Part shown: positions 1 through 35,428 of the stretch, in pieces
How positions within the stretch are numbered: position 1 is the first letter of the stretch
Layout: the number at the start of each line of letters is the position of its first letter
DNA from: a virus
Length of the DNA stretch: 35,428 bases
Direction: 5' to 3' (one strand)
IMG/VR virus record: IMGVR_UViG_3300021255_000003
Made by a program: the position numbers and the translations under genes
The notes under the pieces: model-generated
What the model was told of the DNA's origin: nothing
Seen by the model: only the letters and a program-made list of their open reading frames with translations
Databases searched by the model: none

Positions 1-107
1 TTCATCATACATATCATCCTTTCCAACTGTTAAGGCACAAAATAGGAAAACTAATATAAGTAATAAAAATATTGCACCTAATATTGCTAAAAATCCTATT
101 AATATAT
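1..107. repeat. Terminal duplicate, left copy, identical to 35322-35428
   Basis: Read directly: ttcatcatacatatcatcctttccaactgttaaggcac... occurs at both ends. Confidence 0.97.
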
Positions 108-111
108 TCAT
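1..111 (-). CDS. Small single-TM peptide (37 aa, MNILIGFLAILGAIFLLLILVFLFCALTVGKDDMYDE); ORF wraps the contig junction
   Basis: ATG at 111-109 overlaps the upstream TGA (ATGA). The stop TAA is seen in the duplicated copy at 35319-35321 and overlaps the SSB start. Below the ORF-track size cutoff. Confidence 0.4.
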   Translation of the reverse strand, partial: MNILIGFLAILGAIFLLLILVFLFCALTVGKDDMYDE

Positions 112-245
112 TCTATCTCTCCTATCATCATTAAATCGTGGTATTCATCTGCCAAATCCCATCCTAAATCATAGTCATCATCATCTATTACTTCATTAGG
201 AGGTTCAGGATAAGAACCCCCTCCTAATCCTGTTGTATCTATCAT
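108..245 (-). CDS. Small acidic hypothetical protein (45 aa)
   Basis: ATG at 245-243 lies directly after the TAA of the upstream gene. Tightly packed in the early operon. Confidence 0.4.
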   Translation of the reverse strand: MIDTTGLGGGSYPEPPNEVIDDDDYDLGWDLADEYHDLMMIGEIE

Positions 246-614
246 TTATGCCTCCTTTGGTAGAGTTACTCTTAAACTACCTTTTCTACCGTTTGTCCAC
301 TCTGTATTTATAAATGTATATTTTTCATAGATATCGGGCATTTCATCTTTTAACTTAGCTACTGCAAATGCTTTTACTTTCTTTTCTTTTGGTTCTACAT
401 CTGCCATAGCAGTTAATTTAGTTCCATTTGTTAATGTCCATGTTTTTATATCTTTTGCTAACATCTTTTGTCTTAGTTCTTCTTTAGCTTGTTTATAATT
501 TTCTTCTAATTTTTTATATTCAATCATTCTTCTTTCTAATTGTTCTACTCTAGAGCCTAATGATATTATTTCTTTTTCATCTTCATTTATTGTTTTAACC
601 TCAAATGGATTCAT
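246..614 (-). CDS. Recombination-module accessory protein (coiled-coil; Gp157/Gam-like, uncertain)
   Basis: Track ORF. Sits immediately downstream of erf with a 1-nt overlap. N-terminal coiled coil. Confidence 0.6.
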   Translation of the reverse strand: MNPFEVKTINEDEKEIISLGSRVEQLERRMIEYKKLEENYKQAKEELRQKMLAKDIKTWTLTNGTKLTAMADVEPKEKKVKAFAVAKLKDEMPDIYEKYTFINTEWTNGRKGSLRVTLPKEA

Positions 615-1285
615 TATTCAACCTCCTGTCCACTTTCTTTTAGCATAGTCATTTTTTGCTGTTTTAATTCTAAATTTTTAACACAGTCCTGTAATTGTTC
701 TAATGTCATATCAGCATTAGATTTTACTTTGTACCATTTTAGTATTTCTTCCATATCAGAATTAGTATCTATTACTAAACTTTTCATTTTAGTCATTAAA
801 TCTAATATTTGTTTTTCAGTATTTCCTTTAGCTTTAAGTGTTACTCCTTTTGTCTTTTGTTCCTTTCCACTAACTGCATCAAAGCTATCATTCTCTACTA
901 TTTCAAGTAAATTTAAATATAAATATCTTTTCATATATGTGTTTGCTCCACCCAAATTCTGAATAGAATTAGCACCTTTTATCATGATTTCTGCTACTGG
1001 GCTAGAAAAAGTTACACTATCATATATTTCACAATTTTCATTTCTGATTAGTTTTTCAGTATCAAATACTTCTAATGTTGCAATATCACTTTGCAAAGTA
1101 AACTGACTGAATAATTTATATTTATCAAATAACTCATTTACCTTTGGAATGAAATCTGCTAGTTCGTAGTAATCAAAGTTAGCAAATCTGTTCTTTCCTG
1201 ATTTTTTTAAATTACAATTTTGTAGTTCTACTCTACATCTTTGTATTTTTTGATATAAATTTAATTTTTCTTCTTTTTTTTCCAT
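614..1285 (-). CDS. erf: ERF-family single-strand annealing recombinase
   Basis: N-terminal pattern LYQKIQRCRVEL..KKSGKN.FANFDYYELADFIPKVNELF is typical of the ERF superfamily. Sits in a recombination module with SSB. Confidence 0.7.
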   Translation of the reverse strand: MEKKEEKLNLYQKIQRCRVELQNCNLKKSGKNRFANFDYYELADFIPKVNELFDKYKLFSQFTLQSDIATLEVFDTEKLIRNENCEIYDSVTFSSPVAEIMIKGANSIQNLGGANTYMKRYLYLNLLEIVENDSFDAVSGKEQKTKGVTLKAKGNTEKQILDLMTKMKSLVIDTNSDMEEILKWYKVKSNADMTLEQLQDCVKNLELKQQKMTMLKESGQEVE

Positions 1286-1297
1286 TTTGTTACCTCC

Positions 1298-1513
1298 TTA
1301 TTTCAAAATGTATCTTTTAAATGTTACTGGATTACCAAATCTATTTAGTTTGGTTTCCCATTCTTCTTCAAAATCATAGCCATCTTTTTTTAGCCTATAG
1401 ATTTTGTCTGAAAGTCTTGTATCTCCGTATAGTGAGAAACTATCCCATGTTGTTATACTTCCATACTGTTCTAGATGGTTGAGTATTCTATCCTTTTGAG
1501 TTAATCTCTTCAT
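1298..1513 (-). CDS. Small winged-helix DNA-binding protein
   Basis: Track ORF, SD GGAG 9 nt upstream. The RILNHLEQYGSITTWD motif resembles a wHTH. Confidence 0.6.
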   Translation of the reverse strand: MKRLTQKDRILNHLEQYGSITTWDSFSLYGDTRLSDKIYRLKKDGYDFEEEWETKLNRFGNPVTFKRYILK

Positions 1514-1640
1514 TATCGATCACTCCTATTTTTACCATCCCGTTTTTACCTGCGTCTCCATCGCATATTATTTCAAAGTTTCTATAATTTAATTCAATAT
1601 CCAAATCCCCCAAAGTTATGTCTTTATAATCAAATTCCAT
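1488..1640 (-). CDS. Small hypothetical protein (50 aa)
   Basis: SD AAGGAG plus 8 nt, then ATG. TAATG overlap with the upstream stop. Not in the track (<60 aa). Confidence 0.4.
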   Translation of the reverse strand: MEFDYKDITLGDLDIELNYRNFEIICDGDAGKNGMVKIGVIDNEEINSKG

Positions 1641-2296
1641 TATTTAAACTCCTTTAATAATTCTTCTATCTCTTGTTTTTCTTCTTCTGTTGCTTTTGCT
1701 GATTTTTCATTTTCATTAAACCAACTTGGTAATTTTTCAGCCTTTTTTGTTTCTTTTTGATTTAGATATTTTTCAAACTTAGTACCAAATAAAGTTTCAG
1801 GACATAAATATCTTTCAAATTCAGTACCTACCCACTCATTATATTTTTTATCAATTACAGCTATGAAGTCGTCGAGCTTATAACCCTCGTTCAATCGTGC
1901 ATTGATTTTTTGTTGAGTTGTTTTAGTAGTATATTTAAAATTACTATTTGTTTTATTATTTAAATAATTAATTATATCTTTAATAAATTCTAAATTAGAA
2001 ATATAAAACTTAAAATTAGAAATACTTGTTTTGTTTTTCTCCGGTTTTGCTCCGGTTTTTTTTCGGTTTTCTTCCGGTTCTTTTTTTACTCTTCTTTTTG
2101 AATTAGATTTAGATACATCTAATTGATGACTAAGAGTATTAAATACAGCTTTTTTATGTCCTTCAAAGTTTGGTGTTATATCCTTAAAAATATAATCTAA
2201 AATAGCTACTGCTAAATCTCTTTTATCTTCTATAGGCATTGTATCTATTAAGAAATAATAGTCCCTATAGAAAGTAAAACTATTAATCTCATTCAT
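1640..2296 (-). CDS. Phage replisome organizer / DnaD-like replication protein with conserved phage C-terminal domain
   Basis: N-terminus FYRDYYFLID..PIEDKRDLAVAILDY and C-terminus INYLN.KT...F......T...I.ARL.EGY...DF..VID.K...W are typical of this family. ATG at 2296 has SD AGAAAGG; the track extends to a TTG at 2314. Confidence 0.7.
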   Translation of the reverse strand: MNEINSFTFYRDYYFLIDTMPIEDKRDLAVAILDYIFKDITPNFEGHKKAVFNTLSHQLDVSKSNSKRRVKKEPEENRKKTGAKPEKNKTSISNFKFYISNLEFIKDIINYLNNKTNSNFKYTTKTTQQKINARLNEGYKLDDFIAVIDKKYNEWVGTEFERYLCPETLFGTKFEKYLNQKETKKAEKLPSWFNENEKSAKATEEEKQEIEELLKEFK

Positions 2297-2406
2297 GTTT
2301 GCCTTTCTACTCAACCATTACCCATTCTTGCATTTTTGCTACTCTTGTGTTATACTTAAAGAGTAATTGTGTTATGTAATTACTTGATTTATGAGTTGTT
2401 CGGAGC

Positions 2407-2526
2407 TCATAAGTCTTTTTTATTACATGAATATTTTTCTTTTAAATATTTATTTAGATCATCTATCATCTGATTATATTCTTCTTTAGTCTTAGGGTTA
2501 GTTACAATTACTTTTATTTTTGCCAT
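2407..2526 (-). CDS. Small hypothetical protein (39 aa)
   Basis: TAATG overlap with the upstream ORF. Below the track cutoff. Confidence 0.3.
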   Translation of the reverse strand: MAKIKVIVTNPKTKEEYNQMIDDLNKYLKEKYSCNKKDL

Positions 2527-2693
2527 TATTTATGTGCTTCACAGTATCTAATAGAATAACCACTATTAGTACAATTCTTCATAAAGTCTTTATCAAGTGA
2601 TGATAAAGTGTTTAATAAACAAATTATTACTATTGCAGTAGTAATACTATATAATGTAACCTTAACCCATCTTTTTAATTTTCTTTTTTTCAT
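2526..2693 (-). CDS. Small membrane protein (55 aa, basic N-terminus plus one TM)
   Basis: SD GGAG plus 8 nt, then ATG. Hydrophobic segment TLYSITTAIVIICLL. Confidence 0.4.
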   Translation of the reverse strand: MKKRKLKRWVKVTLYSITTAIVIICLLNTLSSLDKDFMKNCTNSGYSIRYCEAHK

Positions 2694-2722
2694 TTTTCAT
2701 TCTCCTTTGTCTGTTGTGATTT

Positions 2723-2743
2723 TTGTAACTCTTTTAAGTTACA
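2723..2743. promoter_or_regulatory. Operator-like inverted repeat TTGTAACT-N6-AGTTACAt at the 3' end of the cro-like gene
   Basis: Same half-sites and 6-bp spacer as the repeat at 2952-2973. Confidence 0.5.
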
Positions 2744-2934
2744 TTTTTTTCAAAAAAAATTACTTCGTATGGCTCGTTTAATATACTTAATATTTTTTTT
2801 ACTTCAACTAAGTTGAAATCAAGTTTGCCATTTTCTTTTAAATTATAGTTATTTTTCGATATTCCTAGCAAATCAGCCATTTTTTGTTGTGTTATTCCTA
2901 GTTCATTTCTTTTTCCAATTAATTTTGGATACAT
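2734..2934 (-). CDS. Cro-like XRE-family HTH regulator
   Basis: RNELGITQQKMADLLGISKNNYNLKENG is a classic XRE HTH. Divergent from the CI-like gene. Confidence 0.8.
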   Translation of the reverse strand: MYPKLIGKRNELGITQQKMADLLGISKNNYNLKENGKLDFNLVEVKKILSILNEPYEVIFFEKNVT

Positions 2935-2951
2935 TTTTTTATTCTCCTTTC

Positions 2952-2973
2952 TTGTAACTATTTTCAGTTACAA
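2952..2973. promoter_or_regulatory. Operator: perfect 8-bp inverted repeat TTGTAACT-ATTTTC-AGTTACAA
   Basis: Lies between the divergent regulators, at the predicted start of the cro transcript. Confidence 0.6.
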
Positions 2974-2977
2974 ATCA

Positions 2978-3006
2978 AGTATAACAAATGGTTTTTATTT
3001 TGTCAA
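2978..3006 (-). promoter_or_regulatory. Early lytic promoter (-35 TTGACA, 17-bp spacer, -10 TATACT)
   Basis: Read on the minus strand: tgtcaa at 3001-3006 and agtata at 2978-2983. Confidence 0.6.
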
Positions 3007-3026
3007 CAAAAAAAGTAACATTTTTA

Positions 3027-3055
3027 TTGATTTTTTCACTTTTTTTGGTTATAAT
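3027..3055 (+). promoter_or_regulatory. Repressor-operon promoter (-35 TTGATT, 17-bp spacer, -10 TATAAT)
   Basis: TTGATT at 3027-3032 and TATAAT at 3050-3055, upstream of SD AAAGGAGG and the ATG at 3077. Confidence 0.6.
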
Positions 3056-3076
3056 GTTATTAAAAGGAGGAATTAT

Positions 3077-3784
3077 ATGGATTTTGAGGTAGATGAAAAT
3101 TTAGATTATCAGTTAAATAAAATTGCTTCAATAGTTATAAAAGAAAAAAGGATAAAAAAAGGATATAGTTTAGATGATGTTATAAATAAATTAGATAATA
3201 TAATTACAAAACAATCCTTATATAGATATGAAAATAATGAAGCAAGAATGAAAAATAGAATTTTCAAAAAAATATGTTTAGCACTTAATGAAGATCCAAA
3301 TGAAATTTGGAATGAAATTAATAATAGGTTTTTGAATACTCTATCATACGATAATGCTGATGTGATTGATATTGATAGCGATGTTATTAAAATCCCAGTA
3401 CTCGGTATTATTAAAGCAGGAATACCTATTGAAGCACAGGAAGAAATAATTGACTATGTTGAAATACCTAAAAAATGGACTTTAGGTGGTAAAAAATTCT
3501 ATGGATTAAAAATTAGTGGTGATAGCATGTATCCCAAATATCAAGAAGATGACATAGTTATATTTGAACAAAACGAAGATAAAGAACAATATAACAATAA
3601 AGACTGTGCTGTTATGGTTAATGGTGATGACGCAACATTTAAACAAGTTTTATTAAACGAACAAGGTTTAGTATTAAGGCCTTATAACAATGCTTATGAT
3701 ATTATGATGTATAGTAATGATGATATAGAAAAGTTACCTATTAAAATAGTAGGTATTGCTAGAGAGAAAAGAACTAAATTGTAG
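3077..3784 (+). CDS. CI-like repressor: XRE HTH plus LexA/S24 autopeptidase domain
   Basis: N-terminal HTH (KKGYSLDDVINKL). GDSMYP serine motif with FKQV lysine about 40 aa downstream. Confidence 0.85.
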   Translation: MDFEVDENLDYQLNKIASIVIKEKRIKKGYSLDDVINKLDNIITKQSLYRYENNEARMKNRIFKKICLALNEDPNEIWNEINNRFLNTLSYDNADVIDIDSDVIKIPVLGIIKAGIPIEAQEEIIDYVEIPKKWTLGGKKFYGLKISGDSMYPKYQEDDIVIFEQNEDKEQYNNKDCAVMVNGDDATFKQVLLNEQGLVLRPYNNAYDIMMYSNDDIEKLPIKIVGIAREKRTKL

Positions 3785-3793
3785 GAGGTTAAA

Positions 3794-4063
3794 ATGAAAA
3801 TAGGATTTAGAAAACCAAATATAAAAAGAGCTATAAAAGCAAGAACTACTGGTAGAATTAAAAGAAGTATGAAGAAAGCAACTAATCCTTTCTATGGTAA
3901 AAAAGGTATGGGCTTTGTAAAAAATCCTAAGAAAGCAATTTATAATAAAGCATATAAGAAGACTACTGTAGGATTATCTTCTGAGGCATGGATACATATT
4001 ATTCTATTTATATTCACAGCAGGAATAGGAAATATTATTTATTTAATATATAAAAAGAAATAA
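3794..4063 (+). CDS. Basic protein with C-terminal TM anchor, expressed from the lysogeny operon
   Basis: Track ORF. ARTTGRIKR...YGKKGMGFVKNPKKAIYNKAY motif followed by TM WIHIILFIFTAGIGNIIYLIY. Confidence 0.6.
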   Translation: MKIGFRKPNIKRAIKARTTGRIKRSMKKATNPFYGKKGMGFVKNPKKAIYNKAYKKTTVGLSSEAWIHIILFIFTAGIGNIIYLIYKKK

Positions 4064-4151
4064 AAAGTATTTTGTGAATTTAATAATAATGGTTAAAAAT
4101 ATGCTAGTACAGGTATTTTTAATATAAAAAAGTAGTAAAGGAGGTGTATTT

Positions 4152-4604
4152 GTGAAAAAGTTAATTATATTGTTGTCTTGTTTAATTGTTGTCGTTACAT
4201 TAACAGCTTGTTCTGAAAAAAATACTACAAAATCAGGTGAAACTAATAATAGTAGTAATGAAACAAAAACAGTTGAACCATTAAATCTATATGGTGAATG
4301 GAAACAAACTAACTCAGAAAGTGATGAAGACTATCAAGAAGCAACAATTAGTGAAGATGGTACAATAACTATTAATTGGGTTACTGAAGATACAAAATCT
4401 TTATACTGGGCTGGAAGTTTTGAAGCACCAACAACCGAAACAAAATCTTATTCTTGGACTTCAAATAATGATACTTCAAAGACAGAAGAAGCTATGTTAG
4501 CTTCAAGTGACGCAACAAAAAATTTTAAATATGAAAATGGTATTTTAAGTTATGAAGCCTCTGCTATGGGTGTAACTAAAACAATAAAAATGGAAAAAAA
4601 ATAA
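4152..4604 (+). CDS. Lipoprotein (candidate superinfection-exclusion or surface moron)
   Basis: Signal peptide with lipobox LTAC-S. SD AGGAGG, GTG start. Confidence 0.7.
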   Translation: MKKLIILLSCLIVVVTLTACSEKNTTKSGETNNSSNETKTVEPLNLYGEWKQTNSESDEDYQEATISEDGTITINWVTEDTKSLYWAGSFEAPTTETKSYSWTSNNDTSKTEEAMLASSDATKNFKYENGILSYEASAMGVTKTIKMEKK

Positions 4605-4634
4605 AAAAAAGACTAACCGCTGCAACGATTAGTC
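4603..4634 (-). terminator. Terminator-like hairpin (GACTAA..TTAGTC) with its U-tract on the minus strand only
   Basis: A8 run at 4603-4610 precedes the hairpin on the plus strand. The orientation would block transcription entering the lysogeny operon from the right. Confidence 0.35.
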
Positions 4635-4638
4635 AAAG

Positions 4639-4689
4639 GTACATAAAAAATTATATTTATCTCACAACAGACAAATCTTTTTTATGTAC
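4639..4689. other. 51-bp element: perfect 12-bp inverted repeat GTACATAAAAAA-N27-TTTTTTATGTAC (attP candidate 1)
   Basis: Read directly. Lies 52 bp upstream of the serine integrase start. Confidence 0.35.
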
Positions 4690-4740
4690 TTCAATTTTAC
4701 TATATTTTTTTAAAAATGTAAATATTGGAGGTAATTAATT

Positions 4741-6186
4741 ATGAATGAAAATTTTTTAGATTTTGATAGTCTATATAATGACTACTATTTAAAATCAAAT
4801 GAATATTATACTAAATGTGCTTGTTATATAAGAGTATCTACTGACGATCAAGTTGAATACTCTCCTACTTCACAATTAAAGCTATTATTAAAATATGCTT
4901 TAGATAATGATTTATTTATAGATAAAAAATATATATTCCACGATGATGGAATAAGTGGTACAAATACAAAGAATAGAGATTCATTTTTAAATATGATAGC
5001 TACTGCTAAATCTAAGCCTAAACCTTTTGAAAAGATAATTGTCTATGATTTTAGTAGATTTGCTAGGAATAAAGAAGAATCAGTAATGTATAAAACATTA
5101 TTAAGAAAAAAACTAAAGATAGATGTTATTAGCATAACCCAACCTCTTACTGAAGGTAAAGAAAGAGTTATATTAGAATCAATGTATGAAGCTATGGACG
5201 AATACTACTCTCTTAACCTATCTGAAAATGTTAGGCGTGGAAAACGTGAAAAAGTTGAACGTGGTGAACATTCAAGCTATGCCCCTTTTGGTTATACTCT
5301 GGTAGATAAAAAACTCGTCATACACGAAGAAAATGCCAAATTAGTTAAGTCTATTTATGATATGTTTATTAATACTGAAAATATTAAGCATATTTGTAAC
5401 ACTTTAAACGATTTAGGTATTAAATCAACGCGTGGTAAGTTATGGGGAAGAAAAACTATAACTTTGATATTAAAAAACAAAACTTATGCTGGATATGTAA
5501 AAAACAGAGATAAATACTATAAAGGTATTCACGAACCTATAATTGCTGAAGAGAAATTTGAAAAAGTACAAAAGATATGGCAATATAGAGATGAACATTT
5601 TAAGAAATGTAAGGATCAGGTTCAACATAACCATTGGTTACGTGGAATATTAAAATGTGGTGAATGTGGATATGGTATGTATTATTTTAAAAGAAAAGAT
5701 AGAGATTATGCTATATTTAATTGTGGAGGTTATACACATAATAGATGTTCTTCTCATTATATTAAAGTTACTGATGTAGAAAATGCTATAATCGAACAAA
5801 TTAAAAATGATTTTACTAATAAAATTGACATTAACATAACTACTAATAATAATGATTCTGAATACAAAATAGCACTATCTAATTTAAAATCTATAGAGAA
5901 TAAACTTGTTAGGATTAAAGAAGCTTATGTTAATGGAATTGATACATTAGAAGAATACAAAGAAAATAAATCTAAACTACAAAATCAATTGGAGGTTGCA
6001 AACAAAAAGATTAAAGAATCACAAAAACCATCTAAAGAAGTTATCTATAAAAAATGTGAACAGGCATATAAGATATTAAGTGATCCAAAAGCTGAAAAGA
6101 ACTTAAAATCAGAAATATCACACAATTTATTTGAAAAAATAACTTATTACAAAGAAAGCAATACCCTTGCTATTACTTATAAATAA
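4741..6186 (+). CDS. int: Large serine recombinase (phage integrase)
   Basis: N-terminal YIRVSTDDQ catalytic motif, resolvase domain, recombinase domain, Cys-rich zinc ribbon (CGECGYGMYY...CGGYTHNRC) and C-terminal coiled coil. Confidence 0.9.
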   Translation: MNENFLDFDSLYNDYYLKSNEYYTKCACYIRVSTDDQVEYSPTSQLKLLLKYALDNDLFIDKKYIFHDDGISGTNTKNRDSFLNMIATAKSKPKPFEKIIVYDFSRFARNKEESVMYKTLLRKKLKIDVISITQPLTEGKERVILESMYEAMDEYYSLNLSENVRRGKREKVERGEHSSYAPFGYTLVDKKLVIHEENAKLVKSIYDMFINTENIKHICNTLNDLGIKSTRGKLWGRKTITLILKNKTYAGYVKNRDKYYKGIHEPIIAEEKFEKVQKIWQYRDEHFKKCKDQVQHNHWLRGILKCGECGYGMYYFKRKDRDYAIFNCGGYTHNRCSSHYIKVTDVENAIIEQIKNDFTNKIDINITTNNNDSEYKIALSNLKSIENKLVRIKEAYVNGIDTLEEYKENKSKLQNQLEVANKKIKESQKPSKEVIYKKCEQAYKILSDPKAEKNLKSEISHNLFEKITYYKESNTLAITYK

Positions 6187-6200
6187 AGGGTTTATTAGTT

Positions 6201-6246
6201 TGCATATATGAGGAAGTTAGTCCCGAACAAATTCTTTATATATGCA
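6201..6246. other. 46-bp element: inverted repeat TGCATATAT-N28-ATATATGCA (attP candidate 2)
   Basis: Read directly. Arms match 11/13 when extended. Starts 15 bp after the int stop and has a GC-richer core. Confidence 0.35.
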
Positions 6247-6274
6247 CTACATAATATAGAAAGGAATTGTAAAA

Positions 6275-6592
6275 ATGAAATCAAAAAGAACAAAAGCAAC
6301 TGATATATCTATGTCAGTAAAAAAGAAAGTATTTGAAAGAGATAAAGGTAAATGTGTTATATGTGGTAACATGATAAATGTAATGCCTAATTCACACTTT
6401 ATAAGGAGATCACATGGAGGTTTAGGTATAGAAGAAAATGTTTTTACTGCATGTACTAACTTTACTATAAATAAATGTCATGAAAGATGGGATAGATATA
6501 AGTGTACTGATGAAGAAATTGAAAAAGTTAGAAACTATTTTAAAAGTATTTATCCTAACTGGAATGAAGATAATTTAATTTATAAAAAATAA
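6275..6592 (+). CDS. HNH-type nuclease-like protein
   Basis: RDKGKCVICG...SHFIRRSHGG..EENVFTAC...KCHERWD matches a CxxC...H...N...CH layout. Confidence 0.5.
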   Translation: MKSKRTKATDISMSVKKKVFERDKGKCVICGNMINVMPNSHFIRRSHGGLGIEENVFTACTNFTINKCHERWDRYKCTDEEIEKVRNYFKSIYPNWNEDNLIYKK

Positions 6593-6628
6593 AAAAAGAG
6601 GAACAAGACAAATAAACTTGTTCCTTTT
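6591..6628. terminator. Bidirectional rho-independent terminator (GGAACAAG-N9-CTTGTTCC flanked by A7 and T4)
   Basis: Hairpin at 6600-6624 with T-runs on both strands. Sits between convergent genes. Confidence 0.7.
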
Positions 6629-6803
6629 AAATATACTTCTTAGCTACATTAATATCTAATTCATATAAAGTATCATCATCTACATTATAGTACTCTGCTT
6701 TATTACCATTTATCTTTAGTAGTATTTTAAATGGTTCTTCTATATTTAGTTCTTTACAGAAATTAGATAGTTCTTTACCAGTTAATATTTTACTTTCTTG
6801 CAT
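6627..6803 (-). CDS. Small hypothetical protein (58 aa, MQESKILTGKELSNFCKELNIEEPF...)
   Basis: Hand-translated. SD AAAGGGGGA plus 5 nt, then ATG at 6803; TAA at 6627-6629. Below the track cutoff. Confidence 0.5.
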   Translation of the reverse strand: MQESKILTGKELSNFCKELNIEEPFKILLKINGNKAEYYNVDDDTLYELDINVAKKYI

Positions 6804-6842
6804 ATTATCCCCCTTTCGGTTGGATACTATACTACAAGAGTG

Positions 6843-6869
6843 TGTCGAATTTTGTCGAATAGTGTCGAA
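6843..6869. repeat. Three direct TGTCGAA repeats with exact 10-bp phasing
   Basis: TGTCGAA at 6843-6849, 6853-6859 and 6863-6869. Lies between a terminator and the small ORF promoter region. Confidence 0.9.
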
Positions 6870-6895
6870 AAAAAGAGAAATTAGTTAGTTTCTCT
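6867..6895 (-). terminator. Rho-independent terminator of the 7587-6901 operon (AGAGAAA-N8-TTTCTCT plus T7)
   Basis: 7-bp stem followed by a T-run on the minus strand, immediately after the stop at 6901. Confidence 0.7.
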
Positions 6896-6900
6896 TTTAA

Positions 6901-7401
6901 TTATACATTTATTGTATCTTTAGATGTTACTTTCCTTTTAAATTCAACACCATATTCTTTAATTATATTTTCTGTTAAAGCTTCTATTTCCTTTTCCTCT
7001 ATTTTTATTCTAGCGTCTAAACTTATTATAATAGGTTTTTTTGTTTTTTTATCTCTTAAAATAATATGATTAGTAGAATTTAAGTCTATAGTATCAGTAT
7101 ACATGTTCCCATAAACATAGCTAAAATTTAATACTCCATCTTCTTCTGGCGTTAGTATTATATATTGTTTTTCATGTGGTAAAACATTTTTTAAATTATT
7201 TGCAATTGCCTCTTTTGCTTCTTTTAAGCTTCGTGGTTTTACTTTTTCATTAACATAAATAGTAGAAACTAATCTTACATTAATAACATTTTCACTTAAA
7301 ACCTCCCTGACTACTGCAGGTCTAATTGCTTTTGTTATTGGTTGTTTTCTACCACCAATTCTATCAATGTTTTTTAATAATATTAATTGCCCTACTTCCA
7401 T
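6901..7401 (-). CDS. 166-aa protein with weak MazF/PemK-like (SH3-barrel toxin) resemblance; function unknown
   Basis: VGQLILL....GG.....IRPAVV...S.NVI.V.LVST and later GVLNFSYVY....TIDL echo the MazF motifs (RPxlV, T..., S.v....i.tiD). Has an extra insert and a C-terminal tail. Similarity judged by eye only. Confidence 0.3.
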   Translation of the reverse strand: MEVGQLILLKNIDRIGGRKQPITKAIRPAVVREVLSENVINVRLVSTIYVNEKVKPRSLKEAKEAIANNLKNVLPHEKQYIILTPEEDGVLNFSYVYGNMYTDTIDLNSTNHIILRDKKTKKPIIISLDARIKIEEKEIEALTENIIKEYGVEFKRKVTSKDTINV

Positions 7402-7413
7402 ATCATTTACTCC

Positions 7414-7587
7414 TTATTTAATATTTTTTAATATCTTATATTCTTTAGACTCATTAAAATTTTTCAATAAGTCAACTAGTTGAGGATCGTTTTTTGATAT
7501 GGTATTTTTTTTGCTTTTAGCAACGCCAGACATTTCTCTCCTTTTCTTTAAAAGATTAATGAATGTTTTATTTTTGTCATTTCCCAT
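7414..7587 (-). CDS. 57-aa basic protein (candidate antitoxin/autoregulator); first gene of a two-gene operon
   Basis: SD GGGAGGTG plus 7 nt, then ATG at 7587; the track start at 7629 lacks an SD. 12-nt gap to the downstream gene. Confidence 0.55.
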   Translation of the reverse strand: MGNDKNKTFINLLKKRREMSGVAKSKKNTISKNDPQLVDLLKNFNESKEYKILKNIK

Positions 7588-7690
7588 ATTCACACCTCCC
7601 ATTGCCTTTTTAATAATAGAATAAACCAATATAATACTACTTTATTCAGTAGTATTGTATGACTCCTAGTATTACCCTATTATTATTTTA

Positions 7691-7755
7691 AGTGTATCAT
7701 AAGTTTTTTTAATTATCAACTATATTTTTTGTTGATTAGCCGAATATGATACACT
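7691..7755. promoter_or_regulatory. Nested inverted repeats: AGTGTATCAT (7691-7700) / ATGATACACT (7746-7755) enclosing ATCAAC-N10-GTTGAT
   Basis: Perfect 10-bp arms. The right arm overlaps the -10 box of the operon promoter. Confidence 0.6.
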
Positions 7756-7774
7756 AATTTTATGCAAAAGTCAA
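7746..7774 (-). promoter_or_regulatory. Strong sigma-70-type promoter (-35 TTGACT, 17 bp, -10 TATCAT) for the 7587-6901 operon
   Basis: agtcaa at 7769-7774 and atgata at 7746-7751, read on the minus strand. Confidence 0.6.
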
Positions 7775-7809
7775 TAAAATCAATGCTTTTTGCCATAAAA
7801 TTTATGCAT

Positions 7810-7855
7810 AAAAAAAGAGTAGCGTTCAGTTCTGTTTAGTACCGTTCACTACTCT
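7810..7855 (-). terminator. Terminator of the lysis/late transcript (long hairpin AGAGTAG...CTACTCT plus T7)
   Basis: The stem flanks the stop of the 7836-8138 ORF. T-run on the minus strand. Confidence 0.5.
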
Positions 7856-8138
7856 TCTTTTTTTCTAGTATCTTTTTATTTTCTTTTACTATTTCCATTC
7901 TTCTATTATATTCTTCTGGATTATGTACTTCAAGATAATGTAGTTCTTGATGGTTATTAGCTGATAATAAGTAACTTTCTTCATAAATAGTATGATGTGT
8001 TTCTCTAATTGGTGGATAATGATGTAATTGTAATTTGCATTTCTTATATTTCTTCATATCATACATATCTATTCTTCCACAATTTAAAAACAATTGTTGC
8101 TTTATAGATTTTGAATTATTTGGCCTATTTTTACTCAT
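7836..8138 (-). CDS. HNH-like nuclease
   Basis: LHHYPPIRETHHT...SANNHQELH matches an HH..P...N...H..LH layout. TAATG overlap with the endolysin stop. Confidence 0.45.
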   Translation of the reverse strand: MSKNRPNNSKSIKQQLFLNCGRIDMYDMKKYKKCKLQLHHYPPIRETHHTIYEESYLLSANNHQELHYLEVHNPEEYNRRMEIVKENKKILEKKKSSERY

Positions 8139-9058
8139 TATTTTACTCTTAATTTTTGACCTACATATATTTTATTAATATTCTTTATGTTATTCCAACT
8201 AGCTATTTGATTGATTGAAGCACCATATTTTTTTGATATCTTACTTAAAGTATCTCCTGATCTAACTGTATAATATACTGGATTAGATTTAGGTTTACTA
8301 GCTCCTATTAACTGATTTACTCTAGCTTGTACTTCATTATATCTACTACCTAGTGATTTTTTTCTAGCTTCACCATTACCATGCTTACCAGCTAATACTT
8401 CTCTTGCTAATTCATCTGTTGTTTTTTGTTTTTTTGCTGATGCTGGTGTAGTTTTTTTAGTAAAATCTCTAACTAGATAATTTGCATCAAATATTTTTCC
8501 TCCAATGTTTTCTTTGTCAGTATATTGATGAATAGAATAGACTTTTTTATAATTTGGTTTTTCTACATACCAATGAGCTACCCATTTATCAAATCTATCT
8601 AATTTAGGATTATTTAATTGGTTATTTAACCAACTTGAACTAGCATATATGCCAGTATAATATCCTGCTTTTTCTATTGCATCACAAAATGTATAACAAA
8701 TATCTACTAGCATTTGATTAGATGGCATACCATGTCTTACTTTATATTTATCTGCATCCTCCATATCAAACCACACACCATATTTAAAATTAGCTCCTAC
8801 ATGTTTTAATTGTCTTAGAGTATGATTCACTTCACTTTTGGCTTTATTTAAATTTAGTGCATAAGAATAGATATAAACGCCATATGAAATACCTAATCTT
8901 TCACATTCCTTTATGTTATTAATAAATTGATTATCATCTTGTCTTGTTTCATCACTACCATAACCTAATCTTATTATTGCAAATTCATATCCAGCATTCT
9001 TTATTGATTGCCAATTTACTGTTCCATTATTTTTAGATACATCTACACCTTTTTTCAT
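8138..9058 (-). CDS. Endolysin: GH25 muramidase plus C-terminal LysM
   Basis: [31 protein letters not shown] is a GH25 N-terminus. [17 protein letters not shown]...IYVGQKL is a LysM domain. Confidence 0.9.
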
Positions 9059-9411
9059 TAATTATCACTTCCTTTGTTATTATTTAATACTTGTTTTAAT
9101 TTTTCTGGGATAGGTAAACCTAATTTTTCCCAATTTTCACTGACTGATATTAGCTCCATAAAAATTACGTATAACGATACTCCTGTAGCTATTTTATTAA
9201 TACCAAAAGCCCAACTAAATAACATTGCTACAAAAATAAAAGATAGTTCAGCCATTTTCTTACCTAAACCATCTCTCATTTTTGAACTTTTAACATTGTT
9301 ATTTTTCCATGCATTATAATAGCCTGTAATTATGTCTAACACCATTAATATGCACGGTAAAGATACTGCCCAATAATCATGGGTAAATTTTAAATCTTGC
9401 AAATATTCCAT
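9058..9411 (-). CDS. Holin (phage_holin_4/TcdE-like family)
   Basis: Three hydrophobic segments. [25 protein letters not shown] motif. Directly upstream of the lysin. Confidence 0.8.
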
Positions 9412-9414
9412 TTA

Positions 9415-11289
9415 TTATTCCTCACTTTCTATCTCTTCTATACTATTTAAAGTTGTTACTTCATTCGTTGATATATTACTTATACTATTTGTTGTTAATG
9501 TTTCTGTGCTTTCTTCTGTTGCTAATAAATCTAAATCTTTTAAAGCTACTGTTGATACTTGTAATGTCTCATTTTCTTCACTAACACTACTGCACTCTAT
9601 TATTGTTGTGCCTTTGTAAGAACGTGCGTTGTTATTTATGTTTTCTAGTTGTGATATTAATGTTGTATCGGTTATTTTTTTATAGGTTGGTGTCTTTAAA
9701 GGAAACATAATTATAACTGGATTACCATTGTTATATTTTTCTTGTAAATCTGTTTTAAAATTTGTTACATTATCAAACGAGGTGTTTTTTAAAAATAAAT
9801 TATAATGTCCACCTGAAAATTGCAATACAAAATCTCCATTGATTGTTCCATTATTTATTCCTGATTGAATTGAATTGTATTTATAATAATTAGATAACCC
9901 AAAACCAACAATAAATTTGTGTTTATCAAAAAATTTTGGTATATTAAAAAGATTTTCCCCATATTCTTTAACCCAACTTTCATTACCATTAATTACATAT
10001 ATATATATACCATTATACTCATACCAACTATCCAATTCTAAATCAGCATTATAATATTTACTACCTATTTCATTTTTAAATATAAAATTTTTATAATCAT
10101 TTATTCTTGCTAATTCTATATTACCTAGTGATAGTGGATATGTTTGTGGTGTGTAATATGGTTCGTATTCAGTTGCTTGTGAGCCTTCTTCAAATTGTAA
10201 ATTACTTATTGTTACTTGTGTTGCTGTGCCTCCATTTCCTCTAGCATACATATCTACTACTATTTCATCATAATCACTTGTGTTAATCATAATTTTTTGA
10301 ACATATTGATAATATGCACCATCATATATTATAGTTTTAACACCATCTTTAATTCCTCTAATTTCGTTTAGATAGGCTCTTCCACTACTTGAAGTATAAC
10401 TAAATGTATACTCTGTATTATTTCTAAAATTACTTATAGGAACTATTACTCTACCTTTCCAAGTAGAAACAGCATTACAAGTATATTCATTAGGACTAAT
10501 TATTGTTGTGTAATTATCTAAAGTATTTGTATATTTAGTTAAATCAAATAAATTCTTCCCTCTTATCTCTATATTTTGTTCACCTGTTACTACTTTAATA
10601 GGTTGAGGATAGTCTGGGTTAGGTGAGGGTTGCCCTCTTGTGTAAGCCTCGTATTCGGTTGCTTCTGTACCTAAATTCACCATCATTTTATCTAATGAAA
10701 CACTTTCGGTCTCGTTGTTTAAATTTGCATAATTAACAACTAAATATTGAGATAAACTATCCGTTGTTATTGTTATACTAGTACCACCATTATTTAATAC
10801 TTTATTATAACAATCATAATGTTTTTCAGTTGAAGTAGGGTCTGGAATATACTCATTTACAGTTGCAGCCCGAAATTCACTTGTTACAATTTCTTTTGAA
10901 ATAGTGTATGTTGTATTAGGTTGACATGGAATAATAAAACTCCTATTTTGTAAAGTTGTTTTAGTAGCAACATAATCACTTTGTTGAGCTATATACATTT
11001 TTATTATTCTAGCATTATCTTTATCAAATAATTGAGCTCCTGTCGTTGTCTCTTGACTAGCATATCCCTCAGGTGTTAAAGATAATAAAGCTTCTTCTGT
11101 ATCATTTAATGTTATATCAATACCACTACCCTCAATTTTAGGTAATTTATCATATATGCTTTTCATGTTACTTACATAATCTCTAAATGTTGTTTCATTG
11201 GCTATATTTCCACCTATTTTATTTATTTCGTTTTTTAATTTAGATTTTGTATTATTTAGGTAATTTAATTTATCTACTATTGTTCCCAT
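9415..11289 (-). CDS. Tail fiber / receptor-binding protein
   Basis: Last large gene of the tail module. Internal duplicated motif ATEYE(A/P)Y. No enzymatic motif recognised. Confidence 0.6.
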   Translation of the reverse strand: MGTIVDKLNYLNNTKSKLKNEINKIGGNIANETTFRDYVSNMKSIYDKLPKIEGSGIDITLNDTEEALLSLTPEGYASQETTTGAQLFDKDNARIIKMYIAQQSDYVATKTTLQNRSFIIPCQPNTTYTISKEIVTSEFRAATVNEYIPDPTSTEKHYDCYNKVLNNGGTSITITTDSLSQYLVVNYANLNNETESVSLDKMMVNLGTEATEYEAYTRGQPSPNPDYPQPIKVVTGEQNIEIRGKNLFDLTKYTNTLDNYTTIISPNEYTCNAVSTWKGRVIVPISNFRNNTEYTFSYTSSSGRAYLNEIRGIKDGVKTIIYDGAYYQYVQKIMINTSDYDEIVVDMYARGNGGTATQVTISNLQFEEGSQATEYEPYYTPQTYPLSLGNIELARINDYKNFIFKNEIGSKYYNADLELDSWYEYNGIYIYVINGNESWVKEYGENLFNIPKFFDKHKFIVGFGLSNYYKYNSIQSGINNGTINGDFVLQFSGGHYNLFLKNTSFDNVTNFKTDLQEKYNNGNPVIIMFPLKTPTYKKITDTTLISQLENINNNARSYKGTTIIECSSVSEENETLQVSTVALKDLDLLATEESTETLTTNSISNISTNEVTTLNSIEEIESEE

Positions 11290-12422
11290 TAAATCACCTC
11301 GCCATTTATAGTATCTATTACATTAGATATATCACCGACAATTGAATCTATTTCGGTTTTATTATAATAATTAGACATATCAGGGGTTTCTCCTGGATCC
11401 CCTTTAGGACCAGGCTTTCCAGTAGCACCTGTTGCTCCAGTTTCTCCTTTTTCTAATACAAAGTTAAAAACTGGATTCTCGTTTGTGCCTGTCCTTATTA
11501 CTGATGGAGTATTGCCACTTATAACTGTTCCTATCTGAATATTTGGTGTTGCTCCAGTAGGTCCTTGTATACCAGTTGCACCACTGAAATCAGCTAGATA
11601 TTGCCAACGATATGTAGGATCCTCAGTTTCTGTTTTAGTAAACATTTTGGCATTATCTTCTTGTTCAATATTACCTCTTATCATTACGTAATCATTTATT
11701 TGCATGTTATCATAATCTGCTATCATTTCTGCAATACTAGAATATGTTTTTTTTATCTTAAAAGCTTCTCCTTGAGGACCCATAGGTCCAGTTCTTCCTA
11801 ATAAATCTACATAAGTATATTCTTCATCTTCATCAGTTTTAATTCCTAGCTTTGTTTCATCCCAACGAAACATTAGACTTGTTCCATCAGATAATGTTAC
11901 TGTCTTTGTTGTATTATCTTTTTTAGTTAATTCTATAGTTGCTACCTTACCACTTTTATTTACATCTATATTAAGATTATTAGTTTCTTCAATAGCTTCT
12001 GTTACATCTTCTTTTAATTCTGTTGTTTCTCTTACTAACTGATTTGTTTCATTTATTAAATTATCTAATATTGGTACTCTGTCATCTGTTTCTACTACAT
12101 CATCGGTATTTACTAATTCACTTCTAACATTAAAATCTTTAATAGCATAATCTGTTAATCTTCCATTTTCTGAATATATAGATATTTCATATTTATATAT
12201 TCCAGGGGATTCTAATACTGGTAAAATTAATTCATTATTATTTATTTCCTGCACCCATATTTTATTGTCTGTTGGATATTTCAATTTAAAAAGAGCTCTT
12301 TCGAACTCTTTATCAAATTCAAATTTTAATTTATATGCTTCATAATCATTTTGAACTAATTCTTCTAAATTAGTTATAATTTTTTTCTTTTTAAAATTTA
12401 CTATTAAATAGTATTCATTCAT
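11289..12422 (-). CDS. Collagen-like repeat tail fiber protein
   Basis: G-X-Y runs: GRTGPMGPQGEA, GATGIQGPTGAT, GETGATGATGKPGPKGDPGET. Confidence 0.7.
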   Translation of the reverse strand: MNEYYLIVNFKKKKIITNLEELVQNDYEAYKLKFEFDKEFERALFKLKYPTDNKIWVQEINNNELILPVLESPGIYKYEISIYSENGRLTDYAIKDFNVRSELVNTDDVVETDDRVPILDNLINETNQLVRETTELKEDVTEAIEETNNLNIDVNKSGKVATIELTKKDNTTKTVTLSDGTSLMFRWDETKLGIKTDEDEEYTYVDLLGRTGPMGPQGEAFKIKKTYSSIAEMIADYDNMQINDYVMIRGNIEQEDNAKMFTKTETEDPTYRWQYLADFSGATGIQGPTGATPNIQIGTVISGNTPSVIRTGTNENPVFNFVLEKGETGATGATGKPGPKGDPGETPDMSNYYNKTEIDSIVGDISNVIDTINGEVI

Positions 12423-12433
12423 CTTTTACCTCC

Positions 12434-12919
12434 TTAACTAAATAAACCTGTTTTATATCCAATTATATATACTGGAATATTAATATGATCATTATTGTTG
12501 CTACCATTTACTAATCCTTGTTGGACATAAAAAACGGTATCACTAACATAGTCAATTTCTCTTGCCCTTATCATAGGAATTGCCCCAGTTTGATAACATT
12601 GTTGTAAAAAACTATTTTTTCCTTTTGGGATTTTACCAGTATTAAATACATTTGCTCCAGTTTTAGAACCATAATATATAACTTCATAGCAATCGTAATC
12701 ATTACTATTTAATGATATATTTTGTGCTGGAAAATCATTTAAAGGATTAGGATTAGCCCATAATATTTGTCCAGTTATATTTGTTAATTCTGTGGCATTA
12801 TTATTTACTACTGACTTGATTTCATTTAAATCTGTGTCATTACACTTATTTACATCTGCTATATCACTATTTTGATTTAAATATTGCTTGTCATCATAAG
12901 TTATTGTTTGTACTGCCAT
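12434..12919 (-). CDS. Tail/baseplate-associated hypothetical protein
   Basis: Track ORF with SD AGGAGG. Assigned by position in the tail module. Confidence 0.6.
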   Translation of the reverse strand: MAVQTITYDDKQYLNQNSDIADVNKCNDTDLNEIKSVVNNNATELTNITGQILWANPNPLNDFPAQNISLNSNDYDCYEVIYYGSKTGANVFNTGKIPKGKNSFLQQCYQTGAIPMIRAREIDYVSDTVFYVQQGLVNGSNNNDHINIPVYIIGYKTGLFS

Positions 12920-12927
12920 ATTTCCTC

Positions 12928-14841
12928 CTATTCTACTCTTACATTTTGAGTTATATTATAATATTTATTTATATTAAAAGTACCTGTTATTGTTTGATAA
13001 GATGTATTTTCATCATTAGATATTATTTCTATATTGGTAATTAACTTAGGTACATAAATTGTTATTTTATAGGTTGCTACTCCATTTGTTATTGTAGGTG
13101 TTCCTATATTTTGAATTATGCTTGTCCCATCTTGATAATTTATTCTTATTTTATTTGCTATTGTATCAGTATAATCATTAGTACTGCTAATTGATTGGTT
13201 TAGTCTTGTTGCTCCTAAATTATTGAGTATTTCATTATTAGGATTGTTACTATTTTTCATTACTAAAGTATTAAAGAAATTAATATCAAGCACTTCATAT
13301 ATGTTTTTAGTTATATTATTTGTATTATTATTCATTAATGTATTAGTTTCTGATATTAAATTTTGTTCTACTATTGTTGTATCATTTAACATAGTGTTAG
13401 GTATTTCTATTGTTGATATTGTGGTATTACCATTTATACTTAAATTATATAAATTTCTTGAAAATATTATATTTCCATCTTCATCATATAAATTGCTATA
13501 TTCAGGTATTAATGAATTAGTGTTTTCATAATCTAACCCATTATAATTAAACTGATTATAAATTAATGTTAATTTATTTAACGCATATGTTTCTTCTTCG
13601 TTGTTGTAATCACTATTTATATAAATATTATATAAATTATATTGATTATTTATATATGTATCACTATAAGCATTTATATTACTAAAATTATTTAAGTTAT
13701 CCATGATAGAACTTTCTCGCCCTTCTTGTTTATAATAAATGGTTGTATCTTGTATCATTCCAAAGAATATTTGTACTCCATATCTAAACGGATCATATCT
13801 TGTTACAAATACTGTTCCGTTTATATTTTGTAAATAGTATATTGCAGGGTGCCATGTTTCACTACCACCTTGATATCCAGTTGTACTTTCTATTAATTCA
13901 AGTGTATTTCCTACAACTTTATACAAATAATTAATATGATCTACATTATCAGATATTGAAGCATATATTGTATCGGAATTTAAAGCTAATATTTGGCTAG
14001 TTGTATATGAAAATGTATTAGATATATTAATCGTACTTATATTTGTTGCTGTTCCTGTTGATGATAAGGTATATGCTACATATTTGTTATTAAAAATATC
14101 TAATCCATAAGCATAATAAACATAATTATCTCCAACTTTATTTATTAATACAGAAAATCTAGATTGTGCATAATATACATTACTACCCATTGAATATAAA
14201 TTCCATGTATTAGTAGAACCAACATTAATTTGAAATATCATTACTTTAGTAGTAGCTTGTCCTGTTCCTTCGTAGCCAGTAATATAGTAAATAGATTCTC
14301 CTACAGCTTTTTTTATAATATCTTTAGGAGCTGTATTAATACAATGGAATCCATTAGTGGATGGTACTATATATGTTTTTTTCAGTTCAACTGAGTAGCT
14401 ATCAGAATTTACATTACTTAAAAATATATTATTAAATAATAGAACTCTTAATGTATAAGTACTACCTGATGTATCTTGTGATAACCCATATATACTTCCA
14501 TTTTCATCTATTTGCATTGAATATGTATCAAACAAATCACTACCACTAGCATATGTTTGAATTAGTTGTAACAAAATCATTTCCGCACTAAATACAGCTA
14601 TAAAAGATTTTCCTGTGTCATTATTTTTACCATATAATAAAACTTCATTATATTGATTTGCTGATAAATTCCCTCTTATAAGAATGTTTGTTATATCTGT
14701 ATTTAATTCAGTTGCTATTTGTTGTCTTGTATTAGTTGTGGTAATTTCATATTCACCAAATTGAGGCTCATTAACTCCAGTTTCTTGTTCTAAATTACCA
14801 GTTAAATATTTTAATAACTTATTTTTAAAATCTTCCGTCAT
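12928..14841 (-). CDS. Tail-associated (Tal-position) N/Y/T-rich structural protein
   Basis: Positioned downstream of Dit. SD AGGAGG. No lysin domain recognised. Confidence 0.6.
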   Translation of the reverse strand: MTEDFKNKLLKYLTGNLEQETGVNEPQFGEYEITTTNTRQQIATELNTDITNILIRGNLSANQYNEVLLYGKNNDTGKSFIAVFSAEMILLQLIQTYASGSDLFDTYSMQIDENGSIYGLSQDTSGSTYTLRVLLFNNIFLSNVNSDSYSVELKKTYIVPSTNGFHCINTAPKDIIKKAVGESIYYITGYEGTGQATTKVMIFQINVGSTNTWNLYSMGSNVYYAQSRFSVLINKVGDNYVYYAYGLDIFNNKYVAYTLSSTGTATNISTINISNTFSYTTSQILALNSDTIYASISDNVDHINYLYKVVGNTLELIESTTGYQGGSETWHPAIYYLQNINGTVFVTRYDPFRYGVQIFFGMIQDTTIYYKQEGRESSIMDNLNNFSNINAYSDTYINNQYNLYNIYINSDYNNEEETYALNKLTLIYNQFNYNGLDYENTNSLIPEYSNLYDEDGNIIFSRNLYNLSINGNTTISTIEIPNTMLNDTTIVEQNLISETNTLMNNNTNNITKNIYEVLDINFFNTLVMKNSNNPNNEILNNLGATRLNQSISSTNDYTDTIANKIRINYQDGTSIIQNIGTPTITNGVATYKITIYVPKLITNIEIISNDENTSYQTITGTFNINKYYNITQNVRVE

Positions 14842-14850
14842 ATTTACCTC

Positions 14851-16338
14851 CTACTGTATAAAAGGACTATTTAATGGACTATTAAGCACATTGTCACTTA
14901 TTGGTGTAACTTCTGTTATTGTTAGATTATCCCATATAATATTAGCTGTTTGTTCTATATCAACATTACGAGTTATATATTCTCCACTCGATATGTTACC
15001 TTCACTTTTTCTTCTTTGATTGTCAAAATAATTAATTTCATTGTTTAAATTGAAAGTACTGGATAATTCATATTCGTAATTAATCAAACTAAATTCTCCA
15101 GCTTGTTTTATGTAAGTAGTTTTTTTCTTGACTAAATATTCTTTTTTTAAGTCATCTAGAGGAGCATTAAAAAAGGTTTTTGAACCTAATGTTAAAAAAT
15201 TGCTTGAGCTATTTATTTTTAATACAATTTCGGGATTGCTATATGTTTTTATGTAAGATTGTGCTACTTTATTAAGTTCATCTGCGTCCAAAATATCATC
15301 TCTGTTCTCATATCTTGTTATGGTTCCTTTTCTTTGTGTTTGATTATTTATTCTTAATATTTCAGAATTATTGATAATTAATTCTCTTCCTTTAATCAAT
15401 GGAGTATAATTAATAATAATTTGTGTACCTGCTGTATAAGAATCATTTTCATTATTTTCAAATGTATTTTTTCCTGCTTCATAATAAAAATCAAACTCTA
15501 TTCCAATTTCTTTATCTGCTTCTGTTCCTATTGTTTTTTCAATACCATTCACAGTAATGCTATTAATAACTCCTATATTACTTGAAGTAGAAAATGTTTT
15601 ATCATAACCATTAGCTATTATTGTTTCCACATAATCAACATTTCCATATACTTGACTACTCTTTATTATTTGTTTATTTCTATAATCATTAGTTGAATAC
15701 TCATACTTAATGTCATTTATTTTGTTTCTCTTAAAATAATCAGCAGTATATTCTAAGTTGATATTTTCCATTAAATAGTCAACATCATAAAAATCAATTG
15801 CTATTGTATTTTCATCAATTAATCTAGTAAACCAAACTGATTGAGATATTTCACTTAAATATTCAAATACATCGTATGGTGTTTTATCAAGTGTAGAATA
15901 AGCACCAATTATTGATGTTGTATCCTTTATATTGATATTTCCTATTACAAACCCATAACTAGATATTGAATCAATTACTTGCTCTATTGCTTCAGGTATC
16001 GTTTTGTTGTTTATAACATAATCTAATGTATCTGATTCACTTAAAAGAGTTGAATAATCTAATATTTGTAAACTACAATAATGTGGTTTTCTTGGATTTA
16101 ATACCATATTGCCACTATTTTTTACTATTCCAGCAAATACTAGTTCATCGTTGTCATATATTAAACATTTTGAATAATCTTTTGGAAAATAGAAATCGGT
16201 TAATAATTTGCTAGTTCCTTTCCATCTTTTAGGATATACTTTATCTAAAATAACTGAAGAAGGGTTTTTCAACTCTTCTTCAATTTTATAAGAACTATCG
16301 CAAATCACTTCTTCATTATCTATGAATATTTTATTCAC
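14851..16338 (-). CDS. Distal tail protein (Dit / siphovirus tail component)
   Basis: Immediately follows the TMP, with GTG overlapping the TMP stop. Size and position are typical. Confidence 0.65.
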   Translation of the reverse strand: MNKIFIDNEEVICDSSYKIEEELKNPSSVILDKVYPKRWKGTSKLLTDFYFPKDYSKCLIYDNDELVFAGIVKNSGNMVLNPRKPHYCSLQILDYSTLLSESDTLDYVINNKTIPEAIEQVIDSISSYGFVIGNINIKDTTSIIGAYSTLDKTPYDVFEYLSEISQSVWFTRLIDENTIAIDFYDVDYLMENINLEYTADYFKRNKINDIKYEYSTNDYRNKQIIKSSQVYGNVDYVETIIANGYDKTFSTSSNIGVINSITVNGIEKTIGTEADKEIGIEFDFYYEAGKNTFENNENDSYTAGTQIIINYTPLIKGRELIINNSEILRINNQTQRKGTITRYENRDDILDADELNKVAQSYIKTYSNPEIVLKINSSSNFLTLGSKTFFNAPLDDLKKEYLVKKKTTYIKQAGEFSLINYEYELSSTFNLNNEINYFDNQRRKSEGNISSGEYITRNVDIEQTANIIWDNLTITEVTPISDNVLNSPLNSPFIQ

Positions 16339-18212
16339 TATTTACCACCACCATAGTTAAATGAATTTTTGGTACCACCTGAAAATACTTTGATGTCATT
16401 AACAAAGGCTCTACCGAATTTATCTACATCCATATCAGCTTCTACATTTACATATATTGGTTGATTATTAGAAATATTTGGTGTTAGATTACCATACATA
16501 TTAGATACATTTACAGAACCATTTTTTAAGAAATCTAGGCCTATAGTATCTTCTATAGTCTTATGAAGTTCTTTTTCGTTTTCTTCAAATCCTTTTTCTA
16601 ATCCTAACATATTCATTTCTCCAACCCAATAAAATTCAGTTGATGGAGAATGTACTCCAAATATACTTTTAACCTTATTCATAATAGATTTGCCTATACC
16701 TGCTACTTTGTTTAATAACCATTGTTTGGCATTGGCAATACCATTCCATAAACCTTGGATAAGATTCTTACCTATATTTTCTATTCCACTTAATCCACTT
16801 CTTATTTTTGTTTTTACATTATTAGGAATACCTTTTACATTATTAAGTAACCAATTAACATTATTTTTAATACCATTCCATAAGCCTTTTATAGCATTAA
16901 TTCCTATCTCTAACCACATTCTAGGCATTGATTTCCAATAATTCATTATTGATTTGATTATTGTAGGAAGATATGCTAATAAGGTAGGAAGTGCTTGTAT
17001 TAAGCCTTGCATTATTCCTATAAGAAGTTGATATCCAGCTTGTATAAATAATGGTAAATTATCTATTAAAACAGGTATCATTTGTAGAATAGCGTCCACT
17101 ATTAATGGTATTAAAGTTGGCATTTCCTTAGCTAGTGCTTGAACTATCATAATACTTGCTTTTATCAAAGCTTGTAATAATTGTGGTAGTATTTTTACTA
17201 TACCTGTAAAAGCTTGTACTATTCCATTCATTAATACTGGTAATAGTGCTGGTAATGCTTGTACTAAACCATTTATTAAATCTATAGCTCCTTTTATTAT
17301 TACTGGTAATAATTTTTGCAATAATGGTGGTAATTCAGGAATTATTCCATTAACCAATCCTATTATTCCTTCAACTATTTTAGGAGCCATCTCTTCAATA
17401 GATTTTACTACAATTTTACTAAAACTCATTAAACTATCTATTACATCTTCTATGCTTCCTGCACCACTTAAAAAATTTGATATAGATGCTTTTAATGTAG
17501 TAAATGAACCAGCAAATGTTTCGTTTTCTTTAGCGTAGTTTCCTGCGTATTTAGATGTTTTTTCTAAAAACATTTGCATAGTAAGTTCTACTTTTTCAGC
17601 ATTTGTCATTTCACTAGTGCTCTTTTTTATACCTTTTGATAAAGCATAAGCATTAAGTGTTGTATCATTCATTGCAACACCTAAGTTATCCATCATCGTA
17701 AAGTTACCTTTTGCTGCTCCTGCAATACTTTCCATTGCTGCGTTAACATCTATTCCCATTACGGAAGCTACATCAGCAGCTCTTTGCATTGCGTCAGTAG
17801 ATAGGCTCATTGATTTTTCTACAGTTAATCCAGCACCTTGCATTAATGAACCCATTTTATTAGCAGTAGCTAAATAATCATTTTGTGAAAGACCCATTTT
17901 TTTGAATGCTTCAGTACCTTTTTTTTGTACTGTATCAGCAAACTTTTCAAAAACAGCTTCACTACCACCTAATTGTTGTTCTAATTCTCCAGCCATGCTA
18001 ACAGATTTCATTACTAATCCGCCTAATGCGGTACTTGCTGCACCTACACCTACAGCTAGGCCTTTGAATACAGTTGCACCTACAGATTTAATTTTATCTA
18101 AATGACCAGGTGTTTTTTTAGCTTCTTCATTTAGGTTTTTCATCCCTTTTTCAGAAGCATTACTATCCGTAGTGACTTTTAATCTTACTTCTGCATCATT
18201 CTTATTTATCAC
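16338..18212 (-). CDS. Tape measure protein
   Basis: 624 aa, Ala/Gly/Leu-rich helical with hydrophobic central repeats. Follows the chaperone genes. The start is ambiguous: GTG at 18212 or AAG at 18203. Confidence 0.85.
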   Translation of the reverse strand: MINKNDAEVRLKVTTDSNASEKGMKNLNEEAKKTPGHLDKIKSVGATVFKGLAVGVGAASTALGGLVMKSVSMAGELEQQLGGSEAVFEKFADTVQKKGTEAFKKMGLSQNDYLATANKMGSLMQGAGLTVEKSMSLSTDAMQRAADVASVMGIDVNAAMESIAGAAKGNFTMMDNLGVAMNDTTLNAYALSKGIKKSTSEMTNAEKVELTMQMFLEKTSKYAGNYAKENETFAGSFTTLKASISNFLSGAGSIEDVIDSLMSFSKIVVKSIEEMAPKIVEGIIGLVNGIIPELPPLLQKLLPVIIKGAIDLINGLVQALPALLPVLMNGIVQAFTGIVKILPQLLQALIKASIMIVQALAKEMPTLIPLIVDAILQMIPVLIDNLPLFIQAGYQLLIGIMQGLIQALPTLLAYLPTIIKSIMNYWKSMPRMWLEIGINAIKGLWNGIKNNVNWLLNNVKGIPNNVKTKIRSGLSGIENIGKNLIQGLWNGIANAKQWLLNKVAGIGKSIMNKVKSIFGVHSPSTEFYWVGEMNMLGLEKGFEENEKELHKTIEDTIGLDFLKNGSVNVSNMYGNLTPNISNNQPIYVNVEADMDVDKFGRAFVNDIKVFSGGTKNSFNYGGGK

Positions 18213-18684
18213 CTACCTTTTTTTCTAAATAGCCCCACATTTTTTCAAAAGCATTGGTATTTTGAATAATTGGTAGACTATACTTGTTTTTCATTTTCAT
18301 CATAAATCTATGTTTTTGTTCTTCTTGTGTTTTTATAGAACTAGAAGGTTTAGTATATGTTCTGTAATATAAAACTTTTGAAATAGTGGAATTGTCATCT
18401 AACATAAAGCCTTCTAGTAATGAATCAAATTCCCACCAGTCTATATCTTCTTTATTTAAGTTAAGTCCGAACTTCCAAAAATCAACGAAATAGTATTTGT
18501 AATCATAATTTAAATCAAAGTTTCTTTCTTTTAATGCTTTTCCACCATTCTGTGGATTAAACAAATATTTAGAAATTTCATTTAAAATATATCTTTGATT
18601 TTCTTTAATATCTAAACCTAAAAGCTCTAATGCTCTTTCACACTTATAAGGATTATCTTCTTCAAATAACTTGAATATTTTCAT
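18202..18684 (-). CDS. Tail assembly chaperone (Gp15-like)
   Basis: Position between MTP and TMP. N-terminal pattern resembles the bacteriophage Gp15 family. Confidence 0.6.
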   Translation of the reverse strand: MKIFKLFEEDNPYKCERALELLGLDIKENQRYILNEISKYLFNPQNGGKALKERNFDLNYDYKYYFVDFWKFGLNLNKEDIDWWEFDSLLEGFMLDDNSTISKVLYYRTYTKPSSSIKTQEEQKHRFMMKMKNKYSLPIIQNTNAFEKMWGYLEKKVGDK

Positions 18685-18725
18685 TATCCTTTTAAAGGTA
18701 GGATAAAACTTATATATTTTACCAT

Positions 18726-19169
18726 CTATTTTAAGTTCCGTAAGTTGTTGATATTCTTCACAAGGTTGGTAATTTGAGTATTTACTGGTGATATTTGTTT
18801 GTTGATAAAAAAATTTAGAAAGTATCCTCTAATATTTTCTATCATTTCTTCAAATTTATATTCTCCTGCTAATTCTTTGAATTTGTCTTTATGTTCTTTG
18901 AAACAAATATCTATAAATCTCTCATCATTTTTTTCTATATTTTCCCCAATTTCTTGTTCTAGTTTTTCTTTTTCTTCAGCTGTTGCTTTTATATAATCAC
19001 TATATTTTTCTTTTCCTAAACTGAATAAAATGTTTTTTATTTCTAACAACTCACTCTCAGTTATTTGCATGGTAAATTCATATTTTACTTCTTCTTCTCC
19101 TTTTTCGTTGATGTTTGTTAATTGAATCAATTCCTCTATTTCATATTTTTTATTTGTTACTTTTAACAT
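18726..19169 (-). CDS. Tail assembly chaperone (acidic, G-position)
   Basis: Acidic 147-aa protein directly after the MTP terminator. SD GAAGGAG. Confidence 0.6.
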   Translation of the reverse strand: MLKVTNKKYEIEELIQLTNINEKGEEEVKYEFTMQITESELLEIKNILFSLGKEKYSDYIKATAEEKEKLEQEIGENIEKNDERFIDICFKEHKDKFKELAGEYKFEEMIENIRGYFLNFFINKQISPVNTQITNLVKNINNLRNLK

Positions 19170-19190
19170 ATTTTTTCTCCTTCTATATAT

Positions 19191-19224
19191 AAAAAATAAG
19201 GGTAGACTTTAAGAGCCTACCCTT
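19191..19224 (-). terminator. Rho-independent terminator/attenuator after the major tail gene (AAGGGTAG-N11-CTACCCTT plus T6)
   Basis: 8-bp GC-containing stem followed by a T-run on the minus strand. Confidence 0.75.
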
Positions 19225-19231
19225 TAGATAA

Positions 19232-19681
19232 TTATGGTGTTGGTGCTACGTAGTCTGTTTCTGCAAAAGTAGAATTATCATATATTTTTAAATCAAAATC
19301 CACTTGTAAAACTTCTTCTGAATTTGCTTCATAAGTTATATTACTTAATGTTGCTGTAAAATCAATTTGTTTTCCGTTAGTACCTTTAAGTAAATTAACA
19401 ATTCTTGTTTTTACTGTTGCCTCTTCACCTACTGCAAATTCTTTACTTAAGATGAATTGACATACAGCACTTGATTTTTTCATTTTTACTGAAGTAGACC
19501 ATGTTGGGTCTAATCCAGTTTTAACGTTGTTTGATAAGAAAGAATATAAATCTTGCCATGTATCAAGTGATTCTCCCTGATCATAACTTAAATTTAGATT
19601 TATTACTTCTTCGTACTGTGCAGTACTAGTTGAACTTATATCGAACAATAATTTAAATTTATTAATTGAACTTTCGTACTT
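19232..19681 (-). CDS. Major tail protein; proposed AAG start at 19681
   Basis: Assigned by position. The track start is a TTG at 19648 with no SD. SD GGAG (19694-19691) plus 9 nt leads to an in-frame AAG. Confidence 0.6.
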   Translation of the reverse strand, partial: KYESSINKFKLLFDISSTSTAQYEEVINLNLSYDQGESLDTWQDLYSFLSNNVKTGLDPTWSTSVKMKKSSAVCQFILSKEFAVGEEATVKTRIVNLLKGTNGKQIDFTATLSNITYEANSEEVLQVDFDLKIYDNSTFAETDYVAPTP

Positions 19682-19683
19682 TA

Positions 19684-20070
19684 TTAATCACTCCATTCCA
19701 CTCTTAAATTACAATTAATATTGTAATAAATTCTTTGATTTTCGTCTCTAAAAGCATAGTTAGGTGTATTACATCTCATAAATGTAATATGTGTGTTATT
19801 TAATGATAAATCATTATTAAAGTGTAATTGATTAAATATTGTGTCAGCTAATCTACGTGTTTCAGTATCATTAGTGGTTCCTCTTATTAGAATATAAAAT
19901 GGTATTTCACTATAAAGAATATGTTGAGGTATAGAACTTTGATTTGTTCCTTCACCTAATTGAATAGCACAACATAATTCATCATTTTGAGGTAAATCTG
20001 GACTATAACATTTGATATTTGTTTTTTGTATTTCTGTTCGTAACAAAGTTACTAACTCTACGATATTCAT
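19684..20070 (-). CDS. Head-tail joining protein (Minor_capsid_3-like / gp17 position)
   Basis: ATG at 20070 with SD AAGAAGGGA; the track start at 20100 lies inside the upstream gene. Confidence 0.65.
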   Translation of the reverse strand: MNIVELVTLLRTEIQKTNIKCYSPDLPQNDELCCAIQLGEGTNQSSIPQHILYSEIPFYILIRGTTNDTETRRLADTIFNQLHFNNDLSLNNTHITFMRCNTPNYAFRDENQRIYYNINCNLRVEWSD

Positions 20071-20071
20071 T

Positions 20072-20428
20072 TTATCCCTTCTTTGCTTCATTAATAGCAT
20101 TTACTAGCATTGTTTGATAATCCTTTTTGTATTTATTGAAAGTTTTTTCAAACCATCTAGGTTGAGCTTGTCTGTTGCCAGCTCCAGCTTTACCACCCTC
20201 GTAATATCTTCTTCTAACGTATGGGCTCCTTTCAATTACAAGTCCCTTTTCAAATTGTGAATGCATTTCACCAGACTGATACATCTGTCCTGTATCTCTA
20301 TAAGTAAATTCGTTAGAATCTTTATAAATTTGTTCTGCTATGGATAAAATAGCTTTTTCTTGAGCTTTTTTGACAACATCTTTTTCAACCCAATTAAGTG
20401 CTTTTTCTAAACTATCAAACTTTCTCAT
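20072..20428 (-). CDS. Head-tail joining protein (Minor_capsid_2 / HK97 gp10-like)
   Basis: Track ORF. ATGA overlap with the upstream stop. Family resemblance by eye. Confidence 0.65.
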   Translation of the reverse strand: MRKFDSLEKALNWVEKDVVKKAQEKAILSIAEQIYKDSNEFTYRDTGQMYQSGEMHSQFEKGLVIERSPYVRRRYYEGGKAGAGNRQAQPRWFEKTFNKYKKDYQTMLVNAINEAKKG

Positions 20429-20757
20429 TGTAATAATACCTCATAATGATGAGCATTTACAGAATCAGGATAAAGAGTGGAAGCTTCAACTATTTTATAT
20501 TCTTTGTTATTAAAGATAATTTTACTATTATTAATAGGAGCAGCGGTTAAGCCTAAAGAATTTACTAAATCATAAAACATTCTAGCCGTTGCTACTATTT
20601 CCCGTCCATTTCTTGTTATATTTAGTTTTAAATTATCTTCAATTTTTACAAATCTTAAATTAGTTGATTCTCCCCACTCATCACCTTCACCTGTATTTCC
20701 TAAATACTCTTTATAAACACAACTATGTGGTAGTAGTCTTTTTGGAATTGGTCTCTT
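20425..20757 (-). CDS. Head-closure protein (Minor_capsid_1-like); no canonical start, proposed AAG start at 20757
   Basis: Hand-translated 110 aa: (K/M)RPIPKRLLPHSCVYKEYLGNTGEGDEWGE...HHYEVLLQ. The frame opens after TAG at 20766-20764. The first ATG is 59 codons in. Absent from the ORF track. Confidence 0.6.
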   Translation of the reverse strand, partial: KRPIPKRLLPHSCVYKEYLGNTGEGDEWGESTNLRFVKIEDNLKLNITRNGREIVATARMFYDLVNSLGLTAAPINNSKIIFNNKEYKIVEASTLYPDSVNAHHYEVLLQ

Positions 20758-20872
20758 TTTTTTCTACCTTTTTCTCTGTATTTTCAATTACTTTCCATCC
20801 AGCCATTTCATACCATTTTAAAGCACCTTCTGTTACTTCTTTTGTAATTGCACCAATTTTTACCTTTACCAT
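20723..20872 (-). CDS. Small hypothetical protein (49 aa, MVKVKIGAITKEVTEGALKWYEMAGWKVIE...)
   Basis: SD GGAAGGTG plus 5 nt, then ATG. Overlaps the start of the head-closure gene in another frame. Confidence 0.5.
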   Translation of the reverse strand: MVKVKIGAITKEVTEGALKWYEMAGWKVIENTEKKVEKKETNSKKTTTT

Positions 20873-20873
20873 A

Positions 20874-21236
20874 TTAACACCTTCCTAATCCTGGATATAA
20901 AAGTCCTGCATTCAATAAAATATTGTATGCCATTGGGCTTATTCTGTTTATACTTTTAGAATTATTGTTTTCATTTAAATTACTTCCTTCATGATAACTA
21001 CCTAACGAAGCTCCACTTCCACTTACTGAATCAATTAAGTCTCCATTTATATCAAAGAAACTTATTTGTTCCATTACTGCTTTTTTGAAATCTTCATAAG
21101 TTAAATCATCACTAGTAGGAACATTTACTACCATAATAGAACGTAATTCTTGGATAGATAGATATAATAATCTATCAAAATTAGAAGGAGCAGTATCTAC
21201 TCCTAAATACGCTTTGTATTCTTTTTCAGTTATCAT
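20874..21236 (-). CDS. Head-tail connector (gp6/gp15-like adaptor)
   Basis: Track ORF, SD AAAGGAGTGG. Position directly after the capsid gene. Confidence 0.7.
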   Translation of the reverse strand: MITEKEYKAYLGVDTAPSNFDRLLYLSIQELRSIMVVNVPTSDDLTYEDFKKAVMEQISFFDINGDLIDSVSGSGASLGSYHEGSNLNENNNSKSINRISPMAYNILLNAGLLYPGLGRC

Positions 21237-21257
21237 TCTACCACTCCTTTATTTTGA

Positions 21258-22103
21258 TTAAGCATTTTTTACTTTTACGATTACAGCTTCTGCATTAGTC
21301 AATACATCTGTATAAACCATACGGCCTTGTAAAGCACTTGCACCAATGTGAGAACCATCTTTTAAGTCATTAATAGTTGGCTCTACTTTCCATTCGTCAA
21401 TTGCTTGTGTCCAGTCTACACCATAAACTATATATTCAACATTCTTATCGTTTTTGTCTTTTTCTAAATCTTGTACGATTACATTAACACCGTTGATTTT
21501 TCCAACAACACCATTTCGTGCTAATTCAGCACCAATTTGTGAAGCGGTATTTGAATATTTTTCATCAGTTAATAGTAGTGTTTCAGTTGCATAGTCTATA
21601 GCTACATACATTCTGTTTTTATCAATACCCTTTTTAGCTAATATAGCTATATCTTTTACAATATTTGAATATACGTTTTCAGCAGTTGAATCTTCTTGTG
21701 TTGATGGTGTACCACCTAATAAAGCTTCAATAGCATCAGCTTCTAATGTTTTAGCTACTGAATATGCTCCACTTTCTAGTCTTTGTGCTACTAAATTATC
21801 TGGCACTGCTTGTGCTTCATATCCATCGATTAATTCATTAATTGCTTTATGATTATCAACTGGGATATTTTTATAACTAGTTGCACTTTGAGATAAAGAT
21901 GCACCATCTTTTACATCATAATCATTAATTGCTACATCAGTATTTCTTACTGGTACTTTTACAGCTCCAGCTACTGGACTTCCTTCATAGTCTCTTGAAA
22001 ATGTATTTCTTATTTTTAGACTTGGTCTCATTAACTTAACAATTGCATTAGCAAATCTTTCTTGTCTTTCATGAGTACCATTTGTTCCGATTGCGTTTGC
22101 CTT
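21258..22103 (-). CDS. Major capsid protein; proposed AAG start at 22103 (track ORF starts at ATG 22031)
   Basis: 24 sense codons (KANAIGTNGTHERQERFANAIVKL) lie upstream of the track ATG with no canonical start. SD AAAAGGAG sits 9 nt before AAG, which follows TGA TGA TAA. Confidence 0.7.
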   Translation of the reverse strand, partial: KANAIGTNGTHERQERFANAIVKLMRPSLKIRNTFSRDYEGSPVAGAVKVPVRNTDVAINDYDVKDGASLSQSATSYKNIPVDNHKAINELIDGYEAQAVPDNLVAQRLESGAYSVAKTLEADAIEALLGGTPSTQEDSTAENVYSNIVKDIAILAKKGIDKNRMYVAIDYATETLLLTDEKYSNTASQIGAELARNGVVGKINGVNVIVQDLEKDKNDKNVEYIVYGVDWTQAIDEWKVEPTINDLKDGSHIGASALQGRMVYTDVLTNAEAVIVKVKNA

Positions 22104-22121
22104 TTATCATCACTCCTTTTC

Positions 22122-22649
22122 TTATTCTTTAAAGGCATCAGGATGTTTGGCTTTTAATATAGCCATAACTCCATCTTCTTCAGTATTTTTTATTTTTGTT
22201 ACTGCTACTCCTGTTGTTTTAGGATTGGCTGTAACTTCTTCTCTTTGAAGATATTTAGGATTTTCTTTTAAGAAATTCTCAAGGTTTTCTTCAAATTCAC
22301 CTTCCATTTTTGAAACTTTAAATAGGACATAATCAACATCATCAGCATTTACACCACTTCTAAGAACTTGATTCTCTTTTTTTAAAGAATCTCTTTCACT
22401 AGTAGTGGAAGCTAAGTTTTGTGTCAATTCTGTTTGCTTTTCAGTTTCAGTTTTCTGACTTTCTTCCCATTCTTTATATTTTTGTAAGTCAACACCTTCA
22501 TATTTTTTATTTAATTTATTTGTTTCTTTTAATATCATTGCGTTGACTTCATCTTGAGTAAAAGTCTTTTCAGTTTTTTCAACAGGTTCTGTAACTGTCC
22601 CCTCAGTTTTTTCTTCAGGCTGAGTAACTGGTTCTTGTTTATTTTCCAT
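22122..22649 (-). CDS. Scaffolding protein
   Basis: Acidic coiled-coil 175 aa directly upstream of the capsid gene. SD GGAGG. Confidence 0.8.
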   Translation of the reverse strand: MENKQEPVTQPEEKTEGTVTEPVEKTEKTFTQDEVNAMILKETNKLNKKYEGVDLQKYKEWEESQKTETEKQTELTQNLASTTSERDSLKKENQVLRSGVNADDVDYVLFKVSKMEGEFEENLENFLKENPKYLQREEVTANPKTTGVAVTKIKNTEEDGVMAILKAKHPDAFKE

Positions 22650-22729
22650 ATTTCCTCCATTTTTTTATTTGGGTAACAAAGTAATTCCCACACCTTAGTT
22701 TCTTTATTGTCTAATTAAGTAAAAGACAT

Positions 22730-22753
22730 AAAAAAAGAACGATATAATCGTTC
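22730..22753 (-). terminator. Rho-independent terminator (GAACGAT-ATA-ATCGTTC plus T7)
   Basis: Perfect 7-bp stem followed by T7 on the minus strand. Confidence 0.8.
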
Positions 22754-22780
22754 ATTGTGCCTTTATAAGCACCATTGAAT

Positions 22781-22902
22781 AGATATAAATAGGAATCGAA
22801 CCTAATTTCTTACCGCGATAGGTTGATAAGTGCCGTTTTATGCCTCTTATTGTTTCATACTAGGAACGGACTGACTCGTTTTACCATATAAACTATATAT
22901 CT
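22781..22902 (-). ncRNA. 122-nt tRNA-like RNA: canonical acceptor, D arm and T arm, with the anticodon region replaced by about 65 nt of extra helices
   Basis: AGATATA-UA-GUUU-AUAUGGUA-AAAC-G ... UUAGG-UUCGAUU-CCUAU-(U)-UAUAUCU. GC-rich island in AT-rich DNA, flanked by terminators. Confidence 0.45.
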
Positions 22903-22930
22903 ACTCAATGCTACCTATAAAGATAGCATA

Positions 22931-22953
22931 ATAAAAACACTCTTATTGAGTGC
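22931..22953 (-). terminator. Terminator hairpin (CACTC-N5-GAGTG plus T5)
   Basis: Short stem plus a T-run on the minus strand, preceded by a T8 run at 22958-22965. Confidence 0.5.
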
Positions 22954-22968
22954 TAATAAAAAAAATTT

Positions 22969-23046
22969 AGGAGGTAGGACTCGCACTATCCCTACATCTC
23001 TTTTGACCCAAAGGGTGCGTGGACGCAAGATTTTTCCACCTCTCCT
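22969..23046 (-). ncRNA. 78-nt cloverleaf-shaped structured RNA candidate
   Basis: AGGAG/CUCCU closing stem, GUGGA/UCCAC arm, ACCC-UUU-GGGU arm, GUAGG/CCUAC arm containing GUGCGAGUCC (T-loop-like). Followed by AAA-U8. Confidence 0.35.
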
Positions 23047-23058
23047 GTAATTATTATA

Positions 23059-24702
23059 CTACTTATTATCATTTTTATCAAAGATTTTTTTAATTTTGCC
23101 ATTTTTTTCGTAATTATCTATTCTTTGTTGTTTTAGTATCTGCATTTGAATTATTGAATTTTTATAACCTTTTTCTTTTTCGGTGGCATTAGGTGTATTT
23201 AATTTTAATGTTATTTTTACATTGTCTTCCATTTGTTTAACTATCCACAATGTATCATCTTTATCTAGTTGTTTATAAACATAATCTGGTTTTTTTAATA
23301 TATTTGGTATTTCGCTTTGATATTTTAGAACTTCGGGATGCTTTTGTAGATGTTCTAATCTATCAGGCATCAACACAACATCTTTTGTTGTTGTAACTAA
23401 TTGTTTGTCATATTTCGCAGCGTCAAATTTACCTACGATACTTTTGTTTACTATTTCCTCTTGTTTTTTTCTTTTTTCTTCTTTTTTTATCCAATTGTTC
23501 AATTGATTCGTAGTTTTTTCTTTGACTGGTTGTGATACTACTTTCGTTCCTATCCACTCATTACCATAATCTCTATATCTATCAGTTTCTTTTAGCCAAC
23601 TATTATATTGACTATTAAAACTACTTAATTGTTTTTGTTTTGATTTTATGTAATCAGGTTCTGCTCCTGTTTCCTTTAGCATTTCTATTTCTCTTTTTTT
23701 ATTTCTTATTTGTCTTTCGTAGTATCTTTGTGTTTGTCTTTCTTGATATGCTTCATCGTTTTCTGCTTTGTCTATTTCTTTTTCTCTATGGATGCTTAAA
23801 TTTGGTATAAAAGCATATCTTGAATGTCCACAATTGATACCTAATATACCAGCAGGCTCTCCATAAGAAGATTGGCTCCACGCATATACTTTAATCTTAT
23901 TTCCTAAACCATCTTCAATAGGTGTAGTATCATCATTTAAAGAAAATATCTTACCTTGGTCTTCTGCACATAATGGTCTAGCTCCCATGTGTTGAGATAT
24001 TTCTACATAGTTATTTCCTGCTAGTTGCATTCTTTCCTCTTGTATTTTATTAGTTGTTTGTCTAGTGTTTGTTCTTAGTACCATTTTAGTATAAGCTTCA
24101 GGGCTCCATTGTGCTCCATTCCTTGCTGTAAAACCTGTTAAACCTTTTTCTGCTAGTTTTGTGACTGCGTCTTGCATTGCTTTTGTTACAGTCTTTGTGC
24201 CAGCCATTACTTCATTAGATACTTTATTTACTATATTTGTATATTCTCTTCCAGCACTTGTTAATAGGCTATTATTTTGTTTATTAAAAGTTGTTAATGT
24301 TTCGTTTATAGCATTACTTATTACATTTTTTACTACTATATCTTCAACTACTGGATTAATCTCATTTAGTATTCCTGCTTTTACTCCTAATTCTAGTTGT
24401 TCTTTATCTACTTCTGTTCCTATCTCTCTAGCTCTTTCAAATATCTTTTCAATATCTTTTTTTGATTTTTTGCTATATTTAGCTATTATTTTAGCATTCT
24501 CTTTAGTTAATCCACCTAACTCTTTTAATCGTTCTAGTTGCCATTCATTTACACCACCAGAACCTACAATTGGTGAATTAGTTTCTAAACTCCATTTATC
24601 TATTTCCATAGGTTTATCTACTGCTATTTTTTTAGCAATATTTAGAAGAAGTTCATTCTCCATATCGATATAATATCTTTCTACTTGTTCTTCTAAAGAC
24701 AT
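23059..24702 (-). CDS. MuF/SPP1 gp7-family minor head protein fused to a C-terminal PBECR-type (Barnase-EndoU-ColicinE5/D-RelE-like) nuclease domain
   Basis: Position after the portal. The C-terminal ~110 aa (DRLEHLQKHPE...ILKKPDYVY...WIV...ITLKLN....GYKNSII) matches my recollection of PBECR domains. Confidence 0.7.
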   Translation of the reverse strand: MSLEEQVERYYIDMENELLLNIAKKIAVDKPMEIDKWSLETNSPIVGSGGVNEWQLERLKELGGLTKENAKIIAKYSKKSKKDIEKIFERAREIGTEVDKEQLELGVKAGILNEINPVVEDIVVKNVISNAINETLTTFNKQNNSLLTSAGREYTNIVNKVSNEVMAGTKTVTKAMQDAVTKLAEKGLTGFTARNGAQWSPEAYTKMVLRTNTRQTTNKIQEERMQLAGNNYVEISQHMGARPLCAEDQGKIFSLNDDTTPIEDGLGNKIKVYAWSQSSYGEPAGILGINCGHSRYAFIPNLSIHREKEIDKAENDEAYQERQTQRYYERQIRNKKREIEMLKETGAEPDYIKSKQKQLSSFNSQYNSWLKETDRYRDYGNEWIGTKVVSQPVKEKTTNQLNNWIKKEEKRKKQEEIVNKSIVGKFDAAKYDKQLVTTTKDVVLMPDRLEHLQKHPEVLKYQSEIPNILKKPDYVYKQLDKDDTLWIVKQMEDNVKITLKLNTPNATEKEKGYKNSIIQMQILKQQRIDNYEKNGKIKKIFDKNDNK

Positions 24703-24719
24703 TTATATCACCACCTATT

Positions 24720-25031
24720 TTAATTAAAAAAATTTTTACAAACATCATGTATCATATCATGGCTTTTACTACTTAAATCACATAATATTTCTTCATTATA
24801 ATTTATTTCATCTGATAAATAAGACCAGATATAACAATGCATTAATTCGTGATACAAAGTTTCTTTTTGCTTTTCTTTTGATACTTCTTTATTGATTAAT
24901 ATTTGTTGAGTGCTTAATTTTGTTGCACCATAATAATAACTATTTTCATTATTATCATTAAATACTTTTTTTACTTCATCAGCTGTTGCATAATCAATTG
25001 TCCAATTGTAATTATTCATTTTGAAGTTCAT
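24720..25031 (-). CDS. Small HExxH metallopeptidase-like protein (103 aa)
   Basis: YHELMHCY motif. SD AAGGAG plus 7 nt, then ATG at 25031; the track start at 25058 lies inside the portal gene. Confidence 0.55.
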   Translation of the reverse strand: MNFKMNNYNWTIDYATADEVKKVFNDNNENSYYYGATKLSTQQILINKEVSKEKQKETLYHELMHCYIWSYLSDEINYNEEILCDLSSKSHDMIHDVCKNFFN

Positions 25032-26475
25032 TTGCATTCTCCTTATCACCCATACCATAGAAATCTATTCCTTCAGGTGTAATTATTTTATTATCTTCTT
25101 TTATTTTTTCTATCTCATCTGTTACTTCTGCTTCTTCATAATGTAAATATTTAGTCATGAACTTTTCTTTACTTATTAAACCAGCATTATATAGATTAAT
25201 TCCACGATTAATTAGTGCTTCCTCATCTTGTATAATACTATCATCAAATGTAATAGATATTTCTTTATACTTAATACCTTCCATTTCACATATAGTTGCT
25301 ATTAAATCATATAAAGCATTGTATATTGGAATTTGGTGTTGAGATTTAGTCCTAAATGTATCACTATTTTCACTAACTACTTCAGTAGCAGTTTTTAATC
25401 CATCTTTATCAAATGAATAAAAATCATTACCTAATCTTACACCAGCACTTAAGTATTTTAATTCAGTATTAATGGCTTCTATATATTCATTTCTTAGACT
25501 AAAGTCTATTTCTTTTACTGGTTGATTTTCCATTCCTTCTAGTGCTACATATATGTCATCAGAGGTATCAAAATAACTAGCATAAATGATATTGTTGTTA
25601 TCATCTACTCCTGTAGCTTTCTTTTTAACCGCACTTCTATCTACTAATATTCTTCTTCTACCACTTACATATTCGTGGTCAAATCCATCATATTTAATAT
25701 CTATTGCTTTAAATTTATCTAAATGATTAGCAAGTATTGATAATCCCATTGGGCTACCTGTATCAAAGTTATTTGCTATTGGTAATCTCCATACTTGGAA
25801 TCTTGGATGTTCTGTTTCTATTACTTCATCTTCTTCAATATCAGGATATAATGTAGAAACATCTATTGCTTTTCCTAATGTATTTTCACTTTTTGATTTA
25901 TATAATTCAGTTGCTTTTTTATATTCTCCATTATCATATTCATGATAAGTTAGTAATGTATAATATATTTTCTTATTTTCAGTACCTTCTACTGTTCGTG
26001 ATACTGTTATTATTCCATTTATATACGAATTAGTATATTTATATGGTAAAACAACATCTCCATCTATATAATCTACAATTGTTTTGTCATCCTTTTTATA
26101 TTCAACAGTAACCATCGTACCGTAGGCATATTCTTTTTCTAGAAATGGTAAAAAATTAGTACTAAAACTATTTTCTTTACTATCTAACACATCCCATAAC
26201 TTTTTAGTATTCTTTTTGTTGTCTAATTTTATTTCTGCTCTTTCACTCCATAATAGATTAGAAAAATCTTCACATATTTTCTTTGGCATATTTAAAGTTT
26301 TTCTTTCAACTAAACATTCCTTACCATCAACCAATTTAGCCTTATAGTAGTGAAAATCATTTACACTACCTCTGTAATATTGGTGACAAATTGCCATCAT
26401 ATCATATATAGTTCCTACTACTACGTTGATATTTTTTTTACTTAGTACTTGTTGAATATTATTGTATAGTTCCTT
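25012..26475 (-). CDS. Portal protein (SPP1 gp6-like); proposed AAG start at 26475 (track ORF starts at ATG 26400)
   Basis: The frame is open from TGA at 26505-26503. Strong SD AAAGGTGGTG plus 5 nt leads to AAG. No ATG/GTG/TTG for 25 codons. TAAAG overlap with the upstream stop. Confidence 0.75.
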   Translation of the reverse strand, partial: KELYNNIQQVLSKKNINVVVGTIYDMMAICHQYYRGSVNDFHYYKAKLVDGKECLVERKTLNMPKKICEDFSNLLWSERAEIKLDNKKNTKKLWDVLDSKENSFSTNFLPFLEKEYAYGTMVTVEYKKDDKTIVDYIDGDVVLPYKYTNSYINGIITVSRTVEGTENKKIYYTLLTYHEYDNGEYKKATELYKSKSENTLGKAIDVSTLYPDIEEDEVIETEHPRFQVWRLPIANNFDTGSPMGLSILANHLDKFKAIDIKYDGFDHEYVSGRRRILVDRSAVKKKATGVDDNNNIIYASYFDTSDDIYVALEGMENQPVKEIDFSLRNEYIEAINTELKYLSAGVRLGNDFYSFDKDGLKTATEVVSENSDTFRTKSQHQIPIYNALYDLIATICEMEGIKYKEISITFDDSIIQDEEALINRGINLYNAGLISKEKFMTKYLHYEEAEVTDEIEKIKEDNKIITPEGIDFYGMGDKENANELQNE

Positions 26476-26666
26476 TAAATCACCACCTTTTGAATTGTTA
26501 TTTCAGGAACAGAATCAATACTACCTGAAAAATCAATTGCTTTGACGCCTTTAACTAGGTTCCCTTTTTCAAAAACTTCAATTTTTTTGTCATTTACTAT
26601 AATAACTAAATCGCTATCAACAAACTTCTTTGCAATTTCAGTTACTTTCTCCAAAGTTTCTAACAT
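26475..26666 (-). CDS. Small hypothetical protein between terL and portal
   Basis: Track ORF. SD AAAGGAG plus 7 nt, then ATG. Confidence 0.65.
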   Translation of the reverse strand: MLETLEKVTEIAKKFVDSDLVIIVNDKKIEVFEKGNLVKGVKAIDFSGSIDSVPEITIQKVVI

Positions 26667-26670
26667 ATTA

Positions 26671-28035
26671 TCACTCCTTTATACCTAATTTTCTTAAATT
26701 ATCTTTTACCCAATATTGGTATAAATCACAAGTATGATCTGCATAGTAATAACTTATATCATTTGAATAAGTGTTAAAGTATTCTTCTCCACCTGTAAAT
26801 TCCTTTTCATTTTTATCAGGTATAGGTTTACCCTTTTCAACACTACCTTCTAACCATTGATAATTTTCTATTTCTTTTTTTACTATTTTGTTATTATTGT
26901 TATTAATTATTCTTATTTTGCCTTTGCTTAAAAAAGTTATTGAATAATCTACTAATTCTTCTTTGTCTCTACCTTTATTTACAGGATTAAATCTCTTACC
27001 ATAATCCGAATATAATTGATTTCTTAATGCTCCTTCAGCACTATCTATTGTTTCTCTATCAAGACTAGTTTTATATTTTTTTAACATCGCTATTTCAAAA
27101 TTGAATATATCTTTGGATAATTCCGATGGTGCTCTCTTTTTTGATTTTTCGTGTGGACTATAGTAATAGGTGTCTAACCAATACCAATATCCATCACTTC
27201 CATAGCCGAAACATCCGCATGTGGTAGCACTTGTTTGATGACCACCATCAGCTGAAAAGTCCATATATAATATCCGTACGTTGTTTTTATCTATATAATC
27301 TTCTTCTACCCATTCAAATTGTTCAGGATTATATATCATTCCTTCTAATCCTATTACTTCACCTAAATATATCCATCTATATCTTTTAATATCAAATTGT
27401 TTTATTCTTTCAGCCTCTTCAATTGCGATTCTTCCTATCCATTCTACAGGAACAGTTCTATAGTCACTTAAAGAATATAAAACATTATCTTGTTTTTGTT
27501 TTTCAATAGCCCATTTATTAACCCAATGATATTTATTCTTTGGTGGATTATATGAATATAAAGCCATAAACCAATCATTATTTCCACGTGTAAATGTTGC
27601 TATAATTTGGTCTATATCTTCTGAATTTTTCCATCCTGTCAATTCTTCAAACCAAACTATTTTTATTAATTTGTTTTCATCAATTGTTCCTTTTACTGCT
27701 TCATAATCGTCTCCACCAGCAAAATATATTGTGTTTCCATTAGAAAAAAAAGTTATTTCCATTGGTGCTAATTTTGCTTTATAGTGTATGTTTTCAATTA
27801 ATCCTAATCTTCTGCAGGCTCTTTTAATTTCTTTGTATACTGATTTTCTTAAATCTACTTGGTGTTTTCTTAATACTACTGCAGAACAGTCATTTTCTTT
27901 TATGCAGTTGTATACTATCTTTAAAGAAATCATAGATGTTTTAGTTGAATTTCTTCCTCCTGCATATATCTGATGTGTTTTGTGACTTTTAAATGTTCTT
28001 CTAAAAGAAGGAGCTATTTGAGTACTAATCTTCAT
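26671..28035 (-). CDS. terL: Terminase large subunit (PBSX/Terminase_3 family)
   Basis: N-terminal ATPase pattern (YAGGRNSTKTS Walker A-like). Size and position fit. Confidence 0.9.
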   Translation of the reverse strand: MKISTQIAPSFRRTFKSHKTHQIYAGGRNSTKTSMISLKIVYNCIKENDCSAVVLRKHQVDLRKSVYKEIKRACRRLGLIENIHYKAKLAPMEITFFSNGNTIYFAGGDDYEAVKGTIDENKLIKIVWFEELTGWKNSEDIDQIIATFTRGNNDWFMALYSYNPPKNKYHWVNKWAIEKQKQDNVLYSLSDYRTVPVEWIGRIAIEEAERIKQFDIKRYRWIYLGEVIGLEGMIYNPEQFEWVEEDYIDKNNVRILYMDFSADGGHQTSATTCGCFGYGSDGYWYWLDTYYYSPHEKSKKRAPSELSKDIFNFEIAMLKKYKTSLDRETIDSAEGALRNQLYSDYGKRFNPVNKGRDKEELVDYSITFLSKGKIRIINNNNNKIVKKEIENYQWLEGSVEKGKPIPDKNEKEFTGGEEYFNTYSNDISYYYADHTCDLYQYWVKDNLRKLGIKE

Positions 28036-28417
28036 CTGCTTCAGGTAAATCGTCTATGATTTCAACTCTATTATTAACGGTGCCATCAAATTCTTGTTTA
28101 GTGCTAAATTCATCTTTGGCTTTTCTCTCTAAATACCATTTAGCCATTTCTTTGTCTCCTTTATCTAGAGCTTTATGAACAGCCATTCTTGCCTTTATTT
28201 TTTCGTATTCTTTTAGCATATTAATTCTCTCTAAAAATTCAGGGTATTCAGCTAAATATGCATAAAAAGTAGATTCACGAACATCGGCAAAAAAACACGC
28301 TTCACGATTAGTACACCCCATCATAAAAGCTTCTTCTAATTTTTGTAGTTCTTTTTCTCCTATTGCTCTTGGTCTACCTACTTGATTTCCATTATCTTTT
28401 TTCTTTTTTCTTTTCTT
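28025..28417 (-). CDS. terS: Terminase small subunit; start ambiguous (AAG at 28417 after SD GAAGGTGG, or GTG at 28426 inside the SD)
   Basis: Basic N-terminus plus HTH-like GRPRAIGEKELQKLEEAFMMGCTNREA. Overlaps the terL start. Confidence 0.75.
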   Translation of the reverse strand, partial: KKRKKKKDNGNQVGRPRAIGEKELQKLEEAFMMGCTNREACFFADVRESTFYAYLAEYPEFLERINMLKEYEKIKARMAVHKALDKGDKEMAKWYLERKAKDEFSTKQEFDGTVNNRVEIIDDLPEADED

Positions 28418-28440
28418 TGATACCACCTTCTTACTTTAAA

Positions 28441-28514
28441 TGGTAGCGGATGTTGGATTTGCACCACTCCACAGGCTAAAGAGACCTGTATGCTACTATT
28501 ACACTACACCCGCG
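28441..28514 (-). tRNA. Initiator-tRNA-like gene with anticodon CUU (non-canonical T and D arms), encoded ACCA 3' end
   Basis: 5'-CGCGGGUGUAGUGUAAUAGUAGCAUACAGGUCUCUUUAGCCUGUGGAGUGGUGCAAAUCCAACAUCCGCUACCA-3'. 7 acceptor pairs plus a C1xU72 mismatch. Anticodon arm CAGGU-CUCUUUA-GCCUG. Hand-folded only. Confidence 0.5.
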
Positions 28515-28541
28515 ATAAATAAAACTGCCTAATATAGGCAG
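28515..28541 (-). terminator. Rho-independent terminator (CTGCCTA-TAT-TAGGCAG plus TTTTATTT)
   Basis: Perfect 7-bp stem. The U-tract ends at the first base of the tRNA-like gene. Confidence 0.7.
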
Positions 28542-28694
28542 CCCACTAAGAAAAACAATTGTTTATATTCCCTAATCCACATCAAGAATATTTGCCTTGC
28601 ACCAGTAAAGGATAGATATAGTTATTATTTAATTCTTTCTGCATTCTAATAAAGGAGGTGCGTTTTGAAAGAATACTATAGCAAGGTTCCCACT

Positions 28695-28721
28695 AAAAAA
28701 AGTGCTATTAAGCACCTTTTT
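28695..28721. terminator. Weak bidirectional terminator-like hairpin (GTGCT-ATTA-AGCAC flanked by A7/T5)
   Basis: Lies about 60 nt downstream of the sigma-like gene stop. Confidence 0.4.
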
Positions 28722-28778
28722 CGTAACTATTCCATTTTACACATTATAGCATGTTAGAGGTGTAATAAAAGTGTAATG

Positions 28779-29192
28779 TTATAGTTTTTTTGCAATTTCT
28801 CTATTTATTTGTTTTATCCTATCTATTCCATATCCTAACCTCTCAGCTGTCTGTCTATTAGATAGTCCTAACATGTATCTACACTTGAATACATTTAATT
28901 CTAAATTATTCATATTAGTTATGCTTTTGTATATATCATCTATATAATTTACTATTATATTTTTTTCCTCTATAAGCAATTTTCTATCTTTGTCTAAATT
29001 TTCAACTTTAGCAAAAGCTTGTAAATATTTATCTTCTGTTATACCTACAATTTCTAATTTAATATCAGAATAACTGGATCCTTTTAAATCTAATTTTTTA
29101 TGTATTATAAATTCTATTCTTTCTGTTAATTCTTTTATGGTTCTATCAATTATTATTTTTTCATCTATTTGCTTTTTTAATTGCTTATACAT
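28779..29192 (-). CDS. Late transcriptional regulator (sigma-70 region-4 / ArpU-RinA-like)
   Basis: C-terminal LNVFKCRYMLGLSNRQTAERLGYGIDRIKQINREIAKKL is a region-4 HTH. It is the last gene before the packaging module. Confidence 0.7.
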   Translation of the reverse strand: MYKQLKKQIDEKIIIDRTIKELTERIEFIIHKKLDLKGSSYSDIKLEIVGITEDKYLQAFAKVENLDKDRKLLIEEKNIIVNYIDDIYKSITNMNNLELNVFKCRYMLGLSNRQTAERLGYGIDRIKQINREIAKKL

Positions 29193-29421
29193 TTAATTCC
29201 CAAACCTTTTCTATTAAATTAAACATTTCTAAATTTCTTATGGCTCTTGAGTTATAATAAAAACATTGCCCTTTTGAAAAATATATTAATGAATTATTTA
29301 AAAATATGTTTTCAGGAGGAATTTTACTTTTTTTTATTTTTCCCTCTGTTATATTTCCATTTTTCCAATATATTTTATATTCAAAATCATATGTTTTCTT
29401 TTTCTTTTTAGTCTTCAACAT
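29185..29421 (-). CDS. Hypothetical early protein
   Basis: Track ORF. Its start lies in the repeated junction GGTGAAATAGATGTTGAAGA. Confidence 0.55.
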   Translation of the reverse strand: MLKTKKKKKTYDFEYKIYWKNGNITEGKIKKSKIPPENIFLNNSLIYFSKGQCFYYNSRAIRNLEMFNLIEKVWELNV

Positions 29422-29575
29422 CTATTTCACCTACCTTTTCTAACATATGGCTTTTTTTTATAGCACCACATTTACATACATAAAATTCATCCCAACCTTC
29501 TGCATATAAACTTTCGTTCATTACACTTTTCCATTTGTGTTTATGTTCAAATAATTTTTTAATTATCTTCAACAT
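29408..29575 (-). CDS. Small hypothetical protein (55 aa, ends ...MLEKVGEIDVED)
   Basis: Hand-translated. Its start lies in the second copy of the junction repeat. Below the track cutoff. Confidence 0.45.
   Translation of the reverse strand: MLKIIKKLFEHKHKWKSVMNESLYAEGWDEFYVCKCGAIKKSHMLEKVGEIDVED
29412..29433. repeat. Gene-junction repeat, 22-mer tcttcaacatctatttcaccta (copy 1)
   Basis: Identical to 29566-29587. Confidence 0.9.
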
Positions 29576-29897
29576 CTATTTCACCTAACATTCTTAAAAC
29601 AAATTTATCTCTTTCATTCCATTCTTTTGCTCTTTTTTTATTTTCTGGAATATTGTTTAAATATTCTGCATATTCTTTTGCTTTATCAAAAGTTTTAAAT
29701 CTTTCTAGTTCACTTTTATAAATTAATCTCTCATCATTATTGTAATCTGATACATTGATATAATATTGTAATTCTTCATCACAACTACTTGCTCCAACAC
29801 CAATAATATGAGTTATTCTAGGAAAATAAATAAAATCATGGCAATCTACTATATAATATTCTTTTTCAAATATCTCACTCAAATTCATTTGTTTCAC
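29559..29897 (-). CDS. Hypothetical early protein (ends ...LRMLGEIDVEDN)
   Basis: Track ORF. Confidence 0.6.
   Translation of the reverse strand: MKQMNLSEIFEKEYYIVDCHDFIYFPRITHIIGVGASSCDEELQYYINVSDYNNDERLIYKSELERFKTFDKAKEYAEYLNNIPENKKRAKEWNERDKFVLRMLGEIDVEDN
29566..29597. repeat. Gene-junction repeat: copy 2 of the 22-mer, overlapping copy 1 of the 19-mer tttcacctaacattcttaa
   Basis: 29566-29587 equals 29412-29433. 29579-29597 equals 29892-29910. Confidence 0.9.
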
Positions 29898-30207
29898 CTA
29901 ACATTCTTAATAAATCTTCAAAATCTTCTGTTGTTAAATAATAATTTTCTTCATTATGAAATCTTGCTATTTTTATTTTTAATAAATTAACAACATCATC
30001 TTTTTCTTTCTTTAATTGTTGGTTTTCTTTAATTAATTTCGCATTTTCAACTACTAAATATGCTATTGCATTTTTTGATGTATTTTCATTTAATTTTGTA
30101 TTTGTAAATAAATTAATATTTTGTTTCGCTTCTTCCATTTTTGCATAAAATTCTTTTGATAATTGTTGTTTTTTATTATCTATTAATTTACTTTCATAAT
30201 TATTCAT
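29875..30207 (-). CDS. Hypothetical coiled-coil early protein (ends ...LRMLGETNEFE)
   Basis: Track ORF. The likely start is ATG at 30207 in the junction repeat. Confidence 0.6.
   Translation of the reverse strand: MNNYESKLIDNKKQQLSKEFYAKMEEAKQNINLFTNTKLNENTSKNAIAYLVVENAKLIKENQQLKKEKDDVVNLLKIKIARFHNEENYYLTTEDFEDLLRMLGETNEFE
29892..29910. repeat. Gene-junction repeat, 19-mer copy 2
   Basis: Identical to 29579-29597. Confidence 0.9.
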
Positions 30208-30655
30208 CACTATCACCTTTTAATATATCTGATACTCTATTTATTTTACATTTTACTTCTCCAAAATCCATATTTTCTAAATTGTCATAAATATATTTAT
30301 TAATCTCTATTGCTTTATCTCTATTATTTTGTAGTTGTTTATTTTGTCTTAATAAAATTTCATAACTAATATTTGTAATTGTTTTTTCTCGACCGTTTAA
30401 AATCTTCTTTACTAATTTTAATTTTTCATCAACATTATCATTCCATTTATGTCTTTGGTCTAATGCTAAATAGTTTGAAATATATCTTAATGCTTCATTT
30501 TTATTATCTTTTAAATTCTTATTTTCTTTCTTCAATTTATCTATTTCTTTAATTAAGTTGCTAACTGCTTTACTATTTTGAAATTGTTCTATTGAATAAT
30601 CATTGCCTATAAATTTTTTTCTTGTTATTTCTTCATATCTTTTTAAATTATTCAT
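30200..30655 (-). CDS. Coiled-coil early protein, paralog of 30889-31404
   Basis: Shares QNKQL, NRDKAIEI and the C-terminal LKGDSDE. The likely start is ATG at 30655. Confidence 0.6.
   Translation of the reverse strand: MNNLKRYEEITRKKFIGNDYSIEQFQNSKAVSNLIKEIDKLKKENKNLKDNKNEALRYISNYLALDQRHKWNDNVDEKLKLVKKILNGREKTITNISYEILLRQNKQLQNNRDKAIEINKYIYDNLENMDFGEVKCKINRVSDILKGDSDE
30202..30223. repeat. Gene-junction repeat, 22-mer attcatcactatcaccttttaa (copy 1)
   Basis: Identical to 30891-30912. A variant lies at 30650-30673. Confidence 0.9.
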
Positions 30656-30896
30656 CACTATCTCTCCTTTTACATAAACCACATAATTCACATATAGGTT
30701 TATTAAAATCATCTGTTATTGTTAGTGTATTGCCATTACAGAATGTACAATATGTAGCATTTCTATCTTTTTTATGTTCTTTTAAATATTTTCTTTTTAA
30801 TTCTCTATTATAACCAAGTCCCATTGGTATACCATTTAAAATCCCAAATCCTTTTTTACTTAATTGTTCAGATGTTATTATAAGAGGCTCATTCAT
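30648..30896 (-). CDS. Small Cys-rich (zinc-ribbon-like) early protein
   Basis: CTFCNG...CELCGLC. The likely start is ATG at 30896. Ends ...RRDSDE. Confidence 0.6.
   Translation of the reverse strand: MNEPLIITSEQLSKKGFGILNGIPMGLGYNRELKRKYLKEHKKDRNATYCTFCNGNTLTITDDFNKPICELCGLCKRRDSDE
30650..30673. repeat. Gene-junction repeat, variant copy (13-bp identical core attcatcactatc)
   Basis: Read directly. Confidence 0.8.
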
Positions 30897-31404
30897 CACT
30901 ATCACCTTTTAATTTTTTAATTACATCATCATAAGTACAATATGAACCTAATAATATTTCAATTGCTTTATCTCTATTTTTTTCTAGTATATTTACTACA
31001 TTTAATAATTGTTTTCTATCTTCTAATAAACTTTCACATTTATTTTTTAGTTGCTTATTTTGATACCTTAAATTATCTATTTTTCTTTTGTTTTCTTTTA
31101 ACATTTCAAAATGTTTCATATTTGCACTAGGATTATCTAATTTTAAAAATTCATTTTCTTTTTCTAGTTGTTCATATTTTTGTAATAAACTATCGTACTT
31201 TTTGCTATCTTTTATACGACTACTACAATCAGTTCTATTACAATAGCATTGTTCTAGTTGTTCTATGTATGATAATAAACTTTCCAATGCCGAATATTTT
31301 ATTTCATAATCATAATCTATTGTAAAAGGTTCAGTATCAGGACTATATGTATTAATTAATTCTTTAAATGTATTTAATAATTCTTCTATCTCTTTATTTT
31401 TCAT
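30889..31404 (-). CDS. Coiled-coil early protein, paralog of 30200-30655
   Basis: Track ORF. Shares motifs with its paralog. Confidence 0.6.
   Translation of the reverse strand: MKNKEIEELLNTFKELINTYSPDTEPFTIDYDYEIKYSALESLLSYIEQLEQCYCNRTDCSSRIKDSKKYDSLLQKYEQLEKENEFLKLDNPSANMKHFEMLKENKRKIDNLRYQNKQLKNKCESLLEDRKQLLNVVNILEKNRDKAIEILLGSYCTYDDVIKKLKGDSDE
30891..30912. repeat. Gene-junction repeat, 22-mer copy 2
   Basis: Identical to 30202-30223. Confidence 0.9.
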
Positions 31405-31636
31405 TATTCCACCCTAATTCTTCTACTTGTTTGTTTATGGCTTGTAGTTCATCTACTTCAATGCTATTTAAAATATCATCATTATAATAAAGTTCGATAC
31501 ATTGTTGTGGTAGATAAAATCTTATAGTTGAATATATAGAAGAACCATCACTAAACTCATATTTATAACCTATGTAATTTGCATTGTTCTCTACTTGTTT
31601 GTATCCTAACTTCTCAAACATCTCTTTAGCACTCAC
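31394..31636 (-). CDS. Hypothetical early protein
   Basis: Track ORF in the packed operon. Confidence 0.6.
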   Translation of the reverse strand: MSAKEMFEKLGYKQVENNANYIGYKYEFSDGSSIYSTIRFYLPQQCIELYYNDDILNSIEVDELQAINKQVEELGWNNEK

Positions 31637-31658
31637 TTTATCATCTCCTTAAATAAAT

Positions 31659-31979
31659 CTAATTCTTTGGCATTTGATATACTGTATCTTTATGTTGTTT
31701 TTTATAACCATCATATTCTTTTGTGTCAGTTGCATATCCCTCTTTATAATAAAAATCATCATTCATACATTGAATTTTATATTGTATTTCATCTAATACT
31801 TCTAACGCTCTTGAATGTAATGTATAAAATCCTAATTCTTCATATTCAGTTTGTTTATCAAAATATCCAACTATTTTATATCCTCTTATAGTTTTGCCAT
31901 CTTCGGTATCAGTAGCAATAGCAATATCATTACATTTAATTAATTTTTCTTTATCTTGACTTCTTATCCATAATTCCAT
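31659..31979 (-). CDS. Hypothetical early protein
   Basis: Track ORF. Confidence 0.6.
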   Translation of the reverse strand: MELWIRSQDKEKLIKCNDIAIATDTEDGKTIRGYKIVGYFDKQTEYEELGFYTLHSRALEVLDEIQYKIQCMNDDFYYKEGYATDTKEYDGYKKQHKDTVYQMPKN

Positions 31980-31992
31980 AATCTATTTACAC

Positions 31993-32181
31993 CTAACTTT
32001 CTAATAATATATTACTTAGTCTTTTGTACTCATCTTCTTCTATTTGTTCTAACTCATTTAAAAATTTAAGTGAAATATACCATTTTTTATTAAAATCACT
32101 ATATTTTAAATATTCAATATCATTAATATTAACAATGTAATCATTATCTACACCAATAATTTCTAACATTTTCATAATCAA
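31993..32181 (-). CDS. Hypothetical early protein
   Basis: Track ORF. Confidence 0.55.
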   Translation of the reverse strand: MIMKMLEIIGVDNDYIVNINDIEYLKYSDFNKKWYISLKFLNELEQIEEDEYKRLSNILLES

Positions 32182-32582
32182 TTCACTTCACTTTCTACCT
32201 TATACTCCATTTGTTCAAACATTTCTTTTGTTAAAACTGATTTTATTTTAATATCATATCTTGATAAATCTTCTAAAAATACATATTGTTCAGTATATAG
32301 TTTTATATATAATTTATTATCTTCATTTTCTATTACTTGTGTTATCTCTTCTTGGAATAAATCTTTTTCTCTACCAATAGGATAAATAATTTTTAGCAAG
32401 TCATTTTTTGCTATTAAATCTATTATGTTTGGTCTTGATTTGATAATAGTTCCATATACATATGGTTCAGTATTACAAACTTCTATATCTCCAAAACCTA
32501 AATTTTCTTTCATAACACTTGATACTTTTCCAATTTCACCTTTGTCAGTTCTTACATAATCTCCAATTCCCAATATAATCAC
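32178..32582 (-). CDS. Hypothetical early protein (start uncertain)
   Basis: Track ORF. The GTG at 32582 is only 1 nt after GGAG; a TTG at 32573 is an alternative. Confidence 0.55.
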   Translation of the reverse strand: MIILGIGDYVRTDKGEIGKVSSVMKENLGFGDIEVCNTEPYVYGTIIKSRPNIIDLIAKNDLLKIIYPIGREKDLFQEEITQVIENEDNKLYIKLYTEQYVFLEDLSRYDIKIKSVLTKEMFEQMEYKVESEVN

Positions 32583-32591
32583 TCTCCTAAT

Positions 32592-32753
32592 CTATTTTTT
32601 AAGAGTTTTTTTCTTACTATTTTCTTCCATTATCTTGTTTAAGCCTTCTGAATATATCCTTATGTATTCATCTTTTCTTTGTATCTCATGTATTAAGTTT
32701 TGTACTTGTAATCTTCTTTCTATTAGTTCTTCTTCTAGTTCTAATCTAGTCAT
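32592..32753 (-). CDS. Small coiled-coil protein (53 aa)
   Basis: Hand-translated MTRLELEEELIERRLQVQNL... Weak SD. Below the track cutoff. Confidence 0.35.
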   Translation of the reverse strand: MTRLELEEELIERRLQVQNLIHEIQRKDEYIRIYSEGLNKIMEENSKKKTLKK

Positions 32754-32767
32754 ATAGTGGACATTTT

Positions 32768-33139
32768 TCATTTGTTATTCTCCATATTATTTACTTTATC
32801 TATTAATTCATTGATTTTATTATGATAATCTTCAACTCTTTTTTCTAATAATTCAATTCTTCTTTTATAATGTTCTTCTTCATTTCTGGCTTTTTGTATT
32901 TTCTCTAAACTATAATATGGTAATTTTTCTATTTTCTTATCTTCTTCTATTGGAATAAAATCATATAATGGATTAAAAAATGCTTCACTTGTAAAAGTTC
33001 CAGTCTCCCATTCAAAATTATTACCATTCCAATATATTTGTGTTACATATTGGTCATCATAATATACATTAAATTTTACTTTCCCATTGGTTGGTAATTC
33101 ATTTATATAATTGTATAAATGCTCGCTATTTATCTTCAT
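32768..33139 (-). CDS. Hypothetical early protein
   Basis: Track ORF. Confidence 0.6.
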   Translation of the reverse strand: MKINSEHLYNYINELPTNGKVKFNVYYDDQYVTQIYWNGNNFEWETGTFTSEAFFNPLYDFIPIEEDKKIEKLPYYSLEKIQKARNEEEHYKRRIELLEKRVEDYHNKINELIDKVNNMENNK

Positions 33140-33214
33140 TGTTTATCCTCCCTACTAAGTGCTAGTATCAGCACTAATATTTCACATATTATTGTTAATA
33201 TTAATCTTTCTGTA

Positions 33215-33409
33215 TCAGTCATTTACACACATCATTTCAGTTGTTTTTATCTCCTGTTCTAATTCTCTTATATATTTTTCTTGCTTTACTATTCTTCTGT
33301 CTAGATCATCAGCCATTGTCATAAATGTTGCTAATGCTATAAATAAAAATATAGAGGTAGGTATTCCAATACAAGCTAAGATATAATATTTCATTTCTTG
33401 CTTTCTCAT
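33215..33409 (-). CDS. Small membrane protein
   Basis: TM segment YYILACIGIPTSIFLFIALATFM. Confidence 0.55.
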   Translation of the reverse strand: MRKQEMKYYILACIGIPTSIFLFIALATFMTMADDLDRRIVKQEKYIRELEQEIKTTEMMCVND

Positions 33410-33648
33410 TGATATACCCCCTCTATTTTTAGTAATCTGCGTAACTTTTCTTTAAATTCAACTCTTTTATTTATATAAACATAATGTCCACACCAACTGC
33501 ATATCTTTTTATCCTTCTTTTCAAATGGATAAAATACTGTTTTATGTCCACATGGACAACTAACTTTGTATTTTGTCAATTCCTCTAATAATCTAAAATC
33601 ATTAGAAAAATGGTTCCTGTAATCTAGCCAACTTTTCATCTTGAACAC
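33406..33648 (-). CDS. Small zinc-ribbon-like protein
   Basis: CPCGH...CSWCGH. Confidence 0.55.
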   Translation of the reverse strand: MFKMKSWLDYRNHFSNDFRLLEELTKYKVSCPCGHKTVFYPFEKKDKKICSWCGHYVYINKRVEFKEKLRRLLKIEGVYQ

Positions 33649-33859
33649 TCCTTTTTTTTCTTAATCTATAAATTATTCTATTCTTTTGCTTTATTAGCAA
33701 ATCATAGTCTTCAAGCCTTTTTTTATAACTTTCTATATTTTGTTTTAAAGTTTTTATTTCATCTTCGTAATTTTCTAATTCATATATTAGACATCTATAT
33801 GATGGAAAAGCATATAACAAATTAAATTTATATTCTTCTTTTGTCATAAATTTTGTCAT
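33602..33859 (-). CDS. Hypothetical coiled-coil protein
   Basis: Track ORF. Confidence 0.55.
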   Translation of the reverse strand: MTKFMTKEEYKFNLLYAFPSYRCLIYELENYEDEIKTLKQNIESYKKRLEDYDLLIKQKNRIIYRLRKKRSVQDEKLARLQEPFF

Positions 33860-33875
33860 TTAGCATTACCCCACT

Positions 33876-34400
33876 CTAAATATATTTAAAACTATAGCCT
33901 TTACAAGTTTTTATTCTGTTCTTTAACACATCCCTAATAGAAAACACAGTTACTCCCATATCTTGTGCTGCACTATAAGAACAATCATATATTTTTCCAT
34001 CACTTCTCATAATACTTTTTTTATTTCTTTCGTTATATTTTTTCAAATTATTTAGCTCATTGTAATATGCGTGTTTCATGTTATATTTTTTAGTACACCA
34101 TTCTAAATTAGTTACTACATTATTCGAAGGATTACCATCAATATGATTTATTTCTGGTAAATTTTGAAGATTTGGAATAAATTCTTTAGCTACTAATCTA
34201 TGAACTATACAATTTTTTCTAATATTATTTTTATATAAAGTTACATATTGTCTATTTCTTGTGTTAGTATATAGTTTTAATATTTTAATCTTTTCTTTTT
34301 TTATTATGTTGTTTATAAAAACAAGTCTTCTTATTCTTCCTAAATTGCTTACTTGATATAATCCTTCATATTCTTTTATATCTTTCCATATTTCTTCCAT
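33876..34400 (-). CDS. HNH homing endonuclease (NUMOD4 plus HNH_3 type)
   Basis: WKDIKEYEGLYQVSNLGRIR is a NUMOD4 motif. HRLVAKEFIPN...INHIDGNPSNNVVTNLEW is the HNH core. Confidence 0.8.
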   Translation of the reverse strand: MEEIWKDIKEYEGLYQVSNLGRIRRLVFINNIIKKEKIKILKLYTNTRNRQYVTLYKNNIRKNCIVHRLVAKEFIPNLQNLPEINHIDGNPSNNVVTNLEWCTKKYNMKHAYYNELNNLKKYNERNKKSIMRSDGKIYDCSYSAAQDMGVTVFSIRDVLKNRIKTCKGYSFKYI

Positions 34401-34744
34401 TATAAATTTCCTCTCCCAGCATTGTTATATTCTCTCTGAAGCTGGTTTTCTATTACTCTAATTTGTAGTTTAATGCTGTTAATGGCTTCTTGATTAGCTT
34501 GATAAACTGCTTCCTTTACATCTCTTTGAAATCTCTTCCTTGCTACTTCAGGAACACCATACACAACTTGTTGTATTAGTGTGACTGGCATTCCTTTTTC
34601 TGCTCTTAATTTTAAAGCTTCTTCTCTTAAAGTTATCTTATAATCTCTTTCAGCTTCAGCAAATTCTGTTCCAGTTTTTCTTAGCGATTTAATACTTAAA
34701 TCTAATTCTTTAATTTTATACTGAAGCTCATTAAATAAATCCAT
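34400..34744 (-). CDS. Conserved phage coiled-coil protein, function unknown
   Basis: Track ORF. Confidence 0.6.
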   Translation of the reverse strand: MDLFNELQYKIKELDLSIKSLRKTGTEFAEAERDYKITLREEALKLRAEKGMPVTLIQQVVYGVPEVARKRFQRDVKEAVYQANQEAINSIKLQIRVIENQLQREYNNAGRGNL

Positions 34745-34748
34745 AATA

Positions 34749-34892
34749 TCAATCCCTTTTATACATCATAGAATTTAATTTTTCTTTTACTTCTTTTGCG
34801 TTTACTATTTCTAGCCTACTTTTAGGTTGTTGACCTTTAATATACTTATTGATTATTTTAATTGCTTCTTCTAATACTCTTTTATCTGTCAT
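34749..34892 (-). CDS. Small hypothetical protein (47 aa)
   Basis: SD AGGAG plus 5 nt, then ATG. Below the track cutoff. Confidence 0.4.
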   Translation of the reverse strand: MTDKRVLEEAIKIINKYIKGQQPKSRLEIVNAKEVKEKLNSMMYKRD

Positions 34893-34900
34893 ATTCACTC

Positions 34901-35326
34901 CTAAAATGGTAAATCATTATCATTAATTTCTGCTTCTACTTGCTTTCCCATTTCTTCAAACGGATCATTATCTTGTTTGTTTTCTTGAACACTAGCTTTG
35001 TTATCTTCTTTTTTTTGTTGTAAGAAAGTTACTTTATCAGCTACTACTTCTGTAACATATACTTTTTTACCTTCTTTATTTTCATATGTTCTAGTTTGTA
35101 ACCTACCACTTACTGCTATTAAGTCTCCTTTATGTGTATATTTTTTTACTGTTTCTGCAATTTGTCCCCACATAGCTATATTTATGAAGTCACTATCATA
35201 ATTACCATCTGTATTCTTATAATCTCTTTGTACTGCTAAACTAAAACTTGCATATGCTTTATTTGACTGTGTATATCTTAATTCTGCGTCTTTTGTCAAT
35301 CTTCCAATTAAAATTACTTTATTCAT
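34901..35326 (-). CDS. ssb: Single-stranded DNA-binding protein
   Basis: MNKVILIGRLTKDAELRYT OB-fold N-terminus and acidic C-terminal tail ending DDLPF. ATG at 35326 overlaps the upstream stop. Confidence 0.9.
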   Translation of the reverse strand: MNKVILIGRLTKDAELRYTQSNKAYASFSLAVQRDYKNTDGNYDSDFINIAMWGQIAETVKKYTHKGDLIAVSGRLQTRTYENKEGKKVYVTEVVADKVTFLQQKKEDNKASVQENKQDNDPFEEMGKQVEAEINDNDLPF

Positions 35327-35428
35327 CATACATATCATCCTTTCCAACTGTTAAGGCACAAAATAGGAAAACTAATATAAGTAATAAAAATATTGCACCT
35401 AATATTGCTAAAAATCCTATTAATATAT
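35322..35428. repeat. Terminal duplicate, right copy, identical to 1-107
   Basis: Exact 107-bp match to the window start. Most likely a circular-assembly overlap. Confidence 0.97.

Follow-up and report, generated by a model that had tools for sequence, protein, structure and literature searches.

The window (the whole stretch of viral DNA that was analysed, 35,428 nucleotides) carries on its minus strand a gene that encodes a siphovirus tail-tube protein, directly preceded by a tail terminator gene. The features at the junction of these two genes are the following:

19684-20100, minus strand: tail terminator gene (Phage_tail_terminator_6), directly upstream of the tail-tube gene
19694-19691, minus strand: GGAG, the Shine-Dalgarno (SD) core of the tail-tube gene (extended match GGAGTGAT)
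19690-19688, minus strand: TGA opening the tail-tube frame, followed by TTA, ATA (19684-19682), and AAG
19681-19679, minus strand: AAG, proposed tail-tube start codon, aligned with the ATG or AGG and with the M of homologues
19232..19681, minus strand: tail-tube (major tail) protein gene, 149 codons from AAG to stop
19648-19646, minus strand: TTG, the start chosen by gene callers and rejected here, without SD and preceded by AATAAATTTAAATTA

The product of this gene gave a weak match to the major tail protein family phrog_820 (E=6.8e-4) and no match to the sequences of solved structures (PDB). Its AlphaFold model (mean pLDDT 82.7, built on 21 sequences) was matched by Foldseek, with a probability of 1.0 and TM of 0.55-0.70, to tail-tube proteins, those of Sf11, monocin (MttP), 80alpha, SPP1 (gp17.1), and lambda (gpV). 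The order terminator, tube, chaperones, tape measure was also recovered in the window: downstream of the tail-tube gene lie two small ORFs and then a 624-aa tape-measure-like gene, and the second of them has a long 5' extension devoid of a start, a typical mark of chaperone frameshift products. The Foldseek matches and this gene order bear out the identity of major tail protein that the first-pass annotation had given to the gene.

On the minus strand, GGAG is separated from AAG by a spacer of 9 nt, within which falls the TAA stop of the tail terminator gene (19686-19684), and the codons after AAG are TAC GAA AGT TCA ATT AAT AAA TTT AAA TTA, then TTG, then TTC GAT. An SD sequence is present, and the triplet found at the start position, 5-10 nt downstream, is AAG and not ATG, GTG, or TTG. 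The TTG at 19648, 42 nt after the SD, is the sole ATG, GTG, or TTG near the 5' end of the frame, which appears in the mechanical ORF list only as a TTG-started ORF of 138 aa. Our reading of the strand thus confirmed the layout described by the first-pass annotation (GGAG, 9 nt, AAG, in a frame open from TGA), its statement that the only canonical start is an SD-less TTG, and its remark that the capsid gene has the same geometry (GGAG at 22116-22113, TGA TGA TAA, then AAG at 22103-22101). Further weak, non-canonical in-frame candidates are ATT (19666) and ATA (19684), the latter 3 nt upstream of AAG and 6 nt after GGAG, where it could give some initiation by the host initiator.

In the window, which has 27% GC and an AAG trinucleotide frequency of 0.031, an AAG starts 5-10 nt downstream of 32 of the 205 GG[AT]G sites. 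GGAG followed by AAG is common by itself, and the argument must therefore come from homology. What lies above chance is that AAG stands exactly at the position of the homologues' ATG, in five late genes, and that it covaries with the anticodon of a tRNA.

The tail-tube start in homologues and relatives

Among 120 close homologues of the tail-tube protein, those with ordinary starts begin with MYESSV... or MYESNV..., MPKYESS, or MSLKYESS, and the commonest canonical form places its M exactly on the K encoded by the AAG codon of the window. Other database tail entries begin with MEGV..., MEEW..., or MILK..., and these are best explained as extensions made by gene callers into the SD, because there is either an in-frame ATG in the ATGGA(A/G)G of the upstream gene (its final E-W codons) or a GTG inside the SD. 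The 11 residues upstream of the TTG (YESSxxxFKLL) are conserved at the protein level, and no full-length homologue lacks them. This, together with the position of the homologues' M on the AAG codon, supports the earlier proposal that the gene starts at the SD-positioned AAG and not at the TTG, which absence of these residues from homologues would have contradicted. In the structural model, the predicted strand beta-1 corresponds to residues 9-14 (FKLLFD) and would be cut by a start at the TTG.

The same codon is AAG in the window and in L004, L009/10, L015, L016, L026, L027, L058, L062, and L064/65, AGG in L001-3 and L013, and ATG in L086 and L087, where the distance to the SD is unchanged. 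The GGAG or GGAGG core is kept in all aligned relatives. The codon preceding AAG varies between ATA, AGA, AAA, CTA, and TTA, and in L016 it is a TAA stop; no upstream codon can therefore be a conserved start. The TTG of the window is TTA in eight of the ten aligned relatives, and in L001 the first canonical start of the tail-tube gene is found only at codon 46. AAG is kept in independent assemblies of other studies, as well as in a sheep-gut contig about 94% identical across the site. In a phage collection, no match was obtained by DNA search or by tblastn with the tail protein, and a search with the capsid protein recovered one unannotated record (37% identity).

Late genes with AAG at the start position and the tRNA at their head

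Four other late genes of the window have an AAG at the expected start position, and a tRNA gene lies at the head of the late block, 8.8 kb upstream of the tail-tube start and directly before the small-terminase gene:

28522..28544, minus strand: terminator-like hairpin, directly upstream of the tRNA gene
28514-28441, minus strand: initiator-type tRNA with anticodon CUU (Rfam tRNA, 38.6 bits at 28445-28513)
28417-28415, minus strand: proposed AAG start of the small-terminase gene (phrog_4102), SD AAGGTGG then 5 nt
26475-26473, minus strand: proposed AAG start of the portal gene, SD AAAGGTGGTGAT; the portal family phrog_533 matches from residue 6 on
22103-22101, minus strand: proposed AAG start of the major capsid gene, aligned with the M of 'MANAIG...' homologues
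20757-20755, minus strand: proposed AAG start of the head-tail adaptor gene (Minor_capsid_1); Pfam and PHROG profiles begin 4-7 residues from the frame opening

The remaining genes of the window have SD-positioned ATG, GTG, or TTG. In relatives, the small-terminase start is AGG (L001) or AAG (L004, L086), and the portal start is AAG in all loci with anticodon CUU, AGG in those with CCU, and ATG in the tRNA-less loci. At the minor-capsid-2 start, the window has ATG, L086 has AAG, and L001 has AGG; for this gene and the tail tube, the toggling of starts among tRNA-bearing phages always occurs at the same codon. The first ATG of the capsid gene is 24 codons further on and has no SD. In relatives, the adaptor gene has a TTG or ATG one codon further upstream, three codons before a conserved P-I-P-K motif; the AAG of the window lies two codons before this motif. 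The adaptor AAG closes an A8 run (G AAAAAAAA G; 20755-20764, minus strand), a site considered for transcriptional slippage, and overlaps the end of a 53-codon upstream ORF. An out-of-frame ATG (22108-22110, minus strand), 2 nt after the capsid SD, opens a 13-codon ORF (MIKGKRNRNKWYS); ATG ATW AAR G before the capsid gene is also found in L001 and L004 and is absent from many other relatives.

The genes of these phages are systematically mis-annotated by automatic pipelines. Gene callers fall short by 24 residues for the capsid, 25 for the portal, and 12 for the tail tube (11 residues lost and Leu12 read as Met), and leave the adaptor at under half its length. The public entries are cut at internal ATG or TTG codons (21258-22031, 19232-19648, 25012-26400, and 20425-20580, all minus strand); the capsid entry P0001, for example, has 257 aa versus 281 aa in full-length homologues.

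The bounds of the tRNA gene correspond to the Rfam span plus the preceding C and the ACCA that follows. Its sequence reads CGCGGG...CCGCUACCA, with a C1xU72 mismatch, G2:C71, C3:G70, A73, and an encoded CCA, and its anticodon loop, CUCUUUA, gives the anticodon CUU, the complement of AAG. ARAGORN misses this tRNA and labels its orthologues tRNA-Lys or tRNA-Arg. Twelve more loci, from other assemblies, have an orthologue at the corresponding position. The mismatch at 1x72 is C1xU72 in the window and L027, A1xA72 in L087, and C1xA72 in L001, L004, L005, L010, L013, L015, L026, L064, and L086, and G2:C71, C3:G70, and A73 are invariant in all 15 aligned tRNAs; G2:C71 and C3:G70, with the discriminator A73, are determinants of the formylase. 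Pairing reached 98% in copies with a standard-shaped cloverleaf, where 14 of 20 pairs showed compensatory changes and none of 500 shuffles did as well; the window-type copies were 100% paired, with an eight-layer acceptor stack and a T stem of 3-4 bp. A scan of viral contigs with the anticodon arm (CAGGTCTNNNTAGCCTG), aimed at versions with a different anticodon, showed that, among the matches listed (80 loci), only the CTT versions are real tRNAs, the rest being chance matches.

With bacterial tRNAfMet this tRNA shares the 1x72 mismatch, G2:C71, C3:G70, A73, CCA, G29:C41, and G30:C40, and the CGC... and ...GCAACCA ends of the phage tRNAs are the same as those of the E. coli molecule. The A11:U24 pair, shared with bacterial tRNAfMet in most of the relatives' tRNAs (L001, L010, L013, L026, L064, and L087), is replaced in window-type copies, whose D stem is GUGU/GCAU, by U:A at the equivalent place. 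Of the three G:C pairs in the anticodon stem of tRNAfMet, the window copy has two, the third pair being U31.G39, which like G30:C40 is invariant across copies; pair 29:41 is G:C in five and A:U in five of the ten standard-shaped relatives. The phage tRNAs also differ from tRNAfMet by U37 in most copies and, centrally for the finding, by the anticodon, CUU in the window and CCU in L001 and L013 in place of CAU. The window copy departs further from a standard initiator by C1xU72 where C1xA72 would stand, by the lack of A11:U24, and by its eight-layer acceptor stack and shortened T stem. A standard T loop is present in L010, L064, and L087, and the less derived copies (L001, L010, L013, L026, and L064) are, by their sequence, plainly tRNAfMet-like.

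Anticodons and start codons across loci

In the two loci with anticodon CCU, L001 and L013, the capsid, portal, and tail-tube genes all start with AGG, and in L001 the distal-tail, minor-capsid-2, and small-terminase genes do so as well. In every CUU locus AAG stands at the start of both the portal and the capsid gene, and the remaining late genes have either AAG or ATG. This covariation is based on two anticodon classes, CUU (many loci) and CCU (two lineages). When the count was limited to loci whose capsid gene is preceded by 7.5 kb or more of sequence, 12 of the 13 with a non-ATG capsid start carried the tRNA, versus none of the 38 in which the capsid gene starts with ATG (Fisher p = 8e-11, with no correction for relatedness). 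The internal share of AAG was 0.13-0.24 in CUU phages and likewise 0.13-0.24 in tRNA-less relatives; not being raised in the tRNA bearers, it argues against a codon-supplement role.

The single non-ATG locus counted without the tRNA is L016, which has AAG starts; a covariance-model search of its whole record recovered no tRNA. L016 is a chromosomal contig with Cas9, in which CRISPR-type repeats flank a 4.8 kb phage piece; chimeric, and with only 4.8 kb of phage DNA, it is therefore uninformative on the tRNA of that phage. This contig (L016/G001, with L090 and L091) is 38 kb long and carries a Cas9-sized ORF (1340 aa), and the phage piece, from scaffold to tail gene, is flanked by two copies of a type II-like CRISPR repeat (GTTTTAGATCTATGTCATCTTTGATGGTATTAAAAC). 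It is probably an assembly chimera created through a spacer, and its CRISPR context hints at a host that targets these phages.

Two further classes of tRNA were found in relatives:

L011:3993-4069 and L023:3764-3840: tRNA(CAU) ahead of the packaging genes, in ATG-type relatives
L044:1029-1102 and L045:1823-1896: third initiator-like class, anticodon GCA, with G1xA72 or A1xA72 and a ...GCAACCA end

The tRNA(CAU) of L011 and L023 shares its genomic site, its ...GCAACCA end, and U31.G39 with the altered-anticodon tRNAs and differs from them by its CAU anticodon and a U1:A72 pair, in phages whose capsid and portal genes start with ATG; it may represent their ancestral form. In L044, the tape-measure frame opens with TGC (L044:11618), directly after a stop and 7 nt after GGAGGGG, and its first canonical start is 56 codons in. 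TGC may be the start codon of this gene, the one gene concerned.

A proposed private start codon and its alternatives

It is almost certain that the lysine codon AAG opens the tail-tube gene, because this phage has a start-type tRNA of its own with an AAG-reading anticodon. It is very likely that in five late genes the AAG start is placed by its SD, GGAG in the tail-tube gene, and read in the P site by the phage initiator tRNA(CUU). In the mechanism that we propose, the GGAG located 9 nt upstream would position AAG 19681-19679 as the tail-tube start, and this codon would be read in the ribosomal P site by a phage initiator tRNA bearing CUU instead of CAU. This tRNA would be the first element of the late block of packaging and virion genes, the small-terminase, portal, major capsid, and head-tail adaptor genes would have the same AAG start, and efficient translation of the five virion genes would have to await synthesis of the start tRNA encoded by the phage. 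The sequence comparisons show the position of the start, the initiator architecture of the tRNA, its co-occurrence with non-ATG starts, and the covariation of anticodon and start codon; we infer that this tRNA is expressed and charged and that IF2, IF3, and the P site accept it. The tRNA(CUU) likely carries Lys, because U35, U36, and A73 are LysRS identity elements, and on general identity rules the tRNA(CCU) likely carries Arg, since MetRS needs the CAU anticodon. More generally, it is likely that gut phages carry a natural private start codon system, in which an initiator tRNA with an anticodon other than CAU is matched by the starts of virion and packaging genes; the anticodons would be CUU here, CCU in relatives, and possibly GCA in L044 and L045.

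The main rival, which we consider unlikely, is that AAG or ATA is read as a near-cognate codon by the host fMet-tRNA(CAU) with the help of the strong SD, the phage tRNA being an elongator for a rare Lys codon. Phages often carry tRNAs for rare codons, ARAGORN names the orthologues as elongators, and ATA is a start of table 11, located 6 nt after GGAG. However, the starts switch from AAG to AGG when the anticodon switches from CUU to CCU, in several genes and in two lineages, the tRNA is absent from all 38 ATG-type relatives, its body is of the initiator type (1x72 mismatch, CGC...GCAACCA ends, A73), and internal AAG codons are no more frequent in its bearers. The ATA lacks conservation, relatives having AGA, AAA, CTA, TTA, or TAA in its place, and AAG and AGG are very poor near-cognates for tRNAfMet. 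A start at the SD-less TTG (138 aa, MFDISSTS...), perhaps through coupling or leaderless-like initiation, appears very improbable: it has in its favour that this TTG is the only ATG, GTG, or TTG close to the frame's 5' end and that the database entries P0125 and P0166 are called from it, but it would truncate strand beta-1 and discard 11 residues kept by all full-length homologues, at a codon that is mostly TTA in relatives and with no canonical start before codon 46 in L001.

There is hardly any room for the reading in which the ATG-to-AAG changes reflect decay in a defective prophage or assembly errors. Each AAG is indeed one base from ATG, but five genes are changed here, the pattern recurs in more than 12 independent contigs of different studies with capsid identities of 51% to 96%, the frames are intact and conserved as protein, and the matching tRNA co-occurs. 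Equally hard to credit is a start at an upstream or out-of-frame ATG followed by recoding, either from ATG 19696 with TGA read as Trp or through a +1 shift in the capsid gene (ATG 22110). Readthrough of TGA would put ATG GAG TGA TTA ATA AAG in frame, and ATG ATA AAA G lies between the capsid SD and its AAG. These ATGs are nevertheless inside the SD or 0-2 nt after it, that of the tail gene is simply part of the final E-W codons of the preceding gene, and L015, L016, L026, and L064 have no ATG between SD and AAG. Genetic code 4, with TGA as Trp and a tail start at ATG 19696, was ruled out by the TAA or TAG that directly closes the capsid, portal, and adaptor frames before AAG and by the good packing of the window's genes under table 11, and the +1 frameshift before the capsid gene by the many relatives without that ATG.

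The initiation by tRNA(CUU) that we favor has engineered analogues in the laboratory. Engineered anticodon mutants of the initiator tRNA start translation at matching non-AUG codons (PMC11744186), and such constructs include a panel of 32 anticodon variants (PMC11744186) and a tRNA(AAC) (bioRxiv 10.1101/2021.05.25.445580), the amber initiator CUA being another engineered orthogonal analogue. The principle is shared, a change of anticodon moving initiation to the complementary SD-placed codon, whereas the phage system would be natural, conserved, and matched to a group of late genes. The engineered tRNAini(CUU) and tRNAini(CCU) 'perform quite poorly' in E. coli cell-free reactions (PMC11744186), yet these are precisely the two anticodons that nature seems to employ. 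Unlike these constructs, the natural tRNAs have U37 in most copies and the invariant U31.G39, and one might speculate that these two features compensate for the poor performance. A full-text literature search for a published natural private start codon recovered only engineered analogues.

Among natural molecules, ordinary tRNAfMet and the tRNA(CAU) of L011 and L023 are the nearest relatives of the tRNA(CUU). Two natural phenomena are also comparable. Rare non-AUG starts (GUG, UUG, AUU in infC, AUA) similarly use an SD-positioned non-AUG triplet, but they depart from AUG in the first or third position and are read by tRNAfMet(CAU), whereas AAG and AGG differ at the middle base and would have a dedicated tRNA. 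Conceptually nearest are recoded gut phages, in which suppressor tRNAs recode the stop codons of late genes; there too a phage tRNA gives a new meaning to a codon that late structural genes contain in excess, which would make translation of these genes depend on that tRNA, but suppressors act in elongation at in-frame stops, whereas the tRNA(CUU) is proposed to act at initiation.

The purpose of such a system is a matter of speculation: late-protein synthesis could be gated on the phage's own tRNA, or virion synthesis could continue when the host tRNAfMet is cleaved or in short supply. VapC-type toxins are described in one account as targeting tRNAfMet (PMC10264068), and the phage tRNA may offer a bypass of host defences that cleave the initiator tRNA. 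If confirmed, the system would mean that AUG-family start codons are not universal in bacteria-based translation and that a virus can redefine the start codon of chosen genes via one small RNA, adding a new layer of phage gene control at the translation of late genes. It would also provide synthetic biology with a natural, ready-made orthogonal initiation pair and would raise the question of an N-terminal Lys or Arg, formylated or not.

Several other features were observed in the window. A skipping-rope RNA (Rfam RF02924, 55.3 bits, E ~1e-12) is located at 22966-23049 on the minus strand, between the minor-capsid-2 and scaffold genes, and was not detected in L001, L004, and L005. At 22781-22901 (minus strand), a weak, over-long tRNA-like match (18.6 bits, below threshold) has a good T arm (GGTTCGATTCC); this stretch is replaced in other metagenomes, whose contigs have 120 different letters between 22789 and 22894. 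In L009, L010, and L058, a normal tRNA-Pro(UGG) lies just upstream of the scaffold and capsid genes. Residues 424-535 of the Phage_min_cap2 protein (23059-24702, minus strand) gave a sub-threshold match to a PBECR2 nuclease-like domain (22.9 bits; cutoff 27.1). Finally, a large serine recombinase with Resolvase, Recombinase, and Zn_ribbon_recom domains is encoded at 4741-6186 on the plus strand, which is consistent with a temperate phage.

Follow-up and report, generated by a model that had tools for sequence, protein, structure and literature searches.

How a late gene of a virus is translated when its reading frame offers none of the usual start codons is the question raised by a locus in a 35,428-nucleotide stretch of viral DNA (IMG/VR record IMGVR_UViG_3300021255_000003), which is referred to here as the window. 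The locus belongs to a head-closure gene on the minus strand, where the sequence reads GAGAAAAAGG TAG AAA AAA AAG AGA CCA ATT CCA. The TAG at 20766-20764 opens the frame, and the following codons, AAA AAA AAG AGA CCA ATT CCA, introduce the translation KKKRPIPKRLLPH...HHYEVLLQ, which ends at a TGA (20427-20425) within an ATGA overlap with the ATG of the gene at 20072-20428. The first ATG, GTG or TTG in this frame is an ATG at 20580, located 59 codons past the AAG at 20757-20755. In the original prediction, which had been made from the letters of the window, the frame following the TAG, the position of the AAG, the ATGA overlap, the gap of 59 codons and a 49-aa ORF overlapping the start were all described, and all of these statements about the sequence hold. 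It had further been claimed that the frame represents a real Minor_capsid_1 gene that was missed by ORF finders for want of a start, and a Pfam search of the hand translation had been proposed as a check.

This search returned a match to PF10665 (Minor_capsid_1) with 46.7 bits and an E-value of 4.4e-12, well above the cut-off of 25 bits and extending over profile positions 1-103 of 105. Likewise, the hand translation matched PHROG 793, annotated as 'head-tail adaptor', with E=1.3e-20 (positions 3-110 of 113). The genes next to it are all intact and match PHROG 541 (head-tail adaptor), PHROG 556 and PF12691 (tail terminator), placing the head-closure gene between the head-tail connector and tail-terminator genes of a siphovirus morphogenesis operon. 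The same gene order is found in the related locus L004, a second label of the same phage being L041; likewise, L013 and L040 denote one phage. When the window was compared with the relative L001, whose head-closure gene is likewise start-less, a dN/dS of 0.13 at a dS of 0.59 was obtained for the head-closure gene, next to 0.11 for a neighbor gene, and a ratio of 0.13 between two such lineages would therefore mean that the gene is expressed in both of them. Judged by these profile matches and substitution rates, the head-closure gene is real and under selection despite having no ATG, GTG or TTG start, as had been claimed.

The position at which the protein begins can be read from its relatives. 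The homologues are nearly all 111 aa long, with N-termini of the form MIKPIP/MIKPIPKRLLPH or MIRPIP among the matches listed, and one homologue of 110 aa starts with MKPIP. Because of these N-termini, the start of the family falls at the AAG at 20757-20755, in agreement with the original prediction, in which its members begin with M-(x)-RPIP; a single T-to-A change separates the AAG of the window from the MKPIP form of the start. The predicted SD-like element upstream of the AAG was also recovered, with the spacing found between SD and ATG in relatives. While the ATG-start relatives carry AAGGA, 8 nt and then ATG ATA AAA CCN, the window has AAGGT, 8 nt and AAG AGA CCA, and L001 has AAGGA, 8 nt and AAG AAA CCA (within the start region ...AAGGAAAATAAAAAAGAAACCA...), so that the SD of the window lies at the same position as the SD of the ATG-start orthologues. 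The duplex of the window SD with the 3' end of the 16S rRNA is weak (-7.0 kcal/mol). With respect to base composition, the window has 27% G+C and contains 17 A/T runs of 8, and the A8 run in front of the AAG is itself unremarkable; what goes beyond chance is the absence of a start codon together with the presence of an AAG at the orthologous start position.

The genetic code of the window is standard, with TAA, TAG and TGA terminating 30, 10 and 6 of 46 ORFs, respectively. Several readings of the locus were rejected on this and similar grounds. Recoding of the TAG, or readthrough from an upstream TTG, does not agree with the termination of 10 of the 46 ORFs by TAG, and an in-frame TAA is also present upstream. 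Under genetic code 4 the upstream TAA and TAG would remain, and the long ORFs are intact under table 11. Stop-codon recoding in general was dismissed, as TAA, TAG and TGA are all ordinary stops and no long ORF is interrupted when read with table 11. Finally, it was considered that AAAGG might act as another SD, serving an ATC or ATT farther downstream; this was rejected, since some orthologues have TTA or GTT in place of this codon.

The head-closure gene shares its AAG with five further late genes of the window (Table 1). In total, six AAG starts are proposed, with first positions at 28417, 26475, 22103, 20757, 19681 and 18203, and all other genes of the window have a canonical start with an SD. 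The five late genes besides head closure have AAG where the all-canonical relative (L004/L041) has ATG or GTG, and in many relatives an in-frame stop codon directly precedes the AAG. Neither these five genes nor the initiator-like tRNA with anticodon CUU that is proposed below as the cause had been part of the original prediction.

Table 1. Positions in the window of the proposed head-closure start, of the other late genes with a proposed AAG start and of the tRNA
Feature	Coordinates	Strand	Description
Initiator-like tRNA, anticodon CUU (reads AAG)	28441-28514	minus	Head of the late operon; small terminase follows directly
Terminator-like hairpin	28522-28544	minus	Directly upstream of the tRNA
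Small terminase gene	28025-28417	minus	Proposed AAG start 28417-28415; GAAGGTGGTATCA AAG
Portal gene	25012-26475	minus	Proposed AAG start 26475-26473; AAAGGTGGTGATTTA AAG
Major capsid gene	21258-22103	minus	Proposed AAG start 22103-22101; GGAG + 8 nt + AAG GCA AAC, in-frame TAA directly before
Small gene, 49 aa	20723-20872	minus	Motif KWYEMAGWK; 3' end overlaps the head-closure start; kept in relatives
SD-like AAAAAGGT of the head-closure gene	20766-20773	minus	Ends on the T of the in-frame TAG
A8 run	20756-20763	minus	Covers the two codons preceding AAG plus the AA of the AAG itself
AAG, proposed initiation codon of the head-closure gene	20755-20757	minus	Kept in the window, L005, L014, L001 and L002
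Head-closure / head-tail adaptor gene (Minor_capsid_1)	20425-20757	minus	110 codons from AAG to TGA; PF10665, PHROG 793; homologues of 110-111 aa
Major tail gene	19232-19681	minus	Proposed AAG start 19681-19679; GGAG + 9 nt + AAG TAC GAA
Tape-measure gene	16338-18203	minus	Proposed AAG start 18203-18201; AAGGTAGGTGATAAAT AAG, -15.7 kcal/mol

A similar pattern was found when the starts of these genes were followed through related loci. The small terminase orthologues start with AAG in L035, L036 and L046, with AGG in L040 and with GTG in L041, and the portal orthologues with TAA AAG in L034, L035 and L036, with TAA AGG in L040 and again with GTG in L041. For the tape-measure gene, AAG is present in L032, L034, L035, L036, L037 and L039, AGG in L040 and ATG in L041. 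The major capsid ORF, as called, begins at an ATG at 22031 that is not preceded by an SD, and its frame is open for 24 codons farther upstream; these additional codons encode (K)ANAIGTNGTHERQERFANAIVKL, a stretch homologous to MANPIGTNGSHNRKETYANQILKI, the true N-terminus in the L004 orthologue. The latter starts with GGAG, 9 nt and ATG GCT AAT, and the L013 orthologue with AGG GCA AAT. For the major tail gene, some 20 loci have an orthologue with AAG, whereas AGG is found in L013 and ATG in L004. Among the loci compared, nearly all capsid and major-tail orthologues show an SD followed by 8 nt and AAG, often right after a TAA or TGA.

A candidate for the factor that reads these codons is encoded at the head of the late operon. 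The Rfam tRNA model matched positions 28445-28513 on the minus strand with 38.6 bits, at a site in the window for which ARAGORN, with zero tRNAs called in the whole window, gave no annotation. The anticodon loop of this tRNA is C-U-CUU-U-A, its anticodon CUU being cognate to AAG, and the cloverleaf is 100% paired and includes three compensatory pairs. At the top of the acceptor helix a C stands opposite a U, followed by A73 and an encoded CCA, a 1:72 mismatch that assumes retention of the 5' C and thus depends on the RNase P cut site. The window tRNA belongs to a subtype, also present in L035, L043 and L046, in which the acceptor helix has one extra pair and the T stem one fewer (an 8/4 split) and in which the C at the top of the helix faces a U or an A, with A-CCA coming next. 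More generally, a C opposite A, then A and then CCA is found in the tRNAs of L036, L040, L035, L043, L046 and L054, and the L036 and L040 tRNAs combine C1xA72, A73 and encoded CCA with G2:C71, C3:G70 and A11:U24. The pair A11:U24 is present in L036, L040 and L054 (GAGC/GCUY, as in E. coli), and the window subtype has U11:A24. In the anticodon stem, all CUU forms and the CCU form of L040 have two G:C pairs followed by U:G at 31:39, in place of the three consecutive G:C pairs of initiator tRNA (29:41, 30:40, 31:39). The body is unusual in its T-loop UGCAAWU and in having no G18, in addition to the 8/4 helices of the window type. In place of the initiator anticodon CAU, these tRNAs carry CUU (window, L035, L036, L043 and L046) or CCU (L040 and L054).

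The affinity of these tRNAs to initiators was also apparent from sequence searches with the L036 tRNA (CGCAGGG...CCCUGCAACCA, a CUU form) and the L040 tRNA (CGCAGAG...UUCCUAU...CUCUGCAACCA, anticodon CCU). The sole E. coli match of the two was the tRNA-Met at amiC/argA, with 74% over the full length, at what we take to be the metZWV initiator locus; the best phage matches were tRNA-Met as well, and no tRNA-Lys was matched in these searches. By its features, the window tRNA is of a less initiator-like subtype than those of L036 and L040. Taken together, the structure and matches suggest that the phage CUU tRNA, which by its anticodon is not a tRNA-fMet, would work like an initiator, a function that is predicted from its sequence.

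A pattern scan of IMG/VR for the odd T-loop together with the acceptor end ...GCNACCA yielded 82 stretches with about 70 phage tRNAs, nearly all of them with the anticodon CAU, and the CUU and CCU forms evidently derive, as far as their sequences indicate, from this clade of phage initiator tRNA-Met. A tRNA of locus L088 has the anticodon UAA.

If such a tRNA is responsible for the unusual starts, codon and anticodon should change together. It was predicted, before looking, that the phage with AGG starts would carry a CCU tRNA and the all-canonical phage none, and both predictions held. In the window and in L032, which have the CUU tRNA, small terminase, portal, capsid, tail, tape measure and head closure all start with AAG. 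In L035 and L036, also with CUU, the first five of these genes start with AAG and head closure with ATG. L040, with a CCU tRNA, has AGG in the same five genes and ATG in head closure, and L041 has GTG in small terminase and portal and ATG in capsid, tail, tape measure and head closure; in the latter, no tRNA was found in 20 kb even at E<=0.5. There is a three-way covariation of CUU with AAG, of CCU with AGG, and of the lack of the tRNA with ATG or GTG. The loci of L001 and L002 are too short to reveal a tRNA, and the one AAG-start relative in which none was found, L033, is a truncated prophage beside a Cas9 locus and hence uninformative. Since head closure starts with ATG in L035, L036 and L040 and with AAG in the window, it was therefore a sixth gene that moved to AAG in one sublineage, and this move makes sense only with AAG as a working start in these phages.

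Evidence for the second pair, AGG and CCU, comes from two lineages, as an unrelated lineage (L054, L061 and L090) carries the anticodon CCU as well. In L054 the major capsid gene, whose product is homologous to the major head protein of phiCD38-2 (E=2e-55), begins with AAAGGAGG, 9 nt and AGG GCA, and over 52 codons a canonical start is lacking. This AGG is at most 1-2 residues from the annotated N-termini of the capsid proteins of phiCD38-2 and Montmirail, and two further ORFs of L054 have an SD followed by AGG. Going by these sequences, L054 is an independent replication of the combination of a CCU tRNA with AGG starts.

In summary, the covariation and the features of the tRNA argue for a natural, phage-encoded orthogonal initiation system, and we consider it likely that head closure starts at the AAG at 20757-20755 by way of the phage tRNA. 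According to the proposed mechanism, the tRNA at 28441-28514 would descend from a phage-type initiator tRNA-fMet, with the anticodon CUU in place of CAU, and would have retained the unpaired acceptor top, A73, the encoded CCA and, in the anticodon stem, two G:C pairs out of three. Upon transcription of the late operon the tRNA would presumably be co-transcribed. MetRS needs CAU, and LysRS reads the anticodon and A73; because of its CUU and A73 the tRNA is probably charged with lysine, and the CCU form may be charged with arginine. A point against this is that Lys-charged initiator mutants are reportedly poor formylation substrates in E. coli. The charged tRNA, presumably formylated, would be placed by IF2 in the P site of the 30S subunit on an AAG about 8 nt past the SD. 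Translation of small terminase, portal, major capsid, major tail and tape measure would begin in the same way. The purpose of the arrangement may be to make the synthesis of late structural proteins dependent on a factor supplied by the phage.

This mechanism is consistent with work on engineered initiator tRNAs, which initiate at cognate non-AUG codons when their anticodons are altered, and with the requirement of initiation for a cognate middle codon base, at which a mismatch is not tolerated (PMC11744186). Since the middle base has to be cognate, AAG is expected to be read by a CUU initiator and not by one with CAU. On the side against it stand the less initiator-like character of the window tRNA, the presence of only two of the three G:C pairs, the weak SD (-7 kcal/mol) before the AAG and the restriction of the AGG/CCU evidence to two lineages. 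Beyond the head-closure gene, a natural reassignment of the start codon is likely to have occurred in a temperate siphovirus clade of uncultured low-G+C gut Bacilli and in at least one unrelated lineage, in which the initiator anticodon would have changed from CAU to CUU or CCU and 5-6 essential late genes would depend on AAG or AGG.

Alternatively, host tRNA-fMet could start weakly at AAG as a near-cognate codon, with the phage tRNA(CUU) acting as an ordinary elongator tRNA-Lys supplement. This explanation, which we regard as very unlikely, draws on the typing of the L036 and L040 tRNAs by ARAGORN as Lys(ctt) and Arg(cct), on the frequent role of phage tRNAs in supplementing codon usage and on the small number of head-closure copies that are needed. 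However, AAG also serves the most abundant virion proteins, capsid and tail, and the mismatch would be at the middle base, which is not tolerated in initiation (PMC11744186). Moreover, in C1xA72, A73 and A11:U24 the tRNAs resemble tRNA-fMet and not tRNA-Lys, AGG starts occur in two lineages exactly where the anticodon is CCU, and phages without the tRNA use ATG or GTG.

A different explanation makes use of the A8 run and of the 49-aa ORF (20872-20723), which has an ATG start and the SD GGAAGGTG and relative to which the head-closure gene lies in the +1 frame. Within the run, transcriptional slippage or a programmed frameshift (+1 or -2) would fuse the two into a protein of 148 aa containing ...VEKK-RPIP..., and a sequence AAA AAA G does allow tRNA-Lys to re-pair on AAG. 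In addition, some major-tail orthologues have an out-of-frame ATG ACT AAA G TAC, which would give MTK-YESS, similar to MPKYDSS. The comparison with relatives makes this explanation very unlikely, and the fusion with the 49-aa ORF, or an A7 run, that the original prediction had considered is not borne out. L005 and L014, independent assemblies with 97-98% identity to the window, contain the identical TAG-A8-G, so that the A8 is common to three independent, non-identical assemblies, but the run length is not constant among relatives. A relative of 88% identity that was found in two samples (L001 and L002) has A6 (AATAAAAAAG) and no ATG, with the AAG and the frame relation unchanged. In L001, L002 and L004 the small ORF is called as a separate gene of 41-43 aa with the identical frame relation, and about 25 related loci have the small ORF and the capsid gene as two distinct genes with an overlap of about 20 nt, the latter being in the +1 frame with its own ATG. 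The frame relation of the window equals that of these intact relatives, and therefore no indel needs to be assumed. When the hypothetical 148-aa fusion was used as query, 174 homologues were found, and none of the 120 listed covers its N-terminal 39 residues (coverage 70-74%) or has an N-terminal extension. Furthermore, other AAG genes have no upstream ORF or start from which to shift, such as portal and capsid with TAA AAG and the L026 tail gene with GAT TTA AAA G, and a slip on AAA-G cannot give AGG at the same five positions in L040. As a general mechanism for these genes, a +1 slip on AAA-G was rejected, because the donor frame lacks a start codon at many of the sites and because L013/L040 has AGG at them.

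It is highly improbable that translation begins at a nearby weak codon, for example at the ATT at 20748-20746 within the P-I-P motif, which would make the protein 3 residues shorter. ATT and ATA are known as weak bacterial starts, and a purine-rich AAAGAG is located 4 nt upstream, but the spacing is short and the SD poor. The codon varies between ATT and ATA like an ordinary Ile codon, ATG-start relatives included, and the five other genes and the covariation with the tRNA would be left unexplained. That the homopolymer was wrongly sequenced or assembled, or that the gene is dead and its prophage decaying, is scarcely credible even though homopolymers are error-prone, since the A8 is the same in the assemblies of the window, L005 and L014, the frame relation is that of intact relatives and needs no indel, the neighbors are intact, and dN/dS is 0.13 at dS 0.59 between two start-less lineages.

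The initiation system proposed here for the phage tRNA has counterparts in several known systems. In engineered orthogonal initiator tRNAs, such as anticodon mutants of E. coli tRNA-fMet (e.g. amber CUA), the initiator body is likewise kept and the anticodon changed, and in both cases a cognate non-AUG codon follows the SD and the amino acid is expected to follow the anticodon (PMC11744186). The engineered initiators are laboratory constructs, in contrast to the phage system, which would operate in natural genomes, on 5-6 essential late genes, with two anticodons (CUU and CCU) and with an unusual tRNA body. A second parallel exists with stop-codon recoding, in which a phage tRNA likewise alters the reading of one codon, late structural genes are concerned and a gating of late synthesis is plausible. 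Phages with suppressor tRNAs reportedly recode TAG or TGA, with late genes being the most affected. However, this recoding acts in elongation at stop codons, whereas in the window phage the initiation codon would be changed. Phage initiator-type tRNA-Met (CAU) has its body in common with the window tRNA but reads AUG. Natural near-cognate starts, such as GUG, UUG and the AUU of infC, are read by tRNA-fMet and also represent non-AUG codons after an SD; their deviation from AUG lies in the first or third base, and no special tRNA is involved, whereas AAG and AGG deviate in the middle base and occur with a matching tRNA. Programmed frameshifts are known from phage structural genes, for instance in the tail chaperone G/GT and, with a +1 shift each, from Listeria phage PSA and SPP1 gp17.1*, and they resemble the head-closure locus in combining an overlapping ORF in another frame with an A-rich run in a morphogenesis operon. 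Unlike in these systems, the window has no fused homologues among those listed, the run length varies, and other AAG genes have no upstream ORF.

To our knowledge, every natural initiator tRNA described so far has the anticodon CAU, and this CAU initiator is also what reads non-AUG starts, which are near-cognate codons. A full-text literature search, in which subscription journals were incompletely covered, found no natural precedent for such a start-codon system, and a megablast search of the locus against isolated phages found nothing. For annotation, the proposed system has the consequence that gene callers truncate the capsid, portal and tail genes of these phages and miss the head-closure gene, and that tRNA annotators miss the key tRNA or label it as Lys or Arg. 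If true, the finding would supply synthetic biology with orthogonal initiation parts that are ready to use, and it would mean that the start of the genetic code is reassignable in nature. For the phages themselves, the synthesis of virion proteins would be dependent on a phage-made initiator, and they would gain a switch for late genes at the level of translation, in analogy to stop-codon recoding.

Initiator-type tRNAs with anticodon CAU and a ...GCAACCA end are present in about 70 phage contigs (L051-L126), which were retrieved from IMG/VR by a pattern scan for the odd T-loop and acceptor end. Common to these tRNAs are the unusual T-loop UGCAAWU, in which position 55 is G, and a D-loop devoid of the GG pair, and on these sequence features they look like a phage-specific initiator tRNA clade. 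The tRNA of L088, in which the anticodon loop reads UU-UAA-GA, could be a further non-CAU variant, reading UUA or UUG, or else an ordinary elongator.

Coordinates of the features discussed in this part
Feature	Location	Strand	Basis or remark
S24/HTH repressor	window 3077-3784	+	part of lysogeny module 3077-6186
Large serine recombinase	window 4741-6186	+	part of lysogeny module 3077-6186
Candidate tail assembly chaperone pair	window 18726-19169 and 18202-18828	-	reading frames, overlap
Tail-terminator gene	window 19684-20100	-	ORF-finder call
Skipping-rope RNA motif	window 22966-23049	-	Rfam RF02924, 55.3 bits (cut-off 36.7)
112-aa ORF	window 24720-25058	-	weak Peptidase_M78/IrrE-like match, E=5e-5
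Prophage edge and CRISPR-Cas locus	L033 78-6385		
tRNA, anticodon UAA	L088 about 3100-3175	+	T-loop and acceptor end as in CAU clade

Among the late genes of the window, two ORFs look like a tail assembly chaperone pair, judging from their reading frames. No stop codon interrupts the second frame over the 48 codons upstream of its own ATG, and its overlap with the first ORF amounts to approximately 100 nt; this layout would fit the usual G/GT programmed frameshift. In the tail-terminator gene, the ATG at 20100 chosen by the ORF finder has no SD; the ATG at 20070, in the context AAGAAGGGATAAA ATG, is the same start as that of the orthologue (128 aa) in L005, an independent assembly with 97-98% identity to the window. 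The skipping-rope RNA has the Phage_min_cap2 gene on one side and the scaffold gene on the other, and the equivalent gap in the relative L034 holds a normal tRNA-Pro(UGG) in its place. The 112-aa ORF shares 47 nt with the 3' end of the portal gene; a gene of this weakly matched type is unexpected between the genes for portal and for minor capsid protein 2.

In the AAG-start relative L033, the prophage breaks off within the Phage_min_cap2 gene and adjoins a type II-A CRISPR-Cas locus comprising the C-terminal part of Cas9, Cas1, Cas2 and Csn2, together with what looks like a CRISPR array. Either the prophage joins host DNA at this boundary, or the assembly is chimeric. On its gene content the window phage is itself temperate, because a lysogeny module with both a repressor and a recombinase is present, and its relatives are found within MAGs of uncultured Bacilli (Ca. 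Onthousia, Ca. Coprosoma and Acholeplasmatales).

Follow-up and report, generated by a model that had tools for sequence, protein, structure and literature searches.

The major capsid gene in a 35,428-nt stretch of viral DNA (IMG/VR record IMGVR_UViG_3300021255_000003; hereafter the window, whose positions are used throughout) raises the question of which codon starts its translation. The scaffold ORF (22649..22122, minus strand) ends with TAA and is followed by GAAAAGGAGTGATGATAA|AAG GCA AAC GCA. In the capsid frame, also on the minus strand, this junction reads TGA TGA TAA AAG GCA AAC. The start region (22101..22116, minus strand) consists of a Shine-Dalgarno (SD) sequence, GGAGTGAT (22116-22109, with GGAG at 22116-22113), the spacer GATAA, and an AAG codon at 22103-22101. 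The sole nearby ATG (22110-22108) is a decoy that lies out of the capsid frame and opens a 13-codon ORF (MIKGKRNRNKWYS*). Re-reading the sequence confirmed what the initial annotation had described, a capsid frame without ATG behind an SD and an out-of-frame ATG. Translation from the AAG yields KANAIGTNGTHERQERFANAIVKL; the next ATG in this frame, at 22031 (M25), is where gene callers begin a 257-aa capsid protein, and no SD precedes it.

The N-terminus of the capsid protein

When read from the AAG, the proposed capsid gene occupies 21258..22103 (minus strand) and has 281 codons. Full-length 281-aa capsid homologues open with M-ANAIGTNGTHERQERY, and their ATG aligns exactly with the AAG at 22103-22101. 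This alignment with related major capsid proteins had been suggested as a check, and its outcome supports the earlier proposal that the gene starts at the AAG located 9 nt after GGAG. The same position is occupied by AAG in ~20 related phages, whose capsids are 47–84% identical, and by AGG in two. Among unique capsid genes, 22 carry AAG or AGG here versus 30 that carry ATG. Phages and loci with AAG or AGG starts are referred to below as ARG-type, as opposed to ATG-type. The protein belongs to PHROG 267 (major head protein), and the match begins at residue 14, inside the N-terminal extension. For codons 2–24, dN/dS calculated on gap-free sequences was 0.26 in 16 ARG-type sequences versus 0.25 in 12 ATG-type sequences, while Arg16 of the extension is encoded by AGA, CGT, or CGC across ARG-type sequences. 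The similar dN/dS values and the synonymous Arg16 codons indicate that the extension is translated. The view that the 24 codons form a genuine N-terminus is thus upheld by the purifying selection acting on them. The AAG reading predicts that the capsid protein would begin with (f)K-ANAIGTNGTHER.

Initiation at ATG 22031, which would give a protein beginning with MRPSLKIR and make the upstream 24 codons an untranslated leader, is the choice of every automatic annotation of the clade (P0001, P0020, P0061, and others), and Met25 is kept in most homologues. However, conservation of Met25 is just as high in ATG-type proteins, in which it is an internal residue, and Met25 is absent from L021, L110, and L111; the L021 capsid ORF contains 122 codons without any canonical start. 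In L002 and L049, the whole tail ORF is devoid of ATG, GTG, and TTG. Together with the missing SD, the PHROG match that begins inside the extension, and a dN/dS in the upstream 23 codons equal to that of ATG-type genes that are certainly translated, these observations make a start at ATG 22031 very improbable. A sequencing or assembly error that turned AAA into AAAA, or else a programmed +1 shift or a hop starting at ATG 22110, either of which would restore ATG-ATA-AAG-GCA since removal of one A brings this ATG into frame, has a negligible probability: the same bases are present in three assembly records (ENA, Logan, and NCBI, which may share read sets), relatives have GGAGAGTGATTTAA|AAG or ..TTAAGT|AGG with no upstream ATG whatsoever, with varying GTG frames and in some cases without the A-run, and three more genes of the window show AAG without such an ATG. 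The indel alternative raised in the initial annotation can therefore be set aside, and the AAG at the position of the capsid start is confirmed as real rather than a sequencing error. Slippage, frameshifting, or hopping from ATG 22110 was also rejected because it is not conserved in relatives. Read-through from the scaffold into the capsid gene was considered and rejected as well: the two share a frame in the window, but four stops lie between them, and the frames differ in relatives.

AAG codons at the proposed starts of other late genes

The major tail gene (19232..19694, minus strand) has an SD, GGAGTGAT, at 19694-19687 and an AAG at 19681-19679. Its first canonical start is TTG 19648, located 11 codons downstream of the AAG, and in the ATG-type relative L020, an ATG is found at the homologous position. 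The resemblance to the capsid gene that had been pointed out earlier holds: the tail gene reads GGAGTGAT-TAATA-AAG and the capsid gene GGAGTGAT-GATAA-AAG. In the portal gene (25012..26489, minus strand; Pfam SPP1_portal), the SD AAGGTGGTGAT (26489-26479) is followed by AAG at 26475-26473, which shares one base with the stop codon (TAA) that ends a 63-aa ORF (26665..26475). Canonical starts are absent from the portal frame until ATG 26400, 25 codons downstream of the AAG. This site reads TAA|AAG in relatives and is occupied by ATG or GTG in those of the ATG type. We regard the AAG starts of the portal, capsid, and tail genes in the window as clear-cut.

The small terminase gene terS (28025..28430, minus strand; PHROG 4102 terminase small subunit, E = 1.3e-22) has the SD AAGGTGGTAT at 28429-28420 and a proposed AAG start at 28417-28415. 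Since an in-frame GTG (28426), which is the start according to ORF finders, sits within this SD, the AAG start of terS rests on homology. The homologues read ..GGTGGTATC(G)A|AAG, and in several of them a stop codon of the same frame directly precedes the AAG; the L029 gene reads ..GGTGGTATCTA|AGG. A tentative fifth case is the tape-measure gene, with GGTAGGTGATAAAT|AAG at 18201..18224 (minus strand; AAG at 18203-18201). Its called start, GTG 18212, also lies inside the SD, and a tape-measure-like ORF of L005 has GAGGAGGTGACGTAA|AAG. A scan for an SD followed by the codon and a long ORF without a canonical start returned 29 AAG and 2 AGG cases, every one of them in ARG-type loci; the genes recovered were terS, portal, capsid, tail, and tape-measure. 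AAG starts are limited to some late genes.

Extended SDs are present at all four AAG starts (terS, portal, capsid, and tail). The minus strand of the window contains four copies of GGAGTGAT versus 0.37 expected, a number reached in 0 of 100 shuffles, and each copy is located 3–5 nt ahead of a start position. The SD duplex energy, calculated with an assumed anti-SD sequence, was −13.5 kcal/mol at ARG starts of the window versus −9.3 (p = 0.009), and stronger SDs at ARG starts were also observed family-wide (p = 7e-8 for portal and p = 3e-5 for capsid genes). The base at position −1 is A in 52 of 53 AAG contexts versus 29 of 58 ATG contexts. Every CUU tRNA described in the next section has U37; a fourth base pair between A(−1) and U37 is consistent with these observations.

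A tRNA gene at the head of the late operon

A tRNA gene with the anticodon CUU (28441..28514, minus strand; anticodon at 28481-28479) is located 23 nt upstream of terS and 6.4 kb upstream of the capsid start. It scored 38.6 bits with the Rfam tRNA model, for which the gathering score is 29. ARAGORN reported no tRNA anywhere in the window, and the gene was detected by the permissive Rfam scan alone; ARAGORN likewise missed the tRNAs of L011, L013, and L049. A terminator-like hairpin followed by a T-run (28522..28544, minus strand) ends 7 nt upstream of the tRNA 5′ end. Similar hairpin/T-run and TATAT contexts precede the tRNA in relatives, and the hairpin is likely to be the boundary between the early/middle and late transcription units.

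The window tRNA is 74 nt long and diverged: it has U11:A24, its T stem is weak, and an additional base follows the acceptor stem. Its acceptor carries a C1xU72 mismatch, G2-C71, C3-G70, A73, and an encoded CCA. The anticodon stem is composed of G29-C41, G30-C40, and U31.G39, and the loop is CUCUUUA with U37, which is unusual at this position. One defining feature of a bacterial initiator tRNA is the lack of a Watson-Crick pair at 1:72 (C1xA72 in E. coli; PMC5389676). In 17 of 17 aligned tRNAs, 1:72 is without a standard pair, while G2-C71 and C3-G70 (formylase determinants) and G30-C40 are invariant. The cloverleaf of these 17 sequences is 91.5% paired with 13 compensatory pairs, which none of 500 shuffles matched. 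C1xU72 is also found in the bona fide CAU initiator of L159. The mismatch at 1:72, G2-C71, C3-G70, G30-C40, A73, and the encoded CCA of the window tRNA are all typical of a bacterial initiator.

Two initiator features are absent. The window tRNA lacks the three consecutive G-C pairs (29:41, 30:40, and 31:39) of bacterial initiators; 29:41 varies between G-C and A-U, and all 15 non-CAU phage tRNAs have U.G at 31:39. The middle pair, G30-C40, is the essential one among the three and suffices, and natural au/GC/gu variants exist, in which the third pair is G:U and not U:G (PMC5389676). The CAU anticodon, and with it methionine identity, is replaced by CUU in the window, CCU in L029, and GCA in L120 and L121. 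MT835577.1 is a candidate for a further case, with CAA. The tRNA does not have the features of an elongator tRNA-Lys(CUU) either: 1:72 is unpaired, and position 37 is U instead of a purine (t6A) in all CUU members. Phage initiator tRNA(CAU) genes (L071, L103, L104, and L159) share the 1:72 mismatch, the GCAACCA end, and often U31.G39. They read AUG, in contrast to the tRNAs considered here, which carry CUU or CCU and are followed by genes that have lost ATG.

A blastn comparison of the window tRNA with E. coli tRNAs gave no match. A chain of identities leads from the window tRNA to L118 (76%), from L118 to L113 (83%), and from L113 to E. coli tRNAfMet (81%). Full-length identity to E. coli initiator genes was 80.5% for the L111 tRNA (CUU) and 74% for the L029 tRNA (CCU). 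Both tRNAs had full-length matches to E. coli tRNA-Met genes at about four places per genome; among the matches listed, all are annotated as tRNA-Met and none as tRNA-Lys or tRNA-Arg. The L029 match that was inspected falls in a tandem array of three tRNA-Met genes flanked by mltA and amiC; we take this array to be the metZWV initiator operon. In the phage collection, there was a single capsid match, at 37%, and the matches to the CUU tRNA body were tRNA-Met wherever annotated. Among unannotated fecal scaffolds that matched the tRNA body, the anticodon was CAU in three of the four read.

In ATG-type relatives, the slot upstream of terS is occupied by ordinary-looking tRNAs (CAU with U1-A72, or Gln-like), so the presence of a tRNA is not special by itself. 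When the comparison was restricted to unique portals preceded by 2.6 kb of sequence or more, the initiator-like CUU or CCU tRNA was found in 11 of 11 ARG-type phages (10 CUU with AAG and 1 CCU with AGG) and in 0 of 25 ATG-type phages, although the ARG-type phages form essentially a single portal clade and do not represent independent events. L029, the one phage contig from which the AGG/CCU pairing is known, has AGG at terS, portal, capsid, and tail. The start-codon state changes 3 times on the portal tree versus 8 times on the capsid tree, which suggests that the start codon tracks the phage backbone and not the capsid gene. An Rfam scan at gathering threshold of 12 ARG-type loci found no tRNA within the 6-kb flanks, because in these loci the tRNA sits beyond them. 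An anticodon-blind scan of viral contigs for the junction GCAACCA-N-GGAGGTGGTAT recovered known members and chance matches only, while an anticodon-arm scan added one member, L194, the remainder being chance matches. A metagenome scan for AGG-type capsid starts returned two contigs, both too short for the tRNA, and in L008, the second phage with an AGG capsid start, the late operon is absent upstream. The tape-measure N-termini are too divergent for the TGC of L120 and L121 to be aligned with any ATG.

Proposed initiation by the phage tRNA and competing explanations

On the strength of these comparisons, we propose with considerable confidence that a phage-encoded initiator tRNA with an altered anticodon would decode private start codons on late genes. 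The window is a temperate siphovirus, and the first gene of its late operon would be an initiator tRNA of its own, the anticodon having changed from CAU to CUU. Late transcription proceeding past the hairpin at 28544-28522 would produce a transcript from which the tRNA is excised. The tRNA would probably be charged with lysine by host LysRS, both the CUU anticodon and A73 being identity elements for lysine. Given the unpaired 1:72 and the retained G2-C71 and C3-G70, it would probably also be formylated, taken by IF2, and rejected by EF-Tu. Lys-tRNA is known to be a poor substrate of E. coli formylase. In the P site, the tRNA would pair with an AAG located 3–5 nt after the extended SD, and the small terminase, portal, major capsid, major tail, and perhaps tape-measure proteins would begin with Lys. 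Such pairing would mean that virion proteins are made efficiently only with the phage tRNA present. Its purpose may be to silence virion genes in the lysogen, to provide a private late translation channel, or to protect against piracy. For the lineage as a whole, we consider with fair confidence that a natural reassignment of start codons has taken place in key virion genes of temperate gut/rumen phages, with an orthogonal initiator tRNA carrying CUU (CCU in a sister phage, possibly GCA in another) and with terS, portal, capsid, and tail genes that begin with AAG or AGG, possibly UGC.

Alternatively, host tRNAfMet could read AAG and AGG inefficiently as near-cognate codons with the help of a strong SD, the phage tRNA being an elongator supplement. 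The SDs are indeed unusually strong, phages often bring tRNAs for codon supply, the window contains 115 internal AAG codons, and relatives carry other tRNAs in the position upstream of terS. Codons with a second-position mismatch, such as AAG and AGG, however, rank with the poorest near-cognates when assayed in E. coli, and yet the affected genes encode the most abundant virion proteins. Moreover, the unpaired 1:72 in all 17 tRNAs disfavors EF-Tu binding, the tRNA bodies match tRNAfMet and not tRNA-Lys or tRNA-Arg, AGG starts occur exactly where the anticodon is CCU, and the near-invariant A(−1) can pair with U37. We therefore consider near-cognate reading improbable. More doubtful still is the idea that the hosts, a lineage of uncultured gut Bacillota, permit AAG and AGG starts through a trait of their own, such as an altered IF3 or a variant initiator tRNA. 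In line with this explanation, most ARG-type prophages derive from MAGs labeled “uncultured Bacilli/Tenericutes,” Ca. Onthousia, or Ca. Coprosoma, but all ARG-type phages with upstream sequence carry their own matching tRNA, and a general relaxation would leave unexplained why one phage uses AGG throughout and others AAG.

Initiation by a dedicated phage tRNA is mechanistically feasible, since E. coli initiator tRNA anticodon mutants initiate at cognate non-AUG codons (PMC11744186). In such engineered systems (tRNAfMet CUA/UAG, 31-mutant panels, and orthogonal i-tRNA), as in the proposed phage system, the same initiator body with a non-CAU anticodon reads a cognate non-AUG codon after an SD, and the new anticodon determines which residue comes first (PMC11744186). 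As cited in PMC11744186, work on engineered anticodon-mutant initiators includes that of Varshney and RajBhandary (1990), and AAG initiation in mammalian cells that of Drabkin and RajBhandary (1998). In contrast, the phage tRNA and its matching start codons are natural and confined to late genes, and the parts appear to have co-evolved (CUU with AAG, CCU with AGG, U37 with A(−1), and stronger SDs). Our literature search found only engineered systems and no description of a natural initiator tRNA with a private start codon.

Starts at GUG, UUG, or AUU (infC) are likewise non-AUG codons used after an SD, in this case by tRNAfMet, and a weak start may be regulatory. In these codons the deviation from AUG is at the first or third position, and no dedicated tRNA is needed; AAG and AGG deviate at the second position and are accompanied by a cognate tRNA. 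Gut phages in which stop codons are recoded by means of suppressor tRNAs of their own, reportedly described by Borges et al. in 2022, likewise have a phage tRNA that alters the decoding of late or lytic genes and plausibly times or gates their translation. Recoding concerns elongation at stop codons, while the process proposed here concerns initiation at a sense codon. The possibility that the window belongs to a stop-codon-recoded phage (codes 4 or 15) was rejected since its long ORFs are intact under the standard code 11; no suppressor tRNA was found in the window by ARAGORN or Rfam.

If the dedicated tRNA functions as proposed, it would be a natural exception, encoded by a virus, to the general use of tRNAfMet at AUG, GUG, or UUG for starting translation in bacteria: a dedicated initiator tRNA with a new anticodon would serve a private start codon in the genes of the most abundant virion proteins. 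These proteins would begin with Lys or Arg, and the gating of their synthesis by a phage tRNA that licenses late-gene translation would constitute a new layer of phage gene control. It would also be, as far as found in the literature, the first natural orthogonal translation-initiation system and could serve as a natural template for orthogonal initiation in synthetic biology. The analysis further exposes a systematic annotation error, comprising truncated capsid, portal, and tail entries and tRNAs missed by ARAGORN. In databases, the capsid, portal, and tail proteins of this clade are short by 11–25 residues.

Start of the major capsid gene

The scaffold ORF of the window (22649..22122, minus strand) ends with a TAA stop codon, which is followed by GAAAAGGAGTGATGATAA|AAG GCA AAC GCA ATC. 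The sole nearby ATG, at 22110-22108, is not in the capsid frame and meets a stop after 13 codons. The capsid frame itself reads TGA TGA TAA AAG, continues as KANAIGTNGTHERQERFANAIVKL, and reaches its first in-frame ATG at 22031, which is the start chosen by ORF finders. When the window was re-read, the initial annotation, which placed the capsid start at the AAG (22103, minus strand) following GGAG, was found to describe this sequence accurately. The parallel it drew with the tail gene also held: the capsid gene has GGAGTGAT-GATAA-AAG and the tail gene GGAGTGAT-TAATA-AAG, with equal spacing. Four copies of GGAGTGAT are present on the minus strand of the window compared to 0.37 expected; the other two lie upstream of ordinary ATG starts. 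The sequence of the capsid start site is identical in three assembly records (ENA, Logan, and NCBI), which do not necessarily derive from independent reads.

A search of 5.8 billion proteins yielded 1,928 relatives of the capsid protein. Those listed are mostly ~281 amino acids long, with the N terminus M-ANAIG(T/N)NGTHERQERY, i.e., the window’s extension (the 24 codons preceding ATG 22031) with M for K; some are annotated as ~257–amino acid proteins starting from MRPSLKIR, as in the window. In the DNA of 51 related loci, whose capsids are 47% to 84% identical to that of the window, the first-residue codon is ATG in one set, AAG in another, and AGG in loci L008 and L029. In the alignment, the ATG of homologues thus falls on the window’s AAG. 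The AAG and AGG codons are found in contexts such as GGAGAGTGATTTAA|AAG, GGAGAGTGATGATTA|AAG, and GGAGAGTGATTAAGT|AGG, most of which are preceded by an in-frame stop at a distance of one to three codons. No conserved upstream start was found in the aligned loci of this set, and the out-of-frame ATG of the window is therefore considered incidental. For the same reason, an indel or frameshift is ruled out as a general explanation, and the AAAA/AAA indel considered in the initial annotation finds no support.

For codons 2 to 24, dN/dS was 0.26 in 16 gap-free AAG/AGG-type capsid genes versus 0.25 in 12 ATG-type genes, in which the coding status of this stretch is certain; for codons 25 to 47, the values were 0.21 and 0.17, respectively. 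Arg16 is encoded by AGA, CGT, or CGC, and the match to the PHROG major-head profile starts at residue 14, within the extension. Met25 is missing from the capsids of L021, L110, and L111; L021 reaches its next canonical start only after 122 codons. Throughout the tail ORFs of L002 and L049, ATG, GTG, and TTG are all absent. Overall, the capsid extension is predicted to be translated, in agreement with the earlier suggestion that it is a genuine capsid N terminus.

Some capsid homologues (P0006, P0008, P0009, and others) are ~385 amino acids long and carry a ~105-residue C-terminal extension that the window’s protein does not have. A second AGG-type capsid gene is located at the end of contig L008 (4921-5013), with no late operon upstream; it adjoins a CRISPR-repeat-like sequence (RF01335, sub-threshold) and a 767–amino acid reverse ORF. 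L008 may be a remnant or a chimeric contig.

Proposed AAG starts at other late genes

All loci were scanned for GGAG followed, after 6 to 11 nt, by a codon from which an ORF runs for 80 codons or more, provided that canonical starts were absent between the upstream stop and five codons downstream of the tested codon. The scan returned 29 AAG and 2 AGG codons, every one in loci with AAG or AGG starts (ARG-type), at terS (small terminase), portal, capsid, tail, and tape-measure-like genes. Other codons were mostly neighbors of these sites; the four exceptions lie in two non-ARG-type loci, L030 and L045.

In the window, four genes are proposed to start with AAG, all on the minus strand: capsid, portal, terS, and tail. 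The portal gene starts at AAGGTGGTGATTTA|AAG (26475-26473), where the AAG overlaps the TAA of a 63–amino acid ORF and the first ATG is 25 codons downstream. The tail AAG (19681) is aligned with the ATG of the ATG-type locus L020; at the same position L029 has AGG and the others AAG. The terS start is AAGGTGGTATCA|AAG (28417-28415). The tape-measure gene (ORF 16338..18212, minus strand) may be a fifth case, with GGTAGGTGATAAAT|AAG in region 18201-18224, AAG from 18203, a −1 base T, and the called GTG start inside the Shine-Dalgarno sequence (SD). Since an in-frame GTG sits inside the SD of both terS and the tape-measure gene, these two calls rest on homology. AAG is used by only a subset of the late genes.

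A skipping-rope RNA (Rfam RF02924; 55.3 bits versus a gathering score of 36.7) is located between the minor-capsid and scaffold genes (22966-23049, minus strand) and is also present at L017 5149-5233 and L049 5150-5234. In some relatives, this slot is occupied by a tRNA gene: tRNA-Trp in L003 and L015 and tRNA-Pro in L110, L113, and L114; a T-rich run ending in TAT precedes it in L003 and L110, the two whose flanks were read. The product of 23059-24702 (minus strand) is minor capsid protein 2 (PF06152, E = 2e-76), whose C-terminal region weakly matches a PBECR2 nuclease (E = 1e-4, below the cut-off).

An initiator-like tRNA upstream of terS

ARAGORN found no tRNA in the window; it detected a CTT-anticodon tRNA in AAG-type L017 and a CCT-anticodon tRNA in AGG-type L029, both immediately upstream of terS. 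A permissive Rfam scan located the window’s tRNA at 28513-28445 (38.6 bits versus a gathering score of 29). With its flanks considered, the tRNA (CGCGGGTGTAGTGTAATAGTAGCATACAGGTCTCTTTAGCCTGTGGAGTGGTGCAAATCCAACATCCGCTACCA) spans 28514..28441 on the minus strand; 23 nt separate it from the terS AAG downstream, and its 5′ end is preceded, at a distance of 7 nt, by the end of a terminator-like hairpin. Further copies were found in 14 other contigs. The window’s tRNA is atypical in having U11:A24, a weakly paired T stem, and U37. It belongs to a 74-nt subfamily (window 28441-28514, L011, L013, L017, L049, L058, and L059) in which the acceptor and D stems are separated by one additional base and the T stem has only three to four good pairs; C65 could pair with the G that follows position 7, which would yield an 8/4-like arrangement. 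This unusual structure may be the reason why ARAGORN missed the tRNAs of the window, L011, L013, and L049.

When 17 sequences, one of them E. coli tRNAfMet, were aligned on the cloverleaf, 91.5% of cells were paired and 13 pairs showed compensatory changes, a result that none of 500 shuffles reached. The standard 1:72 pair is absent from all 17 tRNAs, and all of them have G2-C71, C3-G70, and G30-C40. In bacterial initiator tRNA, the formylase determinants comprise the 1:72 mismatch plus positions 2:71 and 3:70, and of the three GC pairs the essential one is G30-C40 (PMC5389676). The three-GC signature is not fully present; each of the 15 phage non-CAU tRNAs has U.G at 31:39.

The 77-nt CUU variants (L111 to L114) resemble tRNAfMet, with the loop CUCUUUA replacing CUCAUAA. 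L111 is 80.5% identical to E. coli tRNA-Met genes over its full length (E = 3e-10, ~4 places per genome), and for the CCU tRNA of L029 the identity is 74%. The L029 match that was inspected belongs to a tandem array of three tRNA-Met genes flanked by mltA and amiC, which we take to be the metZWV initiator operon. All E. coli matches listed are annotated as tRNA-Met, none as tRNA-Lys or tRNA-Arg. The window’s 74-nt tRNA, a more diverged form, had no blastn match among E. coli tRNAs; it reaches tRNAfMet via intermediates (76% to L118, 83% from L118 to L113, and 81% from L113 to E. coli tRNAfMet). In the phage collection, the tRNA body matches tRNA-Met genes wherever records are annotated.

The slot upstream of terS also holds ordinary tRNAs in relatives. 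In ATG-type loci (L003 636-712, L133 7840-7916, L145 7717-7793, and L132 7824-7898), these are either Gln(UUG)-like or CAU tRNAs with a U1-A72 pair and the same ..AGT-CTCATAA-GCT.. anticodon arm. The CUU form may be derived from such a CAU tRNA via A35U and A37U.

Matching of anticodons and start codons

Wherever the portal has AAG, capsid and tail have it too, and terS follows the same pattern where its start is readable directly from junction sequences. L029/L119 have AGG at portal, capsid, and tail, and terS, read directly, also has AGG. At all these genes, ATG-type loci use ATG or GTG. When the comparison was limited to unique portals preceded by 2.6 kb or more of sequence, an initiator-like tRNA with the cognate anticodon was present in 11 of 11 ARG-type (10 CUU and 1 CCU, the AGG/CCU pairing being known from a single contig) versus 0 of 25 canonical-type loci, the ARG clade being largely monophyletic. 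The ARG state forms nearly one clade with three changes on the portal tree and changes eight times on the capsid tree; therefore, capsid genes have moved between backbones, their start codon being reset to the resident tRNA.

With an assumed anti-SD sequence, SD:anti-SD pairing was stronger at ARG than at canonical starts for portal (−13.3 versus −10.5 kcal/mol, p = 7e-8), capsid (−15.5 versus −12.1 kcal/mol, p = 3e-5), and within the window (−13.5 versus −9.3 kcal/mol, p = 0.009). The −1 base (positions 22104, 19682, 26476, and 28418, minus strand, for the window’s four starts) is A in 52 of 53 unique AAG contexts compared to 29 of 58 ATG contexts. All CUU tRNAs have U37, a position normally occupied by a purine and by A in tRNAfMet. 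These features suggest an extra A(−1):U37 pair and thus a four-base A-AAG:CUU-U37 interaction.

In the slot upstream of terS, the tRNA of L120 (1823-1896) and L121 (1029-1102) has the anticodon GCA and a 1:72 mismatch, A1xA72 or G1xA72. In both phages, the 874-codon tape-measure-like ORF opens with GGAGGGGATGCTGA|TGC at an SD-spaced position (L120, 12437; L121, 11618), lacks a canonical start for 56 to 72 codons, and has an out-of-frame ATG 1 nt upstream of the TGC. GCA/TGC is tentatively a third anticodon/start-codon pair.

The window is a temperate phage that encodes a CI-like repressor, a serine integrase, Erf, and a replication initiator; its late operon lies on the minus strand. We propose that the tRNA would be the first product of the late transcript and, judging from its CUU anticodon and A73 by known identity rules, would be charged by host LysRS. 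Because of its acceptor-end features, it would then be formylated and delivered by IF2. Lys-tRNA is a poor substrate for E. coli formylase. The tRNA would decode AAG in the P site at extended SDs, and laboratory anticodon mutants of initiator tRNA operate in this way (PMC11744186). The likely benefit is that virion genes would not be efficiently translated until the phage supplies the tRNA; candidate purposes are silence in the lysogen, timing, avoidance of attack on tRNAfMet or of competition for it, and defense against satellites.

No cultured relative was found, and the capsid has one 37% match in the phage collection. In the full-text literature that could be searched, only engineered anticodon-mutant initiators were found, and no natural case in which prokaryotes or phages pair AAG or AGG starts with a dedicated tRNA. 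A human fecal phage scaffold (L174, MT835577.1; 2871-2947) encodes a canonical-bodied initiator tRNA with C1xA72 and three GC pairs, whose anticodon loop, CTCAAAA, gives anticodon CAA, cognate to UUG. Anticodon-variant initiator tRNAs may thus be more widespread than this one phage group.

What the first reader, a model, noticed from the sequence alone, without database searches (positions are those of the whole stretch)
26400..26505. Portal gene: strong SD followed by AAG, with 25 start-less codons before the first ATG
The portal frame is open from TGA (26505-26503). The previous gene ends in AAAGGTGGTGATTTAAAG. That gives SD AAAGGTGGTG, a 5-nt spacer, then AAG at 26475-26473, overlapping the upstream TAA as TAAAG (the AAG analogue of TAATG coupling). 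The next 25 codons, ELYNNIQQVLSKKNINVVVGTIYD, contain no ATG, GTG or TTG. The track ATG at 26400 has only a distant AGGA. SPP1-type portals carry the conserved ..YY.G...I motif roughly 35-45 residues from the N-terminus. That fits the AAG start; from the ATG the motif would be at residue 8.
Basis: partly seen in the sequence, partly recalled or inferred. Interest (0 to 1): 0.75.

Follow-up and report, generated by a model that had tools for sequence, protein, structure and literature searches.

The report
Phage initiator tRNA reads AAG starts
The portal gene most likely starts at the lysine codon AAG, because this phage carries its own initiator-type tRNA whose anticodon is changed from CAU to CUU; several other late genes start the same way, which would be a natural private start codon not found described in the literature searched.

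Summary
In 35 distinct relatives the codon aligned with the ATG or GTG start of outgroup portals is always AAG. It sits at the same distance from an extended Shine-Dalgarno (SD) sequence, often directly after an in-frame stop. The 25 codons behind it evolve as protein (dN/dS 0.09).

The cause lies 2 kb upstream. Window 28514-28441 (- strand) encodes a tRNA that ARAGORN missed and Rfam scores at 38.6 bits. It descends from the bacterial initiator tRNA: no 1:72 base pair, G2:C71, C3:G70, A73. Its anticodon is CUU.

This tRNA is present in 26 of 26 AAG-type loci with enough flank, and in 0 of 17 ATG/GTG-type loci. Other phages carry the same kind of tRNA with anticodon CCU, and their late genes start with AGG. 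Counts of distinct sites: CUU loci AAG 16, AGG 0; CCU loci AGG 16, AAG 3 (doubtful).

In this window the major capsid, head-tail adaptor and major tail genes also start at AAG. The small terminase probably does, and the tape measure possibly does.

No description of such a system turned up in the literature searched. No experiment exists yet.

The parts
26473..26475 (-). AAG, proposed initiation codon of the portal gene
   Evidence: Aligned with the ATG/GTG start of outgroup portals. AAG in 35/35 distinct start-less relatives. 7 nt after the SD core.
26479..26490 (-). Extended Shine-Dalgarno sequence AAAGGTGGTGAT for the portal
   Evidence: Read directly. Matches the complement of the 16S 3' end (AGAAAGGAGGTGATC, from my own knowledge) with one mismatch. 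Relatives have the same geometry.
25012..26475 (-). Portal gene as re-annotated (487 codons plus stop); SPP1 gp6-like / PHROG 533
   Evidence: PHROG 533, E 1.2e-95, aligned from residue 6. Relatives carry PF05133.
26401..26475 (-). 25-codon N-terminal segment that the ATG-26400 gene call leaves out
   Evidence: dN/dS 0.09 with pS 0.66. The other two frames are closed in 35/35 relatives.
28441..28514 (-). Phage-encoded initiator-derived tRNA, anticodon CUU (28481-28479), loop CUCUUUA with U37; C1xU72 mismatch, G2:C71, C3:G70, A73, encoded CCA
   Evidence: Rfam RF00005, 38.6 bits (gathering score 29), E 5e-7. Missed by ARAGORN. Homologous copies in 26/26 AAG-type loci and 0/17 canonical-type loci. 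Alignment and covariation.
28517..28544 (-). Intrinsic terminator-like hairpin plus T tract, directly upstream of the tRNA
   Evidence: 10-pair stem; 0.2 expected in shuffles.
28025..28417 (-). Small terminase; probable AAG start 28417-28415 (the called GTG 28426 lies inside the SD core GGTGG)
   Evidence: tRNA-less relatives start ATG/GTG at the residue aligned with AAG. L090 has no in-frame GTG.
21258..22103 (-). Major capsid gene; AAG start 22103-22101 directly after in-frame TAA; SD AAAAGGAGTGAT 22120-22109. The first ATG (22031) is 24 codons in.
   Evidence: PHROG 267. About 20 relatives read ATG GCA AAT GCA (MANAIG) where the window reads AAG GCA AAC GCA.
20425..20757 (-). Head-tail adaptor gene; AAG start 20757-20755 (TAG AAA AAA AAG AGA CCA). 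The first ATG is codon 62 of the open frame.
   Evidence: PHROG 793 aligns from residue 4 of the open frame. PF10665 aligns from residue 5 of the AAG-started protein. Relatives read ATG ATG/ATA AAA CCA ATT CCA at the aligned position.
19232..19681 (-). Major tail gene; AAG start 19681-19679 (GGAGTGATTAATA AAG). The first canonical start, TTG 19648, has no SD.
   Evidence: Of 12 distinct relatives, 11 have an SD followed 3-5 nt later by AAG as first codon. One contig (L289) has AGG there.
16338..18203 (-). Tape measure gene; possible AAG start 18203-18201 (GGTAGGTGATAAAT AAG). Ambiguous, because an in-frame GTG 18212 lies inside the SD.
26475..26666 (-). 63-aa ORF between the large terminase and the portal. 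Its last codons carry the portal SD and its TAA overlaps AAG. Absent from most relatives.
   Evidence: no family match.

Best explanation
The window is a temperate siphophage of uncultured low-GC gut Bacilli. At the head of its packaging and morphogenesis operon it encodes a tRNA that descends from the bacterial initiator tRNA, with the anticodon changed from CAU to CUU (28514-28441, - strand). Several late genes have replaced ATG by the matching codon AAG, placed 7-9 nt after an extended Shine-Dalgarno sequence. These are the portal (26475), major capsid (22103), head-tail adaptor (20757) and major tail (19681) genes, probably the small terminase (28417), and possibly the tape measure (18203). 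Proposed mechanism: the 30S subunit binds the strong SD, and the phage tRNA pairs C34-U35-U36 with G3-A2-A1 of AAG in the P site. U37 may add a fourth pair with the nearly invariant A at -1. Translation of the portal therefore starts at 26475, giving a 487-residue protein. Shown by computation: the position, conservation and coding nature of AAG and the extension; the initiator ancestry and fold of the tRNA; its co-occurrence with AAG starts; and the parallel CCU/AGG system in other phages. Inferred: the tRNA is expressed and charged (probably with Lys, because LysRS reads the anticodon and A73, while MetRS needs CAU) and formylated (the 1:72 mismatch, 2:71 and 3:70 are the Fmt determinants). 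Also inferred: the weak anticodon stem (no 3 G:C pairs) is compensated by the extended SD. The biological purpose is inferred too: late-protein synthesis is tied to a phage-owned initiator. This would act as a translational lock, or as a private initiation channel during host takeover or defence.
For: (1) AAG is at the start position in 35/35 distinct start-less portal genes, while 25% of their other Lys codons are AAG and conserved Lys codons 13, 14 and 31 flip between AAA and AAG. (2) Outgroups have ATG (16) or GTG (6) at that same codon with the same SD spacing. The NJ tree shows at least two switches. (3) An in-frame TAA or TGA lies directly 5' of AAG in most relatives. (4) Extension dN/dS is 0.09 and the other frames are closed. 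PHROG 533 aligns from residue 6. (5) The same ATG-to-AAG replacement occurs in the capsid, adaptor, minor capsid, tail and small terminase genes. (6) The tRNA scores 38.6 bits on Rfam. Its cloverleaf has 12 of 18 pairs with compensatory changes. There is never a Watson-Crick 1:72 pair, G2:C71 and C3:G70 are invariant, and A73 is present. The well-conserved subtype found in relatives (not the window's own copy) is 79-82% identical to tRNAfMet against 57-61% to tRNALys or elongator tRNAMet. The nearest annotated phage tRNAs are nearly all named tRNA-Met. (7) The tRNA is present in 25 of 26 AAG-type loci with enough flank, and the 26th was found further upstream (L340). It is present in 0 of 17 canonical-type loci. 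(8) Codon-anticodon covariation over distinct SD-positioned start-less sites: CUU loci AAG 16, AGG 0; CCU loci AGG 16, AAG 3 doubtful. The AGG genes of L352 are the capsid, tape measure, tail and adaptor genes. (9) -1 is A in 35/35 portal AAG sites against 12/22 canonical sites. (10) Known biochemistry: the 1:72 mismatch plus 2:71 and 3:70 are Fmt determinants, and an extended SD can bypass the 3GC defect (PMC5389676 and its reference to Shetty 2014).
Against: There is no experimental evidence: no N-terminal peptide, no ribosome profiling, no proof that the tRNA is expressed, charged or formylated. The three consecutive G:C pairs of the anticodon stem, a hallmark of initiators, are not kept (G:C or A:U, then G:C, then U.G). 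The window's own tRNA copy is a divergent subtype: 62% identical to tRNAfMet, U11:A24, a weak T stem, and missed by ARAGORN. The association within the portal family is partly phylogenetic, because the AAG loci form two related clades. The independent replicate is the CCU/AGG group. One related contig with AGG at two start positions (L258/L289) yielded no tRNA in the sequence I could fetch. In E. coli, Lys on an initiator tRNA is a poor Fmt substrate (from my memory of RajBhandary's work). ATG 26400 could still be used in parallel.
Confidence: 0.85

Rival explanations
1. AAG is the start codon, but it is read by the host's ordinary tRNAfMet(CAU) as a weak near-cognate, helped by the very strong SD. 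The phage tRNA(CUU) is then an unrelated elongator supplement for the rare Lys codon AAG.
For: Firmicutes use AUU/AUA starts with extended SD sequences (PMC13009471). In E. coli most codons give 0.01-1% initiation. Phage tRNAs often match rare codons, and AAG is only 25% of Lys codons here.
Against: The tRNA is initiator-derived and never has a 1:72 pair in 27 sequences. By established knowledge this excludes EF-Tu and elongation and directs formylation (PMC5389676). [quoted passage not shown] The capsid and tail proteins need high expression. The start codon switches to AGG exactly where the tRNA anticodon is CCU. The tRNA is absent from relatives with canonical starts.
Confidence: 0.07
2. 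The portal starts at ATG 26400 as called. The upstream 25 codons are an untranslated relic or a regulatory leader.
For: ATG ATG is conserved in most relatives, and gene callers choose it.
Against: dN/dS is 0.09 over synonymous sites near saturation. There is no stop or frameshift in 35 diverged copies, and the other frames are closed. Homology to portal N-termini covers the segment. There is no usable SD before 26400. The first Met of the pair is F, Y, L or I in some relatives.
Confidence: 0.03
3. The extension is translated by recoding from upstream: a frameshift or hop from the 63-aa ORF or from the mini-ORF GTG-ATN-TAA, or readthrough of the in-frame TAA.
For: GTG ATA TAA AAG parallels 'M I Q K' in variants that have CAA instead of TAA. 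The window has the string T TTA AAG.
Against: The GTG lies inside the SD with 0-2 nt spacing. The register of the mini-ORF differs between relatives (TAAAAG against TAAAG) and between genes, while SD-to-AAG spacing is constant. Most relatives have no upstream ORF in a usable frame. Outgroup proteins begin at the residue aligned with AAG, not three residues earlier.
Confidence: 0.02
4. Sequencing or assembly error, or a recent inactivating mutation, of an ATG or TTG start in this one genome.
For: TTA-to-TTG or AAG-to-ATG would each need only one base change.
Against: The same AAG is seen in 35 distinct sequences from independent metagenomes and MAGs, and in several genes per phage.
Confidence: 0.005

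Closest known systems
Engineered initiator tRNA anticodon mutants and orthogonal initiation systems (RajBhandary/Varshney CUA, GAC and other mutants; amber-initiator systems; PMC11744186; bioRxiv 10.64898/2026.04.16.719103)
   Same: An initiator tRNA body with a changed anticodon starts translation at the complementary non-AUG codon behind an SD. The amino acid then follows the anticodon, and formylation follows the acceptor stem.
   Different: Those systems are laboratory constructs. This one is natural, phage-encoded, fixed in many lineages with two anticodons (CUU, CCU), coupled to late genes, and carries U37 and a non-3GC anticodon stem.
Phage stop-codon recoding with phage-encoded suppressor tRNAs (crAss-like and Lak phages; Ivanova 2014 and Borges 2022, from my own knowledge)
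   Same: A phage-encoded tRNA with a non-standard anticodon changes how late or structural genes are decoded, so standard gene callers mis-annotate them. The likely role is timing or insulation of late expression.
   Different: That system changes elongation and termination (TAG or TGA read as an amino acid). This one changes initiation: stop codons keep their meaning and AAG stays Lys inside genes.
Conserved non-canonical start codons with extended SD in Firmicutes (infC AUA/AUU, ccpN AUA, cvfC1 AUU in S. aureus, PMC13009471; ebpA ATT in E. faecalis, PMC4447247)
   Same: A non-AUG start is conserved across relatives and depends on an unusually long SD at optimal spacing. It was found through start-less conserved N-terminal extensions.
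   Different: Those codons keep the central U and are read weakly by host tRNAfMet to limit expression. AAG and AGG lack the central U, are used for abundant virion proteins, and have a dedicated cognate tRNA.
Natural initiator tRNA variants lacking full 3GC pairs (mycoplasmas, alpha-proteobacteria; PMC5389676) and the extended-SD bypass of the 3GC defect (Shetty et al. 2014 PNAS, cited there)
   Same: The anticodon stem has A:U or G:C, then G:C, then a G/U wobble pair, instead of three G:C pairs. Extended SD sequences accompany its use.
   Different: Those tRNAs keep the CAU anticodon and serve all genes. Here the third pair is U31.G39 (reverse orientation) and the tRNA serves a subset of phage genes.
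AGG-to-Met sense-codon reassignment in gut Bacilli UBA7642, order RFN20 (Codetta; PMC8629427)
   Same: The same broad host group (uncultured low-GC gut Bacilli), and a new tRNA(CCU) that changes the meaning of AGG.
   Different: That is an elongator tRNA derived from tRNAArg, affecting AGG throughout host genes. Here the tRNA(CCU) is initiator-derived and phage-encoded, and AGG is affected only as a start codon.

Membership tests
SPP1 gp6-like portal protein (PF05133 / PHROG 533) | Significant profile match over most of the length | tested here: met
   PHROG 533, E 1.2e-95, residues 6-465. A direct Pfam scan of the window protein found nothing at 0.01, but close relatives carry PF05133.
SPP1 gp6-like portal protein (PF05133 / PHROG 533) | Gene follows the large terminase and precedes the minor capsid (Mu F-like) gene | tested here: met
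   TerL 28035..26671 (PF04466). Neighbouring genes of relatives carry Phage_min_cap2.
Bacterial initiator tRNA (tRNAfMet) | tRNA cloverleaf | tested here: met
   RF00005, 38.6 bits against a gathering score of 29. 12 of 18 consensus pairs have compensatory changes.
Bacterial initiator tRNA (tRNAfMet) | No Watson-Crick pair at 1:72, with G2:C71 and C3:G70 (Fmt determinants) and A73 | tested here: met
   C1xU72 in the window; C, G or A opposite A72 in 26 other sequences. Columns 2:73 and 3:72 are invariant G:C and C:G, and A73 is present in all.
Bacterial initiator tRNA (tRNAfMet) | Three consecutive G:C pairs at 29:41, 30:40 and 31:39 | tested here: not met
   G:C or A:U, then G:C, then U.G. 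This resembles the au/GC/gu variants of mycoplasmas (PMC5389676), but with the third pair reversed.
Bacterial initiator tRNA (tRNAfMet) | Anticodon CAU, loop CUCAUAA | tested here: not met
   The loop is CUCUUUA (anticodon CUU, U37) or CUCCUUA (anticodon CCU, U37). So it is a derivative of the initiator, not a tRNAfMet.
Bacterial initiator tRNA (tRNAfMet) | A11:U24 in the D stem | tested here: inconclusive
   A:U in 16 of the 28 aligned rows (one of them the E. coli reference). U:A in the other 12, including the window copy.
Bacterial initiator tRNA (tRNAfMet) | Formylated, binds IF2 and the P site, excluded from EF-Tu | not testable with these tools
   Inferred only from the acceptor-stem features.
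Elongator tRNA-Lys(CUU), as ARAGORN labels it | Paired 1:72 and overall similarity to tRNALys | tested here: not met
   There is never a 1:72 pair. The nearest annotated phage hits are nearly all 'tRNA-Met'.
Near-cognate non-AUG starts read by host tRNAfMet (AUU/AUA/AUC/CUG class) | Central U of the start codon kept | tested here: not met
   AAG and AGG. [quoted passage not shown]
Near-cognate non-AUG starts read by host tRNAfMet (AUU/AUA/AUC/CUG class) | Extended SD at optimal spacing, conserved among relatives | tested here: met
Phage code change by a phage-encoded tRNA (stop-codon recoding type) | In-frame stop codons inside late genes, read as sense | tested here: not met
   The window ORFs are intact under table 11. 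The stop in front of AAG is outside the protein, because outgroups start at the AAG position.
Phage code change by a phage-encoded tRNA (stop-codon recoding type) | A phage tRNA with an altered anticodon, with the affected codons concentrated in late or structural genes | tested here: met
   In the window all AAG starts lie in the terminase-to-tape-measure block.
Programmed frameshift or hop | A conserved slippery or take-off site in a fixed register with an upstream translated ORF | tested here: not met
   The register and the upstream ORF vary.

The most novel reading that the evidence does not exclude
Some gut phages run a natural orthogonal initiation system. A phage-encoded initiator tRNA with a reprogrammed anticodon (CUU or CCU) creates private start codons (AAG or AGG, possibly read as four bases A-AAG through U37) for capsid, portal, tail and packaging genes. 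These proteins would then begin with (formyl-)Lys or Arg rather than Met, and their synthesis would depend on the phage's own tRNA. This would break the rule that start codons keep a central U. It would also mean that many late genes in gut viromes are annotated with truncated N-termini.
Probability: 0.8. Interest if true: 0.95.

Novelty: categorically new. Interest (0 to 1): 0.93.

Why it matters
If confirmed, four things follow.

First, this would be, to my knowledge, the first natural case of start-codon reassignment or expansion by a dedicated initiator tRNA, and the first natural bacterial-type start codons without the central U.

Second, it adds a new layer of phage gene control: late-protein synthesis tied to a phage-owned initiator. 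This parallels stop-codon recoding, but acts at initiation.

Third, it explains a systematic annotation error. About half of the 120 best database relatives of this portal are called from the internal Met. The capsid, tail, adaptor and terminase genes are also mis-started.

Fourth, it offers a ready-made, evolution-tested orthogonal initiator/start-codon pair, including a possible four-base interaction and tolerance of a non-3GC stem with an extended SD. This is useful for synthetic biology and for studying P-site decoding and IF3 fidelity.

Tried and rejected
- **DNA similarity to isolated phages:** none was found.
- **PDB sequence search with the portal profile:** no hit.
- **Direct Pfam scan of the window portal:** no hit at 0.01.
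- **Mini-ORF, hop, frameshift or readthrough at GTG-ATN-TAA:** considered, because 'VI*K' parallels 'MIQK'. Rejected because the register varies, the GTG is inside the SD, and outgroups start at the AAG position.
- **Alternative genetic code of the host (TAA sense, or AAG as Met):** rejected. ORFs are intact and AAG alternates with AAA at conserved Lys positions.
- **First tRNA test:** I searched IMG/VR for CGGGCTCTTAACCCG, assuming a 3GC anticodon stem. It found only ordinary tRNA-Lys(CUU) genes in the tRNA arrays of large phages and was uninformative.
- **ARAGORN on the window:** it found no tRNA, which delayed the finding. The copy was recognised by eye from its 3' end, then by homology and by Rfam.
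- **Search for a phage-encoded translation factor:** nothing was seen among 20 early-region ORFs.
- **Contig 3300045988_172427:** it has AGG at the capsid and tail starts, but neither pattern scan recovered a tRNA from it.
- **Literature:** eight full-text searches found no natural bacterial or phage AAG or AGG start and no phage initiator tRNA with a changed anticodon.
Full report
**1. The observation**

On the - strand the portal frame is open from TGA 26505-26503. The upstream 63-aa ORF (26666..26475) ends ...CAA AAG GTG GTG ATT TAA. The codon AAG at 26475-26473 is in frame with the called ATG 26400 and overlaps that TAA by one base. The 24 codons between them (ELYNNIQQVLSKKNINVVVGTIYD) contain no ATG, GTG or TTG. 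The only SD-like element before ATG 26400 is an AGGA 12 nt upstream.

The string AAAGGTGGTGAT (26490-26479) matches the complement of the 16S 3' end with one mismatch. Its core GGTGG ends 7 nt before AAG. So the description is accurate. On its own it is not statistically remarkable. The weight comes from comparison.

**2. Homologs extend into the 'start-less' segment**

A tblastn search against isolated phages aligned Bacillus phage portals (PfNC7401, IEBH, Deep-Purple) from query positions 6-12, which is inside the extension. Their N-termini read MFGNIVAKVRRWMYKLGLIKG and MFKKIKDNLRRLLHAMKIIKG.

PHROG 533 (portal) aligns from residue 6 of the AAG-started protein, E 1.2e-95.

The large protein database returned 1475 relatives. 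Of the best 120, about half are called from 'MMAIW...' (the equivalent of 26400). About half carry the extension x-LY-x-x-IQ-x-x-LSKK-x-IN-VVVG-x-IYD.

**3. What sits at the start position in relatives**

I fetched DNA for relatives from IMG/VR, GTDB genomes, metagenomes and Logan/ENA contigs. I then read the codon 32 codons upstream of the conserved [WY]YRG anchor.

- Among 59 distinct genes the codon is AAG in 35, ATG in 16 and GTG in 6. One locus has ATG one codon earlier, and one has an indel.
- The SD-to-start geometry is the same in both classes: L097 GGAGTGATAATA-ATG against L104 GGAGTGATTTAA-AAG.
- In most AAG loci an in-frame TAA (once TGA) lies directly 5' of AAG, so the frame cannot start further upstream.
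- In the few where that codon is sense (CAA, CCA, AAA, GAA, AGA), gene callers pick a GTG that is part of the SD itself. AAG is still there.
- AAG is invariant at codon 1 (35/35). Only 25% (428 of 1706) of the other Lys codons in the same genes are AAG, and the conserved Lys codons 13, 14 and 31 alternate between AAA and AAG.
- Codons 2-26 have dN/dS 0.09 at pS 0.66, as constrained as the following 50 codons (0.05). Both other frames contain stops in 35/35.
- A neighbour-joining tree places ATG-type genes as outgroups. It shows two AAG subclades, each sister to an ATG/GTG group, so the start codon has switched at least twice at this one position.

Taken together, these results leave AAG as the only consistent candidate for the first translated codon.

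**4. It is not only the portal**

I scanned the window for ORFs whose SD-positioned first codon is not canonical and compared each candidate with its relatives.

- **Major capsid gene (PHROG 267).** It reads AAAAGGAGTGATGATAA AAG GCA AAC GCA, with AAG at 22103 directly after an in-frame TAA. The first ATG is 24 codons in. About 20 relatives read ATG GCA AAT GCA (MANAIG...) at the aligned codon. Several others read AAG, and one reads AGG.
- **Head-tail adaptor (PHROG 793, PF10665).** It reads TAG AAA AAA AAG AGA CCA ATT CCA, where relatives read ATG ATG/ATA AAA CCA ATT CCA. Its first ATG is codon 62.
- **Major tail gene.** It reads GGAGTGATTAATA AAG TAC GAA. Eleven of its 12 distinct relatives have an SD, then 3-5 nt, then AAG as first codon. 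One contig has AGG there.
- **Minor capsid gene.** It is ATG in the window but AAG in L089-L091 (GGTGATATA AAG TCT TTA against GGTGATATAA ATG TCT TTA).
- **Small terminase.** It reads AAGGAGGTGGTATCA AAG in many loci. The in-frame GTG is inside the SD and is out of frame in L090. tRNA-less relatives start ATG or GTG at the residue aligned with AAG.
- **Tape measure gene.** It is ambiguous.

Capsid and tail proteins are the most abundant virion proteins, so 'a weak codon to keep expression low' is not a sufficient explanation.

**5. The cause: an initiator-derived tRNA with anticodon CUU**

ARAGORN on 60 related loci found a 'tRNA-Lys (ctt)' just upstream of the small terminase gene in 15 loci. 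All 15 are AAG-type.

Its sequence is, for example in L103, CGCAGGGTGGAGCAGTCTGGTAGCTCGCAAGTCTCTTTAGCTTGAGGTCGTTGGTTCAAATCCAACCCCTGCAACCA. This is plainly an initiator tRNA body:

- C1 opposite A72, with G2:C71, C3:G70 and A73.
- The GAGC...GCTC D stem with A11:U24, and the GGTTCAAATCC T arm.
- 79-82% identity to E. coli and B. subtilis tRNAfMet, against 57-61% to tRNALys and elongator tRNAMet.
- The nearest annotated tRNAs in isolated phages are nearly all labelled tRNA-Met.
- The anticodon loop is CUCUUUA instead of CUCAUAA. That means A35 has become U35 (anticodon CUU, cognate to AAG) and A37 has become U37.

The window has a homologous copy at 28514-28441, with the anticodon at 28481-28479. 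ARAGORN missed it, but Rfam's tRNA model scores it 38.6 bits against a gathering score of 29 (E 5e-7). This copy belongs to a divergent subtype: C1xU72, a possible 8-bp acceptor stem, and a weak T stem.

Across 27 phage sequences the consensus cloverleaf has 18 pairs, 12 of them with compensatory changes. Position 1:72 is never Watson-Crick.

The three G:C pairs of the initiator anticodon stem are not kept. The pairs are G:C or A:U, then G:C, then U.G. This recalls the au/GC/gu variants of mycoplasmas. It also recalls the finding that an extended SD can bypass a 3GC defect (PMC5389676 and Shetty 2014 cited there).

A terminator-like hairpin (28544-28522) lies directly upstream of the tRNA. Before it lies an ORF with a weak sigma-70 region-4 match. 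This fits the tRNA being the first element of the late transcript.

**6. Association and covariation**

The motif GTCTCTTTAGC occurs in 25 of the 26 AAG-type portal loci that have at least about 1.8 kb of upstream flank. The 26th (L012) has the tRNA further upstream in its contig (L340). The motif occurs in none of the 17 ATG/GTG-type loci with at least 2.4 kb of flank.

Because the AAG loci are related to one another, an independent replicate matters, and one exists. Two pattern scans of IMG/VR recovered initiator-like tRNAs with the loop CUCCUUA (anticodon CCU, cognate to AGG). There are at least 12 distinct sequences in about 32 contigs. All have a 1:72 mismatch, G2:C71, C3:G70 and A73.

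I counted distinct ORFs of at least 80 codons whose SD-positioned first codon is A-N-G other than ATG, and which have no SD-preceded canonical start within at least the next six codons:

| tRNA anticodon in locus | AAG | AGG |
|---|---|---|
| CUU | 16 | 0 |
| CCU | 3 (all doubtful; two of them have an ATG two codons away) | 16 |

In L352 the AGG genes are the major capsid (PHROG 1328), tape measure, major tail (PHROG 158) and head-tail adaptor (PHROG 132) genes. These are the same functions as in the window but belong to different protein families.

The start codon therefore follows the anticodon.

**7. The -1 position**

The base before AAG is A in 35/35 portal sites, while -2 and -3 vary. 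Canonical portal sites have A at -1 in 12 of 22. Most other AAG and AGG sites also have A at -1.

U37 of the tRNA could pair with it, giving CUUU:AAAG. This fits the 'extended codon-anticodon' idea for initiation, which I know from the older literature. It remains a hypothesis.

**8. Context**

The window is a temperate siphophage genome. It carries a serine integrase, a CI-like repressor, Erf, SSB, a replication initiator, HNH endonucleases, the terminase-to-tail block, and no translation factor.

MAG titles place close relatives in uncultured gut Bacilli or 'Tenericutes', Ca. Coprosoma and Ca. Onthousia.

**9. Literature**

- Hecht et al. put non-near-cognate codons at 0.01-1% of AUG in E. 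coli.
- AAG and AGG are the two one-base variants of AUG reported not to work in eukaryotes.
- S. aureus uses AUU and AUA starts with extended SD sequences (PMC13009471).
- Codetta reported an AGG-to-Met elongator reassignment in gut Bacilli (PMC8629427).
- None of eight full-text searches found a natural AAG or AGG start in bacteria or phages, or a phage initiator tRNA with a changed anticodon. The library lacks most subscription journals, so prior description cannot be excluded.

**10. Verdict**

The portal most likely starts at AAG 26475.

The best explanation is a phage-encoded initiator tRNA(CUU) that makes AAG a start codon for late genes. I put this at about 0.85. Expression, charging (probably with Lys), formylation and the biological purpose are all inferred. 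The decisive tests are N-terminal proteomics and matched or mismatched tRNA/reporter pairs.

Noticed in passing
window 18202-18828 (- strand), overlapping ORF 18726-19208: A 208-codon ORF whose first ATG is codon 49. PHROG 706 aligns from residue 30. It overlaps the preceding ORF between the major tail and tape measure genes. This looks like the usual tail-assembly-chaperone -1 frameshift pair (G/GT type), not an AAG start.
   Followed up: partly
L258 (capsid) and L289 (tail), both from contig IMGVR_UViG_3300045988_172427: A member of the window's own phage family has AGG where relatives have AAG, at both the capsid and the tail start. This predicts a CCU version of the tRNA in that contig. 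Neither pattern scan recovered one.
   Followed up: partly
L336, L341, L345, L361, L362, L364, L371, L375, L376, L378, L381, L387, L389 and others: A diverse set of phage tRNAs with an initiator acceptor stem (C, A or G at position 1 opposite A72; G2:C71; C3:G70; A73) and the anticodon loop CUCCUUA (CCU). Their late genes start with AGG behind strong SD sequences.
   Followed up: yes
window 28441-28514 and the same subtype in L007, L090, L092, L093, L095, L098, L099, L108: This tRNA subtype is invisible to ARAGORN. It seems to have an 8-bp acceptor stem (G8:C63 extra), a T stem of 3-4 pairs with TGCAAAT in place of TTCAAAT, and U11:A24. Its folding and processing may be unusual.
   Followed up: partly
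L001 (Bacillus phage PfNC7401, KX227758.1) about 1510-1560: The annotated portal start (ATG, 'MGLIKG') is probably 15 codons too short. A TTG behind GGGGGTGAT gives MFKRLISGIRQVLYK..., which matches the IEBH and Deep-Purple N-termini.
   Followed up: partly
L096 about 800-900: This portal locus reads GGTGATATAAAAGGAAACTATAT. Relative to its neighbours it has one extra A after AAG GAA, which puts AGG in frame at the start position. This may be an assembly indel in a 4.3-kb contig or a real variant.
   Followed up: no
window 28782-29192 (- strand): A 137-aa ORF just upstream of the terminator and tRNA has a weak Sigma70_r4 match (E 6e-4, below the Pfam cut-off). It is a candidate late-gene activator (ArpU/RinA-like by position).
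   Followed up: partly
window 26475-26666 (- strand): A 63-aa ORF with no family match is inserted between the large terminase and the portal. Most relatives lack it. Its 3' end recreates the SD that in relatives is formed by the terminase 3' end (AAG GAG TGA).
   Followed up: partly
window 20756-20772 (- strand): The adaptor start lies in a purine run GAGAAAAAGGTAGAAAAAAAAG, inside the 3' part of a 49-codon upstream ORF (ATG 20872 to TAG 20724). The overlap is 34 nt.
   Followed up: no
window ends (1-2400 and 33800-35428): Replication and recombination genes (Erf, replication initiator, SSB, HNH) lie at both ends, and the integrase/repressor module is at 3-6.2 kb. The window looks like a complete, circularly permuted phage genome rather than a prophage with host flanks.
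   Followed up: no

Follow-up and report, generated by a model that had tools for sequence, protein, structure and literature searches.

How does a phage begin translation of its virion genes when several of them have a strong Shine-Dalgarno (SD) sequence and no ATG, GTG or TTG behind it? The question is raised by a temperate phage genome of 35,428 nucleotides, called the window here, i.e., the whole stretch of DNA that was analysed. The window has a G+C content of about 27% and carries a serine recombinase, a CI-like S24 repressor and a late module on the minus strand. PHROG matches in the late module comprise the small and large terminases, portal, minor head, major head, head-tail adaptor and tape measure proteins (Table 1). 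At the head of this module a preliminary description had folded, by hand, a tRNA with initiator-like features and the anticodon CUU, and it had proposed that virion genes start at AAG with the help of this tRNA. From the comparisons below we conclude, with a probability of roughly 0.87, that the phage supplies an initiator-derived tRNA which would read AAG at the starts of its virion genes.

Table 1. Features of the window that are discussed in the text (positions count from the first letter; start codons and SD sequences on the minus strand run from the higher to the lower position)
Feature	Position	Strand	Start codon and SD sequence	Evidence and remarks
CI-like S24 repressor	3077-3784	+		window protein scan
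Serine recombinase (integrase)	4741-6186	+		window protein scan
Tape measure	16338-18203	-	AAG 18203-18201; SD AAAGGTAGGTGAT	PHROG tape measure protein
Major tail	19232-19681	-	AAG 19681-19679; SD GGAGTGA	identity from position and homologues
Head-tail adaptor	20425-20757	-	probable AAG 20757-20755; weak SD AAAAAGGTAG	PHROG head-tail adaptor
Major capsid	21258-22103	-	AAG 22103-22101; SD AAAGGAGTGAT 22119-22109	PHROG major head protein
Portal	25012-26475	-	AAG 26475-26473; SD AAAGGTGGTGAT 26490-26479	PHROG portal
terS (small terminase)	28025-28417	-	AAG 28417-28415; SD AAGGTGG 28429-28423	PHROG small terminase
tRNA, most likely initiator-derived, anticodon CUU, loop CUCUUUA	28441-28514	-		Rfam 38.6 bits; family model R1 66 bits; covariation
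Terminator-like hairpin, then T run	28522-28544	-		consensus scan; directly upstream of the tRNA; putative function

A tRNA gene ahead of the small terminase

The 74-nt minus-strand sequence quoted in the preliminary description is found letter by letter in the window. Its neighbourhood is also as described: the putative terminator hairpin lies upstream and the terS SD downstream, 11 nt past the CCA of the tRNA (within a range of 10-25 nt). The gene upstream of the tRNA (28779-29192) matches Sigma70_r4 only below threshold. A low-threshold Rfam scan of the leader (28380-28900) returned no element besides the tRNA.

The Rfam tRNA model (RF00005) matches positions 28445-28513 of the minus strand at 38.6 bits, which exceeds the gathering threshold of 29 bits (E = 1e-6 when the local region is scanned and 7e-5 when the whole window is). 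With a covariance model built from relatives the window copy reaches an E value of 2e-15. ARAGORN reported no tRNA in the window because this copy has an acceptor stem of 8 positions and a T stem of 4. The hand-drawn cloverleaf was verified throughout: C1 stands opposite U, followed by seven acceptor pairs, a UA linker, a GUGU/GCAU D stem, the anticodon arm CAGGU-CUCUUUA-GCCUG and the T loop UGCAAAU, the T stem consisting of three Watson-Crick pairs and a G x A.

A search with the large terminase protein yielded 39 loci from IMG/VR and 33 from GTDB genomes, and about 70 related loci were compared. The GTDB loci come mostly from gut MAGs ('uncultured Bacilli', Candidatus Onthousia, Candidatus Coprosoma, 'Tenericutes' and Clostridia); the hosts of these phages are uncultured low-GC gut bacteria which are known as MAGs only. 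A nucleotide search of cultured phage genomes gave no match to the window, and a protein search of cultured phages returned only portal matches of at most 35% identity; hence there is no cultured model. In about 40 of the related loci ARAGORN and the covariance model located a tRNA just upstream of terS. Most of these tRNAs have the anticodon CUU, five have GCA, two CAU (L033, L052) and one CCU (L031).

Many of the relatives' tRNAs are canonical cloverleaves with 7 acceptor and 5 T stem pairs (7/5) and look nearly identical to tRNA-fMet. They read 5'-CGCAGGG...CCCUGCAACCA, which gives C1 x A72, G2:C71, C3:G70 and A73, and their identity to phage tRNA-fMet(CAU) genes reaches 85-88%. In an alignment of 13 members 98% of the cells are paired, compensatory changes are seen at 14 of 20 pairs, and all four tRNA helices are supported by covariation.

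The window copy belongs to a subfamily that is represented in independent assemblies by 12 or more distinct sequences, and in which the acceptor has 8 positions (the mismatch plus 7 pairs) and the T stem 4 (8/4); the coaxial stack therefore retains its usual 12 layers. Across 12 distinct members 95% of the positions are paired, in the acceptor 100%, and pairs 4, 6 and 7 of the acceptor have changed in a compensatory manner. The preliminary description had noted the missing D-loop GG and a G at position 55, two apparent defects. Both are present; as defects they do not stand. Among 34 distinct sequences a D-loop GG is accompanied by U55 in 20 and a D-loop AG by G55 in 14, and mixed combinations do not occur. 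The elbow contact is thus compensated and not decayed. We read this linkage as covariation of the G18-psi55 elbow contact, as would be expected of a folded, functional tRNA. Judged by fold and covariation, the 74-nt sequence is a real tRNA.

What kind of tRNA is it? The 1x72 position is mismatched in all members of the family (C x A, C x U, A x A, G x A), with C, A or G as base 1, and in the window C1 faces U72 without a Watson-Crick pair. All 13 aligned members have G2:C71, C3:G70 and A73. The window copy has these three features as well, together with an encoded CCA, and they are confirmed for the 8/4 subfamily. The one exception is a GCA member outside the 13-member alignment, L048, which has A2:U71. 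G30:C40 is invariant across the family. In all these features the phage tRNA resembles bacterial tRNA-fMet, and the 7/5 relatives share in addition the GAGC/GCUC D stem with A11:U24. The 1x72 mismatch, G2:C71 and C3:G70 are determinants recognised by the formylase.

The initiator hallmarks which the preliminary description named for the acceptor are present in the window copy. In the anticodon stem only two of the three G:C pairs exist, G29:C41 and G30:C40; the third position is U31.G39 instead of G31:C39. Of these three pairs the middle one is reported to be essential, and au/GC/gu variants to occur naturally (PMC5389676). The phage tRNA further differs from tRNA-fMet in its anticodon, which is CUU and not CAU (CCU or GCA in relatives), and in its loop CUCUUUA with an unusual U37. 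Specific to the subfamily of the window are the 8-position acceptor, the 4-position T stem, the A18/G55 elbow and U11:A24 in place of a purine 11:pyrimidine 24 pair. Because the anticodon is wrong, the G:C triplet incomplete and the purine 11:pyrimidine 24 pair missing from the 8/4 subfamily, it cannot be classed as a tRNA-fMet. The window copy is initiator-like, as had been claimed, but a derived 8/4 variant, and it is other family members that look nearly identical to tRNA-fMet. Most likely the phage tRNA descends from a bacterial initiator tRNA-fMet by an anticodon change from CAU to CUU.

Start codons of the virion genes

In the whole window, on both strands, stop-to-stop frames were compared with canonical starts and SD strength. 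A strong SD combined with the lack of any nearby ATG, GTG or TTG was found for exactly five large ORFs: terS, portal, major capsid, major tail and tape measure. All five have an in-frame AAG at normal start distance from the SD. The same scan found no early gene in which a strong SD and an AAG are combined with the lack of a canonical start. The early genes start with ATG, and so do the other late genes, among them those for the scaffold, the tail chaperone, the minor head protein and the large terminase.

In terS the sole nearby canonical codon is a GTG within the SD itself, the next ATG is 31 codons downstream, and the start motif GGTGGTATCA-AAG is conserved in relatives. The portal AAG overlaps the stop codon of a small upstream ORF (TAAAG). 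The capsid AAG comes immediately behind an in-frame TAA, and the next ATG, 24 codons downstream, has no SD. In the tape measure gene an in-frame GTG falls within the SD. The major tail gene had no PHROG match. A sixth gene, the head-tail adaptor, probably belongs with the AAG-started genes; its first ATG lies 59 codons downstream of the probable AAG. The preliminary description had reported virion genes without ATG, GTG or TTG in which an SD precedes an AAG; this is upheld for five genes, now including the tape measure, and is weaker for the head-tail adaptor with its poor SD.

Inside the late genes of the window lysine is encoded by 63 AAG and 405 AAA codons, i.e., AAG accounts for 13%. AAG at six of six starts is therefore not an effect of composition. 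The late ORFs are uninterrupted and contain no in-frame stops.

Anticodon and start codon in related phages

ORFs in all loci were labelled by homology to the window proteins and the codon at the aligned start was read. The portal gene starts with AAG in 28 of 28 loci with a CUU tRNA, with AGG in L031, the CCU locus, and with ATG or GTG in 22 of 22 loci which have a CAU tRNA, a GCA tRNA or none. For the major capsid the respective starts are AAG (21/21), AGG and ATG (22/22). For the major tail they are AAG (17/17), AGG (followed by GCA CAA in L031) and ATG (4/4). Among the related loci, ATG at the homologous starts of portal and capsid is confined to those that lack a CUU or CCU tRNA. An upstream start can be excluded for many loci, where an in-frame stop immediately precedes the AAG.

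A count that disregards gene identity gives the same picture. ORFs of at least 90 codons with a strong SD, an AAG and no canonical start number 88 of 618 in CUU loci against 0 of 542 in the others (Fisher P = 8e-26, a value inflated by kinship, since phylogenetically related loci are less independent than the test assumes). The preliminary description had proposed to test whether related phages carry the RNA together with AAG at the same gene starts, and this is what the portal, capsid and major tail genes display. Its core proposal, an initiator-type tRNA for AAG-started virion genes, is likewise strongly supported: AAG starts occur only with the CUU tRNA and the start codon tracks the anticodon.

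Membership in the AAG set drifts, and it does so only within tRNA-carrying phages. The minor head gene starts with AAG in three loci. The tape measure does so in three loci as well; it has AAG in L006 and L034, and ATG in L035. The head-tail adaptor has its AAG only in the window and in L001; in most other CUU phages an ATG, occasionally TTG or GTG, is located one codon upstream of the aligned position.

Two other explanations of the AAG starts can be rejected. A sequencing error would not recur in dozens of assemblies made independently, and reinitiation with no start codon at all cannot account for a codon that tracks the anticodon.

The latter point is illustrated by L031. Here AGG is found at the starts of terS, portal, capsid and major tail, where the closest relatives have AAG. 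In terS of L031 the frame from the old AAG position is stopped after two codons, and the start has shifted by one base to AGG. IMG/VR was also scanned for the initiator-like 5' end, which uncovered further initiator-type tRNAs with anticodons other than CAU. An unrelated low-GC lineage (L077/L176) has a CCU tRNA with the loop CUCCUAA, and in it a terS-like ORF, portal, minor head and major head have an SD, an in-frame AGG and no canonical start. In the GCA loci no closed ORF of 70 or more codons had a cognate start; a dedicated scan identified TGC at the tape measure start in five of five loci, as the first codon after a stop and 9 nt after GGAGG.

In each of the pairs found, anticodon and start codon are fully complementary by Watson-Crick pairing. 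CUU/AAG, CCU/AGG (in two lineages) and GCA/UGC each have the make-up of an orthogonal initiation pair, i.e., an initiator-type tRNA and, at the SD-defined starts of dependent genes, a non-AUG codon that its anticodon complements. As far as genome comparison can tell, one rule thus holds for three combinations of anticodon and start codon, of which one occurs in two lineages, and whole lineages seem to have switched the anticodon together with several start codons. AGG and TGC are, as AAG, rare codons in these phages.

Not every lineage with such a tRNA fits equally well. In the DNA covered for a further CUU lineage (L216 and relatives) the starts of terS, portal and capsid are canonical and the only AAG candidate, at the tape measure, is ambiguous. 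For a lineage with a GAC anticodon (L105, L129, L136) and for the GC-rich L101 (CCU) the SD-based scan showed no clear SD usage.

Proposed mechanism, alternatives and known systems

We propose the following sequence of events. The tRNA would be transcribed together with the late genes, as the first element of their operon, and cut from the late transcript by RNase P with subsequent 3' trimming. It would then be charged, most likely by the host lysyl-tRNA synthetase, possibly be formylated, and enter the ribosomal P site during initiation. There it would pair with an AAG located at normal start distance behind a strong SD. Six genes would be targeted, those for small terminase, portal, major capsid, head-tail adaptor, major tail and tape measure; their products are abundant or assembly-critical proteins. 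AAG is not readable by the host initiator. Virion proteins would therefore depend on the phage tRNA for their synthesis, and the system would constitute a translational gate on them, a putative role which the preliminary description had called a licence or timer. We infer P-site decoding, the amino acid carried, formylation, transcript processing and the gating purpose; for formylation, IF2 binding and entry into the P site the argument is the match of anticodon and start codon across phages.

Which amino acid would such a tRNA deliver? MetRS strongly depends on the CAU anticodon. LysRS, ArgRS and ValRS accept A73 and recognise their tRNAs mainly by the anticodon, so that lysine is the amino acid expected on the CUU form. 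Li, Kumar, Varshney and RajBhandary reportedly observed in 1996 that lysine on a mutant E. coli initiator makes a poor formylase substrate. The differences in anticodon and architecture from tRNA-fMet likewise mean that the phage tRNA is not expected to carry methionine. One may nevertheless imagine an AAG-reading initiator which delivers (formyl)methionine by way of a CUU-tolerant MetRS or of a phage or host factor. The window contains nothing that bears on the amino acid charged, and homologous proteins start with methionine in other phages, i.e., an N-terminal methionine would be functionally neutral. This is opposed by the established requirement of MetRS for CAU, by the fact that the natural anticodons CUU, CCU and GAC all belong to anticodon-driven, A73-compatible isotypes, and by the window proteins scanned (part of the ORFs), which include no synthetase-like gene. 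We consider delivery of methionine unlikely.

An even less likely case is that of an ordinary elongator tRNA-Lys(CUU) serving the rare AAG codons, with AAG at the SDs by coincidence and near-cognate starts read weakly by the host tRNA-fMet. Phage tRNAs are commonly ascribed to codon supplementation, ARAGORN names the relatives tRNA-Lys(ctt), and AAG is indeed rare in these genomes. However, only the anticodon and A73 of the window tRNA fit tRNA-Lys. An elongator tRNA-Lys would have a paired 1:72, a purine (t6A) at position 37 and a canonical 7/5 architecture; the 1x72 mismatch and U37 argue against it, and the 8/4 architecture is equally foreign to it. The preliminary description, too, had seen no resemblance to Firmicute elongator tRNA-Lys. 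Base 1 varies without ever restoring a pair with position 72, G2:C71 and C3:G70 hardly change, and the identity to tRNA-fMet of up to 85-88% is difficult to reconcile with an elongator. Codon supplementation also leaves unexplained that AAG comes first after an in-frame stop in several genes with no alternative start possible, that AGG goes with CCU and TGC with GCA, and that homologous starts are ATG where the tRNA is absent.

That the sequence is a functionless, decayed tRNA pseudogene or attachment-site remnant, next to late genes that are misassembled or have unrecognised starts, can practically be dismissed: the window copy is atypical (no D-loop GG, G55, a T stem of 3 bp plus G x A, an extra acceptor position) and undetected by ARAGORN, yet the 8/4 sequences of independent assemblies preserve this unusual form and show compensatory changes, its D-loop and T-loop oddities covary, and its place before terS is fixed across relatives. 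An attachment-site remnant in particular is ruled out by this fixed position and by the distance of about 22 kb to the integrase.

An AAG-reading, initiator-derived tRNA thus remains the preferred interpretation, and it has close counterparts in the laboratory. Engineered initiator tRNAs with mutated anticodons initiate at complementary codons, including AAG and GUC (PMC11744186). There are also preprints on orthogonal initiation with an i-tRNA-AAC. Examples of such engineered tRNAs are the amber initiator (CUA), the 'U35U36' mutant (CUU), GAC and AAC i-tRNAs and orthogonal initiation systems. They share with the phage tRNA the principle of an initiator body with a changed anticodon which uses a complementary non-AUG start behind an SD. 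Yet these are laboratory constructs, whereas the phage system is natural, goes with a particular group of virion genes, and has branched into at least three combinations of anticodon and start codon.

A second comparison is with stop-codon recoding. Borges et al. and Peters et al., both in 2022, are said to have described phage suppressor tRNAs which read in-frame stops in late genes. Common to both phenomena are a phage-encoded tRNA as the decoder on which translation of late or structural genes would depend, and the concentration of the special codons in late genes. In contrast, here it would be the start codon that is reassigned, and the tRNA is of initiator type and not an elongator suppressor; the late ORFs have no in-frame stops and the anticodon is a sense anticodon.

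To our knowledge, natural starts all use one initiator tRNA with the anticodon CAU which reads AUG and near-cognates. In the literature searched, in which coverage of subscription journals is thin, we found no natural phage initiator tRNA with an anticodon other than CAU. AAG initiation as a natural system would accordingly appear new, although an earlier description may exist. Beyond the window we regard it as quite likely that phages of low-GC gut bacteria use natural orthogonal initiation codes in which a private start codon (AAG, AGG, UGC, possibly GUC) gates the virion proteins, gives them N-termini other than methionine, and is itself evolvable.

If this holds true, it would be a reassignment of a start codon, a new deviation from the genetic code and a counterpart to stop-codon recoding in phages, with a dedicated natural initiator for a sense codon and a regulon of dependent genes. 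It would offer a testable model of how a phage confines virion-protein synthesis to the lytic phase or hides it from competitors. There are practical consequences as well. Gene callers will truncate or miss the terS, portal, capsid, tail and tape measure genes of these phages, and tRNA annotators will mislabel the initiators as tRNA-Lys, tRNA-Arg or tRNA-Cys. CUU/AAG, CCU/AGG and GCA/UGC would be parts tested by evolution for orthogonal translation initiation. The anticodon switch of L031 with at least four matching start changes would be a rare natural case of coordinated code evolution. As for the GCA phages, their sole target is the low-copy tape measure, which, to speculate, fits with GCA/A73 being a poor substrate of CysRS.

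Initiator-type tRNAs of other phage lineages

Initiator-type tRNAs with anticodon CUU, the class which precedes terS in the window, are further encoded in the phage loci L196, L198, L199, L201, L210, L211, L216, and L219. The L216-type tRNA possesses an A1 x A72 mismatch and the anticodon loop CUCUUUA, and the respective phage lineage has about 33% G+C. In this lineage terS, portal, and capsid all begin at canonical start codons; the L216 tape-measure gene, from 11798, reads AAAGGAGATGATTAAA-AAG, an ambiguous candidate for an AAG start.

Other anticodons were encountered as well. The tRNAs of L105, L129, and L136, a lineage of about 44% G+C, carry GAC, which reads GUC; their sequence is CGCAGGG...CCCUGCAAC without an encoded CCA. 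The tRNA of L101, a GC-richer phage, has the loop GUCCUAA, i.e., anticodon CCU, and no encoded CCA. SD-based scans picked out neither GUC-start genes in the GAC lineage nor the cognate AGG starts in L101, phages which show no clear SD usage.

Positions of the features in the window and in the compared phage loci
Feature	Locus	Position	Strand	Score
ORF without start codon	window	18202-18828	-
Tail-chaperone gene	window	18726-19169	-
Skipping-rope RNA (RF02924)	window	22966-23049	-	55.3 bits (threshold 36.7)
Leader, late regulator to tRNA (264 nt)	window	28515-28778	-
Initiator-type tRNA, GAC	L105	9491
Initiator-type tRNA, GAC	L129	rc 11171
Initiator-type tRNA, GAC	L136	rc 1857
Initiator-type tRNA, CUU	L216	1375-1451
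Initiator-type tRNA, CCU	L101	rc 7640
tRNA-like element	L004	9224-9318	+	22 bits (model R1, built from the window's relatives)
tRNA-Pro(UGG)	L004	14910-14986
tRNA-Pro(UGG)	L005	7452-7526
tRNA-Pro(UGG)	L034	3951-4028
tRNA-Pro(UGG)	L048	14484-14561

Proposed private start codons

AAG, AGG, and TGC, the proposed private start codons, are the rare synonymous codons in these AT-rich genomes. Within the late genes of the window AAG was counted 63 times versus 405 for AAA, AGG 7 times versus 137 for AGA, and TGC 6 times versus 28 for TGT. This rarity inside genes may limit spurious internal initiation.

In phages with the GCA anticodon a short ORF of 43-49 codons is located upstream of the tRNA (L008 1264, L009 273, plus strand). 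Its SD reads GGAGGG or GAAGGG, TGC comes after it, and a canonical start is absent; the ORF is possibly a second UGC-start gene.

An ORF in the window that lies shortly before the tape-measure gene lacks a start codon over 48 codons and overlaps the tail-chaperone gene at its 3' end. We rejected it as another AAG-start gene because this is the usual layout of a programmed -1 frameshift product (G/GT-like).

Leader and further RNA elements

The leader upstream of the window tRNA contains a -10 element resembling TGcTATAAT, a second hairpin plus T run at about 28702-28715 and, at about 28640-28655, CACCUCCUUU, the same sequence as the 16S anti-SD. The leader gave no match in Rfam; it is possibly subject to regulation or antitermination.

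The skipping-rope RNA occupies the gap between the minor head and scaffold genes. Several relatives have an ordinary tRNA-Pro(UGG) instead, the position being matched by distance, approximately 4-5 kb past the terL start. In L004 the CUU initiator-type tRNA is preceded, at a distance of about 215 nt, by a tRNA-like element; acceptor, D arm, T arm (loop UGCAAAU), and ACCA are all present in this element, and in place of the anticodon arm there is an insert of 36 nt.
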